The translations under genes and the position numbers were made by a program. Under the pieces are notes generated by a model. That model was not told the DNA's origin. It saw only the letters and a program-made list of their open reading frames with translations, and ran no database searches. DNA of 64,000 nt from a virus (lineage: Duplodnaviria > Caudoviricetes): the IMG/VR virus record IMGVR_UViG_3300046779_001841, positions 64,001-128,000 of that record. One strand, written 5' to 3'. This document shows, piece after piece, positions 1 through 64,000 of this stretch. Each line of letters starts with the position of its first letter. Position 1 is the first letter of the stretch.

Positions 1-1683
1 ATTAATAGTTTTAGCAAGAGCAATCGCAGAAGTAGCTACAATAGTACCTGCAAGACCAATAGTAATAACACCAAGATTTGAAGAAACGGAGATTTCTCCA
101 TCAGTGCCTTCAATCGTAACTTCTTCACCAAGATGAACTTCATGATTATTAAAAGCAATAAAATCATGTTCTAGTTTAGAATTAGTGATAGTACTATTAG
201 CAATCATACCACCTGTAATACTTTCTAGTACAATATCAGCTAAAATCTCTACAGATTGAGAACCATCAAAAGCAACAGAACCTGTAATGACTGACCCACC
301 AATACTTAAAGTAACAGGAGAAACTAAAGCACTAGCAGTTTGGGCATTACCAAAAAAATCACCAGTAAGGGTCAAGTTATTAAATTTGGCATCACCTAAA
401 GTAGCTTCATTGTTATATGTGTTATACATAGTAAAGACATGATCTGATTTATCATGACCAAAGAAACCAGTCTTTAATGAAGCATTAGGATAAACTTTAC
501 CTGTAGTACCAGCGAGTAAAACAGCACCATCATCAGTGGCAGTGAATATCCAATTTTGTTGATTGAATAAAGCACCAACAAGAGTAAAATTTGTATTACC
601 AACATCTTTGATAATATATTGAGTACCATTAACAATCGCTTCAGCATCAAGTAAAGGTGAATCATAATAATCAAAACGAACACCAACATTATTGGATTCG
701 CCTTCTTGAGTATTATGACCAAGTTTTAATGTACCACTAATAGCAACAGAATCATCAATAGTGACATTTCCACCATTTGTATTGATAGCTAGATCACCAC
801 TAGAAACATAGATATAACCTGTTTGAAATTCTAAGTCTGCAATTTTACTTTCAGTAGGTGCCTCAAATTTCTTACCAAATGTTACTTTTTCCGAACCATT
901 AGTAGTGATAAACTTTAAATAAGAATTACCATTTTCATTAATATCTAAAGCACTAACTTGATCATCTACAAGATTGATAGAAGTCGCAAGACTTAATGTA
1001 GAACCAGTGATTGCCAAATTAGATAGATTTAAAGTACCACCTAAAGCAAGATCATAAGAACCGCCAATAGATACGGAATCATTAACAAGTTTAGCATTCT
1101 CAATAGAGTTATCATTTAATGAAGCATTAAGATCAACACTTGCAGAACCATCAAAAGAAACAGAACCTGTAAGAACAGTGCCTGTTAAATTTAAAGTCAT
1201 TGGACTAAGCCATGCAGAAGAAGTTAAAGCATTCCCATCAAGATTAGCAGTGATTGTACCACCAACAATCATAGCAATATCAGCACCATCAGTTAAATCT
1301 TCAGTGGATAAAGAATCGTTTATCCATTCAGTCCCAGAATATTTAAGATATTCACCTGGTGCAACACCAGCAACATCTACATCACTTAAAGTAGCTAAAG
1401 AACCACCACTAACATTAGCATCAACATATGCTTTAGTAGCAACATCTTGAGCATCTTCTGGGTCAGCAACATTGATAATTTTTTGAGCATTAAAATCAAC
1501 AGTGGTAATAGGTAAAATGTTAGAAAGATCTGATCTTGCAGTTTCAGAACCACCTAAAGTTTCACCATCATGAACTCGTATAGAGTTGCTAGATGTATTG
1601 ACTGTAATTTCACCAACAGCACCTGTGAAAGCATTGTTTTCAGCAGTAGTGCCTCTTCTTAATTGTATTCTACGAACAGACAT
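1..1683 (-). CDS. Tail fibre-like protein with Mtd_N-type N-terminus, truncated at the window edge (>=561 aa); missing from the ORF track
   Basis: ATG at 1683 with AGGAG 7 nt upstream. Reads MSVRRIQLRRGTTAENNAFTGAVGEITVNTSSNSIRVHDG...VADPEDAQDVATKAYVD. Frame appears open to position 1. N-terminus is paralogous to 1753..3789. Confidence 0.85.
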   Translation of the reverse strand, partial: MSVRRIQLRRGTTAENNAFTGAVGEITVNTSSNSIRVHDGETLGGSETARSDLSNILPITTVDFNAQKIINVADPEDAQDVATKAYVDANVSGGSLATLSDVDVAGVAPGEYLKYSGTEWINDSLSTEDLTDGADIAMIVGGTITANLDGNALTSSAWLSPMTLNLTGTVLTGSVSFDGSASVDLNASLNDNSIENAKLVNDSVSIGGSYDLALGGTLNLSNLAITGSTLSLATSINLVDDQVSALDINENGNSYLKFITTNGSEKVTFGKKFEAPTESKIADLEFQTGYIYVSSGDLAINTNGGNVTIDDSVAISGTLKLGHNTQEGESNNVGVRFDYYDSPLLDAEAIVNGTQYIIKDVGNTNFTLVGALFNQQNWIFTATDDGAVLLAGTTGKVYPNASLKTGFFGHDKSDHVFTMYNTYNNEATLGDAKFNNLTLTGDFFGNAQTASALVSPVTLSIGGSVITGSVAFDGSQSVEILADIVLESITGGMIANSTITNSKLEHDFIAFNNHEVHLGEEVTIEGTDGEISVSSNLGVITIGLAGTIVATSAIALAKTIN

Positions 1684-1752
1684 TTATTTTCTCCTAATGA
1701 AAAAAGATAACTATATGAAAAAGAAAAATAGATAGAAAAATTATTCATTTTT

Positions 1753-3789
1753 TTATCCAAGTAGGGGTCCATAATCTTCTAAAGAAAAATAAGATATAGG
1801 TAAAAACAAATCTTCAGCATTTAAAGGTGTTTCTCCATTACCATTACTATTTTGACAATCTATGATAGAACCTATGACTAAATCGGTAACAGAACCACAA
1901 TCAAAAGTTTCAATAACTCGACCTTGATTATCAATCTCTATATTGAGATTTGTATTCGCTGGATTGAATTGTGAAGTATTACTATCCCAAACAAGTGTTT
2001 GACCATCTTGTATTGCATTTATATTTACATCTGTTAGATCATTGATAGACATATTCAAATTATTTACATCTACTAATGATGTGATGTCATCATTGATTGT
2101 TAAAATATCACCAATATTGACACCACCTATTGTAGTTGCCAAATTCAAAATGGTAGAACTAATAGCACCTGTATTATCAAGCAATAAAACTTCATTTGCA
2201 TCTGTTCCTGCATCATAAGTAACACTAGAACCTGTTCCTGTTATGATAGAAATATCAATAACACTATTGATCCAGCTAGTTCCATTAAATAAAAGAACAT
2301 CATTCTCATTTGGTGTAGGTGCATTAACATCTGTTAATTGGTCTAAACTTGTAGCACCACCACCACCATTTGCATCTACATAATCTACAACCCATTCGGT
2401 AGTAGCAACTCTAGTGCTATCATCATTTGCCAAAGGTGTTGTTGCAGTAGCTTGTGCCAAAGATGAAGAAGTAGTGATTGTTAAACTATCACTTGCGATT
2501 TCACCAATAAAAGAATTTGTGACTGCATCAAGTCTAGGTAGATTTTCGCTATCTGTAAGATCTGTACTTGCTAATTCCAAATCACCTTTTAAAGTATTTA
2601 TATCAATAAGAGCATTTATATCAGTCGATGTTGTTAATATATCTCCGATACTAACACCACCTATGGTAGTAGCTAAGTTTAAAATTGCACTATCAATAGC
2701 ACCATTATTATCTAATAATAAGACTTCATTGGCTTGAGTACCTGCATCATAACCAACACTATCACCATAACCACTAATAGTAGTGTCAATATTTGCCAAA
2801 GCAGTATCAAGTTTACCTAAAGCAACATGATGACTATCATTATCAGCAATAAAATTAGTAGATGAATAAATAGGTCTAGCACCATCTGGATCTAAACCTA
2901 AACTAGATTGTGTAGTATCGAGTTCTGTTTGTAAATCTGCGATTTGAGTAGCACTAGGATTTAAGATTTCTAACCATTCAGTACCTGTTGAGATAAAAGT
3001 TTGGAAAGTATCTATAGTGATATAAACATCACCAACATTATCAAGACTAGGTGCAGGTCTATCTGCTAATAACCCTGATTCTACATGGGTTATAGCTAAA
3101 TCAGGTAATTGACTAGATTTAATATGACCATTTTCATCTAAAGTAGGAATAGCACCTTGAATATTACCAGCAGTAGTATCCAGAGCAGTAATTTGAACAA
3201 AGTCAGTGGAATCTAAACCATCAAGTTTATCAGCATCAAGATTTGAGTTATCTTCTGCAATAATATTTTTAATGTTCGTGTTATTAAAATCAGCACTATC
3301 TAATTTATCATTGATCGCAGTTTGTAGATTATCAGTAATAGTAGTCGTTGCTAAAGTATTGACATCACTTAAATCAGCAGATGATAAAACAACATTAACA
3401 AAATTTGCACCATCATATTGTAAAACTTCACCACTAACAACATCTGTAATCGTGACATCTGTTAATTGATCTAGTGATGTTGCACCACCACCACCACCAT
3501 TAGCAAGAACCCATGCTTTGGTAGCAACATCTTGATCATCAATAGGATCAGCAACATTAGTAATTCTAACTGTTTGACCACCAAGATTGTCTAAAAGACT
3601 AAAAGTACCATTAGAAGAAATCAAAACATTTGATAAGTTTGATTTCAACATTTCATGACCACCAACAGTCACATTATCGTGTAATCTTAAAGAATTATTG
3701 CTGGTATTCATTGTCAATTCACCAACAAGACCTGTAAAGGTTTGATGTTGAACTGCAGTACCTCTTCTTAATTGGACTTGCCTAGACAT
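1753..3789 (-). CDS. Tail fibre-like protein with Mtd_N-type N-terminal domain (678 aa)
   Basis: VQLRRGT...GELTMNT...LRLHD..T.GG start; LDQLTDV repeats; STRVATTEWV motif; G/T/D/N-rich; AGGAG SD. Confidence 0.8.
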   Translation of the reverse strand: MSRQVQLRRGTAVQHQTFTGLVGELTMNTSNNSLRLHDNVTVGGHEMLKSNLSNVLISSNGTFSLLDNLGGQTVRITNVADPIDDQDVATKAWVLANGGGGGATSLDQLTDVTITDVVSGEVLQYDGANFVNVVLSSADLSDVNTLATTTITDNLQTAINDKLDSADFNNTNIKNIIAEDNSNLDADKLDGLDSTDFVQITALDTTAGNIQGAIPTLDENGHIKSSQLPDLAITHVESGLLADRPAPSLDNVGDVYITIDTFQTFISTGTEWLEILNPSATQIADLQTELDTTQSSLGLDPDGARPIYSSTNFIADNDSHHVALGKLDTALANIDTTISGYGDSVGYDAGTQANEVLLLDNNGAIDSAILNLATTIGGVSIGDILTTSTDINALIDINTLKGDLELASTDLTDSENLPRLDAVTNSFIGEIASDSLTITTSSSLAQATATTPLANDDSTRVATTEWVVDYVDANGGGGATSLDQLTDVNAPTPNENDVLLFNGTSWINSVIDISIITGTGSSVTYDAGTDANEVLLLDNTGAISSTILNLATTIGGVNIGDILTINDDITSLVDVNNLNMSINDLTDVNINAIQDGQTLVWDSNTSQFNPANTNLNIEIDNQGRVIETFDCGSVTDLVIGSIIDCQNSNGNGETPLNAEDLFLPISYFSLEDYGPLLG

Positions 3790-3848
3790 ATTATACTCCT
3801 CTTTTATATAGATTTCATAAAGAAGGAATACATTTAAAAATTATTGCA

Positions 3849-6800
3849 TTAAATAGAACCAAAATCAAAAGATTGCTCAATAGGATCATCAATAATAAAT
3901 CCATAATCCCAATTAGTAGCACCTACTAATTGACCATCGGGACCCCAAACAGCGACTTCTCCTTCATTTGTGCCAACATCATAAGTAGCGGCCGAACCTA
4001 ATCCACTTACCATTGTCACATCTATCGCACCACTCACCCATTCATTACCATCATAAAATAAAACATCATCTGTATTTGGTGCAGGTGCATTTACATCAAT
4101 CAGTTCATCTATACTTAAATTTAAAATGCCTTTCAAAGTTTCTATATCAATAAGTGAAGTTATATCGGAATTTGAAGTCAATATATCAGTGATTAAAAGA
4201 CCTCCAATACTCGTAGCACGATCTAAAATTACCGAACTAATTGCACCCGTGTTATCTAACAAAACAATATTTTCTGATCCAGTGCCTACATTATAAGTAG
4301 CACTTGTACCCAATCCAGAAATTATTGTTGTAGATATTGCACTATTAATCCATTCTTCACCATCATATAATAAAACTTGATTTTCTAAAGGTAGTGGTGC
4401 ATTTACATCACTTAATTCATCTAAACTTAAATTACTTATAGAAGAACCAATCGTATCTACAACCCAAGCAGTAGTAGCAACTCTAGTACTATCATCATTG
4501 AGATTAGGTGTTGTTGCATAGGCTTCAGCTAAAGAAGAAGTAGTGGTTACTGTTAAACTATCACTTGCCAAAGATGTAGTGACTTCTAAACTATCTGCAT
4601 TAATATCACCAATAAAAGAATTGAGAACTGCATCAAGTCTTGGCAAATTATCACTATCTGTTAAATCAGTACTTGCTAATTCCAAATCATTTTTTAAAGT
4701 AGGAATGTCTATGAGATTATTAACATTGTCATTAACAGTAATAATATCATCAATATTAACACCACCTATTGAACCAGCTTTATCTAAGATAGTGGCATCA
4801 ATCGCACCATTACCATCAAGAAGTAAAACAGTATCTGCAGTAGTACCTGCATTATAAGTAGCACTTGTACCCAAACCTAAATTAGTTCTTGCACTACCTT
4901 GAGCAAGAGCATTACCTGCGATTTCACTAAAAGTATTGGCAACTTGGAAAACATCAGTAGTGTCTAAAGTAACGATATTTCCAAAACTATCTAAAGTATC
5001 TGTATTTGATTTAATTTGAGTATCTAAGAGTGTTAAAGCACCTGTGATAGTTTCTGATAGATTAAGATAATTTGTACCTACAAAAGGAATGAAACTACCA
5101 TTGATTGCAAGACCTACTGCAGTTTCAATACTATCAATCTCAGCTTGTGCAGAAGCTATTGCCAAATCACTTGCACTTAGCAATTCAATCCAAGCATTAC
5201 CATCAGAGATATAACTCTTACTTGTAGAAGTAACAATATAGACATAACCAATATTCGTTTCATCAGCAACAGGTTTATCTTCTTCATTAACAACGACAAC
5301 AACAGTAGTCAAAGCAAAAGCAGGAATTTGATCTGCACTAAGTTTACCTATTGCATCAAGAGTAGCAATACCATTAATAGCACCTGCTTGAGTAGTCTTT
5401 AAAACACCTGTTAAATTTACACCAGATAGAATAGGTAGAGTATCATTAACACTCATTAATAAAACATTACCTGCTTGTGTACCTGCATCAAGAGTTGCAC
5501 TTGTACCTAATTCAAGATTATCTCTTGCAGTCGCAACATTATTTAAATCACTAAGATTATTTGCTACAAGCAAAACATCAGTAGTATCTAAAGTAGCAAC
5601 TGTTCCCAAACCTTGAATGATATTGGTATCAATAACACTATTGATCCATTCTGTTCCATTATATAAAAGAACTTCATTAGCAACAGGATCTGTTAAAATA
5701 ACATCAGATAAAGTATTAAGAGCAGGTGAGAAAGAACTTAATTCATTTTGAACAAAAGCAGTGGTAGCAACTCTAGTAGAATTATCACCAGCATTTGGAG
5801 TATTCGCAGAAGCAGTACCTAAAGAAGAAGTAGTAGTGATTGTTAAGCTATTGCCAGATAAAATACCACTAGCAGTAATATCATGTGCATTAAGATTACC
5901 AGTAGTAGTGATACCACCAGCACCAAAAGAAACTTGACCACCAAGAAGATTTTGGATTGTGCGACCAGGTTGTAAAACGATATTACTTAAATTAGATGTA
6001 CCACTAACTTGTAAAGTTCCTTCAGATAAAACATTCCCATTTCCACTAACAGAAAACATTGGGAAAACACCATTAAATAAACTTAAAGATTGTGTACCAT
6101 CACCAGCAATTTTAATAGAACCAGTAAAGCTATTGATTGCACGACCCAATAAAGCAACATCTTGTGCTAAAGGTAAATGATTATTCGCAGTGCCAATATC
6201 ATAAGCACTCGCAGTACCTAAATTATCAATAACATTATTTAAAGAAGTTTCCGTGTTAAAAAGAGCAGTATCAATTTTACCAATAGCAGTATGATGACTA
6301 TCAATATCTTCTATATAATGTGTAGATGAATAAACAGGTCTTGAACCATCACCATTTAAACCTAAACTTGTTTGTGTAGTATCTATTTCATCTTGGATAT
6401 TGATAAAATCATCTGTTTTAACAAGATCTGCAACATCACTAAGATCAGCACTAGAAAGTTGGGAATTAGTAAAAGCACCACCACCATTATATTTTAAGAC
6501 ATCACTATTGCCTACAGGATTATTGATAATAACACCAGCAATATTATTTAAAGCAACAGAAACAGATGCTTCTATATTACCAGCATTTAGAGAAAAAGTA
6601 ATATCATTGTGGTTTAAATTATTATCAACAAGATTTTGACCGACTGCGTTTATAGCATCTTCATCTGTATATGAAACAGGCAAATCTGATGGTATAAATT
6701 TATTATTTACACCATCAAAGATGAGAATTTTACCATTAGCATTACCAGAAAGATCAACATCAGATAAATCATCAATGCTAAGTCTATCATTAACAAAAGC

Positions 6801-9638
6801 ATTGATTTCGTGATTATATTTTAATGTTTGACCTTGAGATAATTGTAATTCGGTAATGACAACATCTGTGAGATCGTCTAATTGTGTAACACCACCAGCA
6901 AGATTAATTAAAGTTCTTACAAAAGAAGCATTAGCAACTTCACTACCATTAGCATCAATATCAGTATTGACTAAAACAGAATTAGAACCTGTAAAGTCTA
7001 TGTTGCCAGTGAAAGTCTTATTACCTGTAATTGTTTGATTTTGATCAAGGAAAACAAGATTATTAGCATCTGTAAGTAAAGAAGTAGATAAAGAAGATGG
7101 ATTCCAGATACCTGCATTATAAACAAGTGCTTGATTATTTACAGGTGGATTTGTAGTAGTATCTACATCAGATAATTTATCAATACTTGGTAAAGCAGTA
7201 AGATTTTGACCACTGATCGCAGGTAAGCCATTAACACCTATTTGAACAACATTAGTATTAGCAGTGCCAACATTATAAATAGCACTTGTACCTAAACCTA
7301 AATTAGTTCTTGCATTAGATCTTGCGATATTATCACCAGCAATTTCATTAAAAGCATTGGCAACTAAGAAAACATCTGTATCATCTAAAAGACTAGCAGT
7401 GCCTAAATTATCTAAACTATTACTATTCGCTTTAATTTCAGCATCAAGTTTACCTAAAGCAACATGATGACTATCAGTATTTAGAATATAATTGTTAGAT
7501 GAATAAATAGGTCTTGAACCATTAGCATTTAAACCTAAACTTGTTTGAGTAGTATTTACTTCAGCTTGATTAGATGATGCTTGAGTATCTAATTTACCAA
7601 TAGCAGATAACAAGCTATCTGTATTTAGGATATATGCAGTGGATGAGTAATTTGGTTTAGAACCATCATTATTGAAACCAGCACTAGAGATGATAGCATC
7701 AATCGTATCACCATTAATATTACCAATAGCAGTTTGAACAAAAGCAGTAGTGGCAACTTTAGTGGAATTATCACCTTGTGCTTGAGTGATAAAAGTAGGT
7801 GCAGTATTTACTAAGACAACATTTGCACTATTGCTCAAATCGGATGATGCTAATTTAGAATTAACATATTCCACACCATTAAATCTTAGTGTTTGACCAG
7901 CGACTTGAGTATTTGTATCAATACTCACATCTAATAAATCATTTAATTCAACAGCACCTCCACCACCACCACCACCTTCAGCAATAAGAGTTCTTACAAA
8001 AGAAGTGGTAGCAATTTGATTGTTATTGCTATTGTTTGCAGGTGCAGGTGCAGTTGGTGTTCCAGTGAAAGCAGGACTATTGATAGGTGCATAAATACCA
8101 CTAACACCTTCAATATCAGTGCTTTTAATTTTAGCATTTGACCATCTATTTGTAGCAAGATCATATTTAAGAAATTGATTACTTTCCAAATTAGAAAATG
8201 AAATATCACTAAGATCACTCAAAGGACTATTCTTTGTTAAGACATCACTATCACTTAATAAAGATGCAGAACCTAAACCTAAGTTAGTTCGAGCAGTTGC
8301 CAAATTAGTAAGTCCAGCTAAGTTATCTGTTTTCTTTAATAGACCATCAGTGCCTGTAATATCTGTAAAAGCTATTTTAGCATTAACAAATTTAGCACCA
8401 TCATATTTTAAAACTTGATCAATCTGTAATGCACTAACTTGTACATCTGTTAAGTCATTAAGTTGAGAAGCACCACCTAAACCACCACCTTGAGAAAAAA
8501 TTTGTCTAACCCAGCCTGTAGTCGCAATGGTATTATCATTACTATTAAATAATGGTTCAGTGGATTTTGCACTACCAGTGAAAGTAGGATTATTGATAGG
8601 AGCATAAATTTTATTAATATCGGAAATATCAGCAACAGAGAGAGAACGATTAGTCCATTTACCAGTGGTGCTATCATAACTTAAAAGATTTTTATTTTGA
8701 AGATTAACAAAAGTAACATTTGCCAAAGAATTTAATGTAGAACCAATCGGTAAAAAATCACTTGTACTAGATGTAGATGCAGAACCTAAACCAAGATTAG
8801 TTCGAGCAGTCGCTAAATTAGTAAGTCCAGCTAGATTATCTGTTTTTTTCATCAAAGAATTTATATCAGATAAGTTTGTCGAACTAAGAGTGCTATTAAT
8901 CCATTTGCCATTAGAATATTTTAAGAAATGATTATTTTGTAAAGCAAGACCACCTAATAAGACATCACCTAAATCACCAATAGAAAAAGAACTTAAAGAA
9001 ACAGTCGCATTGATTTTATCTTGAGCATCTGCATTAACAAAAGAAATACCTGTATGATTACCATTTTGTAAAGCAAGACCGACTGCATCTCTTGCATCTT
9101 CATCTGTATATTGAGTGAGAGTAGTGCCAATAGTACCATCAACTAGAGTGATAGGTGCATTTACAGAAAAAGAATCAATCGCTCTTTGTTCAGTGAAATA
9201 TAAATTGTTTTCACCTTCAGGAATATCATCAGTGGAATTGATATTTTCTGGATTGACAAGACCAAGTAAACCTACTTGTGGATTTTCTTCAAGACCTTGA
9301 TTGATAGGCATTTCAGTAATATAAGGTGTCCAATAGGTATTGATTAATCTTTTATAAGATTTCAATTCCATTTCAGTTTGATCTTCTAAAGTAAAAGTGT
9401 AGACCAAACTGCTATTTAATTCAGGTTTATAAGTAGTGCCTTTAATGATACCTATTGTTCTTTGTGTTTCATTAGGATAAGTGAATTTTAGACTAATATT
9501 GATAACACCAGAAACTTTAATTTTGATCGTGTTTTTTATTTGTGAAGCAGGCAGGACAAAAGTAGTATCTGCAAAGACAAGATATTCGGTAGATTCTTGT
9601 GCTTGAATTTCACCACCATTAAGAATTTCAACAATCAT
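3849..9638 (-). CDS. Long repetitive tail fibre-like virion protein (1929 aa)
   Basis: Many L(D/N)(D/E)LxDV, ARxNLGLG and xVATTA(F/W)V repeats typical of phage fibre shafts; modules shared with 1753..3789. Confidence 0.75.
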   Translation of the reverse strand: MIVEILNGGEIQAQESTEYLVFADTTFVLPASQIKNTIKIKVSGVINISLKFTYPNETQRTIGIIKGTTYKPELNSSLVYTFTLEDQTEMELKSYKRLINTYWTPYITEMPINQGLEENPQVGLLGLVNPENINSTDDIPEGENNLYFTEQRAIDSFSVNAPITLVDGTIGTTLTQYTDEDARDAVGLALQNGNHTGISFVNADAQDKINATVSLSSFSIGDLGDVLLGGLALQNNHFLKYSNGKWINSTLSSTNLSDINSLMKKTDNLAGLTNLATARTNLGLGSASTSSTSDFLPIGSTLNSLANVTFVNLQNKNLLSYDSTTGKWTNRSLSVADISDINKIYAPINNPTFTGSAKSTEPLFNSNDNTIATTGWVRQIFSQGGGLGGASQLNDLTDVQVSALQIDQVLKYDGAKFVNAKIAFTDITGTDGLLKKTDNLAGLTNLATARTNLGLGSASLLSDSDVLTKNSPLSDLSDISFSNLESNQFLKYDLATNRWSNAKIKSTDIEGVSGIYAPINSPAFTGTPTAPAPANNSNNNQIATTSFVRTLIAEGGGGGGGAVELNDLLDVSIDTNTQVAGQTLRFNGVEYVNSKLASSDLSNSANVVLVNTAPTFITQAQGDNSTKVATTAFVQTAIGNINGDTIDAIISSAGFNNDGSKPNYSSTAYILNTDSLLSAIGKLDTQASSNQAEVNTTQTSLGLNANGSRPIYSSNNYILNTDSHHVALGKLDAEIKANSNSLDNLGTASLLDDTDVFLVANAFNEIAGDNIARSNARTNLGLGTSAIYNVGTANTNVVQIGVNGLPAISGQNLTALPSIDKLSDVDTTTNPPVNNQALVYNAGIWNPSSLSTSLLTDANNLVFLDQNQTITGNKTFTGNIDFTGSNSVLVNTDIDANGSEVANASFVRTLINLAGGVTQLDDLTDVVITELQLSQGQTLKYNHEINAFVNDRLSIDDLSDVDLSGNANGKILIFDGVNNKFIPSDLPVSYTDEDAINAVGQNLVDNNLNHNDITFSLNAGNIEASVSVALNNIAGVIINNPVGNSDVLKYNGGGAFTNSQLSSADLSDVADLVKTDDFINIQDEIDTTQTSLGLNGDGSRPVYSSTHYIEDIDSHHTAIGKIDTALFNTETSLNNVIDNLGTASAYDIGTANNHLPLAQDVALLGRAINSFTGSIKIAGDGTQSLSLFNGVFPMFSVSGNGNVLSEGTLQVSGTSNLSNIVLQPGRTIQNLLGGQVSFGAGGITTTGNLNAHDITASGILSGNSLTITTTSSLGTASANTPNAGDNSTRVATTAFVQNELSSFSPALNTLSDVILTDPVANEVLLYNGTEWINSVIDTNIIQGLGTVATLDTTDVLLVANNLSDLNNVATARDNLELGTSATLDAGTQAGNVLLMSVNDTLPILSGVNLTGVLKTTQAGAINGIATLDAIGKLSADQIPAFALTTVVVVVNEEDKPVADETNIGYVYIVTSTSKSYISDGNAWIELLSASDLAIASAQAEIDSIETAVGLAINGSFIPFVGTNYLNLSETITGALTLLDTQIKSNTDTLDSFGNIVTLDTTDVFQVANTFSEIAGNALAQGSARTNLGLGTSATYNAGTTADTVLLLDGNGAIDATILDKAGSIGGVNIDDIITVNDNVNNLIDIPTLKNDLELASTDLTDSDNLPRLDAVLNSFIGDINADSLEVTTSLASDSLTVTTTSSLAEAYATTPNLNDDSTRVATTAWVVDTIGSSISNLSLDELSDVNAPLPLENQVLLYDGEEWINSAISTTIISGLGTSATYNVGTGSENIVLLDNTGAISSVILDRATSIGGLLITDILTSNSDITSLIDIETLKGILNLSIDELIDVNAPAPNTDDVLFYDGNEWVSGAIDVTMVSGLGSAATYDVGTNEGEVAVWGPDGQLVGATNWDYGFIIDDPIEQSFDFGSI

Positions 9639-9692
9639 AGTATGCTCTCTTTTTCTATATATCTAAGAAAAAGAAAGCATATTTAATGAAAA

Positions 9693-10799
9693 TTAAGAAC
9701 CTTGATTCATAATCTCTAGGAACTTATCTGTAATCCAATCTTTAACATTATTTTGATTTAAAGTGATCATTGTACACATTTCAGCAAACCATTCGTAAAA
9801 AGAACTTTTAGCATATCGACTTGGGAAATAATCATATCCACCTAAACCTGCTTTAAAAATAGGATATAGATCACCATCATAATAAAAACCAGAATCAAAA
9901 GATTCAAACACAAGTTCTTTTTGTTTGGCTTTAAATCTAGTTTTATTTTTAAAGATACCTATTGTAAAATTTTCATCAATACGATGATGGCTATCCAAAA
10001 TATAATACATAGGCAAAAAATCACCTTTCTTTAAGTCAACATCTTTGGTATTGTCTTTATAGGTGCAAACCTTGTTATATAAGGAAATAAGTCTTTTTCT
10101 TTTCTTTTCTGTAAGAAAAAACTCATCGTATCTATGTGCTAATTCATGAATTAGCATAGATTCTGCTTTAATTCTTGTGTCTTTGACAATAGCAATTTGA
10201 TCAAAATCATGATCATAATAACCACCTATTGTCTTTGACAAAGATTTTTTATACTGGATACCACCATTTAAATAAAATAAAGATTCTTTAGTGCCAAATG
10301 CAATATTAGCATTTGGTAAACATTTATGAAAATTTAAGATTTTAGATTGTTTGATGCTCTCAATGGCTTTAAAACATTCTGTTTGAATATCTAATTTTGC
10401 TTTTGTTGAGTAGAAAGATAAAAATTCAATATTAAAATAAGGCTTTAAAGACATCGTAACATCATGTTCTACTATAGAAGTATTCATTGATGTTTTTTCT
10501 TGAGAAAGATCTAAGATCACTTGATCTATAAGTTTTAAAAACTTTTTTAAATTGGTTTTCTTTTCTTCAGATTCTCCTTCGCATAAATCATGATCACTAA
10601 TTTCTAGTAATCTTTTTAAAGATTCAGGTGGGTTTTTAATTTCAGCACTTTTCTTTAAAAGAAGAATCCAATATCCTCTAATATGAACATTTGGAATGTT
10701 TTTAAATAGTCTATAGATGCCATTTTTTGTGATCTTTAAGATTCGCAAAAAATTTTGAAGTCGAGTAATAAGACTTAAATTTGAAATTACTTCAGTCAT
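9693..10799 (-). CDS. Zincin-motif putative metallopeptidase, paralog 1
   Basis: IHELAHRY (HExxH) plus downstream YFPSRYAKSSFYEWFAEM, resembling lethal-factor-like metallopeptidase domains. Confidence 0.65.
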   Translation of the reverse strand: MTEVISNLSLITRLQNFLRILKITKNGIYRLFKNIPNVHIRGYWILLLKKSAEIKNPPESLKRLLEISDHDLCEGESEEKKTNLKKFLKLIDQVILDLSQEKTSMNTSIVEHDVTMSLKPYFNIEFLSFYSTKAKLDIQTECFKAIESIKQSKILNFHKCLPNANIAFGTKESLFYLNGGIQYKKSLSKTIGGYYDHDFDQIAIVKDTRIKAESMLIHELAHRYDEFFLTEKKRKRLISLYNKVCTYKDNTKDVDLKKGDFLPMYYILDSHHRIDENFTIGIFKNKTRFKAKQKELVFESFDSGFYYDGDLYPIFKAGLGGYDYFPSRYAKSSFYEWFAEMCTMITLNQNNVKDWITDKFLEIMNQGS

Positions 10800-10837
10800 G
10801 GTATGTATCCTTTGTTGGAAGAGATACCATCCTTATA

Positions 10838-11884
10838 TTAATCTTCTTTAAGATTACCTTGATTTACAATTTTTAAAAACTTATTTTTATTCCAATCTTT
10901 AACATTATTTTGATTTAAAGTGGTCATCGTACACATCTCAGCAAACCATTCGCCAAAACAATTTTTAGCATATCGACTTGGGAAATAGTTATATCCTTTA
11001 AGATATTTTTTATCTGAAAAACCATCTTCACTATCATAAGTTTCAAAACTTTCAGCCTGATTTACACAAGAATGTGCATAATAATTAGGCATTAGATCAC
11101 CATCTTTTAGATTTAGTTTTTTGAACCCTTTAATAGTATTTTTATACTTAGAAACTTTTTTATATAAAATTTTAAGTTCTTTTTTTTGTTTTCTCTTGAG
11201 AGAGTAAAAGAACCTATGTGAAAATTCATGTATTAAGATTGAGATGTCACTAAAACTTTTAGTAACCACTCCAAGTATATCATTATGATAGTAATAAAAT
11301 CCAGTTAGATCCTGCTCCAAATATTCATCATCTTCATTGATTTTTTGTAGATAAACTAATAGACTTTTAGTGCCAAAAGCAACATGAGCATCTAATAAAC
11401 ATTTATCAAAATTTAAGATTTTAGATTGTTTGATCTTATCTATCACATCTAAACATTTTCTTTCAACTTCTAATTTCTCTTGAATAGTACAATAAGATAA
11501 AAATTCAATCTTAAAATATGGTTGCAATGTAGTTTTAATTTGATTTTCCACCACAGCAGACTTCTTAGTAGTTTTTTCTTGAGAAAGATCTAAGACGACT
11601 TGATCTATAAGTTTTAAAAACTTTTTTAAATTGGTTTTCTTTTCTCCAGATTTACCATGACATAAATCATGATCACTAATTTCTAGTAATCTTTTTAAAG
11701 ATTCGGGCTGATTTTTAATTTCAGCACTTTTCTTTAAGATGAGAAACCATAATCCTGCAATTTGATGGTTGGGTAAAGTTTTATTAAAAGATTTGTAGAT
11801 AGAACTTTTAGATCGAACTTTTAAAGTTTGGACAAAACTTTCAAGACGGCTGATAAGACTTAAATTTGAAACTACTTCAGTCAT
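10838..11884 (-). CDS. Zincin-motif putative metallopeptidase, paralog 2
   Basis: IHEFSHRF and YFPSRYAKNCFGEWFAEM; N- and C-terminal parts nearly identical to 9693..10799. Confidence 0.65.
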   Translation of the reverse strand: MTEVVSNLSLISRLESFVQTLKVRSKSSIYKSFNKTLPNHQIAGLWFLILKKSAEIKNQPESLKRLLEISDHDLCHGKSGEKKTNLKKFLKLIDQVVLDLSQEKTTKKSAVVENQIKTTLQPYFKIEFLSYCTIQEKLEVERKCLDVIDKIKQSKILNFDKCLLDAHVAFGTKSLLVYLQKINEDDEYLEQDLTGFYYYHNDILGVVTKSFSDISILIHEFSHRFFYSLKRKQKKELKILYKKVSKYKNTIKGFKKLNLKDGDLMPNYYAHSCVNQAESFETYDSEDGFSDKKYLKGYNYFPSRYAKNCFGEWFAEMCTMTTLNQNNVKDWNKNKFLKIVNQGNLKED

Positions 11885-11919
11885 GATAAGTATCCTTTGT
11901 TGAAGTTACGATACTTATA

Positions 11920-12174
11920 TTAATCTTCAATAAAATATCCTTGTTTCTCTATATCAAGAATAAGTGATGCGAGTTTTAATGGGTCTTTACCTTTAACAAG
12001 TATTTTATCTTCGACTTGTGAAAATTGAACATCTTTAGATCTAAGATATGAAAAAAATTTTTCACCAAATGGTCTGTCCTTTGGATATATTGTAAATGAA
12101 TATTCCCTTTGCATCGTTTTTTCAATCCAAGATTTTACTAAATCTTTCGGAATGATTGTATTTTTCTCAGTCAT
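11920..12174 (-). CDS. Hypothetical protein (probable start MTEKN)
   Basis: ORF track 11920..12198; ATG at 12174 lies next to the upstream stop at 12176. Confidence 0.6.
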   Translation of the reverse strand: MTEKNTIIPKDLVKSWIEKTMQREYSFTIYPKDRPFGEKFFSYLRSKDVQFSQVEDKILVKGKDPLKLASLILDIEKQGYFIED

Positions 12175-12175
12175 T

Positions 12176-12739
12176 TTAATATATCGCTTTATATCCAAAT
12201 TCTTGTTTGTGTGTTCCTCTTAATAATGAGATGTTATCTTTTATATATGAAAGGTTTTCATATATATCTTTCAAATCTGGAATGTGTTTCATTTCATTTA
12301 AAGATTTGATTAAAGTATATCTCACTTTGCCTTGTGTTTCACCAATAAGAGTAGCAACTCTTGATTGACTAGACCATAAATATATATAAACAAGAATAGT
12401 CAAAGTTCTATCTGTATAATATTTAGATAATCGTTCTTCTAGTTCTTCTTTAGTATATTTAGTGATCTTAACCATTTTAGATAAACGATCAATACTTTTT
12501 TGGATGCGATAATGAATATTTGGTTGTGTAAAACCAAATATTTTACCAAGCACTGCTTGTGGAATACCTTTAAGAAAAAGTTCTATAATATCAGCTTCTA
12601 AAGGACTTATTAAATCTAATTGTTCTAAAACAATTTTAAATTTTTCTTCATCTTCTTCAGACATATCTTTTTGTATAGCGATATTATCAAAAAAAGAATC
12701 TTTATCGGAAAAAAGACTTTCCATTAATCGTGGATCCAT
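12176..12739 (-). CDS. Sigma-70 region 4-like HTH protein with a second HTH-like segment
   Basis: LSPLEADIIELFLKGIPQAVLGKIFGFTQPNIHYRIQKSIDRL fits the sigma4 HTH pattern; second segment SQSRVATLIGETQGKVRYTL. Confidence 0.65.
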   Translation of the reverse strand: MDPRLMESLFSDKDSFFDNIAIQKDMSEEDEEKFKIVLEQLDLISPLEADIIELFLKGIPQAVLGKIFGFTQPNIHYRIQKSIDRLSKMVKITKYTKEELEERLSKYYTDRTLTILVYIYLWSSQSRVATLIGETQGKVRYTLIKSLNEMKHIPDLKDIYENLSYIKDNISLLRGTHKQEFGYKAIY

Positions 12740-12743
12740 GTTT

Positions 12744-13382
12744 TTACTCCAAACAGAAATTGTCTAATAAAGTTAAGATTTCGATAGATCGCATCTTGAT
12801 CATCACTATGTAATATTGAACTTCTTCATTAAGCTGTGTTCCTTTTTTACTCTTGGTTGTTCTGCAACCATTTTCAATCCATTTGCGAACCATAGCTTTT
12901 CTTAATTCTATTATATCTGGTTTTTCGTATGGAAACCAATCATCATCATTTGTGTTTAAGATGTCTATGATTTCACATTCCATGCCATTAAAATCACCAT
13001 CTTTTATTTTTACGATATTTCCAATTTTAAATTTGCCACCTTTATCACTGGCTTTTTTAACCATTGCTTTCAAATCACTATCTAGGATAACACCACTACC
13101 CGTTAATCCAGATCTTTCATCATATTCACTGACTATTCTCAAAACATATTGTGTTCTAGTCAATGAATAGTAATTATTAAAAGGATAACAATTTTTTATA
13201 AATATGTAACCTTCTAAAAGATTTGTTGAACACTCACCAGTCTTTATGATAGGAATAAAAACATCTGTTGGTTTAAATCTATTATTTCTACAGACAATAG
13301 AAAGAAGATTGCCATGTCTAGCTTCATCTTCACCTTTTTCTGTAAGTTCTAAGATAACCCAATTTTCTTCTTTTAATGCCAT
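12744..13382 (-). CDS. nusG: NusG/RfaH-like transcription elongation or antitermination factor
   Basis: NGN-like N-terminus (NWVILEL...LLEGYIFIK) and KOW motif FKIGNIVKIKDGDFNGMECEIIDI. Confidence 0.75.
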   Translation of the reverse strand: MALKEENWVILELTEKGEDEARHGNLLSIVCRNNRFKPTDVFIPIIKTGECSTNLLEGYIFIKNCYPFNNYYSLTRTQYVLRIVSEYDERSGLTGSGVILDSDLKAMVKKASDKGGKFKIGNIVKIKDGDFNGMECEIIDILNTNDDDWFPYEKPDIIELRKAMVRKWIENGCRTTKSKKGTQLNEEVQYYIVMIKMRSIEILTLLDNFCLE

Positions 13383-13399
13383 ATATATACCTATGGTGT

Positions 13400-14560
13400 T
13401 TATTTGTTTTTCATTTTATCCTTTACTATACTAAAAAACATCGGTAAGTTTAGCGATTCTTTCTTTTTTTCATCAATATTATTTTTTTCTTCTTGCATGA
13501 CAATATTCTTAAAGCCTATCTTCCATTTCATCACATCACAAATTAACATAGCATTTGTCGGTCTAATTGGCTTGGATGCGAGTTCATCAGCTAATTGCAA
13601 CAAATTATTCCCATTTTTTAACCATGCTTCTTTTAAAATCTCTGTATTCCAGTATGGAGGTATGTTCGTCAAACCAAGTCCAATATTTAATGCTAACATA
13701 CTTGCTTCTATTAAACGATCATAAGCAACACCTACTGGTGTTGTTTCTAAAATCTTAGAAAGTAGTTCACTTGCTTGTCTGGCATCTGCATTTAAAACAT
13801 TTGCCAACAAGTCATTTCTATCTATGTGTAAATAAGACCTTACTGATTTCATATCTATATGTTTATTAAATCCAGATGAAATACCTTCCACTGCTTTCAA
13901 GGCATCTCTAATATGATATTCAGTAATATTCGCTATCAATTTCAATGCTTGATAATCATAAGTAATACTTTCTTTTTCACAAACATGAACAAGACGGTTT
14001 GCAATTTGATCATCAGATGCAGGTTTAATAATAAAAGACATTGCCCTAGATAAAATGGTTTGTCTTAGCTTTTGAATTTCAGTAGTGCAAAAAATACAAA
14101 CAAGTTTCTTTTCTAAACTATTTGGTCTATTATCTTCTAAAGACTTTAATAACAAATCTAAAGATTGTGTAGATAAAGCGTGTGCTTCATCAAAACAATA
14201 TAATCTTCTTCTACCACTAAAAGTAGTGTAGTCGATTTCTTCTAAAACTTTCTTTAAATCTTCTTTACCACTATTCGTTGCACTATCTACTTCGATATAA
14301 GAATCGGATGTACCTTCAAGCATAGAAATACAAGAATAGCATTTATCACAGGCTTCTCCATTAACAGGTGCTTCACAAAGCAATGCTCTAGCAAGTATTC
14401 TTGCAGTGGTTGTTTTACCTGTACCATAACCACCACTAAAAACATAACTAGAAGTCCATCCTTTGCCATTAGAAACAACACCTTTTAAAACTTGAACAAT
14501 AGGTTCTTGACCAATCAAGTCTTGATATGTTCTTGGTCTGTATTTAGTATCAAAAGACAT
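13400..14560 (-). CDS. dnaX: DNA polymerase III gamma/tau-like clamp loader ATPase
   Basis: KYRPRTY.DLIGQE, Walker A GGYGTGKTT, Zn motif LLCE..CDKCYSC, DEAH, LLKSLE. Start reassigned to MSFDTKYRP (AAGGA SD). Confidence 0.9.
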   Translation of the reverse strand: MSFDTKYRPRTYQDLIGQEPIVQVLKGVVSNGKGWTSSYVFSGGYGTGKTTTARILARALLCEAPVNGEACDKCYSCISMLEGTSDSYIEVDSATNSGKEDLKKVLEEIDYTTFSGRRRLYCFDEAHALSTQSLDLLLKSLEDNRPNSLEKKLVCIFCTTEIQKLRQTILSRAMSFIIKPASDDQIANRLVHVCEKESITYDYQALKLIANITEYHIRDALKAVEGISSGFNKHIDMKSVRSYLHIDRNDLLANVLNADARQASELLSKILETTPVGVAYDRLIEASMLALNIGLGLTNIPPYWNTEILKEAWLKNGNNLLQLADELASKPIRPTNAMLICDVMKWKIGFKNIVMQEEKNNIDEKKKESLNLPMFFSIVKDKMKNK

Positions 14561-14561
14561 C

Positions 14562-14804
14562 TTATCTTTTTCCTTGAAAGATAAATTGACGAGTTGCACG
14601 CATTAATGCAAAACAAATAAAGAAAAACATAGCAGTTGGAAATTCTTTGATCATTGCGAACAAGATCAGAAAAATACAAAAAGCAAATATTCCAAAATAC
14701 AACAAACTCTTATCTAAGTCTTTTAATAGTTGCTCTTTGTTATTGTATGTATTCAACAAGAGGAATACTAAATATAAAATGATGTCTACATGAAATAAAG
14801 TCAT
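14562..14804 (-). CDS. Small membrane protein
   Basis: Two to three hydrophobic segments in 80 aa. Confidence 0.55.
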   Translation of the reverse strand: MTLFHVDIILYLVFLLLNTYNNKEQLLKDLDKSLLYFGIFAFCIFLILFAMIKEFPTAMFFFICFALMRATRQFIFQGKR

Positions 14805-14878
14805 GGTTAGCTATCCTTTAAAGGTGTTTTGTTTAAGAATACAAGACTTATATTATTCTTTAAAATATTTCAATCTTG

Positions 14879-14909
14879 TTGCAAAGATTGCTTAATCACA
14901 AGTGTTATA
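14879..14909 (+). promoter_or_regulatory. Repeated early-promoter-like element (core only)
   Basis: TTGCAA-N15-AAGTGTTATA upstream of 14948. Confidence 0.75.
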
Positions 14910-14947
14910 TATATGTAAGAAATGAACTTCAAACAAAGGAAAAACAA

Positions 14948-15244
14948 ATGATTGCTTATGTAAATGATGATTATGTAGATAACTTGATTGATAGACTTTC
15001 AAATGGTCTTAATGCAAATTCTGTTGAATTTGATGATGAGTATTTTACTTGTCATGTGACTTTTGAAAATCATGTTTTGACAATTAGATTTAATGAACCC
15101 ACTGATCATAGTGGTGTTTCTCAAAAAACAGAATTTTATTTAAACAATAAATTCTTAATACAAGGTATCATCAATCCTTGTGATTTACAAGATGCAAACA
15201 ATGATGCCTATGAAGCATTAAGAGAAGTTAGATTTAGTCTTTAA
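14948..15244 (+). CDS. Hypothetical protein (start MIAYV)
   Basis: AAAGGA SD before ATG 14948, downstream of the promoter element. Confidence 0.7.
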   Translation: MIAYVNDDYVDNLIDRLSNGLNANSVEFDDEYFTCHVTFENHVLTIRFNEPTDHSGVSQKTEFYLNNKFLIQGIINPCDLQDANNDAYEALREVRFSL

Positions 15245-15381
15245 AAAAGACAAGATAACAAGTTGTATAAAGACAAATTGCTACGATTGGATAATTCCAA
15301 AGTAACCAGCCAAGAACATAAAGAATAACACTACAAAATGCTAATAAGAAAAGAAAAAATAAGTTTCTTTCAGAAAACATT

Positions 15382-15705
15382 TTATCTGTTATCACCATTG
15401 CCTTGAATTACACCACGATTTAATCTGTCCAGCAACTTGTTCATATTGTAGGTTGCAATTTCTTCAAGATCAATTCCTAATTCATCTGATAGTCTTGCAA
15501 CATACCAAAGCACATCACCAATTTCTGCTTTCATATCTGCCTTGAACGCATCATCCACTGGTCGATTGTCACGAATAACTTTCTTAACCTTGTTCGCAAT
15601 TTCTCCAGCTTCACCTACTAAACCAAGTGTGCAATAATTCATTCCTTGTTCTTTAGGATATTTTGCAGTCAATGCGGTTTGTTGTTGATATTCTTTAAAG
15701 TTCAT
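15382..15705 (-). CDS. mazG: MazG-like nucleotide pyrophosphohydrolase
   Basis: LGLVGEAGEIANKVKK and EIGDVLWY; RGVIQGNGDNR tail typical of short phage MazG-like proteins. Confidence 0.85.
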   Translation of the reverse strand: MNFKEYQQQTALTAKYPKEQGMNYCTLGLVGEAGEIANKVKKVIRDNRPVDDAFKADMKAEIGDVLWYVARLSDELGIDLEEIATYNMNKLLDRLNRGVIQGNGDNR

Positions 15706-15787
15706 CTTTAAAACTCCATTTGTGAAAAAAACTTCGTAAACTTAATACAAGAAACTTATAAGTTTCTTGCAACAGAAAGGCAAAAAA

Positions 15788-16102
15788 ATGCAAAATATTT
15801 TAGATCTATTAGAAACCAATAACTTTAATGTTTCTATCCAAGATAATTCTATCTATTCCACTTCATCCAGATCTTTACTTGAAGATAGTATTTCTTTCCA
15901 AATTAATACACTCTCTGATGGTAAACTCTATGTCACAAAAATTTATCATTTGAAACATGATGATAATCTCTTCTTAGGTAATACTCTTTGCCATATTGAA
16001 GATGCTATACTAGAACCACAAGACTTGATCCAATTTTTAAATTCAGATTTTAAAAAAGATGGTTTCTTCATTGATCAATTTAATTACCATCTCACTTACT
16101 AA
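15788..16102 (+). CDS. Hypothetical protein
   Basis: ORF with AAAGG SD before ATG 15788. Confidence 0.6.
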   Translation: MQNILDLLETNNFNVSIQDNSIYSTSSRSLLEDSISFQINTLSDGKLYVTKIYHLKHDDNLFLGNTLCHIEDAILEPQDLIQFLNSDFKKDGFFIDQFNYHLTY

Positions 16103-16712
16103 TAATCTTATCTACCAATCCATTCTTCAAACATTCCGAACTGGATAACCAAATATCTCTTTTTAAAATCTTCTTAATATCTTTCTTTTTCATCTTAGAA
16201 TACTTTACATAAAAATCACTTAACACATTCATAAGTGTATGCAAGTTTTCTGTTTCATCTTTAATCTGTTCAAAATTACCTGTTGTCCAACCACTCACTT
16301 GATGAATAAGCATAAAAGACAAATCTGTAATAAATCTTTTCTTTCCAACCATGCTTAATAAAGTACCTGCACTCGCAACACCACCTTCAACATAAGTATA
16401 TACAGGCACTTTGCAATTAGCTATTGCAGATGCACCAGCTAATCCACTATATACATCACCACCATAAGAATGAATATGTAAATGAACAGGTGGTGGTTCT
16501 TCTAAATCATATTCGATTTGGATTTCTCTACTAAGTAGAGAAGCAGATTGCAAACTTAGGTTCAAATCTTGAATACTTTTTTGATCTACATTAGTGTAAT
16601 AATAGATATGTAAATGCTTATGTGTTATTGAACTAAAATTTGATTCGCTATTTGTAGCATAAGGTATCAAAACACGATCTTTGGATTTCTTGTTTTCAAA
16701 ATTCATTATCAT
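16092..16712 (-). CDS. clpP: ClpP-like serine protease (S14)
   Basis: IHSYGGDV, VASAGT (Ser), MLIHQ (His), RDIWLS (Asp), GLVDKII. Confidence 0.85.
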   Translation of the reverse strand: MIMNFENKKSKDRVLIPYATNSESNFSSITHKHLHIYYYTNVDQKSIQDLNLSLQSASLLSREIQIEYDLEEPPPVHLHIHSYGGDVYSGLAGASAIANCKVPVYTYVEGGVASAGTLLSMVGKKRFITDLSFMLIHQVSGWTTGNFEQIKDETENLHTLMNVLSDFYVKYSKMKKKDIKKILKRDIWLSSSECLKNGLVDKIISK

Positions 16713-16739
16713 ATCCTTTTGATGATAAAAGTTTGATTA

Positions 16740-17048
16740 TTATACAAGACATTCCGATAAAGATAAGTATGTTTTATTTTCACAAATGAAAAGACAAGAT
16801 TCGACCATATAATTAAGATATTCGGTATCTATCTTAAAATCTTCTATCTTAATGACTTTTATAACATCCAAGATACTTGGATGTCTTGCTTTAATAACAA
16901 TATGGATTTTTTTAGATGATCGCTTTTCCATATAGCTTGCCATAATGTCTATGCACAAATCCTGTACAGATATATAAGAAGTAAGTCTATGGCTTTTTAA
17001 AATAGCATTTACTTGTGCTTGAATATAAAGGTCTTCTAATGATTTCAT
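16740..17048 (-). CDS. Hypothetical protein
   Basis: ORF only. Confidence 0.55.
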   Translation of the reverse strand: MKSLEDLYIQAQVNAILKSHRLTSYISVQDLCIDIMASYMEKRSSKKIHIVIKARHPSILDVIKVIKIEDFKIDTEYLNYMVESCLFICENKTYLSLSECLV

Positions 17049-17106
17049 CTGTGTTCCTATTGTTTTTTTATTTATATAATCTTAATACAAATAAAGGAGC
17101 ATTGAA

Positions 17107-17700
17107 ATGAAATATAACAATCCAAGAGATTATGTAGATTATATCACAGGTCATTTCTTAAACAGTCTTGATTACAATGTAGAACGGATAGAATCCCTTA
17201 TTGAGAAACAAAGTGAGAAATGGCTACATTGGAATCAGAATGTAGTAGGCATTAAAGATCCTGTTGTATTACCTGAAGAGCAATATCAAGTGATGAAAGG
17301 TTTCTTTAATAGGGTTGGCAAAGAGTTTGCACGATTAGATAAAATGATGAGTACAACCTTAAAGCTACTTTTAGAGATTGATATTGAAGAATACACAGAA
17401 GATTTAATTTTAGTAAAGACAGCACGGATTAAGAAAGCATTTCAAGAGAATGGCTGGCATTATGGTCGTACCTTATGGACGAATTTAAAGGCTTTGCTAG
17501 ATTTATTAAAATTGCATTTGGCAAAGCTAAGGTCTAAATATAATGAGATTATAGATGATGCAGTAGATAAGAGTTTAGTTTTAGAATGGCAACTTGCATT
17601 AAAAACACATTGTCAATCTATGCAAGGCTTGATTAAGAATGTTTTATTTACATTAGATAGTAGATTAGAAGAAGTCATCAAAGAGTTTAAAGATTTTTAA
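17107..17700 (+). CDS. Hypothetical protein
   Basis: 197 aa ORF with GGAG SD. Confidence 0.7.
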   Translation: MKYNNPRDYVDYITGHFLNSLDYNVERIESLIEKQSEKWLHWNQNVVGIKDPVVLPEEQYQVMKGFFNRVGKEFARLDKMMSTTLKLLLEIDIEEYTEDLILVKTARIKKAFQENGWHYGRTLWTNLKALLDLLKLHLAKLRSKYNEIIDDAVDKSLVLEWQLALKTHCQSMQGLIKNVLFTLDSRLEEVIKEFKDF

Positions 17701-17757
17701 TATTTTATTTATATCTACTTTCTTTAATATTAATCTCTTAAAAGAAGGATAAACATT

Positions 17758-18138
17758 ATGTTTAATCATTTAGAAAGTCGTTTAAATCGTCTTCGTAAGG
17801 CATCTCACCTTGATGCTCAAATCTCTAAATTCTCATCTGTGCAAAAACCCGGGACTGAAAAGCAATTCGCTGAGTGGTGTGTCTATGTTTTTGAGGCTGT
17901 TGGAAAGTGTAAAATCGAAGATTTTAAAATGGTGGGTGACGATGCTTTTACTTTTGAAGGTACAGATAAAAAAGGATTAGTCTTTAATGCAGGATTAGTT
18001 TATCATGGTCTTACTTTTGAATGGACTGTTAATGTAGGTAAGAGTAGTTATTCCGATAAACAAACTTTAAAAAGTCTTTTTAGTATGGCTCAAATCCCAA
18101 TGGAAATGGTTCGTCCAATTCAAATGGGGAAATTTTAG
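17758..18138 (+). CDS. Hypothetical protein
   Basis: 126 aa ORF with AAGGA SD; basic amphipathic N-terminus LESRLNRLRKAS. Confidence 0.7.
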   Translation: MFNHLESRLNRLRKASHLDAQISKFSSVQKPGTEKQFAEWCVYVFEAVGKCKIEDFKMVGDDAFTFEGTDKKGLVFNAGLVYHGLTFEWTVNVGKSSYSDKQTLKSLFSMAQIPMEMVRPIQMGKF

Positions 18139-18157
18139 ACAATCTCTTTTCCAATAT

Positions 18158-19387
18158 TTAAAATACTCTTTTAAATATACCTTCTACATCTATATGCTGT
18201 TCTACATCACTTAGACCTAATACATCTGATAACTTTCTATTTTCTTTATATGCCTCAAAACTTGCTGATTGCACAAGCTGATAAGCATAATCTCTTGAAT
18301 ATCCTTGATCTACATATCTTGTTAAGATCGTCTGTGATAAATATAAATCATTCGCCTCTTCTATATTTGCCAGCATCCTAGCTTTATCTACTTCAATATT
18401 TAAAATCATCTCATTCAATCTCTTTAAAGCATAATCACATAAGCCTGTTGCATCTTCACTTATTACTCTCTCTACACTAGAATGAGATATATCTCTTTCA
18501 TGCCATAGAACTACATTCTCAAGAGCAGGTATTGTATATCCTCTTAATAGTCTTGCAATACCTGTTAAGTTTTCTGCACTAATAGGATTTCTTTTATGTG
18601 GCATTGCACTAGATCCTTTTTGACCTTTGCTAAATCCTTCAAACACTTCACCAACAGATGATTGATGTAAATTTCTAACCATGACTGCTATTCGTTCAAT
18701 AGAAGAACCCATTAAACCAATAATACTAAAAAATAAGCCATGTCTATCTCTTGGAATGATTTGAGTAGAAACAGGTTCTATTTTTAAATGAAATTTATCA
18801 GCAAGATGTTTTTCTACTTCGATAGGCACGATACTATAATTACCAACAGGACCCGATATTTGTAGAAAAGAGATTTCATCTATTGCTTGGATAAGTCTTT
18901 CTTTATTTCTTAACCATTCGGAATAGAAAGATAAAAGGACTAGACCAAAAGTAGTTTTTTCTGCATACATACCATGAGAGCGACCCATCATATAAGTGTA
19001 TTTATGTTCGAGTGCTTTGTCTTTAAGAGTTAAAAGAAGAGTATCTATTCTGGAAAGAATTTGGTTGCCAGCATTTCTTAATTGGATGGCAAAAGCAGTA
19101 TCTAAGACATCCGAACTTGTAAGACCACGATGTAGATATTTTTTAAGATTTTCAGTGGTGGAGAGAGATGCAAGGAAAGCCATAAATTCATGTTTAAGAG
19201 TGATTTCAAAAGATTTGATAGCATCTGGATTGATATTGAGATCAAGTTCATCAGCAGTACCTATAGGAATAATGCCAAGAGATTCGTATGCTTTACAGAC
19301 TTCAAATTCAATATCAAGCCAAAGATTAAATTTAGAAGTATCAGACCATATAGAAAGCATTTCATTAGTTTGGTATCTTGAAATCAT
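18158..19387 (-). CDS. purB: Adenylosuccinate lyase
   Basis: Signature GSSAMPHKRNPI; HRGLTSSDVLDT; GRSHG..AE.TTFG; LWHERDISHSSVER. Confidence 0.93.
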   Translation of the reverse strand: MISRYQTNEMLSIWSDTSKFNLWLDIEFEVCKAYESLGIIPIGTADELDLNINPDAIKSFEITLKHEFMAFLASLSTTENLKKYLHRGLTSSDVLDTAFAIQLRNAGNQILSRIDTLLLTLKDKALEHKYTYMMGRSHGMYAEKTTFGLVLLSFYSEWLRNKERLIQAIDEISFLQISGPVGNYSIVPIEVEKHLADKFHLKIEPVSTQIIPRDRHGLFFSIIGLMGSSIERIAVMVRNLHQSSVGEVFEGFSKGQKGSSAMPHKRNPISAENLTGIARLLRGYTIPALENVVLWHERDISHSSVERVISEDATGLCDYALKRLNEMILNIEVDKARMLANIEEANDLYLSQTILTRYVDQGYSRDYAYQLVQSASFEAYKENRKLSDVLGLSDVEQHIDVEGIFKRVF

Positions 19388-19502
19388 GTGTTATCCTTTA
19401 AAAAATAAATAATGCGAATTATACAAGTTTTTTGTTTGACACCTCAATTAAGTTTGAATAATGAATATGATGTTTTTTTACTCTTTCAAAAGGAAAAATA
19501 AA

Positions 19503-19736
19503 ATGGATAACGATGTTCAAAAAATGGTTGAGATCCAACAAGCTAAATCTCAGTGTTTGTTTTTTGGTATTCTTTCTTTAATCTCTTGGATTTTCCCAAT
19601 CGCTGGTTTTATGAATGCAGTTGTTGGTATTAAGTATTCTGTTAAAGCAGATAACACTTTCACTTTGGTTTTAAATATTATTGGTCTAGTGCTTACGATT
19701 GGAAATTCTGTTGCTGGTGCAATGATGAATATGTAA
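19503..19736 (+). CDS. Small two-TM membrane protein
   Basis: AAAGGA SD before ATG 19503; two hydrophobic helices. Confidence 0.65.
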   Translation: MDNDVQKMVEIQQAKSQCLFFGILSLISWIFPIAGFMNAVVGIKYSVKADNTFTLVLNIIGLVLTIGNSVAGAMMNM

Positions 19737-20123
19737 TTAAATCATAACAGGCAATGGACTGCCACTCCATGCTTCAAGTACTTTATTGCCAATTAAAATT
19801 TCTGATTTAAAATCAGGATCGTCAGATTCTTGAATAATACCTTTGATCGCAGAACCTGCAGATGAATGTAAATCAGGTACAACATATCTAATATTGGTTA
19901 TATTTTTTCTTCTAATCTTAGGTTCGATATTTGAATCGATTTGTTCTAATGGTTGTACAATCACAGTATGGTTTTCTAAATCTACATTTAAGACTTTATA
20001 GAATGTAAATTTAAAAGCACCAAGTTCACCGAAAACATAAATGTCATTCTTAGCAATATCTGTAATATGGTTTGCACTCTTGAGATTTGATAATCTCTTT
20101 TTTAAAGAAGCAAGTTTGTTCAT
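19737..20123 (-). CDS. Hypothetical protein (start MNKLAS)
   Basis: AAGGA SD before ATG 20123. Confidence 0.65.
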   Translation of the reverse strand: MNKLASLKKRLSNLKSANHITDIAKNDIYVFGELGAFKFTFYKVLNVDLENHTVIVQPLEQIDSNIEPKIRRKNITNIRYVVPDLHSSAGSAIKGIIQESDDPDFKSEILIGNKVLEAWSGSPLPVMI

Positions 20124-20176
20124 TTGAATATCCTTTGTGCTGTTTATAACCATCACAAAAGAATATAAATAGAATA

Positions 20177-20827
20177 TTAAAGACCAAGCATTTTTAAAGT
20201 TTCTGGGAAATATTGTGCAGTAATAGTATGAATAGCTTGTGCATATTGTTGAATTTCAAGTTGAGCGCCTTTATCATTTCTTAATTGTAGAAAATGAAGA
20301 ACTGATTGTAGGCTGGCAGTCCAGATACACTCACTATAAGAAGCAACAGGTAATAAAATTCTAGCTTGTTCTCTACAAACACCTAATTTTAATAAATCAT
20401 CATAACATTGTTGGCAAGTATCATAAGCCTTATTTAAGATTTCAAATGCTTTCTGTGGTTCAAGAATTTCACCCGCACTGGATTGTTTATTTTTAGTGTC
20501 TTGTAATCTCCATGTTTCAGGAATATAAAAGCCATGTCTTAATTCTGTATATCGTGCAGATTGTTCATTCCAACTACAACCCACTTGATGTTTCATCCAC
20601 TGCCTAAGAACAAAGATAGGTGATCTTAATCTAAAAGTAATTTGTGGATGTCTAAATGGACTTGTATGTTCGTGTGTCCAAAGATAATTTAAGAGTTTAG
20701 CATCTGCATCCGACCATTCATTTGAAATTTTATTGTATGAAACACGAGCAACATTAACAACTCTTAGATCATCACCCATGTGATCGACATATTCAACAAA
20801 GCCTTCATTTTGAACATTGATTTTCAT
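20177..20827 (-). CDS. thyX: FAD-dependent thymidylate synthase ThyX
   Basis: VNVARVSY, HEHTSPF, PIFVLRQWMKH...SWNEQSARY, QAR.LLP, LRNDKGAQLEI. Confidence 0.93.
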   Translation of the reverse strand: MKINVQNEGFVEYVDHMGDDLRVVNVARVSYNKISNEWSDADAKLLNYLWTHEHTSPFRHPQITFRLRSPIFVLRQWMKHQVGCSWNEQSARYTELRHGFYIPETWRLQDTKNKQSSAGEILEPQKAFEILNKAYDTCQQCYDDLLKLGVCREQARILLPVASYSECIWTASLQSVLHFLQLRNDKGAQLEIQQYAQAIHTITAQYFPETLKMLGL

Positions 20828-20867
20828 TAAGTAATCCTTTATGTAAAATAGGTAAAGGATTATACAA

Positions 20868-21092
20868 CTAATTTTTGGAATTGTTTTTTACAATTTTTAA
20901 AGCAAATTCTCTTTTCTCTAAAAGATCTTGGATTTTTTCTTTAATAGAAGCAATTTCATCTGGGTGTGTATCACCAACATTATTTGCTTCAAGTATTTTG
21001 AGTTCACTATAAACTTGATTTAGAATGATTGCACTATTAGACAACCATTCACTCATCTTTTGAATGCCATTAAGATATTTTATATCATCCAT
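20868..21092 (-). CDS. Hypothetical protein
   Basis: SD present; directly downstream of the element at 21113-21160. Confidence 0.7.
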   Translation of the reverse strand: MDDIKYLNGIQKMSEWLSNSAIILNQVYSELKILEANNVGDTHPDEIASIKEKIQDLLEKREFALKIVKNNSKN

Positions 21093-21112
21093 TTGATTTT
21101 CCTTTGTGTTAA

Positions 21113-21160
21113 GTCGCTATCGACATAACTATAACACTTGTGGTAGTGCAGTCTTTGCAA
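21113..21160 (-). promoter_or_regulatory. Repeated 48-bp promoter/hairpin element
   Basis: TTGCAA-N15-AAGTGTTATA-N5-GTCGatagCGAC. Confidence 0.8.
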
Positions 21161-21231
21161 TCAAAATTTTTTTTTATTTATATCTTTATATAAAGATAAA
21201 TGTTCAAAACTTTTAATAAAGGACAATCAAA

Positions 21232-21639
21232 ATGATTAGACAAAGACTCGCTTCTTTAGAATCCCGTATCGCTGTAATAAAAACTAGAGGAACGGATTCA
21301 ATTACAGGAATTTATAATTTAAAAAATGTAGACTTTGATCAAATATTAAATTATATGGATGGTATTATAGGTGGTGTCTATGAATATTCATTTGAAAAAG
21401 TACCAAACAACAAATATGATGGTGTGAAGATCGTTGTTAAAAAGCCCAGAGAAACATTTGTGTTTCAAATTGATGTAAGACAAGATTTGAATGCTTTGCA
21501 AATCTTATATTTTCTTCCCCTTTCTTATGGTGGTAAATATCATTATTCTAAAGAGATTCCATTTGATAAACTTGGAAAGAATGTAAATTGGGTCATAGCT
21601 GAAAAACTTAGAGATTTTGTCAAGGTTTATGACTATTAA
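21232..21639 (+). CDS. Hypothetical protein
   Basis: SD AAGGA; N-terminus RQRLASLESRIA. Confidence 0.7.
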   Translation: MIRQRLASLESRIAVIKTRGTDSITGIYNLKNVDFDQILNYMDGIIGGVYEYSFEKVPNNKYDGVKIVVKKPRETFVFQIDVRQDLNALQILYFLPLSYGGKYHYSKEIPFDKLGKNVNWVIAEKLRDFVKVYDY

Positions 21640-21829
21640 ATAATGAAGACGATAGTTTCTAAATTCTTAAATAAAAAAATTTTATTAAACAGTTTTAAGT
21701 ATATTTTTAATACTTTCTGCAAAAAAGACATTCACCATTGATATTGAATGATTTCTTAATCGATCAAGATAAATAATAAATTTATAAAGATTTTTTTAGT
21801 ATAGACACTTACCATATAGGAGAACAAAA

Positions 21830-22858
21830 ATGTCATGTGTTATTCCAGATGGTGCAAAAGTTAAACTAGTCAATGGTAAAATTGTTTGGCATGGTAAAGA
21901 ATACAACCAAACAGATTGCACCATTGGTGATGGTGTTGTTTTCACTACCGAAGTCAAAGAGATTGGTGTAGATGAAGAAGAACAACCAAAACCTAAGAAA
22001 AAGAAAACTGCACCTAAGACTGAACAGAAGTCAGTAGAACAAACTTCTGATAATATAGAGATAGATACAAATCAAGATACAACAAAGGACATTGATATGG
22101 GACTTCCTATTCAAGCACCACAAGAACATAATCCTGGTCAAGGTCAAGTGCAACCACCTGTTCAACAACAAATGCCAGTGCAACCACAACAAATGCAACC
22201 TGTTCAACAAATGCAGATGCCAGTGCAAATGCCACAAGGTTTGCCACAAGGTTTTACTGTACCACCACAATTCCAACAACAATATCAACAATTTCAACAA
22301 CAATTTCAGCAACCACAACAATTACATAATGAAGTTCAACATCCACCTGCAGATGGTATGGATATGAACATGATTAAAACCATTATGAGTATCGCTGGTG
22401 ATAATCCAGTGGTTCTTGTTGCTTTAATTGGTGCTTATCTAGGTTTCACTTGGATGAAGAAGATGGAAAAGATCAAAGAGAAAGAAGCTGAAAATGGTGG
22501 ACAACACGCAACAGCTTGTGATAATGATCGTAAAAATCTTAATTCCAAATTCACGGATATTGACTTTAAAGTTCAAAAAATAGATATGCTTGAGAATAAA
22601 GTTAAGCAAATGGGTGATGTTAATGGTCGTTTAACAAAACTTGAAGAAAATAGTAATGGCTTAACATTCAATGATACTTCTGATCTTGAAGAAACATTGG
22701 CAAAAGTGACTAAGAAAGTTGAATCTTTAGATAAGAAAATAGCATCTTTGGTAGCTAATGCACAAGCACCTGCTAAAGTGGAAATAGCTAAGAAACCAGC
22801 TAAAGGTAAAGATACAAAAACAATTTCTGAATTTTTACCTGAAGAAGATGAAGAATAA
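21830..22858 (+). CDS. Membrane-anchored protein with Q/P-rich low-complexity region and coiled coil
   Basis: AGGAG SD; QQMPVQPQQ repeats; TM VVLVALIGAYLGFTWM; heptad-like C-terminal half. Confidence 0.75.
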   Translation: MSCVIPDGAKVKLVNGKIVWHGKEYNQTDCTIGDGVVFTTEVKEIGVDEEEQPKPKKKKTAPKTEQKSVEQTSDNIEIDTNQDTTKDIDMGLPIQAPQEHNPGQGQVQPPVQQQMPVQPQQMQPVQQMQMPVQMPQGLPQGFTVPPQFQQQYQQFQQQFQQPQQLHNEVQHPPADGMDMNMIKTIMSIAGDNPVVLVALIGAYLGFTWMKKMEKIKEKEAENGGQHATACDNDRKNLNSKFTDIDFKVQKIDMLENKVKQMGDVNGRLTKLEENSNGLTFNDTSDLEETLAKVTKKVESLDKKIASLVANAQAPAKVEIAKKPAKGKDTKTISEFLPEEDEE

Positions 22859-22860
22859 GA

Positions 22861-23373
22861 TTATCTAAGTCTTAGTGTGTTTAAACGACTAGCTAATTTA
22901 CTAATATATTCTGGTGCTAGTGTTTCTATTGAATCTAAACCATAAGTAATACCTTTTGCAAAAACACTGGCTTTAGGTGTTGCTAACATTTCTACAAGAT
23001 CAGCACCTAAAACTGCTTGTGGAATTAATGGTATGCCTGATTCTTTTACTACAAATTTGGTATATGTATATGGATCATAGGTTATAGCTTGTGCTTCACT
23101 AAGACTTAGAGAAAAAGTTTCCTCTGAACCAACAGGTATATAATCAACAATAACACCTCTTACACCAGCATGGACATTCTTTTGCATTTCAAAATTTACT
23201 CTTTGTCTACCTTTCTCACCAACAGAAAAAGTAGCATTTTTTAATTTGATATATTTACAGTGCATTATAACAATCTGTGTTCTTGCAGATCTTACAGACC
23301 ATAATTTAGTGTGCAGATTGAAATATACAAACACTCTTTCACCAATAAGAGATTTTAAATCTAACACATCCAT
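22861..23373 (-). CDS. Conserved hypothetical phage protein
   Basis: VYFNLH..WSVR...GRQRV....KNVHAGVRG motif, recalled as a widespread uncharacterised phage family. Confidence 0.65.
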   Translation of the reverse strand: MDVLDLKSLIGERVFVYFNLHTKLWSVRSARTQIVIMHCKYIKLKNATFSVGEKGRQRVNFEMQKNVHAGVRGVIVDYIPVGSEETFSLSLSEAQAITYDPYTYTKFVVKESGIPLIPQAVLGADLVEMLATPKASVFAKGITYGLDSIETLAPEYISKLASRLNTLRLR

Positions 23374-23427
23374 TTTTTACTCTCTTTTTTAAAGACATTT
23401 AATAAAAAAAGATTTATAAAGTATATA

Positions 23428-23670
23428 TCACAAGACACTAATCAGTAGTTTAAAATAGTTATTGTCTTTCTCATCTAAATTCTGGATCTTAGATTCGATA
23501 TAATCCAACCTGCGTTTTTCATCACTGCTATTTTCTTTACATAATGCAACATAGAACATTAAAAGACTTCGTGTAGATAACTCATCCAACTTTAAAAAAT
23601 GTTCTTCTTTCTTTCTTGCCATTCTTAAAATTTGTGCATGAAACTGAATTTGTCTTTCTCTTGTCAGCAT
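23428..23670 (-). CDS. Hypothetical protein
   Basis: ORF with AAGGA SD. Confidence 0.6.
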   Translation of the reverse strand: MLTRERQIQFHAQILRMARKKEEHFLKLDELSTRSLLMFYVALCKENSSDEKRRLDYIESKIQNLDEKDNNYFKLLISVL

Positions 23671-23726
23671 TTTTTAATCCTTTATAAATTGGCAATATGT
23701 AGTAATCGTTATTGTGAGTATGCCAA

Positions 23727-25157
23727 ATGTATCGTTATCTTCTTATACAAATATTGCTTTTATTTTCAACATCTTATGCACAAGATGTTCAAAATTTTTC
23801 TCTAGCAAATGATAAGTTCAAATATTTTAGTGTAGACCATGCAGATGTTTTAGAAAAAGGTGAGTTCAATCTTAACAATTCTTTAAACTATGGCAAAAAT
23901 CCATTGATACTTACCAACCCAAAACAATATCTTGTAGATCAAATCACTACTTATCAAATCGCAGGTGCTTATGGTATCCTAGATAACAAATTCCAATTAA
24001 ACTTTGATTTTGGATATGGCTTTAGTACAGGTAAAAAACCAAATGCTTTGGATAGTGGTTCTGGATTTAATAATTTTAAAATAGCATCTAAAATTAAACT
24101 CTATGATCAGAACAAATTAAAAATATCTTTAATACTACCACTCGCTATACCTTTAAAAGATACCAAGACACTTGGTGCAAGTTCTTTTCTAGTATCTTTT
24201 AAAAGTATTGCCAGTTATCAAATTAAACCAACTTTTAATGTATCTATAAATCTTGGTTACAGATACAGATTAAATAAATCTAATGAATATTCTCTTGATG
24301 ATGCTATCTTATATGGTATTGGTTCGCAGTATAAACTTACTGATGATTTCATGTTAAAAGGTGAAGTGTTTGGTCGCTACTTTTTTATGGATAATATCAA
24401 TCCATTAGAATTTCTACTTGGTGCTAAAAGAAATGAAAAATCATGGTTTATAGAACTCGCATTAGGTCGTGGTATTACAAGTGACTACTCATCAGTAAAT
24501 TTTAGATTTCTTTTTAACTTTGGTCTTCTCTATGGTGTAGATACAGATAAAGATGGTTTATCAGATTCAGTAGATCAATGTCCAAATACTCCAGAAGATA
24601 AAGATGAACATTTAGATGAAGATGGTTGTCCTGATATGGATAATGACAAAGATGGTATTTTAGATGTTGTAGATAAATGTATAAATGAACCAGAAGATAA
24701 AGATAATTTTCAAGATGAAGATGGCTGTTCAGATTTAGATAATGATAATGACAATTTATCAGATGCACTAGATCAATGTCCATATTTTGCAGAAATCATA
24801 AATGGTATAGAAGATCATGATGGTTGTCCAGATGGTGTATCAAAGACAATAGATAGTTTGGATGCAAAGAATGAAATCTATTTTGAAAAAGATAAATCTA
24901 CGATCATGCCAATGAGTTATCCTTTTATATATGAACTAGCACAAATCATAAACAAGAATGATGCGATTACAGAAATAGTAATTGAAGCAACAAGTCAAAA
25001 TTTACAGATCGCATTTGATCGTGGTGATGCAGTAAAGAAATCATTAAAGAGTTTAAATGTAAAAGCAAATTTAGTGATCAAAGGAATTGAAGGTGCAGAA
25101 GAAAAGATTGAATTTAAAGTAATGATGAAAACTAAAGTTTTACTTCTTAGTCCCTAA
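23727..25157 (+). CDS. OmpA-family outer membrane protein with thrombospondin type-3-like repeats
   Basis: Signal peptide (…STSYA/QD); aromatic alternating beta strands; DxDxDG..D..DxCP…DEDGC repeats; degenerate OmpA C-terminal domain (IYFEKDKS). Confidence 0.8.
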   Translation: MYRYLLIQILLLFSTSYAQDVQNFSLANDKFKYFSVDHADVLEKGEFNLNNSLNYGKNPLILTNPKQYLVDQITTYQIAGAYGILDNKFQLNFDFGYGFSTGKKPNALDSGSGFNNFKIASKIKLYDQNKLKISLILPLAIPLKDTKTLGASSFLVSFKSIASYQIKPTFNVSINLGYRYRLNKSNEYSLDDAILYGIGSQYKLTDDFMLKGEVFGRYFFMDNINPLEFLLGAKRNEKSWFIELALGRGITSDYSSVNFRFLFNFGLLYGVDTDKDGLSDSVDQCPNTPEDKDEHLDEDGCPDMDNDKDGILDVVDKCINEPEDKDNFQDEDGCSDLDNDNDNLSDALDQCPYFAEIINGIEDHDGCPDGVSKTIDSLDAKNEIYFEKDKSTIMPMSYPFIYELAQIINKNDAITEIVIEATSQNLQIAFDRGDAVKKSLKSLNVKANLVIKGIEGAEEKIEFKVMMKTKVLLLSP

Positions 25158-26432
25158 TGCTTTTTCAATAAATACCATAGGATCAAATTTTAAAGTTTGT
25201 TGTTTGTTTAAAACAATATCTTCAAGTTTATCTGCGACTTCACCATTCGCAAGAAATGATAATAAGATTTGTGGATTGATATAAGAATTGATAGTGGTGT
25301 TCTTACTCTCATGGTTTAATGCTTTTTCGGATTCTTCAAAAGCATCTTTGACCATATCTAAAACTTTATCTACAATTTTATCTTTGGCAGTATCAACTTC
25401 AAGGTCTTTAATTTTTTCCAGATCTTTATGTAGTTTGCTTTCTCTTCTTTTTAAACTCTCTAGCAAGACTTGACTGGCTTTTAATTTTCTAAAATCTGTT
25501 AAGTTCAAAATCTCACCAGATGCTTCTCTTAGATATTTAGATAACACATCATTTGGAATAACACTATCATCAGATCGTAAAGTAGTACCACCAAGAGATT
25601 TTAAAACTTTGATAAGTTCACGATCTTGAACCACTGCTTTATTTAAAGTACCTTTTTTACCTCTAAATTTTAGAATTGCTTTGTTATAGCTGATGAATTT
25701 GATATGACCTGCTTCTAAAGTAGAAGCACCATAAGTTTCTTCTATATCTTTACTTTCAAGATTACCAGGTCGGATACCTGTTTCAAGCATCAATCCAATA
25801 ATGACTGCACAAAGTTTCTTTTCTTCATCTTTGGATTTCATATCTTTGGATAATTGTTTTTTCAAATCGTCTATGCAGTTTAATAATTTCTTTTGTCTAT
25901 CCATCTTTGCTTTCATGTCATTTATTTGTTCTGCATAGATGGTTTTCATTTCTTTAATTTTTCCATTTTCACCAACATTCACAACAAGACTTTTTGGCAA
26001 GTATGTTAAGAATGATTTTGGTATGATTTCTGTAAGTTCTTTTCTTTCTCTTTCTAAAACTTTTCTTTTCATTCCATTGATAACTTTATTTTTAATATTA
26101 TCTTCCCAAACATCTTCTACATCAGTTCCTTTAAATACTTCTACAATACCATTTACTAAACTCTTAGGTGTTAAGTTATGACTATCTAAAAATAATTGAA
26201 TAGCATCAGCTTTATCATCTTTCAATGCTTGTTTGATTTCCAGATAAAACATTTCATCATCTTGTTTGACTGCATTCCATAAACCTTTTAAAGAACCTTT
26301 ACCTTTAGAAAGACCTGTAGCGGATGAAAAGATATTTTTAAAGTCTTTTTTACCTTGTGTGCATTTTCTACTTTGTCTTCGTTTTTGTTTAAGTAGTTCT
26401 TTTTCTTTTTCATCTGCAATTCGAGTAAACAT
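25140..26432 (-). CDS. DNA topoisomerase IB
   Basis: Catalytic set present in order: GIRPGN (R), FRGKKG (K), DFRKLKAS (R), LNH (H), TINSYINP (Y). Confidence 0.8.
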   Translation of the reverse strand: MFTRIADEKEKELLKQKRRQSRKCTQGKKDFKNIFSSATGLSKGKGSLKGLWNAVKQDDEMFYLEIKQALKDDKADAIQLFLDSHNLTPKSLVNGIVEVFKGTDVEDVWEDNIKNKVINGMKRKVLERERKELTEIIPKSFLTYLPKSLVVNVGENGKIKEMKTIYAEQINDMKAKMDRQKKLLNCIDDLKKQLSKDMKSKDEEKKLCAVIIGLMLETGIRPGNLESKDIEETYGASTLEAGHIKFISYNKAILKFRGKKGTLNKAVVQDRELIKVLKSLGGTTLRSDDSVIPNDVLSKYLREASGEILNLTDFRKLKASQVLLESLKRRESKLHKDLEKIKDLEVDTAKDKIVDKVLDMVKDAFEESEKALNHESKNTTINSYINPQILLSFLANGEVADKLEDIVLNKQQTLKFDPMVFIEKALGTKK

Positions 26433-26446
26433 CTTTATCCTACCTT

Positions 26447-27016
26447 TTACATATCATATTTAATGAGAGCGATTTTAAGAAAACTAATAAAACTTGTGAA
26501 GAGAATAAAAACATTTGGAATATTAAATGTCTGGAGTATCTTTTTCTCACCAACTAATTTCTTATCAAAGATAAATTCAAATGTTATATCATCTTCAGTT
26601 TTATCTTTGATAAGAACTTTAATGATACCATTATTAGTATAGCAATATAAAAACGATTGCCCTGCGACTACTCTTTTGACTATATTTTGATTTTTGATTT
26701 CTTTTCCAAGAAAACTTAATATCGATTCTTGGTCACCTATGGTTTTTAATTTCTTATTTATTTCTAACCATAATTCTAAAGATAGTTCCTTTTTATTTTT
26801 GTGTGTAATATCTAATTCTATCTTCCATTCTGGATTACTAGCACCATCTGTTTTTTCTACACTAAGAAACGGATCTGTCATCCAAGAGTATTGTATCAAG
26901 AGTGTTCCTAAATTATAAGCTAATTCTATCTGTTTTTCATAAGTATTATTTCTCAAATAAGCATCTAGCAAGTCATCCATATATGGTTCAAGATCTTTCA
27001 TTTTGCGAATAATCAT
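26447..27016 (-). CDS. Hypothetical protein, paralog of 27032..27604
   Basis: Shared MIIRKMKDLE / MLIKRMSDLE start and FTSFxSFLKIAxIKYD end. Confidence 0.7.
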   Translation of the reverse strand: MIIRKMKDLEPYMDDLLDAYLRNNTYEKQIELAYNLGTLLIQYSWMTDPFLSVEKTDGASNPEWKIELDITHKNKKELSLELWLEINKKLKTIGDQESILSFLGKEIKNQNIVKRVVAGQSFLYCYTNNGIIKVLIKDKTEDDITFEFIFDKKLVGEKKILQTFNIPNVFILFTSFISFLKIALIKYDM

Positions 27017-27031
27017 TTTCTTTAACCTATC

Positions 27032-27604
27032 TTACAGATCATACTTAATGATTGCGATTTTAAGAAAACTTAGAAAACTTGTGAAGAAAGAGAAGATATT
27101 TGTCAGATTAAAATTCTTGTCCATTGTGGGTCCTTCTTCTCCAATACCTTTCATAAATTCAAATTGAAATTCTAAATGATCTTTACCAGTATCTTGAACA
27201 TTTATAACTATAAAACTATTTCTTATTGCTACTGTTATTTCTTTATCCTCACCATAAAAATCTAGTTTAACTCGTTTAGGTTGAAGATGTCTATCAATTT
27301 GATCTGCTAAAGTACTATAGAATAGATCATTCTGATATAAGTAATACAAAACAGTCTGATTAAGTTTTAACCAAAATTCCATAAGAAGTTCGGATTTAGA
27401 AAGAGAACTAATATTTTTTATATTGAATTGAAAAGCATTTGGAATCCGAATAAATAAGTTATCGGATGTTGCATCTTTGATAATTGTAATTGTACCTAAA
27501 CCATAATCCAAGATTGCTCGTTCTTCATAAGAAGAACGATCTTCATAGTGTTGTTTGACTGAATCTACAATTTGTTCTAAATCACTCATTCTTTTAATTA
27601 GCAT
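27032..27604 (-). CDS. Hypothetical protein, paralog of 26447..27016
   Basis: Same terminal motifs as 26447..27016. Confidence 0.7.
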   Translation of the reverse strand: MLIKRMSDLEQIVDSVKQHYEDRSSYEERAILDYGLGTITIIKDATSDNLFIRIPNAFQFNIKNISSLSKSELLMEFWLKLNQTVLYYLYQNDLFYSTLADQIDRHLQPKRVKLDFYGEDKEITVAIRNSFIVINVQDTGKDHLEFQFEFMKGIGEEGPTMDKNFNLTNIFSFFTSFLSFLKIAIIKYDL

Positions 27605-27653
27605 TTTTTACACCTTGTCTTTTTTTATAAAAGACAAGATTATAAATGATTTA

Positions 27654-27941
27654 TTAAGGCAATCTACCTGCACTGATATATCTAAGCACTCCTTTACACT
27701 CACTATACTTGGTTGCTTCTTCTATCGCTTGTTCTATCATCCATTGATGGTAATCACGATCATTTTCTTTTTTGGCTTGTGCAATCCATTCTGCCATTTT
27801 ATTATTATGCAACTCCATCTCCTTTCTTAGAAGAAGAAGTTTTTCATCTTTTTCTTTTTCTCTTTCTTGGTCTACTATTCGTATGTAAAACAAGAAACAG
27901 AGATTTGACATCATTAAAAATGACAAGAGATAATACTTCAT
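27654..27941 (-). CDS. Small protein with N-terminal TM and charged coiled coil
   Basis: Hydrophobic N-terminus followed by an E/K-rich helix. Confidence 0.55.
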   Translation of the reverse strand: MKYYLLSFLMMSNLCFLFYIRIVDQEREKEKDEKLLLLRKEMELHNNKMAEWIAQAKKENDRDYHQWMIEQAIEEATKYSECKGVLRYISAGRLP

Positions 27942-27985
27942 TTAAAATCCTTTCTTTTGTATGTTATACTTATAACATTAGAAAC

Positions 27986-28083
27986 CATAGTTTCATTTTC
28001 AATGTTAAATTTTCAATACACTTTCAATATGGCTTTTTTGCCATTGCAGAAACCTTTTGAAAATTTAATCCAGCATTTCTACA
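27986..28083 (+). repeat. 98-bp dispersed non-coding element, copy 1
   Basis: ATAGTTTCATTTTC…TTTTCAATACrCTTTCAATATGGCTTTTTTG…AGCATTTCTACA recurs with the same spacing at 38301-38398. Confidence 0.8.
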
Positions 28084-28093
28084 GGAATGACTT

Positions 28094-28645
28094 ATGACTA
28101 GAGAACAATTATTACAATTATTAAAAGACCATCGATCTGTAAAAGGTATTTGTTTGGCAACAGGTCGTTCTTCTACACTCATTTACAAGTATCTTAAACA
28201 ATATCAAATCACTGTATTTAGTAAAAAGATTAACAAAGAAAAACTTAGCGAGTTATATCAAAACCTAAGCACTAGACAAATCGCAAGACAATTAGGTTGC
28301 ACACACCAATCTGTTGTGAATTGGATAAACGAATATCAAATAGAGAAAAAACAACAAGGTAGACCAGATCACCTGCTCAAATATGATATGGATAAAGAAA
28401 CATTAAGCAAGTATATGAAAGAATTTAGATCAATAAGACAAATAAGCATTCATACAAACATACCAGTGCGAGTGGTTAAGAAATTAATGGATAAATACGA
28501 TATTCAAAAGATGAAAATAGATAAAGACTATTTAGAGAATGAGTATATCAACAATAAGAAATCAATCAATCAAATTGCAACGGAATGTAAAGTTCTCAAT
28601 AAAACAATTTACTTTTACATGAAAAAATTCAAGATCAACCTTTAA
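28094..28645 (+). CDS. Tandem-HTH DNA-binding protein (about 4 repeats)
   Basis: Repeats such as LSELYQNLSTRQIARQLGCTHQSVVNWINEYQI and LENEYINNKKSINQIATECKV. Confidence 0.7.
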   Translation: MTREQLLQLLKDHRSVKGICLATGRSSTLIYKYLKQYQITVFSKKINKEKLSELYQNLSTRQIARQLGCTHQSVVNWINEYQIEKKQQGRPDHLLKYDMDKETLSKYMKEFRSIRQISIHTNIPVRVVKKLMDKYDIQKMKIDKDYLENEYINNKKSINQIATECKVLNKTIYFYMKKFKINL

Positions 28646-29283
28646 GACCAAGCAAAAGGAACATATATATCTTTTAAGGTTAAATGACCTTTTTGGTTTA
28701 AGATATAGTTTTCAAGTAAGAGAAAATAATCACTATCTTCTTCTGTATCACATTCAAAGATTTCATCTTCATTAGCTGGATCAATTAGCATTTCTGCAAG
28801 TTGGACTAAATCATCAACTTTGTTTGGTGGTATAAGATTTTGCAATTCACTAAAGACTAAGACTTTATTCTCAATCAAATTTCTGAATGACTTGCTTTCA
28901 CTTTTGAGTAAATCTTTGTGTGGATATTTATCCATCCAAAAAGTTGTTTCTTTGGAATCATGCAAATCATCATCAAAAGTTTTCATGAGATAAATATCAT
29001 CTGTATTGAAAGTCCAAGCAATCTCTTGATCACTGGTAAACTCTTCACCATTTTCATCAATTTTGACACTTGACATAAGAATAGTGATGTTATTATCTTC
29101 AATAGATACAAGACCAAAGAGATTATGAATAGTCAATGCAGTAAGCATATCATCTTGATTAACAAGTACAAGTGCAGAACCTTCTAATAAGGCTTCTAGT
29201 AACATTTCTTTTTTGGATTGCATTTTAGACATTTCCTTTTCTAATTGCTTTGAAAAAAGTGACTGGGTTGAATTTCTCACCAA
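28642..29283 (-). CDS. Hypothetical acidic protein (true start probably 29223)
   Basis: ORF; SD spacing favours MQSKKE. Confidence 0.65.
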   Translation of the reverse strand: MVRNSTQSLFSKQLEKEMSKMQSKKEMLLEALLEGSALVLVNQDDMLTALTIHNLFGLVSIEDNNITILMSSVKIDENGEEFTSDQEIAWTFNTDDIYLMKTFDDDLHDSKETTFWMDKYPHKDLLKSESKSFRNLIENKVLVFSELQNLIPPNKVDDLVQLAEMLIDPANEDEIFECDTEEDSDYFLLLENYILNQKGHLTLKDIYVPFAWS

Positions 29284-29698
29284 TGAAATTTAAGTGGCTT
29301 TCATTTTCAAGATATAGAGCTAGAGCATGATGATAAGCAACATTCTCATTATATTCATTGTATGAATTTAAGGAATAAAGTGCATCTCTAAACATAGCTT
29401 TTTCACTACCTGTTAGAAACTTTAACACTGGTGCTACAAACTTTTGAAAACCACTGAAAAAGACAACAACACTATCTAAAGTGTCTGTTGCTTTATCCAT
29501 GAGTTCTACATATTCTTTTGGTGCAGTGTATAGACACATTGTACCATCATTGTAAAAACACCATGATGCTGGCATAAGTAGATTTTCACCTTGAATAGTT
29601 AGGTTCATGATGCCAAGATCATTTACTTCTATTGGTTCATCTGAAACAATTCTAATCAATGTTTCATTCATAGGTACTTTAAAATAATAAAGGTGCAT
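29225..29698 (-). CDS. Hypothetical protein (start MHLYY)
   Basis: AAAGGA SD; downstream of the element at 29718-29765. Confidence 0.7.
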   Translation of the reverse strand: MHLYYFKVPMNETLIRIVSDEPIEVNDLGIMNLTIQGENLLMPASWCFYNDGTMCLYTAPKEYVELMDKATDTLDSVVVFFSGFQKFVAPVLKFLTGSEKAMFRDALYSLNSYNEYNENVAYHHALALYLENESHLNFIGEKFNPVTFFKAIRKGNV

Positions 29699-29717
29699 AT
29701 CGTTCCTTTTTGAGTTT

Positions 29718-29765
29718 ATCAATATTGACAATCATATAACACTTGTCATCATGCTTTCTTTGCAA
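29718..29765 (-). promoter_or_regulatory. Repeated promoter/hairpin element
   Basis: TTGCAA-N15-AAGTGTTATA-N5-GTCAatatTGAT. Confidence 0.75.
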
Positions 29766-29782
29766 CGAACATTAAATTTTTT

Positions 29783-30400
29783 TTATTTTTTTACTTGAAC
29801 TGTAAATGTATATCTATCACCAGATTGATTTAAAATGATTTCTTCCATTGGATTGTTCGCAATAATATCCAATAATTGTTGTGTGACAACATTGAAAGCC
29901 ACTGCAGTTTTTTCTTTTAAAGAAGCATTTTCTTCTTGGATTTTCTTAGACTTCTCAATATTGATTTGAGATAACTGCCTAAAAACTTCCATTTCCATGT
30001 CTTTTTCTTCTAGCTTCTTTTCAAGTTCTGCAATCTTATCATTTAAAGGTGCAGTGATTTGCTTATCATAATCTGAAAAATAACCAGATACTTGATTGTA
30101 TAACCATCCAAAGTCTTTTGGTGGTTCTTTCATTTGTACACCATTCATAGGTAAATCAAGCATTGGTTTTGCAGATCTTTCAAATGAGTAACCATCTTTT
30201 AAAGATGAGATTACTTTACTAAGACCTAAAGCATAGTTTTCAAGTTTGATTTCTCTTTTTTTACCATTCTTAAACAAGAGAGCAAGTTTGGTTGGAATTG
30301 TGTAACCTTGTTCTAAGAAGGCAAGAACATCTGAATGTTCTACTCTAACAAAGTCACCATTTGGTGCCACTAAAGTTTTTAGTGTTTTATTTTTTCTCAT
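29783..30400 (-). CDS. Hypothetical coiled-coil protein (start MRKNK)
   Basis: AAAAGGA SD before ATG 30400. Confidence 0.7.
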   Translation of the reverse strand: MRKNKTLKTLVAPNGDFVRVEHSDVLAFLEQGYTIPTKLALLFKNGKKREIKLENYALGLSKVISSLKDGYSFERSAKPMLDLPMNGVQMKEPPKDFGWLYNQVSGYFSDYDKQITAPLNDKIAELEKKLEEKDMEMEVFRQLSQINIEKSKKIQEENASLKEKTAVAFNVVTQQLLDIIANNPMEEIILNQSGDRYTFTVQVKK

Positions 30401-30495
30401 ATCACTTTTCCTTTTGATGATGTGATGCGGTTTCAAATACCTTATATGAAAGGTGTAATTTTTTTACATAAAAAATAAAAAATATTTTCATTTGG

Positions 30496-30527
30496 TTGCA
30501 AAGATTGCTCAACCATAAGTGTTTATA
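30496..30527 (+). promoter_or_regulatory. Repeated promoter element (variant)
   Basis: TTGCAA-N15-AAGTGTTTATA. Confidence 0.7.
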
Positions 30528-30565
30528 GTTTGTAAATAACAACACCCCAAAAAAGGATTTCAACT

Positions 30566-30631
30566 ATGTTAGATCAAGTTATCATTCAACATCTCTTAAA
30601 CAAAAAACACCTAGCTAAAAAAGACAAATAA
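30566..30631 (+). CDS. Candidate 21-aa microprotein MLDQVIIQHLLNKKHLAKKDK
   Basis: First ATG after the promoter, with AAAAGGA SD; below the ORF-track cutoff. Confidence 0.5.
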   Translation: MLDQVIIQHLLNKKHLAKKDK

Positions 30632-30669
30632 TATAAGTCATTTCACATCATCTACAAAGGATTTGTGAT

Positions 30670-31818
30670 ATGACTAAAAATAGGATTTGTGAAATGGATA
30701 AAAATCTTTTAGTAAAACTTTATGCTGAAAAACCTGCAAGTGATATTGCTAAACAACATAATCTTAAACCTTTTCAAGTTCAAGAACTCTTAAGATTATA
30801 TGATATTCCTAAACCATACAGAAATAAAGATGGTAAAGCATTAGATATAAATCATATCCAAGATCTCTATCACAAGCAATCTATGTCTATTAAAGACATT
30901 TGCTTAATGCTTAATGCCAGTACAGATATGATAACCAATCTTTTATATACACAACAAGAGAAAACTAAACCTACTCTTGAACAATTAAAAGATTGCTTAA
31001 ATCTATCTAAAAGACAAATCGCTATCAAGTTTGGTCTTAAAGAATATGACATTCATAGATTGTTGTTAGAATATAACTTAATTTCTAATCCATACAATGT
31101 TTCTAAAGAACAAGCATCTAAAGAATATGAAACACTTTCTGTTGATCAAATCGCTAGAAAGCACCATATAGAACCTATTAATGTTTCTGTAAAACTTAAA
31201 GAATATGGTTTGATTAAAGATGTAAATATTGAGCAACTTAGAACTCTTTATTGTGATGAAAGAAAAACGATCAAAGAAATTCTTTCTATCTTAGAAACAT
31301 CTGAAACCACTTTATGGCGTTTGATTAAGAAACATAAACTTCAACGACCTTTTAATCCAGATCGCAAAGAGTTTTTTAAACTTTGGAATAATAACACCAA
31401 AACAGTAGGTGAGAATATCAAACTGATGGCTGATTATTATAAAGTATCTGTAAATGCAATTCGCTTGACTGCTAAAAAGTTAAATATCAGTAAAAAGACA
31501 ACTCCTATCAAGATCAAATATACTTCTGATGACTTACAAAAACTCCTCAACAAGCATGGTCTTTTTGGATTGTCTGTTATTCTTCAAATGACTGTGCCTA
31601 ATGTTAAGCGTGCTTTAAGAAGATATGACATCACGATTAAAAAAACACCTGTTAAAGAACCTGATATAGAAGCAATAACACATCTATATCAAACTAAACA
31701 TTTACATCTTAAAAAACAATATTCTATACTAGAGATTGCAAAAGAGTTGAACATGAAACCCACACCACTTCAAAAATTGATAAAAAAATATAAAATTTTG
31801 CGACCTTCGTTGCAATGA
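30670..31818 (+). CDS. Tandem-HTH DNA-binding protein (about 8 repeats)
   Basis: About 45-aa repeats of pattern L..LY…S..(D/E)IA..L……+…+..Y.I; no nuclease motif seen. Confidence 0.7.
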   Translation: MTKNRICEMDKNLLVKLYAEKPASDIAKQHNLKPFQVQELLRLYDIPKPYRNKDGKALDINHIQDLYHKQSMSIKDICLMLNASTDMITNLLYTQQEKTKPTLEQLKDCLNLSKRQIAIKFGLKEYDIHRLLLEYNLISNPYNVSKEQASKEYETLSVDQIARKHHIEPINVSVKLKEYGLIKDVNIEQLRTLYCDERKTIKEILSILETSETTLWRLIKKHKLQRPFNPDRKEFFKLWNNNTKTVGENIKLMADYYKVSVNAIRLTAKKLNISKKTTPIKIKYTSDDLQKLLNKHGLFGLSVILQMTVPNVKRALRRYDITIKKTPVKEPDIEAITHLYQTKHLHLKKQYSILEIAKELNMKPTPLQKLIKKYKILRPSLQ

Positions 31819-31840
31819 ACTTATAACCACAAGTGTTATA
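31810..31840 (+). promoter_or_regulatory. Repeated promoter element (core only)
   Basis: TTGCAA-N15-AAGTGTTATA. Confidence 0.7.
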
Positions 31841-31878
31841 GATATATAACACACTAAAACAAAAAAAGGATTACTGCC

Positions 31879-32097
31879 ATGTTAGAAGCACTTATTCATT
31901 CAACAGACACTTTCTGTTTTTTAGTAGATGAAAACTACTTAGATTTTCCCAACCATCTTATTGCTTTTGAAGAAGATATGTTTGGCAATTTATATCTAAT
32001 TCAAAAAGACTGGGTGTTTACTAAAACACCAGTGGATTATGAAGAAGCATTATCTCTAGTTCAAAATTTAAAAAATACTTTTATTGATCTTTATTAA
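31879..32097 (+). CDS. Hypothetical protein
   Basis: SD AAAGGA; downstream of the promoter. Confidence 0.7.
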   Translation: MLEALIHSTDTFCFLVDENYLDFPNHLIAFEEDMFGNLYLIQKDWVFTKTPVDYEEALSLVQNLKNTFIDLY

Positions 32098-32308
32098 TAT
32101 TTGGTGCGGTATGCACATTTTGAGATAAATGCCAATTCGCTTTTCTTCTTGGATCTATAAATAGTCTGGCATTAAAAAATGCCATTACTCTACGAAAATT
32201 CTCTTCTTCTACTGGTTTTGATGTTCCACCATACGGACACGATAGTAAAAATATAAAATCAGAATTTCTTCTTACATCATTAGAAGACATCTCAAAGTGA
32301 AATAACAT
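32081..32308 (-). CDS. MTase-associated small module, copy 7
   Basis: SSNDVRRN..FIFLLS…EENFRRVMAFFNAR…NW; paralog of the six ORFs upstream. Confidence 0.7.
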   Translation of the reverse strand: MLFHFEMSSNDVRRNSDFIFLLSCPYGGTSKPVEEENFRRVMAFFNARLFIDPRRKANWHLSQNVHTAPNINKDQ

Positions 32309-32555
32309 CTTTTTTACTCACTTTTGGTGCTAGATATACACTATTTGTATTTTTCCATGTAGATTTCACTAAACTTCTTATACTCAATATCGTGATGCTC
32401 TTTCTTAGATTTTCTTCTTCTATATATACTGCACTACTCTTTATTCTTTTCTCATCTCTCAATGAATAATTTGATGACAATAAACAAGTCTTTATAGTAG
32501 TATGTGCAACATCATTACAATCTGCTATCAAAAATCCAATCGGATGATTATTCAT
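32292..32555 (-). CDS. MTase-associated small module, copy 6
   Basis: IGFLIADCNDV…LLSS…EENLRKSITILSIRS…TWKNTNSVY; ATGA overlap. Confidence 0.72.
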   Translation of the reverse strand: MNNHPIGFLIADCNDVAHTTIKTCLLSSNYSLRDEKRIKSSAVYIEEENLRKSITILSIRSLVKSTWKNTNSVYLAPKVSKKDVISL

Positions 32556-32812
32556 TTATTTACTCTACCTATATAGACATCATTAGAATTTATCCATGTG
32601 TTTTTAGCTAAAGATCTTACACTAAACAAAGTTAAAAGTTGTCTATTATTCTCACTATTTTGTTTATATAAATAACGACCTTGACCTTTTAAATCATCTC
32701 TTCTATCATTTCTTGGACTTAATAAAGTTGTAGATAAAAGACTTGTACCTTGCACTGCATGATATACATCATTTGATTCTAATAGAAGAAAAGCTATCAT
32801 ATTATTCGCCAT
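32552..32812 (-). CDS. MTase-associated small module, copy 5 (start MANNM)
   Basis: IAFLLLESNDVYHAVQGTSLLS…LFSVRSLAKNTWINSNDVY. Confidence 0.72.
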   Translation of the reverse strand: MANNMIAFLLLESNDVYHAVQGTSLLSTTLLSPRNDRRDDLKGQGRYLYKQNSENNRQLLTLFSVRSLAKNTWINSNDVYIGRVNK

Positions 32813-33059
32813 TCTTTTCAAGAAATACATCACTATCATTTATCCAAGTAGGTTTTGGCAAACACCTTGCACTGAATAATCCTATTGTCTTTCTTATATT
32901 ATCTATATTCTCACTATAGATAAAGATTCCCAGTCCTTTTAATAATCCCCGCCTATCATCTCTTGGATATATTAATGGTGAAGATAAAAGACTTGTACCT
33001 TGTCTTGCATGGAAGATATTATTCGCATCACACAAGAAAAAAGCTATTTGACTATACAT
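32802..33059 (-). CDS. MTase-associated small module, copy 4
   Basis: IAFFLCDANNIFHARQGTSLLSS…DNIRKTIGLFSAR…TWINDSDVF. Confidence 0.72.
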   Translation of the reverse strand: MYSQIAFFLCDANNIFHARQGTSLLSSPLIYPRDDRRGLLKGLGIFIYSENIDNIRKTIGLFSARCLPKPTWINDSDVFLEKNGE

Positions 33060-33340
33060 ATTTGTTCTTTCTTTGGATCAAAATACAAGTTGGATGTTAT
33101 TGCCCAATTCTTTTTATTTCTTGAATCTATTATACATCCTGATCTACAAGTATAAAATGCTATTGCTCTTCTAAAGTTATTCTCATATATATCTCTGTTT
33201 CTAGCTATATATAGATCCACGCTCTCTCTAAAATTATTTTCATCTACTCTTAAACTTAGACTAGACATAAAATAGATAAAACTATCATTCATATCTAAAG
33301 TGTTTGAATTATTACCAAACCAACATATCATTTTTTTCAC
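33044..33340 (-). CDS. MTase-associated small module, copy 3
   Basis: ICWFGNNSN…FMSS…ENNFR (duplicated internally)…FYTCRS…NW. Confidence 0.68.
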   Translation of the reverse strand: MKKMICWFGNNSNTLDMNDSFIYFMSSLSLRVDENNFRESVDLYIARNRDIYENNFRRAIAFYTCRSGCIIDSRNKKNWAITSNLYFDPKKEQICIVK

Positions 33341-33548
33341 TCACTATAAAAGTATCTGGATCATTTATCCAAGTATGCTTTGGTAAAGATCTTATACTAA
33401 ATAACACTACAGACTTTCTTATATTATTCTTAGCTATATAGAATCCACCATATTTTGACAAACTATTTTGTGACAACAAACAAGTTATTCGACTAGCTTC
33501 AGACATATTATTCGCATTCGCTGATAAATAACATACATGATCATTCAT
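33312..33548 (-). CDS. MTase-associated small module, copy 2
   Basis: VCYLSANANNM…LLS…NNIRKSVVLFSIRSLPKHTWINDPDTF. Confidence 0.72.
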   Translation of the reverse strand: MNDHVCYLSANANNMSEASRITCLLSQNSLSKYGGFYIAKNNIRKSVVLFSIRSLPKHTWINDPDTFIVSEKNDMLVW

Positions 33549-33759
33549 TTTCTTTTCCTATACAGACATCACAATCATTCATCCATGTATGTTTTGAAAC
33601 TGAACGAACAATAAATAATGACAATATCTTTCTTAGATTTTCTTTATAGACAGGTATTCCATGCAAACTAGCATATGTTGATGATAATATAGATGTGTTT
33701 TGTGAAAATTCACTAACATTATTACCATTACTATAATGGTAACCTATCTGCTCTTTCAT
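33541..33759 (-). CDS. MTase-associated small module, copy 1
   Basis: IGYHYSNGNNV…ILSS…ENLRKILSLFIVRSVSKHTWMNDCD; ATGA overlap with the MTase stop. Confidence 0.72.
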   Translation of the reverse strand: MKEQIGYHYSNGNNVSEFSQNTSILSSTYASLHGIPVYKENLRKILSLFIVRSVSKHTWMNDCDVCIGKENE

Positions 33760-35315
33760 TCTTTCAAAAATCCATGTTCATATACCCCAGGTCTTAACTT
33801 ATCTGCTAATGCTTTATGCAAATCTTTTAACTTCTTAAAATCATCTTTATATTCATCTTCCCAAAATCCTTTTAACTGATACCATCCACAATCCCAACAA
33901 TTTAATTGTAACTGTGGATTCGCACTAGCATATGCTTCTCTCTTGTCTAATGACTTAACCCATAATTCAGTCGCATGAACTAATAAATCCACTGCTTCCT
34001 GACTTAATGTCAAATCTCCTATCAAAGTCGCTACATACGATTCTTCATAATGCTTCTCAAAATCTGCATATACCACTGGACACTTTTCTTTTAATAATCC
34101 TTTAATGCCATATCTTTCTAACCAAAAGAAATGATTCTTAATCTGCCAAATCTCTCCACCCCAAGATACATCTCTCATGCTTGTACAATTATTCTTCGTT
34201 TCAAATATACTGTATATATGACAATCATCCACCCATTGTTCATATCCTTCTTTTCTTTCCATTGGCTGTTTATGCTTTCCATTCTCATCTAACCACTTTT
34301 GTGTGAATGGTATTATAGGATGATCTACATATTCTATTTCCTTTGGTGGTGCTTTCTTAATCGGACCCGTCTTTTCTCTTTCTTTAATCTTTAACCCACT
34401 TGTCATGATTGGATACTCATATATTTCCATATCTTTGATTGGTTCTCTTACCCACTCACTCGCTGATTTATGATTATCGCAATTATAAATCTGTTTCCAT
34501 CCATAATGACTTGTATCTTCATTCTTAATTTCTATCTTCGGTTCTTTCTTTGTCTTTCCTTCACTCCAAATTGTAAATCCCACACCCCACTCTGATGATA
34601 CTCCACTAAATGCACTCGCATTAAAGAAAAACCCAGACTTAAATTCAAAATGATTGTAATACCATTCTCTAAACTTTTTTGCAGTTTCTTGTATCATAAA
34701 CTTAATCGGTGAAAAGAAACATAAACTAATCTTCTTATATCCAAAATATTTCGCTTGTCTTACACACTCAAATATAAATTGAAAATATAAATTCGATCTG
34801 CACGCTCCTAAATGCAACATCTTCTCTTTCACTAAGGTATCACTCACACCTTCTTTGTTTTCTTCATCATCTGCCAATGTCCCAGCGGCCGCATAAGGTG
34901 GATTCATAAAAAATACCAACCTTTTATTTTCTCTTGCACCTTTTGTCAATTTGTCTTGCACTGCATCTGGTATCGCATTTTCTGCATCACCTAAACTAAA
35001 TAAACATCCATCTGTATCACTTGGATTTAAAAAGTCATATTTAAATGCTTGGGTCAAACCTTGTTTATGCAATAAATCTACTTCTGGTTGCTCTAATGTT
35101 GATACTATCAAATTTGTAAATTCATAATCTCTAATCAAATTTCCTGTTCCAGAACAACAATCCCATACGATACATTCTTCTCTCCAATTTCCACCTAAGG
35201 TCTGTTCAATCAATTTGTGTGATTCATCCGCCCAAATCTTTGGTGTAAAAAATGCACCTTGTCTGGATCTAATTTCATTTTCTAATGTTTCATCATATCT
35301 TTGATGTTCACTCAT
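33756..35315 (-). CDS. Orphan amino (N6A/N4C) DNA methyltransferase, Type IIG-like MTase core with no nuclease domain
   Basis: GAFFTP, motif I WDCCSGTGNL, motif IV MNPPY, F.AS.FSGVSSEWGVGFTIW; starts immediately before FFTP. Confidence 0.82.
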   Translation of the reverse strand: MSEHQRYDETLENEIRSRQGAFFTPKIWADESHKLIEQTLGGNWREECIVWDCCSGTGNLIRDYEFTNLIVSTLEQPEVDLLHKQGLTQAFKYDFLNPSDTDGCLFSLGDAENAIPDAVQDKLTKGARENKRLVFFMNPPYAAAGTLADDEENKEGVSDTLVKEKMLHLGACRSNLYFQFIFECVRQAKYFGYKKISLCFFSPIKFMIQETAKKFREWYYNHFEFKSGFFFNASAFSGVSSEWGVGFTIWSEGKTKKEPKIEIKNEDTSHYGWKQIYNCDNHKSASEWVREPIKDMEIYEYPIMTSGLKIKEREKTGPIKKAPPKEIEYVDHPIIPFTQKWLDENGKHKQPMERKEGYEQWVDDCHIYSIFETKNNCTSMRDVSWGGEIWQIKNHFFWLERYGIKGLLKEKCPVVYADFEKHYEESYVATLIGDLTLSQEAVDLLVHATELWVKSLDKREAYASANPQLQLNCWDCGWYQLKGFWEDEYKDDFKKLKDLHKALADKLRPGVYEHGFLKE

Positions 35316-35374
35316 TCGTAATCTACCTTTTAGTTTATATCGTAAAGATTTTACAAATTCTCTTATAGTTTATA

Positions 35375-35647
35375 TTAAAAATATCTTCCCACTTCTTTTA
35401 ATAATTCTCCTATCGTCTTTTTTGTCAATTTAACATCTATCAATTTACCATTCTTTAAACACACATACAACTTATCATTCAATTCATCTTTCTTATCTAA
35501 AATTAGTTCCGCTTTATCATTCCAAATATATATCTTTCCTCTTTCTTCACACACCATCATCTTATTCATTTCTATACAATGCTTTTTGATACGATCATAT
35601 AATATTCTTCTTGGTGTGTGAAATGCCAGTAAATATACATCATACAT
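35375..35647 (-). CDS. Hypothetical protein
   Basis: ORF in a tightly packed operon. Confidence 0.6.
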   Translation of the reverse strand: MYDVYLLAFHTPRRILYDRIKKHCIEMNKMMVCEERGKIYIWNDKAELILDKKDELNDKLYVCLKNGKLIDVKLTKKTIGELLKEVGRYF

Positions 35648-36257
35648 TTTTACAAAACATCCTTAATGCACATGGTCTTAACTTCTTACCTTTATACTCA
35701 CCTCCATCACATATTGCCATTGGCAATTTACCATATCCTCCATAACAACCTCCTTCTTCTGACCCATAATATCCACCCATATCTTTGATCGCTTGATTTA
35801 ACACCATCAATCCTTTTAATGCCACCTGATTCTTTAAATGCTTTTCCTCTATCGTTTCATCTTCTTGCAGATCCGTCTTAGATACAACTTCAGGTAAAAC
35901 TACATCCACTACAATTTTTTCTTCTATCGTTTCATCTTCTTGCTTCTCATTCATAACAACTTCAGTTTCAAATAAACTCTCTTGCACTGATGGTTTGCCC
36001 CAATGTAGTGGCTTTGGTACAGTCAATATTCCTTTCTTCTTTAACTCATATACCACTGATGATAAATTATTCGTAAATACTGATACTCCTCTATCATATA
36101 CTCCCCAATAATTCTCATCACTCACTCCTAACCTAGATAACACTAGACTTTTCCCTTCTCTTGTTGAATGTAACATCTTCCCTTCTGGTAATTCTAATAT
36201 CACTTGTGTTAAAATTACTTTTAAGGTCTTTCTTAAATCTTTCGCTTCACAGATCAT
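35640..36257 (-). CDS. Winged-helix (Mrr_N-like) protein with C-terminal 4-Cys motif
   Basis: VLSRLGV…VVYELKKKGIL…HW; CYGGY…C…CALRMFC; similar architecture to 40975..41781. Confidence 0.55.
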   Translation of the reverse strand: MICEAKDLRKTLKVILTQVILELPEGKMLHSTREGKSLVLSRLGVSDENYWGVYDRGVSVFTNNLSSVVYELKKKGILTVPKPLHWGKPSVQESLFETEVVMNEKQEDETIEEKIVVDVVLPEVVSKTDLQEDETIEEKHLKNQVALKGLMVLNQAIKDMGGYYGSEEGGCYGGYGKLPMAICDGGEYKGKKLRPCALRMFCKNV

Positions 36258-36270
36258 TTCTTTTCTCCTA

Positions 36271-36873
36271 TCATCTAAATATCACTAACTTTTGTAACGG
36301 TATCTTCTTTATCTTTCCTGCAGAATCTTCCACTATTGCTACATAACAACAATATTGCTTATATACACTCTGCACTGATAACACTCGCAATAATTCTTCT
36401 CTTTTACTATCTCTTATATCAAATACAAAATATATTTCTTCACTTTCATTCTCATACTCACTCAATAAACTATTATTCTCTATCAATCCTTTAAACATAT
36501 TGTCATACTCTCCTACCTCTGGTATCCTACCTATTATCAAATACTCTTTCGCTTTCGTTATCGTATATATATTATAATCACTTGACATGATATAATGCAC
36601 TTCCGATAACCCAAGTAAATTGTCTTTCTCTACATAATAACATTCTTCATTTATTCCTATTATCTTCACTGGATGCAAAAATCCCATCTCTCCTATTCCT
36701 ACCATATATTTCTTTTTCTGCCTTTCTTCAAATATCTCTTTTAATTCCAAATATCCTTGTTTTCCTATATACTGCTCTACTTCACTTTCTCTTATCTTAA
36801 ACAAATTATCTGATCTATAATCTAATGGTACATTTAAACTCTTTAATAATCCAAAATATGTTTGCTCTATCAT
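36271..36873 (-). CDS. Hypothetical protein
   Basis: ORF with SD; weak similarity to 36886..37449 (E.EVEQYIG…IxPVxI). Confidence 0.65.
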   Translation of the reverse strand: MIEQTYFGLLKSLNVPLDYRSDNLFKIRESEVEQYIGKQGYLELKEIFEERQKKKYMVGIGEMGFLHPVKIIGINEECYYVEKDNLLGLSEVHYIMSSDYNIYTITKAKEYLIIGRIPEVGEYDNMFKGLIENNSLLSEYENESEEIYFVFDIRDSKREELLRVLSVQSVYKQYCCYVAIVEDSAGKIKKIPLQKLVIFR

Positions 36874-36885
36874 TTTTCCTATCCT

Positions 36886-37449
36886 TTAACTTATGGTTTC
36901 CATTTCGCATGGATTATAATACATTATTTCACCATTGTCTTTTTTTCTTAATACTATTTTTATTCTATTCGTTTCTACTCCTAGATACTCATATTTCTCT
37001 TTTATTGTTTCTCCTACACTCCAGCTTATTTCTATCTTCTTTAAACTCTTATCATTCGCTTCTCTATACCTATTATATGTATCTATTTCTCCAGGTAATG
37101 GTATTCTCTTCTTTATTTCTTTTTCACTCACTCGCATTAAATCATATTTCTTGCCTAGCAACACTAGATAACTACTCACTCCTATTTTATCATACTTCTC
37201 TTCACTCGATCTTATTAATAGTCCCTTTCCTTTTCTATTTACTCGCACTGGTTGTATCTCATGATAACCTTCATTCATTATATATTTTTCTACCAACATA
37301 TCTGTATGTTCTCTATATAACCTTTTCCCTTCTGCTCCTAAATACATCTCTATTTCTTTTTCTGTTAATTCACCCACTAGACCATCTGATACATTCTCTA
37401 TTGACATCAGTCCCATAGACCTTCTTATCATATTTACTAATTCTACCAT
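36886..37449 (-). CDS. Hypothetical protein
   Basis: ORF in the purine-rich coding island. Confidence 0.65.
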   Translation of the reverse strand: MVELVNMIRRSMGLMSIENVSDGLVGELTEKEIEMYLGAEGKRLYREHTDMLVEKYIMNEGYHEIQPVRVNRKGKGLLIRSSEEKYDKIGVSSYLVLLGKKYDLMRVSEKEIKKRIPLPGEIDTYNRYREANDKSLKKIEISWSVGETIKEKYEYLGVETNRIKIVLRKKDNGEIMYYNPCEMETIS

Positions 37450-37973
37450 TTTAATCCATTCAATCCATCAATTTCTATTTCATACTTTGTTTCATCACAA
37501 CACACTCTTACCCACTTGCCACATTCCAATCCTAATTTACTCTTGATCAAATCTTTTACTCTTGTTACCATTCCTTTTGGTCTAAATTCTTCATCTAGCT
37601 TTCCACTTTCAATTTTACCATTAATGTAAATCTTGCCAGTGTTCTTATCTCTTAACAATCCTTGCATAGTTGGATGATACTCAATATGATCTTCTACTAT
37701 CTTGTCTTGATTTTCACCTTTACTACTTTGCAATAATGATGTTCTCAATCCTTTTCTTCCAAAGGTTTCACCTACTATTGCATCATGCACATCATTCATG
37801 TTTGCCTTTAATCCAGACTTATTTACTAAAGACACTGCAACATCTAATGATACCTTGTCTAAAAAGTTATCTAGTCTTTCTAAATCTTTTACACAATCTG
37901 CTTTATAGTCATTATCTAATCTTACTACTAAAACATTATTGGTGGCTTTGTCTTTTAATCTTGCTACGATCAT
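37443..37973 (-). CDS. Hypothetical protein, paralog of 38660..39184
   Basis: Shared DYK…DL, DA+.G…GR.GL.TS..QS, HP++.G+…G..Y..G. Confidence 0.72.
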   Translation of the reverse strand: MIVARLKDKATNNVLVVRLDNDYKADCVKDLERLDNFLDKVSLDVAVSLVNKSGLKANMNDVHDAIVGETFGRKGLRTSLLQSSKGENQDKIVEDHIEYHPTMQGLLRDKNTGKIYINGKIESGKLDEEFRPKGMVTRVKDLIKSKLGLECGKWVRVCCDETKYEIEIDGLNGLKW

Positions 37974-38006
37974 CTTTATTTTCCTTTTTTTGAAAAATGG
38001 TTTCTT

Positions 38007-38054
38007 GTCATTCCTGACATATAGATAACACTTGCCATTATGCTATCTTTGCAA
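38007..38054 (-). promoter_or_regulatory. Repeated promoter/hairpin element
   Basis: TTGCAA-N15-AAGTGTTATC-N5-GTCAggaaTGAC. Confidence 0.8.
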
Positions 38055-38070
38055 CCAATCTAAAAAAAAT

Positions 38071-38315
38071 TATAGTTTCATTTTCGATCTCATTTTTTCC
38101 CAATACAAAAAATCCTAGAAATCACTTTTTTAGAAAGTCAAAAAGAAAAAACCTTTTAAAAGTCGCTTAACTTTTTGATCTTAACTATGGTTTCATTTTC
38201 GATCTCATTTTTTCCCAATATAAAAAATTCTAGGAATCACTTTTCTGGATTTCCAAAAAGAAAAAACCTTTTAAAAGTCGCTTAAATTTTTGCCTTAAAC
38301 TATAGTTTCATTTTC
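38071..38315. repeat. 115-bp tandem repeat (two full units plus the start of a third)
   Basis: TAT(A/G)GTTTCATTTTC starts at 38071, 38186 and 38301; units share GATCTCATTTTTTCCCAATA and AAAAAGAAAAAACCTTTTAAAAGTCGCTTAA. Confidence 0.9.
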
Positions 38316-38398
38316 AGGATGCCATTTTCAATACGCTTTCAATATGGCTTTTTTGGCCTAGTATCTTTAAAAGCAGTCTTTTATCGAGCATTTCTACA
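38301..38398 (+). repeat. 98-bp dispersed non-coding element, copy 2
   Basis: Colinear match to 27986-28083. Confidence 0.8.
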
Positions 38399-38417
38399 AT
38401 AGAGAAATCGCACCTTG

Positions 38418-38660
38418 TTAAACAGACAAGTTTTGAAATTTGAAGAAATGATTGAGATAAGAAATTTGATTTGGATTGAGATTAGAATTTTTAAGCATGG
38501 TGCAGGTTTCAACCAAAGAAAGAAAATCTTTATTCATAAGATTTAAGATCAAGTGATTAAAGATCTTGAGATCATCATCATGCTTAAAAGTAAAGAAATG
38601 AGAAAAGTCGTTATTGGTATAAGTGAAGCCAGCTAGATAAACAAACATAGAAACACACAC
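38418..38660 (-). CDS. Hypothetical protein
   Basis: ORF abutting 38660..39184; start uncertain. Confidence 0.5.
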   Translation of the reverse strand: MCVSMFVYLAGFTYTNNDFSHFFTFKHDDDLKIFNHLILNLMNKDFLSLVETCTMLKNSNLNPNQISYLNHFFKFQNLSV

Positions 38661-39184
38661 TAGACAATTTGGTAGGTATCAAGATTTTCAAGTTTATAGG
38701 TTCTGATTTTATCTTTCTCAAACTTGGCAACTTTAGAGATCATGTTTTTAAGTTGAACAACAACACCACTATTCACTGGTTTTTTAATTTCTGGATTTGG
38801 ATCTTTTTCTAAAATGGTTTCTTCAAGAAGAAGACCAGTGCAATAGAAGTCACCAGATTTAACAGAAACCTTAACACCAGCAATACTAGGATGATTTTCA
38901 TAGATACTATTTTTATTTGTATCTTCAAGTAAGGAAGATTGGAAGCTGGTAATTAAACCTGTTCTACCATGTTTAGTGCCTGTTAAAGCATCTTCACAAT
39001 CTTGAAGTGTGCAAGAAATATTATGTTGTGTTGCTAGATCAAGAACTTGATCTGGAGTAAAAGATTGTGCTTTGGCAAGATCATTTTCAATAATGGTCTT
39101 GTAATCAAAACCAAATTGAATTTTTACTTGAACCTTGTCTTTAGAAGAACCTGTTTTAGTAGTAGTAAATAATGCGGTAGTCAT
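38660..39184 (-). CDS. Hypothetical protein, paralog of 37443..37973
   Basis: Shares motifs with 37443..37973; SD and own promoter element. Confidence 0.72.
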   Translation of the reverse strand: MTTALFTTTKTGSSKDKVQVKIQFGFDYKTIIENDLAKAQSFTPDQVLDLATQHNISCTLQDCEDALTGTKHGRTGLITSFQSSLLEDTNKNSIYENHPSIAGVKVSVKSGDFYCTGLLLEETILEKDPNPEIKKPVNSGVVVQLKNMISKVAKFEKDKIRTYKLENLDTYQIV

Positions 39185-39217
39185 AGGTTTTTTTCCTTTT
39201 TTTGAATTTGGGTTTTA

Positions 39218-39265
39218 GTCATTACTGACATATAGATAACACTTGTCGAGTTGCTTTCTTTGCAC
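39218..39265 (-). promoter_or_regulatory. Repeated promoter/hairpin element
   Basis: GTGCAA-N15-AAGTGTTATC-N5-GTCAgtaaTGAC. Confidence 0.8.
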
Positions 39266-39278
39266 CAGAAAGCAAATA

Positions 39279-40802
39279 TTATTCAATATCTCTAATCTTC
39301 AAACCATTTGAGATATATGGTAGATGATCTAACTTTTTAACATTCTTATCAAACATCTTTTGAAATGCTTTGGCAATATCATTTGGATCAATAATGCTTT
39401 CTAAATCTAAGGTAGTGTTTTTATCAAAAGTGTTTTGATTAGATACTTGATTTTGATCATCATTAGCTTGATCATCACTATCTTGATCATCTTGATCATC
39501 ATCTTGATCATCATCATCTTGATCATCATCATCTTGATCATCATCACTGTTACTTGGATCTTGATCATCTTGATCATCATCATCTTGATCATCACTATCT
39601 TGATCATCACTATCTTGATCATCACTATCTTGATCATCATCTTGATCATCATCATCTTGATCATCATCTTGATCATCACTATCTTGATCATTATCATCTT
39701 GATCATCACTATCTTGATCATCATCTTGATCATCATCATCTTGATCATCATCTTGATCATCATCACTGTTACTTGGATCTTGATCATCTTGATCATCATC
39801 ACCACCTTTACCACCATTACAATCATCATTATCATCTTGGTTATCTTGATCTTGATCATCTTGTGGTGGATTATCTTTTGGTGGATTATCTTGTGGTGGA
39901 TTATCTTTTGGTTTATCTGCAGGCAATTCTAAAGTCATTAAGATTTGCATAGCAATAGTTAAAGGTAGATGTACAGTCTTTAAGATTTCTTTATCAAGAT
40001 CAGTTTTCTTTTTAAAAGTAGTATATTCTTTAATAGAAACTTGTAATTGTTTCCAAAGGTCTTTAACAGATAAAGCACATTCCCAAAGTCTAGGATAAAG
40101 AGTAGCATATTCATTAAAAACTCTAGCTTGAGATTTGGATTTGTGATCTTTACCTAAATCTCTAATCATGAGAGCAATAGCATTAGCAGGATTTTTACCC
40201 ATATCACCAGAAAGTCTTGATTTTGCTTCTAAATCATTCCAAACCCATTCTTGAATGGTATGAAATCTAACTGCACTTTCTGGATAGAGTTTAGACATCA
40301 TTTTTTCAAGTCTAATATCTGCACAAACATTAGCCCAAAGACCAAGAACTTTGAACAAGTTAAATTTCTTTTCTGTAAAATCTTTGAATACAGGAATAAT
40401 CTTTTGAGCAGTTTCACCAGTTAAAGGTGATCCAGCCATGTCACAAATAATGTGTCCAACTTCATGAGAACCACCACCAAGACCAACTGCTCTATCAATA
40501 GAAACAATTTGACTAGCTTCAACAGAAGGCAAGATCAATTTTACTTTATTACCACCACTCATTCTTTTAATATTAGCATGGTAATTTTCAAAAGTTTGAG
40601 AAAGATCACAATTTTTTAAATCATTTTGTGAATAGTAAAATCTTGAAACCATGTGACTAAGAGAAAGCACTGGAAAAAAAGCACCCACACCAAAAGTAGT
40701 ACCAGATCTAACAATTTCTACATTTTTTGTATCACACAATGCTTGAAAAGCACCTCTACCCATATCAAGAGTATCTACTTTATATTTTTGAATAGCAACC
40801 AT
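39279..40802 (-). CDS. CobT N-terminal-like zincin protein with long D/Q acidic tract and no vWA domain (start MVAIQ)
   Basis: GGGSHEVGHI (HExxH) and NVCADIRLEKMM..LYP, as in MoxR-partner metallopeptidase-like domains; about 140 aa of DDQD repeats; SD CAAAGGA. Confidence 0.65.
   Translation of the reverse strand: MVAIQKYKVDTLDMGRGAFQALCDTKNVEIVRSGTTFGVGAFFPVLSLSHMVSRFYYSQNDLKNCDLSQTFENYHANIKRMSGGNKVKLILPSVEASQIVSIDRAVGLGGGSHEVGHIICDMAGSPLTGETAQKIIPVFKDFTEKKFNLFKVLGLWANVCADIRLEKMMSKLYPESAVRFHTIQEWVWNDLEAKSRLSGDMGKNPANAIALMIRDLGKDHKSKSQARVFNEYATLYPRLWECALSVKDLWKQLQVSIKEYTTFKKKTDLDKEILKTVHLPLTIAMQILMTLELPADKPKDNPPQDNPPKDNPPQDDQDQDNQDDNDDCNGGKGGDDDQDDQDPSNSDDDQDDDQDDDDQDDDQDSDDQDDNDQDSDDQDDDQDDDDQDDDQDSDDQDSDDQDSDDQDDDDQDDQDPSNSDDDQDDDDQDDDDQDDDQDDQDSDDQANDDQNQVSNQNTFDKNTTLDLESIIDPNDIAKAFQKMFDKNVKKLDHLPYISNGLKIRDIE
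39460..39860. repeat. Coding short tandem repeats (TCTTGATCATCA-type) with a 219-bp internal duplication
   Basis: TCATCACTGTTACTTGGATCTTGATCATCTTGATCATCA at 39541 and 39760. Confidence 0.9.
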
Positions 40803-40824
40803 TTGGTTCGTCCTTTGTTTTGAA

Positions 40825-40872
40825 GTCATTATTGACAAATATATAACACTTATGCTTAAGCTATCTTTGCAA
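40825..40872 (-). promoter_or_regulatory. Repeated promoter/hairpin element (divergent pair, left)
   Basis: TTGCAA-N15-AAGTGTTATA-N5-GTCAataaTGAC. Confidence 0.8.
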
Positions 40873-40903
40873 CCAACATCAAAAAAACTTTTTTTAACAT
40901 TCG

Positions 40904-40935
40904 TTGCAAAGATAGCAACTCGATAAATGTTTATA
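40904..40935 (+). promoter_or_regulatory. Repeated promoter element (divergent pair, right; variant)
   Basis: TTGCAA-N15-AAATGTTTATA. Confidence 0.7.
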
Positions 40936-40974
40936 TCTTGTCTTAAACATAACACGATTCAAAGGACGAACCAA

Positions 40975-41781
40975 ATGCAAGACTTTAACAAAGAAATCAA
41001 AAACACCATTAAACAAGAAATGTTGTCTTTATTAGAAACAGTGTCACCAATCAAGAGTAGTGATTTTAAAAATCAAGTCTTAGAAAGACTTGGTTTAACA
41101 AGAGATCAATTTGGATTTGAAAATTCTGGTGCATCTAAACTTGAAAAGTTTATTAGTAATGAGTTTTGGAAATTAAAACAAGAAGGTAAAGTAGAGCAAG
41201 ATGGTTCCACTTGGATTTTTGTAAATCCTGGTGTTCAAAATCCTGGTGTTCAAAATCCAGTGGTTCAAAATATGATTACATATATAGAAGAAGATCAAGA
41301 AGATGATGAAGATGAAAATCAAAAACCTGTAGTGAATATTGCAGACCTGGTTAATCCAGCATTAAGCAATAAATTACTTGCTTGTGATGGATATAGAAAT
41401 TCTTTAATAGAAAACACACCATGCTTTGGAATGTTTGATAAAACACAATGTCATGGTTGTATGCTGGCTTTCTGGTGCAGTCCATTTACTGGTGAAAAGA
41501 AAGCAGAAAAGAAAGCAGAAAGACAAGCTAAAAAACAAGTCAAGACTGCTAAAGAAGTTCTTTTAGAAAAATATGCAGATAAAAAAGAAACATTAGAAAA
41601 CTTATTGTCATTGATCAATCATGCAGTGAAAATCCCCAACAACAGCACTAATCAAATCAAATGTTTTTTTGATGCACAAACAACAATCAATCCACAAGAA
41701 GATTGTATGTTTGTAAAAAACTTTGGTGTGGTCTCTATGAAAGTCTTTACTGAATTAAAAGATGCTGGTCTTGTTAAATGA
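40975..41781 (+). CDS. Winged-helix (Mrr_N-like) protein with 4-Cys motif (start MQDFN)
   Basis: VLERLGLT…SGASKLEKFISNEFWKLKQEGKVEQDGSTW; CFGMFDKTQCHGCMLAFWC. Confidence 0.6.
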   Translation: MQDFNKEIKNTIKQEMLSLLETVSPIKSSDFKNQVLERLGLTRDQFGFENSGASKLEKFISNEFWKLKQEGKVEQDGSTWIFVNPGVQNPGVQNPVVQNMITYIEEDQEDDEDENQKPVVNIADLVNPALSNKLLACDGYRNSLIENTPCFGMFDKTQCHGCMLAFWCSPFTGEKKAEKKAERQAKKQVKTAKEVLLEKYADKKETLENLLSLINHAVKIPNNSTNQIKCFFDAQTTINPQEDCMFVKNFGVVSMKVFTELKDAGLVK

Positions 41782-41798
41782 AAAATTTTTTTCATTCG

Positions 41799-41846
41799 TT
41801 GCAAAGGTAGCAAATCGTCAAGTGTTATAAGAATGTCGATAACGAC
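41799..41846 (+). promoter_or_regulatory. Repeated promoter/hairpin element
   Basis: TTGCAA-N15-AAGTGTTATA-N5-GTCGataaCGAC. Confidence 0.8.
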
Positions 41847-41871
41847 TAACCCTAAAAAAAGGAAAAATCAA

Positions 41872-42894
41872 ATGGCAGTATCAAGAACTCCAGTTTTAAA
41901 TGTAAATGGCTTTAACAAATCTTTCAGTGGTATCACTGCTCAAGTCAATCCTATCACTGATATTGAATTAAAGAAAGCTAATGCTTTTGCACCAGCTATT
42001 AAGCACTATGTACCTACAACAGATAGATGGGTTCAACTTGCAGTCATGACTGCTTTAAAGTCAAAAAAACATTTGTATGTGCATGGTAAAGCTGGTTCTG
42101 GTAAAGATGCTTTATTTCAACAAGTAGCAAATCAATATAGAATACCATTCATCAATCTATCTTTCAAAGAAGGTATTGATGTTAATGAGTGGATTGTAAG
42201 AAGAGAAATAAAAGCAGAAGCTGGTGGTTTCTCAACCAAAGTTGAAGAAGGTGTCTTGTTAAAAGCAATTAAAGGTTTTCAAACTCAAGATGGTAGTTTA
42301 ATTCCATACATGATTTTGATCAGTGATATGGATAGAGCATTGCCAAGTCAATTAGAAATCTTAAGACAAGCCTTACAAGAAGGTACAAGTGCATACTTGA
42401 TCAATCCTATTGATGGTGAACCTATCAATGTATTACAAGGTACTTTGTTTGTAATGACTGGTAACAGTGCTTTAGATGGTGATCTTAGAGGAAACATGGT
42501 ATCAAATAGACTTGATGCAAGTATCTTGAACAGATTGGTCTGTATTAGAGCAACCAATCCAACTGATGCTTTCTTTGTGAAAATCCTAGCTAATGAGTTT
42601 CCTACCTTAACACAAGATCAATGCCAGTTGTTAATCACTTGCATGAATGCAACTAGCAAGATGGCAGAAGAACTTGCACTACCTATTGAAATTTCAATTA
42701 GAACTACCAAGGCTTGGGCAAGACTTGCTATTGATAGTTTAGATTGTGGTTTAGCTAAAAACTTTAAACAAGCTATCCAATTTGGTTTTGATGGTGTGAT
42801 TGATGGTTTCTTTAGCAATCCTGCTCAAGCAGAAAGCATTAGAGGTGCAATAGATAATATTGTAGGTGGTAGTGCAGAAGCAGTTAATTCTTAA
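41872..42894 (+). CDS. MoxR/CobS/CbbQ-type AAA+ ATPase (start MAVSR)
   Basis: Walker A GKAGSGKD, Walker B-like ILISDMDRA, sensor MTGN, LDASILNRL (arginine finger). Confidence 0.8.
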   Translation: MAVSRTPVLNVNGFNKSFSGITAQVNPITDIELKKANAFAPAIKHYVPTTDRWVQLAVMTALKSKKHLYVHGKAGSGKDALFQQVANQYRIPFINLSFKEGIDVNEWIVRREIKAEAGGFSTKVEEGVLLKAIKGFQTQDGSLIPYMILISDMDRALPSQLEILRQALQEGTSAYLINPIDGEPINVLQGTLFVMTGNSALDGDLRGNMVSNRLDASILNRLVCIRATNPTDAFFVKILANEFPTLTQDQCQLLITCMNATSKMAEELALPIEISIRTTKAWARLAIDSLDCGLAKNFKQAIQFGFDGVIDGFFSNPAQAESIRGAIDNIVGGSAEAVNS

Positions 42895-42909
42895 AAATCT
42901 TTTTCATGA

Positions 42910-42957
42910 TTGCAAAGACTGCTTAAGCATAAGTGTTATAAGAATGTCGATAACGAC
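42910..42957 (+). promoter_or_regulatory. Repeated promoter/hairpin element
   Basis: TTGCAA-N15-AAGTGTTATA-N5-GTCGataaCGAC. Confidence 0.8.
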
Positions 42958-42980
42958 TTAACAAAAAAAAGGAAAATAAA

Positions 42981-43835
42981 ATGGCTTTTGATTATCAAGC
43001 ATTTAGAGAAGATTTAAAAAAATATGCAGTCATTAAGACCAATGATCTAAGAAGATTGCTAATTGATGAACAAAACAAAAAAACATTCACAAAGAATGGT
43101 TTGTCATTAAATGGTAGAGGTCTTGTGAATACTGCTATTGCAGTTGCCAATTCAAGAGAAAATCTTGATAGGTATAAAACATTCCAACAAAAACAAACCA
43201 CTTTGGCAGGTTTTTCATTTGCATTTGATTTTTCAGCATCTATGAATAGTGCTATTGAAGAACAAAGAGGTTTACCAATTCCAGCCAGTGCTAATAAAAT
43301 CTCAAGATATAGAGCATTAGTGTATGCTATGGAAAGTCTATTGAATGTAATCACTCCATTTGGAATAAAATCCTATATAGGTGGTGTGTTATTTGAAAAT
43401 AGTAGAGAACATAGAAATCAATTCACTACCAGCACTGATAGCATTCAAATCAATTTAAAAGTCATTAAAAAAGACACTGAAAGATTTGATATTCAAAAAG
43501 CATTTACAGGAACTCAACCTAACAATAATACCTATCTTTGTGCTTATGCTCAAGGTGCCATAGAAATGGCAAAAAGAATTAAGGGTGTGGATAAAAGAAT
43601 TGCTATCTATATGACTGATGGTGATGATGGTGCTTCTATGCCTTATCTCAAATCTATTCAAGACCAAGCCAAAGCACAAGGTATTGATCTTATTTGTTGC
43701 ACTTTAAAATGTGGTGTTTCTCAAAAAACTATTGATCTATTAAAAAATCAAGGTGTAAATCTTATTTGCATTAATGATCCATTAGATTTTATAAGTGCTT
43801 TAACTGATGTTCTCAAAAACATTTATCTTGCTTAA
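42981..43835 (+). CDS. vWA (MIDAS) domain protein, CobT C-terminal-like
   Basis: FAFDFSASM (DxSxS), NNT, YMTDG; preceded by a G.LNGR.L motif. Confidence 0.78.
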   Translation: MAFDYQAFREDLKKYAVIKTNDLRRLLIDEQNKKTFTKNGLSLNGRGLVNTAIAVANSRENLDRYKTFQQKQTTLAGFSFAFDFSASMNSAIEEQRGLPIPASANKISRYRALVYAMESLLNVITPFGIKSYIGGVLFENSREHRNQFTTSTDSIQINLKVIKKDTERFDIQKAFTGTQPNNNTYLCAYAQGAIEMAKRIKGVDKRIAIYMTDGDDGASMPYLKSIQDQAKAQGIDLICCTLKCGVSQKTIDLLKNQGVNLICINDPLDFISALTDVLKNIYLA

Positions 43836-43850
43836 AGGAATTAAAAAACC

Positions 43851-44708
43851 ATGACTTCTTTCTCATTCAAAACATTTTTAAAAGTTGCCAATAAAGATGA
43901 ATTAAAAGCACTCGCAGAAAATTCATCACACATAAATGACTTGTGTAGCAAACTCAATCTCAAGTATAGTCAAGTAAAATACTTATACAGGAAAATAGGT
44001 ATAGACTTGCACTTTTCTAAAAAAGAAAAAAACCTTGTTGCTAATCCATCTCTGGATATACCTAAAGAAACTCTTGTATCAATGGCTGGAAAACCTTTAC
44101 AAAGAGTTTCTTTAGATCTTAAACTCAAACCAAAGAAAGTTAAAGAACTTTTTGCTAAACATGGTTTACCTATACCTGTTAAAGCAAATAATTTTGCTAC
44201 CAGTTGTCCTATCTCAAAAGAAGATCTGGAATACCAGTACTTAACTTTAAATCAATCTTTATCTGCACTTGGTGAAAAATATGATGTCAGTAAGCAACTT
44301 GTTGCCAACTGGTGTGTTTTCTATAACATACCTGTTAGAAATGCTGGTTTCTTTTCACCAGTACATTCAAACTCTAATATCTATAAGCATCCTATCTGGA
44401 ACTTAACAAATGAAGAATTTCTTTTACAAGTAAAACAATATTCTTGTATAAGTGAATTTTGTAAGTCACAAGATATTTCTGCTAATTTGTTTTACAGATT
44501 TTTAGATGAAAGAAAAATACCATCACCATTTCCTAGAAATAAACTTACTACACTCACAAAAGAATATTTGCTGGATCTTTACTTGAATAAAGATATGACT
44601 TTAAAGCAAATAGCAGAACATGAAAATTGCCATTTACAAACTATCAATAGGTATTTCAAAGCATTTGACATTAATGCTGGTCTTAAAAGAAAATTACAAA
44701 AAATTTAA
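43851..44708 (+). CDS. Tandem-HTH DNA-binding protein (about 5 repeats)
   Basis: SKEDLEYQYLTLNQSLSALGEKYDVSKQLVANWCVFYNIPVR; TKEYLLDLYLNKDMTLKQIAEHENCH. Confidence 0.7.
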   Translation: MTSFSFKTFLKVANKDELKALAENSSHINDLCSKLNLKYSQVKYLYRKIGIDLHFSKKEKNLVANPSLDIPKETLVSMAGKPLQRVSLDLKLKPKKVKELFAKHGLPIPVKANNFATSCPISKEDLEYQYLTLNQSLSALGEKYDVSKQLVANWCVFYNIPVRNAGFFSPVHSNSNIYKHPIWNLTNEEFLLQVKQYSCISEFCKSQDISANLFYRFLDERKIPSPFPRNKLTTLTKEYLLDLYLNKDMTLKQIAEHENCHLQTINRYFKAFDINAGLKRKLQKI

Positions 44709-44713
44709 GTATG

Positions 44714-44761
44714 TTGCAAAGGTGGCTTAATGACAAGTGTTATATATATGTCGATGATGAC
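44714..44761 (+). promoter_or_regulatory. Repeated promoter/hairpin element
   Basis: TTGCAA-N15-AAGTGTTATA-N5-GTCGatgaTGAC. Confidence 0.8.
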
Positions 44762-44784
44762 AAATAAACCACTTGGAGCTAAAA

Positions 44785-45126
44785 ATGAAAAGCACTATTC
44801 AAATTAAAGACTATACCTGCACTAGAACTCTTATGAATGGTAATGCAACTTATAGTTGCACTTGTCCTGCATGGTCTAGTGCTTTACAAAGAGGTGTGCC
44901 TTGTAAGCATATTCTTTCCATTCTTTTCACTGGTTGTGATGTTGCTAAATGGGAACACATAAGAATGACTTTTGCAAAGCAATTTAATATGAATAATAGC
45001 AAAGCAGAAGTCATTCTTGGTAAAGGTTTGAGATATAATGAACCAGCAGTCTTGGAATGGTATGTAGAATACCAAAGATCCCAAATAAAAGAAATTCCCA
45101 AAGAATTTGCTATTGGTCAAATTTAG
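44785..45126 (+). CDS. SWIM zinc-finger protein (start MKSTI)
   Basis: YSCTCPAW…VPCKHILSI (CxC…CxH); GGAG SD. Confidence 0.78.
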   Translation: MKSTIQIKDYTCTRTLMNGNATYSCTCPAWSSALQRGVPCKHILSILFTGCDVAKWEHIRMTFAKQFNMNNSKAEVILGKGLRYNEPAVLEWYVEYQRSQIKEIPKEFAIGQI

Positions 45127-45907
45127 ATTTTAAATAAGTAGAAGCTACTCTTTTTGCCATAGCAGTCATATTCAAAGGAATGTTAAAAGTTACTCCACCG
45201 CCCCAGCTTGTGCCTGGTGTTGAAAATGATGTAGTGGTTTTGCCAGTTTGATGATCGCAACCTAAACCACTTGGTTGGTGTGGTCGTGTTGAATGTGCAG
45301 TGATTAGCAATAATCTATTAAATATTTCATAAGGCTGTTGAGCATTTAGATTTAGATTTTCTACTGCAAATACATACTTCACATTGTTTAGAACCAATTC
45401 AAAGCAATCTTTCTTTTCGCTTCTTTTTCTTACTATATCACTACAATAAGTCATACCTCTAACATTTACTGGTGGATTATTGATTAAGGTAAAACCATCT
45501 GGTGATACTTCATAATTCAATGTCATATACTGCTTATATAATGGTATAAAAGTTTTCACTGCATCCTGTGCATCTTTTAAAGTTACACCACGAAAATCCA
45601 TCATCATTTGACCATGTTGTTCAATCTGGACTTCTTTAAAACAAGTTGTTTCATCACCAGTAGGTGTAAACTTAAGAATAGAATAAGCATTTTGTTCGAT
45701 GGTTTGTTTCTTTGGGTAAATATCCACTCTTTTTTTATTTTGAGCATCCGAAATCCAAGTGTTAAAATGTGGATAACCTGGTTTATACTTTTTATGAACA
45801 CGGTGCTTTACTAGACACCAACCACCAGCATCATTTTCAGAACCTATTCCTGGTGTTAAATCTGCACCTGCAAAAGATCTTTTTCTTAATGTCATTTTTT
45901 TCTCCAT
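45110..45907 (-). CDS. Hypothetical protein
   Basis: 265 aa ORF; basic N-terminus; ends AKRVASTYL. Confidence 0.7.
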   Translation of the reverse strand: MEKKMTLRKRSFAGADLTPGIGSENDAGGWCLVKHRVHKKYKPGYPHFNTWISDAQNKKRVDIYPKKQTIEQNAYSILKFTPTGDETTCFKEVQIEQHGQMMMDFRGVTLKDAQDAVKTFIPLYKQYMTLNYEVSPDGFTLINNPPVNVRGMTYCSDIVRKRSEKKDCFELVLNNVKYVFAVENLNLNAQQPYEIFNRLLLITAHSTRPHQPSGLGCDHQTGKTTTSFSTPGTSWGGGVTFNIPLNMTAMAKRVASTYLKSKFDQ

Positions 45908-45971
45908 CTTCTAATAGAAATCATACTCTTAAATAGAAACATAAATAAAATATTAAATTTTTTTACTTTCG

Positions 45972-46019
45972 TTGCAATAAAAGCACCATGACAAGTGTTA
46001 TAGATATGTCAATAATGAC
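45972..46019 (+). promoter_or_regulatory. Repeated promoter/hairpin element
   Basis: TTGCAA-N15-AAGTGTTATA-N5-GTCAataaTGAC. Confidence 0.8.
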
Positions 46020-46037
46020 AATCAAAGGATCATAGAT

Positions 46038-46598
46038 ATGTTTCAAACAACATCCAAAAATGCACCTAACTGGTATCCACATATTGAACTAGACCATAAT
46101 GTGTCTTTTCAAAGAAACCACTGTTCTTTAACTGTATTTCCCAATCTTTTTGTTGAAGATAAGAAAGGTGAAATTACACTAGACTGCTATGGTCTTAGAT
46201 ATAAACACTTTGACAAATTTCAAGTCAATATTGTTGATGGTCAAACAGAAAAAATTCAAACTGCTTTGTTTCCAGTTGGTCATCCTACTGGCAGTGAAAA
46301 ATATCAACATATCAGTATCAAACCTACCAGTGAAAAAGGTGTTATCCAAATCACTGATAGCTTTGAAACACACTCTTTATCTTGGCACATGACTAATGAA
46401 TATATCTTTTTGCAATATGGTGATTTTAAAACCATGATCCATTTTGAAGATGGTGTGATTGATATTCCAAATGAAAAAGCCAATGATGATTACATAGATT
46501 TCTTAAAGTTAGCTAAAACAAAAACAGATGATCCTGAATTACTGCAAATGTATGATAGACATATAGCTAGAGTAAATGAAAGGAATAATCTAAATTAA
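46038..46598 (+). CDS. Hypothetical protein, paralog of 49107..49649
   Basis: Shared L..YGL.YK…F.+.IV.G, I.ITD.F, +SW.++N, I.F..GVID. Confidence 0.72.
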   Translation: MFQTTSKNAPNWYPHIELDHNVSFQRNHCSLTVFPNLFVEDKKGEITLDCYGLRYKHFDKFQVNIVDGQTEKIQTALFPVGHPTGSEKYQHISIKPTSEKGVIQITDSFETHSLSWHMTNEYIFLQYGDFKTMIHFEDGVIDIPNEKANDDYIDFLKLAKTKTDDPELLQMYDRHIARVNERNNLN

Positions 46599-47542
46599 AG
46601 ATTAACTCTCCAACCTTCTATTTGTTCTACTTCTGTTGCAGGTCGCAACATCGCTTTATTGTTCATCTCTAATTTTCTATTTAAAAATATTTTTGCATTA
46701 TTCATTCCAGACACCATTTGCTTTAATGTCATATAGGTATCGATAAAATTATGCAAATACAATTTATGCACCATGTGATATTCAAAGCCATATAAAGACA
46801 TAAACTTCTTCCTTACCATATCATCATAGTCTTTTGCTTTATTCACAAAAGCAGGGAACTCAGGTAGGAAATTTTTTAGCTGGATTAAAACATCTTCTAT
46901 ATAGTTCAATTTACCTAGATAGGTATATAAAAAGATTTCTTTCGCTTGATGAAAGCCTTTAAGTGTCTTTTTAAGCACATCTCCACTTAAAGTATTCGCT
47001 CTTCTATCTTGCTTATTAATAAGAATTTTAGTCTTATTCTTATCTGTTATCAACACTTGTTCTGGATATAAACGAACCTTATTCTTCTCTAAATTGAAAT
47101 TTACAAGTTCCTTATTCAATTCGATATTTTTTAAAAGTCCCACAATATTGGAATCTAATGGTTTTGCTCTAGGTATAGGATCATCTGTATGATTAGTATG
47201 TGTTATTGGTACAATCTTAGTTTGTGGGTCAGTCAATAAATCTTTATAAAAATAAGTTTCTAGCTTGGGTGGTAAAAACATTTCTAATTTTTTTACAGTA
47301 TCTCTGTATGAATATCCAAATTGCTTTTCAAAACTAATGCTAAATTTAGCATCTTTATCTTGTTCTTTTTGATTTAGATTTCTCAAGTCTTTTACTGCAA
47401 TAGAAAATTCATTTAGCAGGTAGCTTAGTTCATCTAGTAAAGAAAAATACTTGATGATGCTTTTCTTTTTATCTTCATGGTATTTCAATATCGTATTGTT
47501 TAAAACACCTATGTTGAGATTACTTCTTCTTATTTTCTTCAT
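46595..47542 (-). CDS. Hypothetical protein with Arg-rich leader, family of three
   Basis: KKIRRSN…KYHEDK…F.KQFGYSY. Confidence 0.68.
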   Translation of the reverse strand: MKKIRRSNLNIGVLNNTILKYHEDKKKSIIKYFSLLDELSYLLNEFSIAVKDLRNLNQKEQDKDAKFSISFEKQFGYSYRDTVKKLEMFLPPKLETYFYKDLLTDPQTKIVPITHTNHTDDPIPRAKPLDSNIVGLLKNIELNKELVNFNLEKNKVRLYPEQVLITDKNKTKILINKQDRRANTLSGDVLKKTLKGFHQAKEIFLYTYLGKLNYIEDVLIQLKNFLPEFPAFVNKAKDYDDMVRKKFMSLYGFEYHMVHKLYLHNFIDTYMTLKQMVSGMNNAKIFLNRKLEMNNKAMLRPATEVEQIEGWRVNL

Positions 47543-47554
47543 TCTTCTCTCTCT

Positions 47555-48058
47555 TTAAAAGTAAAAACGACCTTTGTCGAGTTGTATCTCACTATTGCTA
47601 ATTTCTTTTATAGGTTCTATTTTTTGTAGGTTATTTTTGATTTTATCTTGTGATCTTTCAACACCTTCTAAAGTCCTTTTCAATTTCTTTTCTAAAGCAA
47701 TAAAGGCTCTTTCATTTGGTTTTTTCTTTCCATCAAAAGATTTACTTTCATCTACATAAAAGAAATTGTTCAGAACATTAAATACTTGATGAATCATTGA
47801 AACACCAGTCCATTTATATCCATACATTTCTTCAAAATGATCTCTAAAAATCTGATGCTCTGCTTCAGTAATCGCATGATACGAATTAAAATCGTCCAGC
47901 AATTCTTTAAACTTTTTAAATAATGGTATCATCTGTTCAAGTTTGTCTTGTAGATATTCCAAATCTTGTAATTCTTTTTTATTATGTAATTCAATTTGCT
48001 TTTTCGCAGAACTTATATCGATTGTGTTCGATCTTCTTCTTTTAAATGTTCTTCTCAT
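47555..48058 (-). CDS. Hypothetical protein with Arg-rich leader (start MRRTF)
   Basis: RRTFKRRRSNTID…LHNKKELQDL…F..MYGY; ATGA overlap with the upstream stop. Confidence 0.7.
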   Translation of the reverse strand: MRRTFKRRRSNTIDISSAKKQIELHNKKELQDLEYLQDKLEQMIPLFKKFKELLDDFNSYHAITEAEHQIFRDHFEEMYGYKWTGVSMIHQVFNVLNNFFYVDESKSFDGKKKPNERAFIALEKKLKRTLEGVERSQDKIKNNLQKIEPIKEISNSEIQLDKGRFYF

Positions 48059-48552
48059 TTTCTTTTCCAATATTTCAAAGGTTCTAAGATTTGAAACTCA
48101 GGTATATCGTCAACAGTAACATTTGATACTGATGTTATTTCTTTTTTAAGTTTTTCTAAAGACCAGTCAATATTAGATTGTACTTTTTCAAGTTTCTCAA
48201 AATATTGTTCAAAAAACAAAGGTAGGTTCTCAGGATATACTGGTCGATCTAAGATAAAAAATTTCTTTAAAGGTGTGTTTACTACAGATACTCTGGAATT
48301 TCTTTGATAATTATGACCATACATATCTCTAAACTTCTTTTTAAAAGTATCATGCTCTTCACCTGCAATATCACTTAATGTTGTAAATGCTAATAAATGC
48401 TCTTCAAATTTCTTGAAATGCGAAACCATCTGGTTTAGATGTTCTTGTAACACATTTAAATCTTGTATTTCTTTTTTCGTATGTAATTGCAAGACACTTT
48501 TTGCATGAGTTGCATCTAAAGTATTTGCTCTTCTTCTTAATGTTCTTCTCAT
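48055..48552 (-). CDS. Hypothetical protein with Arg-rich leader (start MRRTL)
   Basis: AGGAG SD at correct spacing; RRTLRRRANTLD…LHTKKEIQDL…FRDMYGH. Confidence 0.7.
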   Translation of the reverse strand: MRRTLRRRANTLDATHAKSVLQLHTKKEIQDLNVLQEHLNQMVSHFKKFEEHLLAFTTLSDIAGEEHDTFKKKFRDMYGHNYQRNSRVSVVNTPLKKFFILDRPVYPENLPLFFEQYFEKLEKVQSNIDWSLEKLKKEITSVSNVTVDDIPEFQILEPLKYWKRK

Positions 48553-48634
48553 CTTTTTTCTCCTATGAAATTTAAACTCATCTATATAAACATTATAAAA
48601 ATAATATAAGACTTCATATAAGAAAGGACTTATT

Positions 48635-49033
48635 ATGAAAAACCAAATTCTTGACACCATGCGACTTGCTTTTGTTATTAAACTTCTTGCCAAAGATATG
48701 TTTTTTACTCTTGCTCCACTTCCAGATTTTATCCAAACCAAAAACTCATCTTCGGGTGAATTAGACATCGATCTTCTTAAAGGCACACCTAAAGACTATA
48801 CCTACAAATTCTTTATTGCTAAAGATAGTAGCGAACTCGGTCAAGGCAATTTCTATGCGATTGAAGTTCTTCCCAATAGCAATCGTGTTCTAGTTACTCC
48901 ACATACATTGTATGAAGATACAGATGAAATTCTTCTTAATGATGACTGCATCATCTATAATGATGAAAATAAATTTGGTTGCAGTGAAGGTCTTTTTGAA
49001 AGTCTTAAATCTTTTTTTGAAAAAAAACAATAG
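48635..49033 (+). CDS. Hypothetical protein
   Basis: AAAGGA SD. Confidence 0.7.
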   Translation: MKNQILDTMRLAFVIKLLAKDMFFTLAPLPDFIQTKNSSSGELDIDLLKGTPKDYTYKFFIAKDSSELGQGNFYAIEVLPNSNRVLVTPHTLYEDTDEILLNDDCIIYNDENKFGCSEGLFESLKSFFEKKQ

Positions 49034-49036
49034 TCG

Positions 49037-49084
49037 TTGCAAAGGTAGCTTATCCTTAAGTGTTATATGTATGTCGATAATGAC
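49037..49084 (+). promoter_or_regulatory. Repeated promoter/hairpin element
   Basis: TTGCAA-N15-AAGTGTTATA-N5-GTCGataaTGAC. Confidence 0.8.
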
Positions 49085-49106
49085 TAACACTTAAAGGATT
49101 TGAAAA

Positions 49107-49649
49107 ATGTTCAAATTTATGAATGACCATGACAATGCTCCATCTTTCAACACTGCTTCTTTTGAATTTGACAAAGATGTTGATTATTCTAAGGAAACAG
49201 GTCTTTCCACACATATCAATCTTTGTCTTACACATGATAACACTCCTGTTGTATTACTCAACTCCTTTGGTTTGAGTTATAAATATGGCAAGTCTTTTTC
49301 TATTTCTATTGTAGAAGGTGAACTTTCTAAACATCTTACAAAACAAATTGAACCAGATGGTCAATCTAATTATCTCTTTTTAGATAGTCCTAATGGTAAA
49401 ATTAAAATCACTGATGGTTTTAAAGTTTGTTATATCACTTGGACTATCTCTAATGATCAAGTTCAAATCACTACTTCTGAAGATGATAGTGTTATCATTG
49501 ATTTTCACAAAGGTGTTATTGATCCTAATATCTATAAATTTATTGACAATTTACTTGGTTTATTAGAAACCATGCCTGAACCTTTAAAACCAGGTATGTG
49601 GAAAAAGATTTCTAAACTTAGAGATACTTTTGGTCTTGTTAAACAATAA
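49107..49649 (+). CDS. Hypothetical protein, paralog of 46038..46598
   Basis: Shares motifs with 46038..46598. Confidence 0.72.
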   Translation: MFKFMNDHDNAPSFNTASFEFDKDVDYSKETGLSTHINLCLTHDNTPVVLLNSFGLSYKYGKSFSISIVEGELSKHLTKQIEPDGQSNYLFLDSPNGKIKITDGFKVCYITWTISNDQVQITTSEDDSVIIDFHKGVIDPNIYKFIDNLLGLLETMPEPLKPGMWKKISKLRDTFGLVKQ

Positions 49650-49840
49650 TTAAATTCTATTTTCAGCTTTTCTGTTTTTCACAGTGTCTTTATTCCCATA
49701 GGCAGATACAATCTAAGTCATTGTTTTTATTCATTTCGCATTTTTTCATTTATATTAAACTAATTTAAAAGATTTACCAATTCCTATGTTTTGTTTTTCA
49801 TCTATTGCGAACATCTTATGCAAGATAAAAGGATGTTCGT

Positions 49841-50134
49841 ATGATAGAAAAACAAATAGACCATAATGAAATTATATCTATATGTGCAGGTGCTGGTTAC
49901 ATAGCTACTCAAATTGCACACTCATACCAATTCCAGTATCCTAAAATCTTCTCATTCACCAGTGCTTTGTTTGTTCTCTGGATTATCTATGATCCTGTTA
50001 TTCCTACCACTTCGGAATGGATACTCGCAGGTTTAACAGGTTTCTTTAGCAATCTCATAGTTGAGTTTATCCATAAACCTAACAACACTATCATATCTAA
50101 GCTAGATGCAATCTTAATGGAATTAAAAAAATGA
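49841..50134 (+). CDS. Small three-TM membrane protein coupled to the cyclase gene
   Basis: Three hydrophobic segments; ATGA overlap with 50131. Confidence 0.65.
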   Translation: MIEKQIDHNEIISICAGAGYIATQIAHSYQFQYPKIFSFTSALFVLWIIYDPVIPTTSEWILAGLTGFFSNLIVEFIHKPNNTIISKLDAILMELKK

Positions 50135-50916
50135 GATTAGAAGAAAAAACACTAGCTATCGTTCTGCTTGACATCATAGGTAGTACTAAATTCGTACAGA
50201 TCGCTGGTGATCTTAAAGCTACCATGCTTTTCCAAGTTCATGATAAAATGGTTCGTGATCTCATCATTCGCTTCTCTGGTCAAGAAATTGATAGATCTGA
50301 TGGCTTTCTTATCTATTTTGAAACCATCCAAGATGCAGTCAATTTTGGTCTTTACTACCAAATGAATGTTCCAGATAGAACTAAACTTGCCTGCAGGATT
50401 GGTATTCATTGGTCTAAAATTATTATCGTTCATCAAGATATGAAATATATACAAGGTGGTGCTAAACGATTAGAACTTGAAGGTGTTGGCAAAAACATTA
50501 CTGCTCGAATTATGTCTATCTGTGGTAAAGGTCAAGTCTTATTATCCAAAGATGCTATGGATGAATTTAAAAAACAAGGTGTCAATAGTTTCACACCTAA
50601 ATCTACTAAACACCTTTTCGTAGGTGCTTATCAATTTAAAGGTCTTAAACAATATATAGGTGTCTATGCTCTAGGTCTGGATAAAGATGACTTAAAAACT
50701 CCACCAGATAATGACAAAGCGAAACGAATGGGTGGTCTTAATGTTTTATCTATGAATGAAAAAGATGTCGCTTTCTACAACTATATTATCCAAATCTTAG
50801 GCTGGATCTTTATTATCTGTTTTACTATAATATTCTTAGTCTTGTTTTATCTGTTCTTTGACCCTGTTCTTAGAGAACAGATTTTAATTCAAATTGGTAT
50901 TCTCAAACCTACTTAA
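50131..50916 (+). CDS. Class III nucleotide (adenylate/guanylate-type) cyclase with C-terminal TM anchor
   Basis: LLDIIGST (Asp1), EIDRSDGF (Asp2), RIGIH, KNITAR (N..R), GQVLLS, YQFKG; hydrophobic C-terminal helix. Confidence 0.82.
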   Translation: MRLEEKTLAIVLLDIIGSTKFVQIAGDLKATMLFQVHDKMVRDLIIRFSGQEIDRSDGFLIYFETIQDAVNFGLYYQMNVPDRTKLACRIGIHWSKIIIVHQDMKYIQGGAKRLELEGVGKNITARIMSICGKGQVLLSKDAMDEFKKQGVNSFTPKSTKHLFVGAYQFKGLKQYIGVYALGLDKDDLKTPPDNDKAKRMGGLNVLSMNEKDVAFYNYIIQILGWIFIICFTIIFLVLFYLFFDPVLREQILIQIGILKPT

Positions 50917-51913
50917 AATCTTTATAGATTTCACGAACTACATAATTGTATTTTTTAATGTTCGTTGCATATAAGTGTTTTAAGAATCTAAAAAACTGAA
51001 TATTATCTTGAATACCTTTTTCCATTGTACTTAAAGAACTGGTATCTATGTTTAATTTTTTGACACGATTAAACATATCTCTTGCTTGTGCCTTATACTC
51101 AATATTAAGATCTATCCATTCTTTGTTTTTACGATCATTATTCTTAAATTTTCTTGATCCAGAACCCCATTCTTCGATCTTAGTTAGATCTATCATTAAG
51201 TGTTGCACCAAGTGTGTTAATTCATGTTCTATGATTTCACGCATCTCTTCATAAACAGATATTGGTGCTTTTATTAAATCTTCTAAAGACATACCCAATT
51301 CAATTATAAAGTGTTTTCTCTCTGGTATGAATTTACACACACCTTCTTCTCCATCACTTTTTAGAGTGTTGAAACTTAAAGTATATCCCATGCTATCCAA
51401 ATCATAATTCTTTAAATAAAGTAAATCTTTAAAGTGTGTATTCTTTAAGTCAATAGGTTTAGAATTGCACTGATTTTTATCAAAGTACCAAGGTTTAGGT
51501 TTGCCAAAAAAACTTTTCAAATTATACTTATAAATAAGATCAAATTTAAGAAGAAAATTTTTAATTTGTTTCTCTACATTTGAAGCATAACTCCATAAGT
51601 CTGCACTCGTTGATTTATTTTCTAACATCCATTTATACTCATCAAAAGATATGATGTTTAAATTCAAATCTACAAACCTTGATGCTATTTCTGCAAAATC
51701 TTCATAGATCACTTTTAAATCTGGATTGAAAGAATTTGCTCTTTTAAAAAGCATTACTACTTCTTCCAACTCTTCAAAAAATTCTTTTTCTTCTGTTGAT
51801 AAAGACACAGGATAATCTGCATTTTTTAAAAAGTGTGCATAGTGTATATCGAACTCTTTATTTAAATATTCTAATAACACTGCTGGCAATTTTATCAGTT
51901 TAGCTGTTTTCAT
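50909..51913 (-). CDS. Zincin-motif putative metallopeptidase
   Basis: IEHELTHLVQ and downstream IEYKAQ. Confidence 0.55.
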   Translation of the reverse strand: MKTAKLIKLPAVLLEYLNKEFDIHYAHFLKNADYPVSLSTEEKEFFEELEEVVMLFKRANSFNPDLKVIYEDFAEIASRFVDLNLNIISFDEYKWMLENKSTSADLWSYASNVEKQIKNFLLKFDLIYKYNLKSFFGKPKPWYFDKNQCNSKPIDLKNTHFKDLLYLKNYDLDSMGYTLSFNTLKSDGEEGVCKFIPERKHFIIELGMSLEDLIKAPISVYEEMREIIEHELTHLVQHLMIDLTKIEEWGSGSRKFKNNDRKNKEWIDLNIEYKAQARDMFNRVKKLNIDTSSLSTMEKGIQDNIQFFRFLKHLYATNIKKYNYVVREIYKDFK

Positions 51914-52355
51914 TTTTTGGCATCCAATTCTCTATGTTCTTGTTTAAGGTTACATTCTTATCATCTCTTGTCTTTACCAATTTCTCATCACTGGCAAAGA
52001 TACTTAACTTTTCTATCAGTGCATTCTGTATCTCAAATAATTGATCAGATTTCATCTGTAATTGTATTTGTGCATCTCTTAATCGACTTATCAATGCTAC
52101 TCGATCTGCATTTGCTTGTGATAGCTTGTCTTTTAATTCATTTATCTCTTCTGGTGATCTACCTGATGCGATTGTTAGCATACTTGGTATTTGTCCTGTT
52201 AAAATACCTAATGCTCCTATCAACAATTCTCTATTGCTATCTACAATCTGAAAAAAAGATAAAAAGACAATCAAACCTAAGATTAAAACCATGAATAAAA
52301 CTGAAAACCACCAACCTTTTGTTTTCTCATCATGTTGTTCCATCATTTTTATCAT
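51900..52355 (-). CDS. Two-TM membrane protein with coiled coil
   Basis: WWFSVLFMVLILGLIVFLSFF / LLIGALGILTGQI, then heptads. Confidence 0.7.
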   Translation of the reverse strand: MIKMMEQHDEKTKGWWFSVLFMVLILGLIVFLSFFQIVDSNRELLIGALGILTGQIPSMLTIASGRSPEEINELKDKLSQANADRVALISRLRDAQIQLQMKSDQLFEIQNALIEKLSIFASDEKLVKTRDDKNVTLNKNIENWMPKNENS

Positions 52356-52403
52356 CCTGTTTGTTTTTTGAGATACACAAACAGATACTATATAAAATAA
52401 AAA

Positions 52404-52643
52404 TTAAAGTTGCTTTACATACACTTGGTGTGCCATAGACCAATAATCTGCTTCATCTTCTGTTTCTACTTCTACAAATATATCTATGTCATTAAAGATA
52501 TTCCAATCATGTGGCTTTTCATTTCCATGTGCATAGAAAAATGGATTGTTTGGGTTATCTTTATTCTCTACAACAGTGTTGTATGAAACACTGCCTTCAC
52601 TAAGATGAAGTTCATGAGATACTTTATGAATTAAGTTTTTCAT
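52404..52643 (-). CDS. Hypothetical protein
   Basis: ORF downstream of the HDAC gene. Confidence 0.6.
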   Translation of the reverse strand: MKNLIHKVSHELHLSEGSVSYNTVVENKDNPNNPFFYAHGNEKPHDWNIFNDIDIFVEVETEDEADYWSMAHQVYVKQL

Positions 52644-52648
52644 TTGGA

Positions 52649-53506
52649 TTAACCTTTCTTGGAAATCTTGTTAAAGCTATTATAGGTTGCATAGTGCATA
52701 TCTGTTAAGACTGCTGGTGTAATAGTGGCTGATAAATAACCACCTGCAAGAACCCAACAAGCCTTGATATTGTTTTCTTTGCACCAGTTTGCTACCATTT
52801 CTTCTCTTAATTCTAAGGTTTCTTTTGAGATACCATTAAGACTTGGGTCCATACCTGCATTGTGCATGATGAAATCAACATCACAAGATTTAAGATGATC
52901 TAAACAATCTTGCACCTTTGAAAGATAGGATTGACTATCTCTATATGAGTGAAAATCTGTATGATGAATATTTTTGGTTGGCTTCCATTCATCTAAATAG
53001 CTGGTTGATAAATCTGCAATAGGAATATCTAAACCACCTAGAATATCAAATGTACCACCACCAAAATGTGCATCTACATCAAGCACACCAACTCTTTTAC
53101 CATTTTGTTTAGCAAGGATTGCTCCCATAGCTAAACCATTCACTTGGCAAAATCCCATACCATAGTTTTTACCTGCATGGTGCAAACCACTTGATAAAGA
53201 ACCTGCATATCCATTTTCCAATGCAGATAACACTGCATCTCTTACACCACCATTTGAGTGTCTAATGGATTTCAGTAAATCACTATTCCACCTGGAACCT
53301 AATGCACTCCAATCCAATGTTAAGTCAAAAAGACTTGCTACATAGTCATGGTCTAAAAATGCTCCAAGTTCTTCTCTATTCACTGGCTTTGGTTCTACTA
53401 AGAAACCACCATTGGCAAGAATTTTCTTTGCCAACCATTCACTTTTCCTTACTGTTTCTAAGGAATTTGATGTTGAAATGTAATCTGGTGAAAAATAAGT
53501 ATTCAT
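52649..53506 (-). CDS. Histone deacetylase superfamily (AcuC/HDAC-like) Zn-dependent amidohydrolase
   Basis: GLHHAG, GFCQVNGLA, LDVDAHFGGGT, NAGMDP, LAGGY; catalytic and Zn ligands all present. Confidence 0.87.
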   Translation of the reverse strand: MNTYFSPDYISTSNSLETVRKSEWLAKKILANGGFLVEPKPVNREELGAFLDHDYVASLFDLTLDWSALGSRWNSDLLKSIRHSNGGVRDAVLSALENGYAGSLSSGLHHAGKNYGMGFCQVNGLAMGAILAKQNGKRVGVLDVDAHFGGGTFDILGGLDIPIADLSTSYLDEWKPTKNIHHTDFHSYRDSQSYLSKVQDCLDHLKSCDVDFIMHNAGMDPSLNGISKETLELREEMVANWCKENNIKACWVLAGGYLSATITPAVLTDMHYATYNSFNKISKKG

Positions 53507-53530
53507 AGGTTTTTTCCTTTTTTGGTTTTA

Positions 53531-53578
53531 GTCATCATTGACATAATGATAACACTTGTCGATTTGCTATCTTTGCAA
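53531..53578 (-). promoter_or_regulatory. Repeated promoter/hairpin element
   Basis: TTGCAA-N15-AAGTGTTATC-N5-GTCAatgaTGAC. Confidence 0.8.
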
Positions 53579-53594
53579 CAGACTGCAAAGATTT

Positions 53595-53897
53595 TTATAA
53601 TTGCCAGTAAGCATTTTCTGTTTTAATTGCTCTGTTTATGATCCTTGCACAAGCACCTGCATCAGTAAATTCTCTATCATTTACAGAATCAAACATTCCC
53701 ATGCAGTCATCATTGCATTGGACTTTAAGATATGTACCATATTCATCTTTTTCACAAGACACAACAATATCAATCTTACTTTTGATGAGTGCAGGGTGGT
53801 TTATCTTAATGCTCTTATTTGCAATAACAAAACCAAAGTCAATGTTCTTTGCATTAAGGTTGAGTTTAAGAGAATTTAACATTTCTAAATGTTTCAT
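53595..53897 (-). CDS. Hypothetical protein, triplicate family copy A
   Basis: EMLNSLKLNLNAKNIDF..VIANK…SCEKDEYGTYLKVQCNDDCMGMFDS. Confidence 0.75.
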   Translation of the reverse strand: MKHLEMLNSLKLNLNAKNIDFGFVIANKSIKINHPALIKSKIDIVVSCEKDEYGTYLKVQCNDDCMGMFDSVNDREFTDAGACARIINRAIKTENAYWQL

Positions 53898-53936
53898 TTG
53901 ATTTCCTTTGTTTTAGGTTTCTATCAATCACATATC

Positions 53937-53967
53937 TATAACACTTATGGTTAAGCGACCTTTGCAA
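53937..53967 (-). promoter_or_regulatory. Repeated promoter element (core only)
   Basis: TTGCAA-N15-AAGTGTTATA. Confidence 0.75.
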
Positions 53968-53989
53968 CCAAATGAAAATATTTTTTGAT

Positions 53990-54241
53990 TTAGTGCAAAT
54001 CACTTGGAACACACAATCTTAATGCTTTAAGCAATTCTGGATATTGTGTCTGTTCTTTTACATGACAATAAAGCTGGTAGTTTGCACCTACCAATTCACT
54101 GTCACTCACTTGTTTTAGATCTAAGCATAAAATCTCAGGTACAATCTCTAAGATGATTGTTCTGTATGTCAATCTACCATTTGACTGCACCAAGTAGTTT
54201 TCTACTTTTTCTAAGGTTTCTTGTTTTACATTGTCTAACAT
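53990..54241 (-). CDS. Hypothetical protein (start MLDNV)
   Basis: ATG adjacent to the upstream stop at 54243. Confidence 0.6.
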   Translation of the reverse strand: MLDNVKQETLEKVENYLVQSNGRLTYRTIILEIVPEILCLDLKQVSDSELVGANYQLYCHVKEQTQYPELLKALRLCVPSDLH

Positions 54242-54242
54242 A

Positions 54243-54539
54243 TTAGCACCAGGCACTTTCATTTTGGATTGCTCTGTTTATCTTTTTTGCCAATTTAACT
54301 GCACTGGTATATTCAGTATCACTATTGGTTTCAAATAAGCCCAAACAATCATCATTTGTATGCACTTTCAAATACACACCACACTCATCTTTTTCACAAG
54401 ACACTTTGATTTCAATAGAACTGTTTGCAAGTGCTTCATTCTTGATTTCAATCATCTTATTTGCAATCACATTTTTGAACTCAATGTTCTTTGCATTAAG
54501 GTTGAGTTTAAGAGCATTAAGCATTTCTAACTTTGTCAT
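54243..54539 (-). CDS. Hypothetical protein, triplicate family copy B
   Basis: Same motifs as copy A. Confidence 0.75.
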   Translation of the reverse strand: MTKLEMLNALKLNLNAKNIEFKNVIANKMIEIKNEALANSSIEIKVSCEKDECGVYLKVHTNDDCLGLFETNSDTEYTSAVKLAKKINRAIQNESAWC

Positions 54540-54568
54540 AGGTTTTTTCCTTGATCTTGGTTTTGTTT

Positions 54569-54616
54569 GTCATCATTGACATAATGATAACACTTGTCAT
54601 TGAGCGGCCTTTGCAA
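54569..54616 (-). promoter_or_regulatory. Repeated promoter/hairpin element
   Basis: TTGCAA-N15-AAGTGTTATC-N5-GTCAatgaTGAC. Confidence 0.8.
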
Positions 54617-54632
54617 CCATTTTGAAAAATTT

Positions 54633-54935
54633 TTATAATTGCCAATAAAAACTTTCTGTTTTGATTGCACTCTTTATTTTTCTTGCACAAGCTACTACAT
54701 CTGTAAATTCTCTATCATTTACAGAATCAAACAATCCTAAACAATCATCATTGCATTGGACTTTAAGATAAGTACCATAAGCATCTTGTTCACAAGAGAT
54801 CTCTAATTCAATCTTGCTTTTGGTAAGTGCTAGGTGATTGATCTTGATTTTCTTATTGGCAATCACATGAGTGAAATCAATGTTCTTGCTGGTAAGGTGA
54901 AGTTTGAGATCATTTAACATTTTTATCTTTGACAT
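54633..54935 (-). CDS. Hypothetical protein, triplicate family copy C
   Basis: Same motifs as copy A; clear DNA-level similarity. Confidence 0.75.
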   Translation of the reverse strand: MSKIKMLNDLKLHLTSKNIDFTHVIANKKIKINHLALTKSKIELEISCEQDAYGTYLKVQCNDDCLGLFDSVNDREFTDVVACARKIKSAIKTESFYWQL

Positions 54936-54961
54936 AGGTTTTTTCCTTGTTCTTGGTTTTT

Positions 54962-55009
54962 GTCATTCTCGACATACCTATAACATTTGTCATTAAGCTA
55001 CCTTTGCAA
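54962..55009 (-). promoter_or_regulatory. Repeated promoter/hairpin element
   Basis: TTGCAA-N15-AAATGTTATA-N5-GTCGagaaTGAC. Confidence 0.78.
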
Positions 55010-55107
55010 CGACTATGAAAATTTTTTTAAATGTGTTGTTGCAGGAAAAGCAATATCATTGCGGCCGCTTTAGCAATATATATAGTCAAAAACTTTTTTT
55101 AGATTGG

Positions 55108-55155
55108 TTGCAAAGGTTGCTAATCCATAAGTGTTATCATTATGTCAGTAATGAA
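55108..55155 (+). promoter_or_regulatory. Repeated promoter/hairpin element
   Basis: TTGCAA-N15-AAGTGTTATC-N5-GTCAgtaaTGAA. Confidence 0.78.
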
Positions 55156-55179
55156 AAGTTTTCTTGAAAGGAAAATAAA

Positions 55180-55404
55180 ATGCAAAACATGAAAAATTTA
55201 TTGATTGCTACTGGTTGGACTTCTTTTGGTGATTGTCATTTTGCCAAAGACACTAAAACCAAAAGACTAGGTTTGGCACTCAGACCAGATGGTTATAAAC
55301 TTTGGGCTGATGATGGTGTTGAAGTGAATAACTTTTACATTGAACCAAAAAGAGATGTTGATCTCATAAATAGAATTTCTGAATACCCCAGAATTTCTGA
55401 ATAA
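55180..55404 (+). CDS. Hypothetical protein
   Basis: SD AAAGGA; own promoter. Confidence 0.7.
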   Translation: MQNMKNLLIATGWTSFGDCHFAKDTKTKRLGLALRPDGYKLWADDGVEVNNFYIEPKRDVDLINRISEYPRISE

Positions 55405-55420
55405 AAAAATTTGCAGTCTG

Positions 55421-55468
55421 TTGCAAAGACTGCAAATCGTCAAGTGTTATAGATATGTCAGTAATGAC
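55421..55468 (+). promoter_or_regulatory. Repeated promoter/hairpin element
   Basis: TTGCAA-N15-AAGTGTTATA-N5-GTCAgtaaTGAC. Confidence 0.8.
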
Positions 55469-55496
55469 TAAACCAAAAAAACAAAGGAAACAAAAA

Positions 55497-55850
55497 ATGC
55501 AAACCACTCAAGGACAAAATATGCAAGATTTACTCAATACAGAAACTTGGAATGATGATCAATTATTTCAAGCTACCAAAATGCTTTACACTCACTTAAA
55601 TGAAAGCAAGATTAATTTAAAGTATGGTTGGAAAGCAGGCTCTTGGTATCAAGATTATGAAAATTGTATCAAAACCAAAAATCAAAGATATGATATTGGT
55701 GTCTATGAAAATCATAACATTTGGTTCAAGATTTATGTAAATGATCAACCTGAAGATTTTGAAAGCAATTACAAATGGGAAGATTTAATGAACAATCCAC
55801 AAATTGTTGTTGATGAATTTGTTGCTCTTAAAAGATCTGTTGGTAGATAA
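55497..55850 (+). CDS. Hypothetical protein (start MQTT)
   Basis: SD AAAGGA before ATG 55497. Confidence 0.68.
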   Translation: MQTTQGQNMQDLLNTETWNDDQLFQATKMLYTHLNESKINLKYGWKAGSWYQDYENCIKTKNQRYDIGVYENHNIWFKIYVNDQPEDFESNYKWEDLMNNPQIVVDEFVALKRSVGR

Positions 55851-55904
55851 ATTGCTTCTGCAGCAAAGACTGCTCAACCATAAAACAAAAAAGGAAAAAT
55901 CCAA

Positions 55905-56159
55905 ATGCCAGTTATTCTCTATAATGTAGATGGTTCTAAATCTTTAATCCAACTTTCATCTTTTAAAGATGCTCAAAATATTGTTGGTGGTTTAGTTGAA
56001 CCTGTTTATCTTTCTTCTACTCAACTTCTTCTCTGTAATGAAGAAGGTAGGTTATTAAATCTACCTGCAAATCCTTTTCATACTGATCTTTTTGGTAATC
56101 TCATTCTTATCTCTAATGATGATTTTAGAAAACTACCATATACAAATACAAAGGAATAA
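55905..56159 (+). CDS. DUF3846-like small phage protein
   Basis: AQNIVGGLVEPV…LCNEEGRLLNLPANP…LFGNLIL. Confidence 0.7.
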   Translation: MPVILYNVDGSKSLIQLSSFKDAQNIVGGLVEPVYLSSTQLLLCNEEGRLLNLPANPFHTDLFGNLILISNDDFRKLPYTNTKE

Positions 56160-56165
56160 TCTACC

Positions 56166-56627
56166 ATGCTTAAAACTCTCAATAAATCTTTTCCTGCTTT
56201 AGCTACTAAAGCTACCATTGAAATCCTACCAATCACTTTGGATAATCTCAATCACTTCTATCAACAAGATTTAAAAACTCTTGCTGAATTTATTGATACT
56301 CCACCTAAACTTTTACTCTATCCTTCTTTTGAGAATGAAAAATATTCTCTTGATGATGCTAATGCTATTCTTTCTGTTTTACTCCAGTCTATTCATCTCA
56401 AATATGAATACTACTTGAATAGCATTAACTCTTTAACTCCTACCCATAATACTTCTTACTTTTCTGACCCTGATGATAATCTTTATCTTCTTGGTGTGAT
56501 TTCTAAAGAACATTTACTCCAACCTGTTTCTCTTTCTCATAATGTCACTAGACTTAATTGTCTTTTTCTTTCTATCATTCCTAATCTCAAACTCTTTTTA
56601 CCTTTAGTTAGGCTCTATAAAATCTAA
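56166..56627 (+). CDS. Hypothetical protein
   Basis: SD AAAGGA. Confidence 0.6.
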   Translation: MLKTLNKSFPALATKATIEILPITLDNLNHFYQQDLKTLAEFIDTPPKLLLYPSFENEKYSLDDANAILSVLLQSIHLKYEYYLNSINSLTPTHNTSYFSDPDDNLYLLGVISKEHLLQPVSLSHNVTRLNCLFLSIIPNLKLFLPLVRLYKI

Positions 56628-56836
56628 TTTCTTTTTATTTACTTTATTTATTCTCATTTTCACCATTCTCAATTATTTCAATCACTTAGTTAAACTTTTT
56701 CCCATACAGATATACTTCGCAAAAATCCATTATTCTGTTTATTCACTTTAGTTTCTAAAAACTATTTCAATTTTACTTTTTTATTTTTCTTTTTCAATGC
56801 ACGCTTATCAGTTTTCTCATACAGAAAGCATACACA

Positions 56837-56862
56837 CACATTACACTAAAAAGTGTGATGTA
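56837..56862. terminator. Hairpin between convergent genes (possible bidirectional terminator or origin element)
   Basis: ACATTACACT-AAAA-AGTGTGATGT, a 10-bp stem with one G-T pair; also TACACACA…TGTGTGTA inverted repeat. Confidence 0.4.
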
Positions 56863-56914
56863 GATAAACTATAAGAACTACCAGATATGTGTGTAAAAGA
56901 AAAACAAAAAGAAA

Positions 56915-59900
56915 CTACTTTAAAGTCCCATAAATTTTATTAGTTCGGATATTTAACCAGTAGTTTCGATCAGATCTAAGATTATTGGCATCAATAGTAT
57001 CTTCAAGAAAAGACTTTAAAGCACTAGGTAAGTCAGTAAGATAACCATCTAAAATTAAGAAAGGATCTTCAATATAATATCGTCTATCTAAAATAGAAAG
57101 TCGTTGAGCAGTAGGTGTGTATGGTAGAGTATCTACATTACCAATAACAGATAAGAATTGAGGATTAGTGATAGTAGTAGTATCGTCTATACCTAAAACA
57201 TCAGGATCAGAAGAAGATTGATAACCAGCATTAAAGAAATCTTGCCATGTAGAAAGATAAGGTTTAGAAGCATATAAAGAAGAAAGATTATATACATAAG
57301 ACATAAGTCGTTCATAGAGAAGATAAACAATAAGAGAAAGGTCTTTATTGTTAAGAGAAAGAATAGACCATTGTTGAATAGGAATATCAATAGTAGGAAT
57401 AAGATCAAAAGAGTAGTCTGTAGGATAAGCATTATCATAAATAAGATAATCAGTACCAATAACAGGATCTAAAGTTAAGATACGAGTATTGGTATCAATA
57501 TCAGTGATAAGATAAAGACCACGATTATCATCAAGAGTAGGATGAGTGGTAGAAGATCTAGCTTCACCTAATTCATTAGGATAAACAAAAAGATATTGAT
57601 CAGTTTGAATAGTGTCTATGTCAATAGATAAAGGCAAGATGAATTGATTAGTATTAAGAACAGAAACAGTATCAGTATATGTAGAAGAGAGAGAAGTAAT
57701 AAGAGAATTATTGATAAGTTGGATAAGAGATTGTTCAATAGGTTTATGATCTTGTTTAAAAGAATAATAAGTGTAGGATGCAGATAAAGAAACAGAATGG
57801 TCAAAGATAAGAGCAGTAAAAGATGTGGATAAGATTTCAGTGATACGAGCAAAAGGAGTATCTTGGTAGTAGAGAATATCACCAATAGAAAGAGCATCAA
57901 TATTGGATGGGTTATTGAAAGAAGTTAAGAAAGGATTAATGATGGAAAGAGAAGAAGGTTTAGTTTCAATTCGGAGATAGAAATTTTTAATGTAATCAGC
58001 TTGGAAAGAAGAAAATTTTTGGTCAAATCGTCTGGATCGTCTGATAGAGAAAGAAACAGGTAGAGTGAGATTGTTAGGTAAAGTTGGGAAAGTTGGGAAA
58101 AGATAAGTGTTGATGTTATTAAGATAGTTAGTGGAAAGAGTAGAAGTATTATCAACAGAGAGATTTGCATTGAGAAGAGCAGGAGCAGTAGTGTTAAGTT
58201 TAATAGCAGGAGTTTGGATAGAATAAGTAAGTGTGCAAGTGGTAATATGAGATCTAAGAAAGAGAGTATAAGGTTGTGGAATAGTGATATTGAATTGGAT
58301 TTTATTATTAGACAAAGTAACATTATCATTAAAAGACATGGTGTGATTTTGAATAGTGGCATCATTATCAAAAGGAAAAGAAGAAGAAAAGTTATCAAAA
58401 GGAACAATAGTTTGACCAGTGATATAACCAGAAGAAAGAGTTATAGGAGTAACGATAGGAGTGGCAGTATTAGTCGCATAGTCATAAGAAGAGATAGAAG
58501 AAAGAGAGATGATATTAGTGGATGGGTTGTAGCTGGAATAAGTGCATTTATAGATAGTAGAATCTGCATCAATTTGGATAAAGATGATAGGATTAGTGAA
58601 AGAAGAAGTATCAAAAGTATCAATTAAAGAGATTTGAGAATTAGTAGCAGATGAGAAAGTTGGGAAAGAAGGATTGAGATTGATGTTAATGGTAGGATTA
58701 AGAGCAGTTTCTTGGACGATACCGATAAGAGAAATACCATTAAAGAAGACAAGATCATTAGGAAGAACATTATCAATAGTGTTGGAAATATTAAAAAGAG
58801 TGGCATAATAATCTGAATTAGAAGAATGGTGGAAATAAGCAGTGTAGTTAGAAGGTAGGTTAGAAATCTGATCGACTTTAGCAGAAGTGAAAAGGTTGCC
58901 AGAAATATTATCATAAGATAAAGGAGTGTTGCCTTTACCAAAGAAAGAAGGAATTTTAAGAGTGTGTGTGGATGGGTTATTGTAGAAAGTGAAAGGTTGA
59001 GAAGCATTAGCAGAAAAAGAAGAATTAGAAGAAATGGATTGAGTGGATGGGGTGGATAAATTTAGATCGAAATAAGAAATATCAGTAACACCGATGATAA
59101 GTTCAGTTTGAACATTAACAGAATCAATAGTAGTATTTGTGGGTGAGAAATAAGAGAAATCGATAAAGGAGTGTGTGATAGAACAACGATCTTGATTAAT
59201 GGTAAGATTAGTATCGTAGTGGAAATCATCAAGAGAGCAGGTAAAAGGAATCATGGTATTGAAAGGAATATCAATAGAAGGGAAAATGACAGAAGTGGAT
59301 TGAAATTTAATTTCATTGATAGTGGAAAGGTCAAGGTTGCTGATATTATAGTTGGTAGGAGAAGAAATAGAAGTTTGAACAGACCAAGAACCACTATAAG
59401 AAAATCTAACACAAGAGTTTGTTATAGTGGAAGATTGGATAAATTTAAAGATGATAGGTGTTTGTTGAGTATTAAAAAGAGAAGTGAAATCGTAGTTTGA
59501 TGCGGGTGGGATAAATTTTAATCTGTATTGATAAATAGTGACTGGGAAAACAGAAATGATGGTAGGAGAGTAGACAATAAATTCTTCACCAGTAATGAAG
59601 TTTGAGATTTTGTATTCAACATTATCATTAGATTGGATATTAAGACGAGGAACAATAAGTTCGGAATCATCAGAAGATTGAAAAAAGCCATGAGTTTTAA
59701 TGATGATGAGATCATTAGTATCAGTGGGATTGATATTAGATAAAAGAATACCATTAGTGGTGTCAATATCTAAATCGAAACGAGTTTCATCTGGATAGAC
59801 AAGATTGCCAGAATATTCTTTATAGATGATAGCTTTAATATCTCTAGTGAGAGTGTTGAGAAGAAGTCTTTCTTTACCATTGATATTAGCATAAGGAATA

Positions 59901-62900
59901 GACATAAGACCAGAATCATTAAGATTAAGACCATTAAGAGCAGGTAGATCAGTGAAAGGAGAAGTGTCTGTATAGTTAAAGAAAACATCCCCTTCAAGAC
60001 ATTCATTAGGTGCAGGAGTATTTTGAGAAACAAATTCTTTAATTGGAAGATTTGGGTCGTTTAAAGAAGGATAGTTGTTATCAATGATACTACCTGTTTT
60101 ATAATTAACTTTGACATCAAAGCCAATACGATATTCAAAGAGAGTAGGAGTTTCATTATCAATATCACCACCAGATAAATTTTGGATGATAGTTTGACCA
60201 AATTGTGCAGATAAAGAAGTTTCATTGATGATAGGATTAGTGGTATTCAAGACAACATAGCAACCATTAATAATATCATCAACTTTAGCATTGCGATAAT
60301 CAAAAGAAGTTAAACTGACAATATAATCATTTCTATCTTTAATGGATGTGAAAGAATTATTATCATTACTGATAGCGAGTAAATTGCCTATACTTAGTGG
60401 TGGGATAACAAGATTTGGATTGCCAGATTCAACAGAAAAAGTGCTACCATTTGGATTAGCAGAATGAATAAGTTCATCAGTGTTTGGAAGTCCAGTGTCA
60501 ATATCAATAGGAAAGTCATTTAAAGGCACAGATGAGAGAATGAAAGTAGGATTAGTAGAGATACCATCATAACCAGTGGATGAGTAATCATAGACGAAAT
60601 AAGCACCAGATCGTTTACGAATAGTAAGAGAAGAAATATTGGTGATAGGATTGATGAGTGGATTAGAAACAGAACCTATTCGTTTGCCATAGGTATCAAG
60701 AAAATTGAAATCACCATCAGCGAGGAAATATGCAGATTGCATTTGTTCTGGATAAAGTCTTGAAAAGACACTATCTTTAGCCATAGATTTCCAAACGAAA
60801 AAGATTTGTGCATTGATACCTATAAAAAAGAAATTAGAAATGGTTTTAACATCAGTAAAAACAAGATCATCAATTTGATTATAGATGATAGATTTTTGTT
60901 GTTTGATAAGAGTATCAATTTGACTAGCAGTGAGAAAAGAACCACCAGAAAGATTTCCACTAACAGGGTCGTATGTTACAGATGATTTAATTGGGTCTGT
61001 AGGTAAAAGATAAGTGTTTGGATTTTGAGTATTAAGAATTTCCAGAGCAACATATCTAGGATTTAATTGTCTAGTGAGTGGATCTTCTAAACCTGCACCA
61101 AAATAATCAGAAGATGCTTGGATGATTTCAAATTTAAAAGAACCATCTTGATCACCAACAGAACGATCAAGATCAAGATTTTCAAGATTAGTAATGATTT
61201 GATTTATATCAGATAAGTTTTTACGAGCAATAACATCTTTAGCAAGGTCATCATAAATACCTAAACCAACACCTTTAGGAGTATCAGTAAAAGATTTAGA
61301 TCGACCATTAGTAGTAGATGTGTTCGCATTAAAATTGATTTCAGTTTCATATTCGTCTTGTTCGACTACTCTTAGATAAAATTGATCTTGAGCATTGATA
61401 ACACATTTAGCAAAAAGTTTTTTGCCAGTGTATGGTGATTCGATATATTGATTGAAATTTGCTTTATATGTAGGATAGATCAAACGACCATTGGAAAGAA
61501 AAGGACTTAGGCTTTGTGGTCTAGTATGAAAGAAGAAATAAGAGATACTAGGTTGGATAGAGTGGTTAAGATTTAATTGGATTTCACCAGTGATTTCATT
61601 GATCGAGTAGTCATAATTGACAACTAATTCATTACCGATAGCAACACCAAAATCTGTTTGAAGATATTTAATGAGTTTGTAGTCTTTATCTGATAAGAAA
61701 GGTTTGCCATAAATGATAGTATCACCTTGATTATATACGGGTCTAGCACTAAGAGTGATAACAGGTTCGCTACTAACATCAATACTCAAGACACTGGTAA
61801 AAGTAATAATGGTGCGAGTGGAATCATCAGAAAGTTTGATAGATTTAACTTGATAGCAATCAGTATCTAAAAACATCAGTGTATTTACTTGGATAAAAGA
61901 AGTAAGATCTTCACTAATAGTAATGGTGCTTGATAATGGTTTGGCATTAATGACATGATCTGGATTGCCAGTCAAAGAACTTAAAGCAATAAAGATATTT
62001 TCATTGGAAAGAACATAGATTTTAGGATCATCACTAGGAGATCTTGCACCACTATCAAATTTAGCTGGATTATCAAAAGTTACAGTGGTTTTACCATTGG
62101 CAAAGGTAGCAGTATCTACAACAAAAAATTCGGATGCAGATTTAATAACAGAATTTGATTTGACAATATCAGTAAAGTTGCCATGCAGGATTAAAGAAGA
62201 ACTACCTTTAGAGATTTGCAATAAAGGAAGCCATATAGGATTAACAACTTTAATTGTGTATTCACCACCAACAGATTGTTTAACAGAATATGAGATTTTG
62301 ACTGTGTAGTCATTAGTGTTCGCAGTGGGTAGAGAAAGGATATTTGTAGTGTAATCAAAAGTTGCTGGATCTGAACCAAAAATACCTACAATTTCAGCAC
62401 CTACATAAACTTGTGGAGTAACAGTTTGTTCGATAGTGTAGAGATTTGGATTAAAGCTATATTTAGATGATGAAATTTTGGTTGTTGTTTCATTTTGGAT
62501 AGTGAAAAGAATAGGTTCAACAATTTGAGTGTTTTCATCAGTGTAGTATTCGACTTCAATACCAACACCTTTATCTAAAGGAGATAAGAAAGAGATATTA
62601 CCACCAGTGGTTTCAACAACATAATCATTGGTAGAAATTTCTTCAATGATGTATGCAGGTTTAGATGAGTAAAATTCGCTTGTTGTTTCAGATGAGATCA
62701 ACACTTCAATATTTTCATAAGCCAAAGGAATGAAAATGACATCACCTGTAAGAGATGTTAATGCAGATGATAAAGTGATTTCACCAGTGATGCTATCAAT
62801 AGAAACATCTTGATTAGTATCATCAAAAACAGGTGTGTATAAAGTGTTATCATTACCTACACGAATTTTAAATTCTAAAGCTAAAACTCTTGCATTGGTA

Positions 62901-64000
62901 ATATCAACAAAACATTGATCTGTTGTTAAACCTAAACTTTCATCTTTAAGAACAAGAATATCAGTTTCAGTATTATTAGTGTATCTACCTTTTAAATTGA
63001 CTTCACTAGAACATTTAGCAGTGATGATTTCTTTAAGAGTGCTTGTACCAACAGTATGGATTTTTTTAACTTTAAGAAAAGACTTAACATTATTAAGAGA
63101 AATAAAACATTCAGATGTTAAGAGAGTAGGATCAGGTTCGGAATAACCTTTATATGCTTTCCATGTAGTATCAGTAGGTGTGCTGGATAAAGTGAGTGTA
63201 TCGTTATCTACACTAAGAACTTTAAAGAAATCAGAACCTGTTTGTATCCAATCATTAGTCAAAACAGATTGGTTGTCTTGAACAGTGTATTCATTACCAT
63301 TAATGGTAGCATTATAACCTTGTTCGATTTGTTTGGAATATCGAGTAAAGTATCTTGCGAAACCAGAAATATTGGTATCAAAAGTTTCATTCTCAACAAG
63401 AGTGGTTGAGATTTTATCTTTAGTGACAATAATGGTGGATGATTGATCGACTACACCAGGTTCAAGATCCAGAATATTGGTAGGTGTGTCAATTCGTCTA
63501 GTGCGTGTGATATTTCTAATCCAAGCGAATTTGTTTTCATTAAACAAGTGTTGAATTTCAACATCTGCAGTCAGTGTGTTTTTACCAACTTTAAAGAAAG
63601 TGTTTGCATCATAACCATCATAGTCTTCTCTTGGGATGAAGTCTAAGAAAGCATAAGTGGATTGGATAATTTCTTTGGCAACTTGAATATCATTATAAAG
63701 AATGGTGCTGGTGAAATCATAATCAGCATTATCATCATTTCTTTTTTGAAGATCAAAATAAAGACCTGTTGTTAGATACCAGTCATTAGTAATTTCTTGC
63801 GAAACAAAACCTAAAGACTGCAAAATTTCTAAATCAGATGTATCTAGGATTTGGATAGAAGAACTTGCTTTAAGAACAAGGTATCTGTTTTCTTCTTTGA
63901 GTGGTAGAATATCAAAATGATCTTGAATTTCTAATGCAGATTTAACACCAGTGAAAGTGTTGAAATTAAGATCGTAAGTATCACCATCAATAAGAAGTCT
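56915..64000 (-). CDS. Very large probable virion structural protein (baseplate or tail), truncated at the window edge (>=2361 aa)
   Basis: The frame stays open from the track start at 63823 to 64000 (RLLIDGDTYDLNFNTF…); I/T/S/D/N-rich beta-type composition. The structural call is inference. Confidence 0.7.
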   Translation of the reverse strand, partial: RLLIDGDTYDLNFNTFTGVKSALEIQDHFDILPLKEENRYLVLKASSSIQILDTSDLEILQSLGFVSQEITNDWYLTTGLYFDLQKRNDDNADYDFTSTILYNDIQVAKEIIQSTYAFLDFIPREDYDGYDANTFFKVGKNTLTADVEIQHLFNENKFAWIRNITRTRRIDTPTNILDLEPGVVDQSSTIIVTKDKISTTLVENETFDTNISGFARYFTRYSKQIEQGYNATINGNEYTVQDNQSVLTNDWIQTGSDFFKVLSVDNDTLTLSSTPTDTTWKAYKGYSEPDPTLLTSECFISLNNVKSFLKVKKIHTVGTSTLKEIITAKCSSEVNLKGRYTNNTETDILVLKDESLGLTTDQCFVDITNARVLALEFKIRVGNDNTLYTPVFDDTNQDVSIDSITGEITLSSALTSLTGDVIFIPLAYENIEVLISSETTSEFYSSKPAYIIEEISTNDYVVETTGGNISFLSPLDKGVGIEVEYYTDENTQIVEPILFTIQNETTTKISSSKYSFNPNLYTIEQTVTPQVYVGAEIVGIFGSDPATFDYTTNILSLPTANTNDYTVKISYSVKQSVGGEYTIKVVNPIWLPLLQISKGSSSLILHGNFTDIVKSNSVIKSASEFFVVDTATFANGKTTVTFDNPAKFDSGARSPSDDPKIYVLSNENIFIALSSLTGNPDHVINAKPLSSTITISEDLTSFIQVNTLMFLDTDCYQVKSIKLSDDSTRTIITFTSVLSIDVSSEPVITLSARPVYNQGDTIIYGKPFLSDKDYKLIKYLQTDFGVAIGNELVVNYDYSINEITGEIQLNLNHSIQPSISYFFFHTRPQSLSPFLSNGRLIYPTYKANFNQYIESPYTGKKLFAKCVINAQDQFYLRVVEQDEYETEINFNANTSTTNGRSKSFTDTPKGVGLGIYDDLAKDVIARKNLSDINQIITNLENLDLDRSVGDQDGSFKFEIIQASSDYFGAGLEDPLTRQLNPRYVALEILNTQNPNTYLLPTDPIKSSVTYDPVSGNLSGGSFLTASQIDTLIKQQKSIIYNQIDDLVFTDVKTISNFFFIGINAQIFFVWKSMAKDSVFSRLYPEQMQSAYFLADGDFNFLDTYGKRIGSVSNPLINPITNISSLTIRKRSGAYFVYDYSSTGYDGISTNPTFILSSVPLNDFPIDIDTGLPNTDELIHSANPNGSTFSVESGNPNLVIPPLSIGNLLAISNDNNSFTSIKDRNDYIVSLTSFDYRNAKVDDIINGCYVVLNTTNPIINETSLSAQFGQTIIQNLSGGDIDNETPTLFEYRIGFDVKVNYKTGSIIDNNYPSLNDPNLPIKEFVSQNTPAPNECLEGDVFFNYTDTSPFTDLPALNGLNLNDSGLMSIPYANINGKERLLLNTLTRDIKAIIYKEYSGNLVYPDETRFDLDIDTTNGILLSNINPTDTNDLIIIKTHGFFQSSDDSELIVPRLNIQSNDNVEYKISNFITGEEFIVYSPTIISVFPVTIYQYRLKFIPPASNYDFTSLFNTQQTPIIFKFIQSSTITNSCVRFSYSGSWSVQTSISSPTNYNISNLDLSTINEIKFQSTSVIFPSIDIPFNTMIPFTCSLDDFHYDTNLTINQDRCSITHSFIDFSYFSPTNTTIDSVNVQTELIIGVTDISYFDLNLSTPSTQSISSNSSFSANASQPFTFYNNPSTHTLKIPSFFGKGNTPLSYDNISGNLFTSAKVDQISNLPSNYTAYFHHSSNSDYYATLFNISNTIDNVLPNDLVFFNGISLIGIVQETALNPTININLNPSFPTFSSATNSQISLIDTFDTSSFTNPIIFIQIDADSTIYKCTYSSYNPSTNIISLSSISSYDYATNTATPIVTPITLSSGYITGQTIVPFDNFSSSFPFDNDATIQNHTMSFNDNVTLSNNKIQFNITIPQPYTLFLRSHITTCTLTYSIQTPAIKLNTTAPALLNANLSVDNTSTLSTNYLNNINTYLFPTFPTLPNNLTLPVSFSIRRSRRFDQKFSSFQADYIKNFYLRIETKPSSLSIINPFLTSFNNPSNIDALSIGDILYYQDTPFARITEILSTSFTALIFDHSVSLSASYTYYSFKQDHKPIEQSLIQLINNSLITSLSSTYTDTVSVLNTNQFILPLSIDIDTIQTDQYLFVYPNELGEARSSTTHPTLDDNRGLYLITDIDTNTRILTLDPVIGTDYLIYDNAYPTDYSFDLIPTIDIPIQQWSILSLNNKDLSLIVYLLYERLMSYVYNLSSLYASKPYLSTWQDFFNAGYQSSSDPDVLGIDDTTTITNPQFLSVIGNVDTLPYTPTAQRLSILDRRYYIEDPFLILDGYLTDLPSALKSFLEDTIDANNLRSDRNYWLNIRTNKIYGTLK

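What the first reader, a model, noticed from the sequence alone, without database searches (positions are those of the whole stretch)
32081..35315. Orphan DNA methyltransferase followed by seven free-standing, diverged copies of a putative specificity module
Seen in the sequence: seven 70-95 aa paralogs follow the NPPY MTase directly, chained by ATGA or 8-29 nt overlaps. They share the frame (I/V)(G/A/C)(Y/F/W)…N(N/D)…LLSS…EN(F/L/I)R+…LF..RS…TW.N..D.(Y/F), with very different residues in between. From recall of full-length Type IIG-like MTases of this family: exactly such a segment (LGY…NNV…SS…NF.+…F.AR…W.N..DEY..P) lies between the P.MSSGL motif and the Y..W..D..IYSLF motif, in the target-recognition region. 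In this MTase those two flanks (PIMTSGLKIKE and YEQWVDDCHIYSIF) are joined by an unrelated linker of about 40 aa. Inference: the phage has split the specificity element out of the enzyme and carries a library of plug-in modules, giving one MTase core several target specificities (anti-restriction). Alternatively, the modules are decoys that poison host Type IIG enzymes. Multispecific phage C5-MTases carry their TRDs in cis; a trans-acting TRD array would differ.
Basis: partly seen in the sequence, partly recalled or inferred. Interest (0 to 1): 0.92.

Follow-up and report, generated by a model that had tools for sequence, protein, structure and literature searches.

The report
Split phage methylase with plug-in modules
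A 316-kb freshwater phage encodes a DNA adenine methylase that lacks the most variable piece of its DNA-reading domain, and encodes that piece separately as 12 different mini-proteins (7 directly behind the enzyme) that probably plug back in one at a time to change which DNA sequences are marked.

Summary
A 519-aa NPPY methyltransferase (33756-35315, minus strand) is followed by seven overlapping 72-95-aa paralogs.

- **Origin of the modules.** They are homologous to a ~70-aa segment that about 830-aa phage relatives carry in cis (hhalign E 1.4e-12). That segment lies in the centre of the target-recognition domain of a Type IIG/IIL-like fold.
- **Variability.** Its N-terminal half is the most variable part of the family.
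- **The gap.** The window enzyme and its clade carry a conserved short linker in its place.
- **Co-occurrence.** Free modules occur only with such gapped enzymes. Two complete cis-type phage genomes have none.
- **Relatives.** Some relatives carry 2-5 modules in cis.
- **Docking.** A complex model places module 1 in the gap (ipSAE 0.85, best control 0.00).

New here:
- The genome holds 12 modules in three clusters.
- The missing N-terminal nuclease domain is a separate conserved gene, so the enzyme is not truly orphan.
- Close relatives differ by whole-module gain, loss and exchange.

Alternative DNA specificities are inferred, not shown. This scan found the same system earlier in two other phage genomes. 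I found no published description.

The parts
33756..35315 (-). Gapped gamma-class N6-adenine-type DNA methyltransferase core (519 aa). It has motifs X (GAFFTP), I (DCCSGTG) and IV (NPPY), a TRD scaffold and a C-terminal helical domain. It lacks the N-terminal nuclease domain and the central TRD segment, which a conserved linker replaces (residues ~313-357).
   Evidence: for sequence. for the fold of full-length relatives. No Pfam or PHROG hit; weak PADLOC MTase_II/mad2/IIG hits.
33541..33759 (-). Module M1 (72 aa). Its start overlaps the MTase stop (ATGA). It is 100% identical in DNA to the copy in relative L001.
   Evidence: Docked in the complex model.
33312..33548 (-). Module M2 (78 aa), with an 8-nt overlap with M1.
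33044..33331 (-). Module M3 (95 aa from the ATG at 33331), of the 'MICWF' subtype, with an internal duplication of the ENNFR helix start. Absent from close relative L086.
32802..33059 (-). Module M4 (85 aa) with a long basic variable loop. Absent from L086.
   Evidence: Alone it is not confidently foldable.
32552..32812 (-). Module M5 (86 aa from the ATG at 32812) with a long basic variable loop. Absent from L086.
32292..32555 (-). Module M6 (87 aa), with an ATGA overlap with M5. Shared with L086.
32081..32308 (-). Module M7 (75 aa), of the 'MICWF'-like subtype, last of the array. Shared with L086.
32013..32030 (-). Terminator-like hairpin plus T-run just downstream of M7. It is a possible operon end (weak consensus match only).
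35401..35428 (-). Promoter-like site (TTGACA-16-AATTAT) about 85 nt upstream of the MTase start. The number of such sites in the region is not above chance.

Best explanation
The locus is a phage-borne Type IIG/IIL-like enzyme that has been taken apart.

- **Ancestral form.** It is one chain of about 830 aa, common in huge phages: an N-terminal PD-ExK nuclease domain, a gamma-class N6-adenine methyltransferase domain, a target-recognition domain (TRD) and a C-terminal helical domain.
- **The three pieces in this clade.** The nuclease domain is a separate 328-aa gene elsewhere in the genome. The 519-aa core keeps the catalytic domain and the TRD scaffold. The central TRD segment of three strands and a helix (about 70 aa) has been excised and replaced by a short conserved linker.
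- **The modules.** That segment is encoded as 12 divergent mini-proteins. Seven are translationally chained behind the core gene.
- **How a module works.** Its conserved C-terminal half (helix NFRR..LF..R plus W.N..D.Y) docks against the core's YEQWVDD helix and C-terminus. Its hypervariable N-terminal half and variable-length basic loop stay exposed.
- **Inference.** Each module completes the TRD with a different DNA-reading surface, so a single catalytic core gives a family of methylases with different target sequences.

Shown computationally: homology and position of the module, complementary presence and absence, purifying selection, module turnover, and a confident docking model.
Inferred: that the exposed half reads DNA, that specificities differ, and what the cell-level purpose is (self-protection from host restriction, or with the nuclease piece a multispecific restriction weapon).
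For: - **Mapping.** The module profile aligns to P0072 residues 577-649, between the SSGL and YxQW motifs (probability 97.7%, E 1.4e-12). A profile of free modules only finds the cis segment in 810-830-aa proteins among 1.8 billion proteins (E ~1e-11).
- **Position.** The AF2 model of full-length P0072 has pLDDT 89.4. Its best Foldseek hits are DrdV, BpuSI, LlaBIII, MmeI, BrxX and BsaXI. VIA-align matches TaqI 21-410 to model 273-660 (Z 16, ~300 aligned), CamA 6-575 to 259-810 (Z 15.8) and MmeI 287-802 to 257-641. So residues beyond ~540 are the TRD.
- **Comparison with MmeI.** The MmeI TRD has two alpha/beta subdomains, and the 80-aa TRD-C reads four of six base pairs (PMC4833311).
- **Variability.** The module N-half has mean entropy 2.13, against a family mean of 1.35 and a C-half value of 1.21. 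It holds two of the three most variable 20-aa windows of the protein.
- **The gap.** All 12 close homologs (69-89% identity) share the same linker.
- **Co-occurrence.** None of the 73 other IMG/VR loci (L011-L083), nor the three full-length loci L007-L009 fetched earlier, has a free module within 10 kb. Gapped-type loci have 2-14. A gapped relative holds 19 free modules in a 147-kb fragment. Two complete cis-type genomes (536 kb, 312 kb) hold only the cis copy.
- **Cis multi-module relatives.** Five, four, three or two tandem modules occur in one chain. Repeats are ~40% identical in the N-half and 66-100% in the C-half.
- **Docking.** For MTase plus M1, ipSAE is 0.85 (runs 0.84, 0.85, 0.87) against a best control of 0.00. 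This mark was reached by 58 of 80 solved complexes and 2 of 110 mismatched pairs. There are ~206 contacts, partner pLDDT is at least 76, and the runs agree in at least 86% of contacts. Module residues 17-21 and 31-34 (the variable stretches) do not touch the core.
- **Foldability alone.** A module alone is poorly foldable in the Atlas (pLDDT 0.39).
- **Selection.** Orthologous modules have dN/dS of 0.13-0.26.
- **Precedent for splitting.** The family also occurs as ~500 aa + ~310 aa and as 328 aa + 498 aa gene pairs.
Against: - No experiment and no methylation data exist. That the module faces DNA is inferred from position and variability, not seen.
- The TRD region folded alone (pLDDT 77) matched no solved TRD (best Z 3.0). 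The TRD assignment therefore rests on whole-chain superpositions.
- The complex model contacts catalytic-domain residues 203-210 and 230-244, so part of the module could be structural (hinge) rather than DNA-reading.
- Five of the 12 modules lie far from the MTase, beside DNA polymerase and helicase/primase genes.
- The core keeps its own W.D.NG stretch, which duplicates the module's W.N..D.Y, so the fit is not a simple cut and paste.
- All gapped enzymes form one clade, so the co-occurrence is one evolutionary event.
- The docking model may partly recall the intramolecular arrangement of the cis family.
Confidence: 0.6

Rival explanations
1. The modules only complete the fold. Any one module restores a stable, active enzyme of unchanged specificity. 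The many copies exist for dosage, timing (different operons) or escape from inhibitors that bind this surface.
For: - The interface in the complex model is very large (~206 contacts) and mostly uses the conserved half.
- The modules sit in three differently placed gene clusters.
- The isolated region has no independent TRD fold match.
Against: - The part that differs between modules is the most variable part of the whole family in cis enzymes too.
- The tandem cis repeats also diverge in that half.
- Each module type is kept under purifying selection across phages (dN/dS 0.13-0.26), which dosage copies would not need.
- Close relatives differ by whole-module gain, loss and replacement, the pattern of an arms-race locus.
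Confidence: 0.13
2. The modules have an independent function. They are small DNA- or protein-binding proteins, for example acting on replication proteins, that merely descend from the TRD segment and no longer work with the methylase.
For: - Two copies directly follow the PolA-like gene, and three lie between the DnaB-like helicase and a primase-like gene.
- A relative also has a distant cluster.
Against: - Free modules are found only in genomes whose methylase lacks exactly this segment.
- Seven are chained to the methylase stop codon.
- The docking half is the conserved half.
- The docking model is confident and its controls are null.
- A module alone is not predicted to fold.
Confidence: 0.1
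3. The modules are decoys or inhibitors. They bind and poison related enzymes of the host or of competing phages.
For: Small, fast-evolving phage gene arrays are typical of counter-defence. The module can evidently bind a gapped core.
Against: - The family is phage-borne. All 74 loci came from viral contigs, and the contexts are phage-like.
- Full-length enzymes already hold the segment in cis, so there is no empty site to poison.
- The only enzymes with an empty site are the phage's own.
Confidence: 0.04
4. The modules are silent DNA cassettes that recombine into the methylase gene (shufflon or gene-conversion type of phase variation) and are not translated.
For: Tandem diverged copies next to an expressed gene resemble hsdS and pilS cassette systems.
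Against: - Every copy has its own start codon, in overlap with the preceding stop.
- There are no long identical DNA stretches. Copies are 60-81% alike even in the conserved half. There are no inverted repeats, no recombinase, and no homology to the methylase gene at the gap.
- dN/dS of 0.13-0.26 shows selection on the proteins.
- No methylase with a module in the gap occurs in this clade.
Confidence: 0.02

Closest known systems
Type IIG/IIL restriction-modification enzymes (MmeI, BpuSI, DrdV; PDB 5HR4, 3S1S, 7LO5)
   Same: Full-length relatives have the same order of parts: N-terminal PD-ExK nuclease, gamma-class N6A methyltransferase, TRD and helical end. They give the best structural matches. 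In MmeI an 80-aa TRD-C subdomain reads most of the site, and specificity changes by a few residues there (PMC4833311).
   Different: No Pfam family of these enzymes is hit. The family is phage-borne. In this clade the nuclease is a separate gene and the central TRD segment is excised and multiplied. No Type IIG enzyme is known to take its TRD piece in trans.
Multispecific cytosine-C5 methyltransferases of temperate Bacillus phages (SPR, phi3T, rho11s, H2; Behrens et al. 1987, listed in PMC4081073; details from my own knowledge)
   Same: A phage enzyme with one catalytic core and several alternative target-recognising units, each for another sequence, used against host restriction. The cis relatives with 2-5 tandem modules are the N6A counterpart.
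   Different: Those are C5 enzymes with an unrelated TRD, and all units sit in one polypeptide. Here the units are separate 72-95-aa proteins.
Naturally split methyltransferases M.AquI and M.EcoHK31I (two polypeptides; PMC3404938)
   Same: One methyltransferase is assembled from separately translated pieces. In M.AquI the cut lies inside the variable (recognition) region.
   Different: Those are C5 enzymes with one fixed partner each. Here one core has 12 alternative partners, and a third piece (the nuclease) is also detached.
Type I and Type IIB systems with separate specificity subunits (HsdS; BcgI and BsaXI S subunits). Stand-alone plasmid hsdS genes in Lactococcus give new specificities with the resident HsdM/HsdR (from my own knowledge, not checked here).
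   Same: Specificity is supplied in trans by an exchangeable subunit to a shared catalytic machinery, and several alternative subunits can coexist.
   Different: HsdS is a complete ~400-aa subunit with two full TRDs and coiled-coil spacers that binds two HsdM. Here the exchangeable unit is about half of one TRD, is not foldable alone, and inserts into a monomeric enzyme. There is no ATP-dependent motor.

Membership tests
Gamma-class N6-adenine (amino) DNA methyltransferases (TaqI/Eco57I/MmeI type) | Motif order X - I - IV (NPPY) with the TRD C-terminal to the catalytic domain | tested here: met
   GAFFTP (20-25), DCCSGTG (52-58) and NPPY (138-141) are invariant in the family alignment. The TRD follows the catalytic domain in the model.
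Gamma-class N6-adenine (amino) DNA methyltransferases (TaqI/Eco57I/MmeI type) | Class I methyltransferase fold superposable on solved members | tested here: met
   For the full-length relative: TaqI Z 16.3, HsdM Z 16.4, CamA Z 15.8, MmeI Z 14.9. Foldseek E 5e-8 to 1e-4.
Gamma-class N6-adenine (amino) DNA methyltransferases (TaqI/Eco57I/MmeI type) | Match to the curated sequence models (Pfam N6_Mtase, Eco57I, MmeI_Mtase; NCBIfam) | tested here: not met
   No Pfam hit at E<=1. NCBIfam gives only far sub-threshold hits. PADLOC MTase_II/mad2/IIG hits are at E 3e-4 to 0.06. PDB profile search gives E 0.15 to a Type I M subunit.
Gamma-class N6-adenine (amino) DNA methyltransferases (TaqI/Eco57I/MmeI type) | Transfers methyl to adenine N6 in DNA | not testable with these tools
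   No methylation data. NPPY also occurs in N4-cytosine enzymes and in some non-DNA amino-methyltransferases.
Type IIG/IIL single-chain restriction-modification enzymes | Nuclease, methyltransferase and TRD in one polypeptide | tested here: not met
   The window enzyme starts at the methyltransferase domain. The nuclease domain is a separate 328-aa gene at genome position 42805-43791. The feature is met by the ~830-aa relatives, with D42/E55/K57 nearly invariant.
Type IIG/IIL single-chain restriction-modification enzymes | Complete TRD in cis that serves both activities | tested here: not met
   The central TRD segment is replaced by a linker in the window enzyme and in all 12 close homologs.
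Multispecific phage methyltransferases (Bacillus phage C5 type) | C5-cytosine catalytic motifs, with several TRDs in tandem within the variable region of one chain | tested here: not met
   The motifs are of the amino-methyltransferase (NPPY) type and the modules are separate ORFs. Tandem cis modules exist only in other family members.
Split (multi-polypeptide) DNA methyltransferases | Separately translated pieces assemble into one enzyme | tested here: inconclusive
   The complex model passes (ipSAE 0.85 against 0.00; 58 of 80 true and 2 of 110 false pairs reach the mark). Presence and absence are complementary. No biochemical evidence.
Type I restriction-modification (HsdS-type specificity subunit) | S subunit with two TRDs and conserved coiled-coil spacers, and an ATP-dependent HsdR | tested here: not met
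   Modules are 72-95 aa, three strands and one helix, with no Pfam hit. The detached R-like protein is only the PD-ExK plus helical domain, without an ATPase.

The most novel reading that the evidence does not exclude
The three kinds of pieces still work together as a complete, phage-borne restriction-modification machine. The detached PD-ExK nuclease protein acts as R, the gapped methyltransferase core as M, and the 12 interchangeable modules as S-like units. This would be a Type I-like division of labour re-invented from a single-chain Type IIG enzyme. It would let the phage both mark its own DNA and cut host or rival-phage DNA at a dozen different sequences. New specificities would be traded between phages as 230-bp cassettes.
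Probability: 0.3. Interest if true: 0.92.

Novelty: new variant of a known kind. Interest (0 to 1): 0.8.

Why it matters
- **Protection.** If the modules set specificity, one phage enzyme could protect DNA at a dozen motifs. Its repertoire could change by swapping 230-bp genes. That is a compact answer to diverse host restriction systems and a new way for DNA-recognition specificity to evolve.
- **Engineering.** It would give a natural, minimal (~75 aa) plug-in DNA-reading unit for an adenine methylase, and perhaps a nuclease. This is the kind of scaffold sought in work on MmeI-type enzymes (PMC4833311).
- **Family.** It defines a large, unannotated family of Type IIG-like enzymes in huge phages. 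No Pfam model hits it, and there were 1097 homologs in one search. Single-chain, two-piece, multi-module-in-cis and multi-module-in-trans forms all exist, so the steps of the transition can be studied.

Tried and rejected
- **Sequence libraries.** Pfam, PHROGs and PDB sequence searches of the enzyme and all seven modules gave nothing usable. One PHROG hit at E 0.018 to a 'DNA binding protein' for M6 was ignored as chance. NCBIfam, PADLOC and a PDB profile gave only weak methyltransferase hints.
- **Phage collection.** tblastn of the enzyme against the 50,697 GenBank phage records found no match.
- **TRD folded alone.** The TRD region (P0072 503-665, pLDDT 77, pTM 0.50) had no solved-structure match (VIA best Z 3.0; Foldseek best E 0.77). 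I therefore could not show an independent fold match of the module to MmeI TRD-C, TaqI or HsdS TRDs. The piece probably does not fold as an isolated unit.
- **Module search in viral contigs.** The search for related loci with the module alignment failed because no stretch was conserved enough.
- **Cassette or shufflon idea.** Rejected: there are no long repeats or inverted repeats.
- **Promoter scan.** Not above chance.
- **Nuclease in a relative.** The detached nuclease gene was not found in the 147-kb fragment of a relative, but that record is only 47% complete, so this says nothing.
- **RNA evidence.** No RNA run holds the stretch, so expression is untested.
- **Atlas feature search.** A module gave no usable hit.
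- **Complex models not run.** Only module M1 could be tested in a complex.


Full report
**Observation.** On the minus strand a 519-aa ORF (33756-35315) carries NPPY at residues 138-141. Seven small ORFs follow it: M1 33541-33759, M2 33312-33548, M3 33044-33331, M4 32802-33059, M5 32552-32812, M6 32292-32555 and M7 32081-32308. Each start overlaps the preceding stop, either as ATGA or by 8-20 nt, so the eight genes form one tightly packed unit. A terminator-like hairpin follows M7, and a promoter-like site precedes the enzyme. Both are weak. The seven proteins align with seven invariant residues and 23-43% identity to M1. None of the eight hits Pfam, PHROGs or PDB by sequence.

**What the enzyme is.** A search of 5.8 billion proteins gave 1097 homologs. 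Twelve are close (69-89% identity, 510-557 aa). Most others are about 815-860 aa and 35-40% identical over the whole query. The long forms add about 255 N-terminal residues and about 70 residues between the SSGL and YxQW motifs.

An AlphaFold2 model of a long form (P0072, 814 aa, 77-sequence alignment) has mean pLDDT 89.4. Its best solved matches are the Type IIG/IIL and related enzymes DrdV, BpuSI, LlaBIII, MmeI, BrxX and BsaXI, followed by TaqI, CamA and BseCI. VIA-align gives these matches:
- DrdV 5-786 on model 1-588 (Z 17.6)
- TaqI 21-410 on model 273-660 (Z 16, about 300 aligned)
- CamA 6-575 on model 259-810 (Z 15.8)
- MmeI 287-802 on model 257-641 (Z 14.9)

The N-terminal domain has nearly invariant D42, E55 and K57, a PD-ExK nuclease signature. 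So the family has the architecture of a single-chain restriction-modification enzyme with a gamma-class amino-methyltransferase. It is too diverged for the curated models.

The family is phage-borne. Contexts are phage-like. Seventy-four loci were recovered from IMG/VR viral contigs of up to 536 kb. The window's own genome is a single 316,221-bp virus record whose DNA polymerase is closest to an uncultured 485-kb phage. The stretch occurs in freshwater and lake metagenomes from 14 studies.

**What the modules are.** A profile of the seven modules aligns to the long forms at P0072 residues 577-649 (probability 97.7%, E 1.4e-12). The reverse test also works. A profile made only from long forms finds all free modules in the genome (E 6e-11 to 4e-5). 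In the model the segment is three strands, a helix and the W.N..DEY turn, in the middle of the region that superposes on the TRDs of TaqI, CamA and MmeI.

In MmeI the TRD consists of two alpha/beta subdomains, and the 80-aa TRD-C reads four of the six base pairs (PMC4833311). In CamA five TRD loops read the bases (PMC8187626). I could not obtain a residue-level superposition. The TRD region folded alone matched nothing. The statement 'central TRD segment' therefore rests on whole-chain alignments.

Across 77 long forms, the N-terminal half of the segment is the most variable part of the protein. Its mean column entropy is 2.13, against 1.35 overall. Two of the three most variable 20-residue windows lie in it. 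The C-terminal half is conserved (1.21).

**The gap and its complement.** The window enzyme and all 12 close homologs have the same conserved linker in place of the segment. More distant methyltransferase-only homologs of 561-607 aa keep the segment in cis. Free modules occur exactly where the gap occurs:
- L001, 86% identical enzyme: 14 modules.
- L004, 72% identical: 4 modules.
- L010, 82% identical: 12 modules within 10 kb.
- The 73 other IMG/VR loci and three further long-form loci: no free module within 10 kb.
- The 147-kb fragment holding L010: 19 free modules in three clusters.
- Two complete cis-type phage genomes (536 kb and 312 kb): only the cis copy.

The gapped enzymes form one clade, so this is one evolutionary event, not many.

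**The unit is autonomous.** The free-module profile, searched against 1.84 billion representatives, found 447 proteins. More than 100 are clusters of 66-99-aa free modules. It also found enzymes with several modules in tandem within one chain: five in P0121, four in P0123, three in P0122, and two in P0135, P0044, P0208 and P0230. Within these chains the repeats are about 40% identical in the N-terminal half and 66-100% identical in the C-terminal half.

The family is also found cut at other domain borders, as adjacent genes of about 500 + 310 aa (L071-L074, L076, L081) or 328 + 498 aa (L041).

**Docking.** A complex model of the window enzyme with M1 was built with my own alignments. It gave ipSAE 0.85 (runs 0.84, 0.85 and 0.87) against 0.00 for the best of three controls. 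In the tool's calibration that mark was reached by 58 of 80 solved complexes and 2 of 110 mismatched pairs. The runs share at least 86% of their contacts, and the partner's pLDDT is at least 76.

The module's helix and C-terminal turn (residues 38-70) pack against four parts of the core:
- the YEQWVDD helix (358-380)
- the extreme C-terminus (504-518)
- the segment before the gap (282-311)
- part of the catalytic domain (203-210 and 230-244)

Module residues 17-21 and 31-34 touch nothing. These are the hypervariable stretch and the variable-length, often basic loop. A module alone is poorly foldable in the Atlas (pLDDT 0.39). The model may in part recall the intramolecular packing of the cis family. 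It shows that the piece can sit in the gap, not that it does so in a cell.

**Selection and turnover.** Orthologous modules in different phages have dN/dS of 0.13-0.26, so each type is a maintained protein. The arrays themselves are mosaics.
- A 407-bp block (M1 and most of M2) is 100% identical to L001, while the adjacent enzyme gene is 85% identical.
- The near relative L086 is 93-96% identical in the flanks. It has an extra module between the enzyme and M1, and one different module where the window has M3-M5.
- Contigs from other lakes likewise lack M3-M5.
- There are no long repeats, inverted repeats or recombinase, so this is not a shufflon.

**Beyond the finding's borders.** The genome holds five more modules. 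Two lie directly after the PolA-like polymerase gene, and three lie between the DnaB-like helicase and a primase-like gene. Only one core enzyme exists.

The N-terminal nuclease domain is present as a separate 328-aa gene at genome position 42805-43791. It aligns end to end with residues 1-244 of the long form (E 6.8e-17). It ends where the window enzyme begins, and it keeps D42, E56 and K58. Stand-alone homologs of 328-347 aa with 60-95% identity exist elsewhere. So the enzyme is not orphan in the strict sense. The ancestral chain was cut into three kinds of pieces.

**Interpretation.** The best-supported mechanism is trans-complementation. A module inserts its conserved half into the gapped TRD and presents its variable half. 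Different modules make enzymes of different specificity. I put this at about 0.6. The split-and-dock part alone I put at about 0.8.

Whether the outcome is self-protection against host restriction is open. With the detached nuclease it could instead be a multispecific restriction weapon against host or rival DNA.

Rivals are purely structural completion (0.13), an independent function for the modules (0.10), decoys (0.04) and silent DNA cassettes (0.02).

**Known relatives of the idea.**
- Multispecific C5 methyltransferases of Bacillus phages carry several TRDs in cis.
- M.AquI and M.EcoHK31I are built from two polypeptides (PMC3404938).
- Type I and Type IIB systems have separate S subunits.

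None combines a monomeric Type IIG-like core with an array of alternative partial-TRD mini-proteins. Four literature searches found no description of such a system.

This scan has already noted the same system in two other phage genomes, with 12 and 19 modules. Those notes agree with mine but are not independent evidence.

Noticed in passing
L084:3805-4791 (-) = genome C1:42805-43791, about 21 kb before the window's start: A stand-alone 328-aa homolog of the family's N-terminal PD-ExK nuclease plus helical domain, with D42/E56/K58 kept. It is conserved as a separate gene in relatives (60-95% identity). It lies among genes that begin with the shared MISQKLASLEARIAKLE leader.
   Followed up: yes
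L005:2400-2844 (-) and L006:2273-3024 (-) = genome C1:138399-138843 and C1:208272-209023: Five further free modules outside the window. Two lie directly downstream of the PolA-like DNA polymerase gene. Three lie between the DnaB-like helicase gene and a primase-like gene.
   Followed up: partly
window ~27960-28092, compared with L086:9889-11412: The close relative L086 (95-96% DNA identity in the flanks) carries a 507-aa cytosine-C5 DNA methylase gene (PF00145) at a place where the window has nothing. This is a second methylase indel between near-identical phages.
   Followed up: no
window 33044-33331 (M3): M3 contains an internal partial duplication of the start of the docking helix (ENNFRESVDLYIAR followed by ENNFRRAIAFYTCR). 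This makes it the longest module.
   Followed up: no
window 35327-35396: Two tandem 35-nt copies (74% alike) lie in the short spacer just upstream of the methylase start. They may be a regulatory element.
   Followed up: no
P0121 (1004 aa), P0123 (777 aa), P0122 (743 aa), P0135, P0044, P0208, P0230: Family members with 2-5 modules in tandem within one chain. P0121 also begins with a C-terminal-domain piece before its methyltransferase domain (a fusion or permutation, or two tandem genes read through).
   Followed up: partly
L071-L074, L076, L081 (about 500 aa + 310 aa) and L041 (328 aa + 498 aa): The same enzyme family occurs naturally cut into two adjacent genes at other domain borders: nuclease+methylase | TRD+C-terminus, or nuclease | methylase+TRD.
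   Followed up: partly
window 30670-31818 (+) and L001:9777-10913, 12632-13563: A 382-aa protein made of repeated helix-turn-helix-like units borders the module array. Paralogs of it separate and border the two module blocks in L001.
   Followed up: no
L004:226-708 and 2944-3837: In the relative L004 the gapped methylase is flanked by a nucleoside 2-deoxyribosyltransferase-like gene (PF15891) and a second N6/N4 methylase (PF01555). This suggests a DNA-modification island.
   Followed up: no
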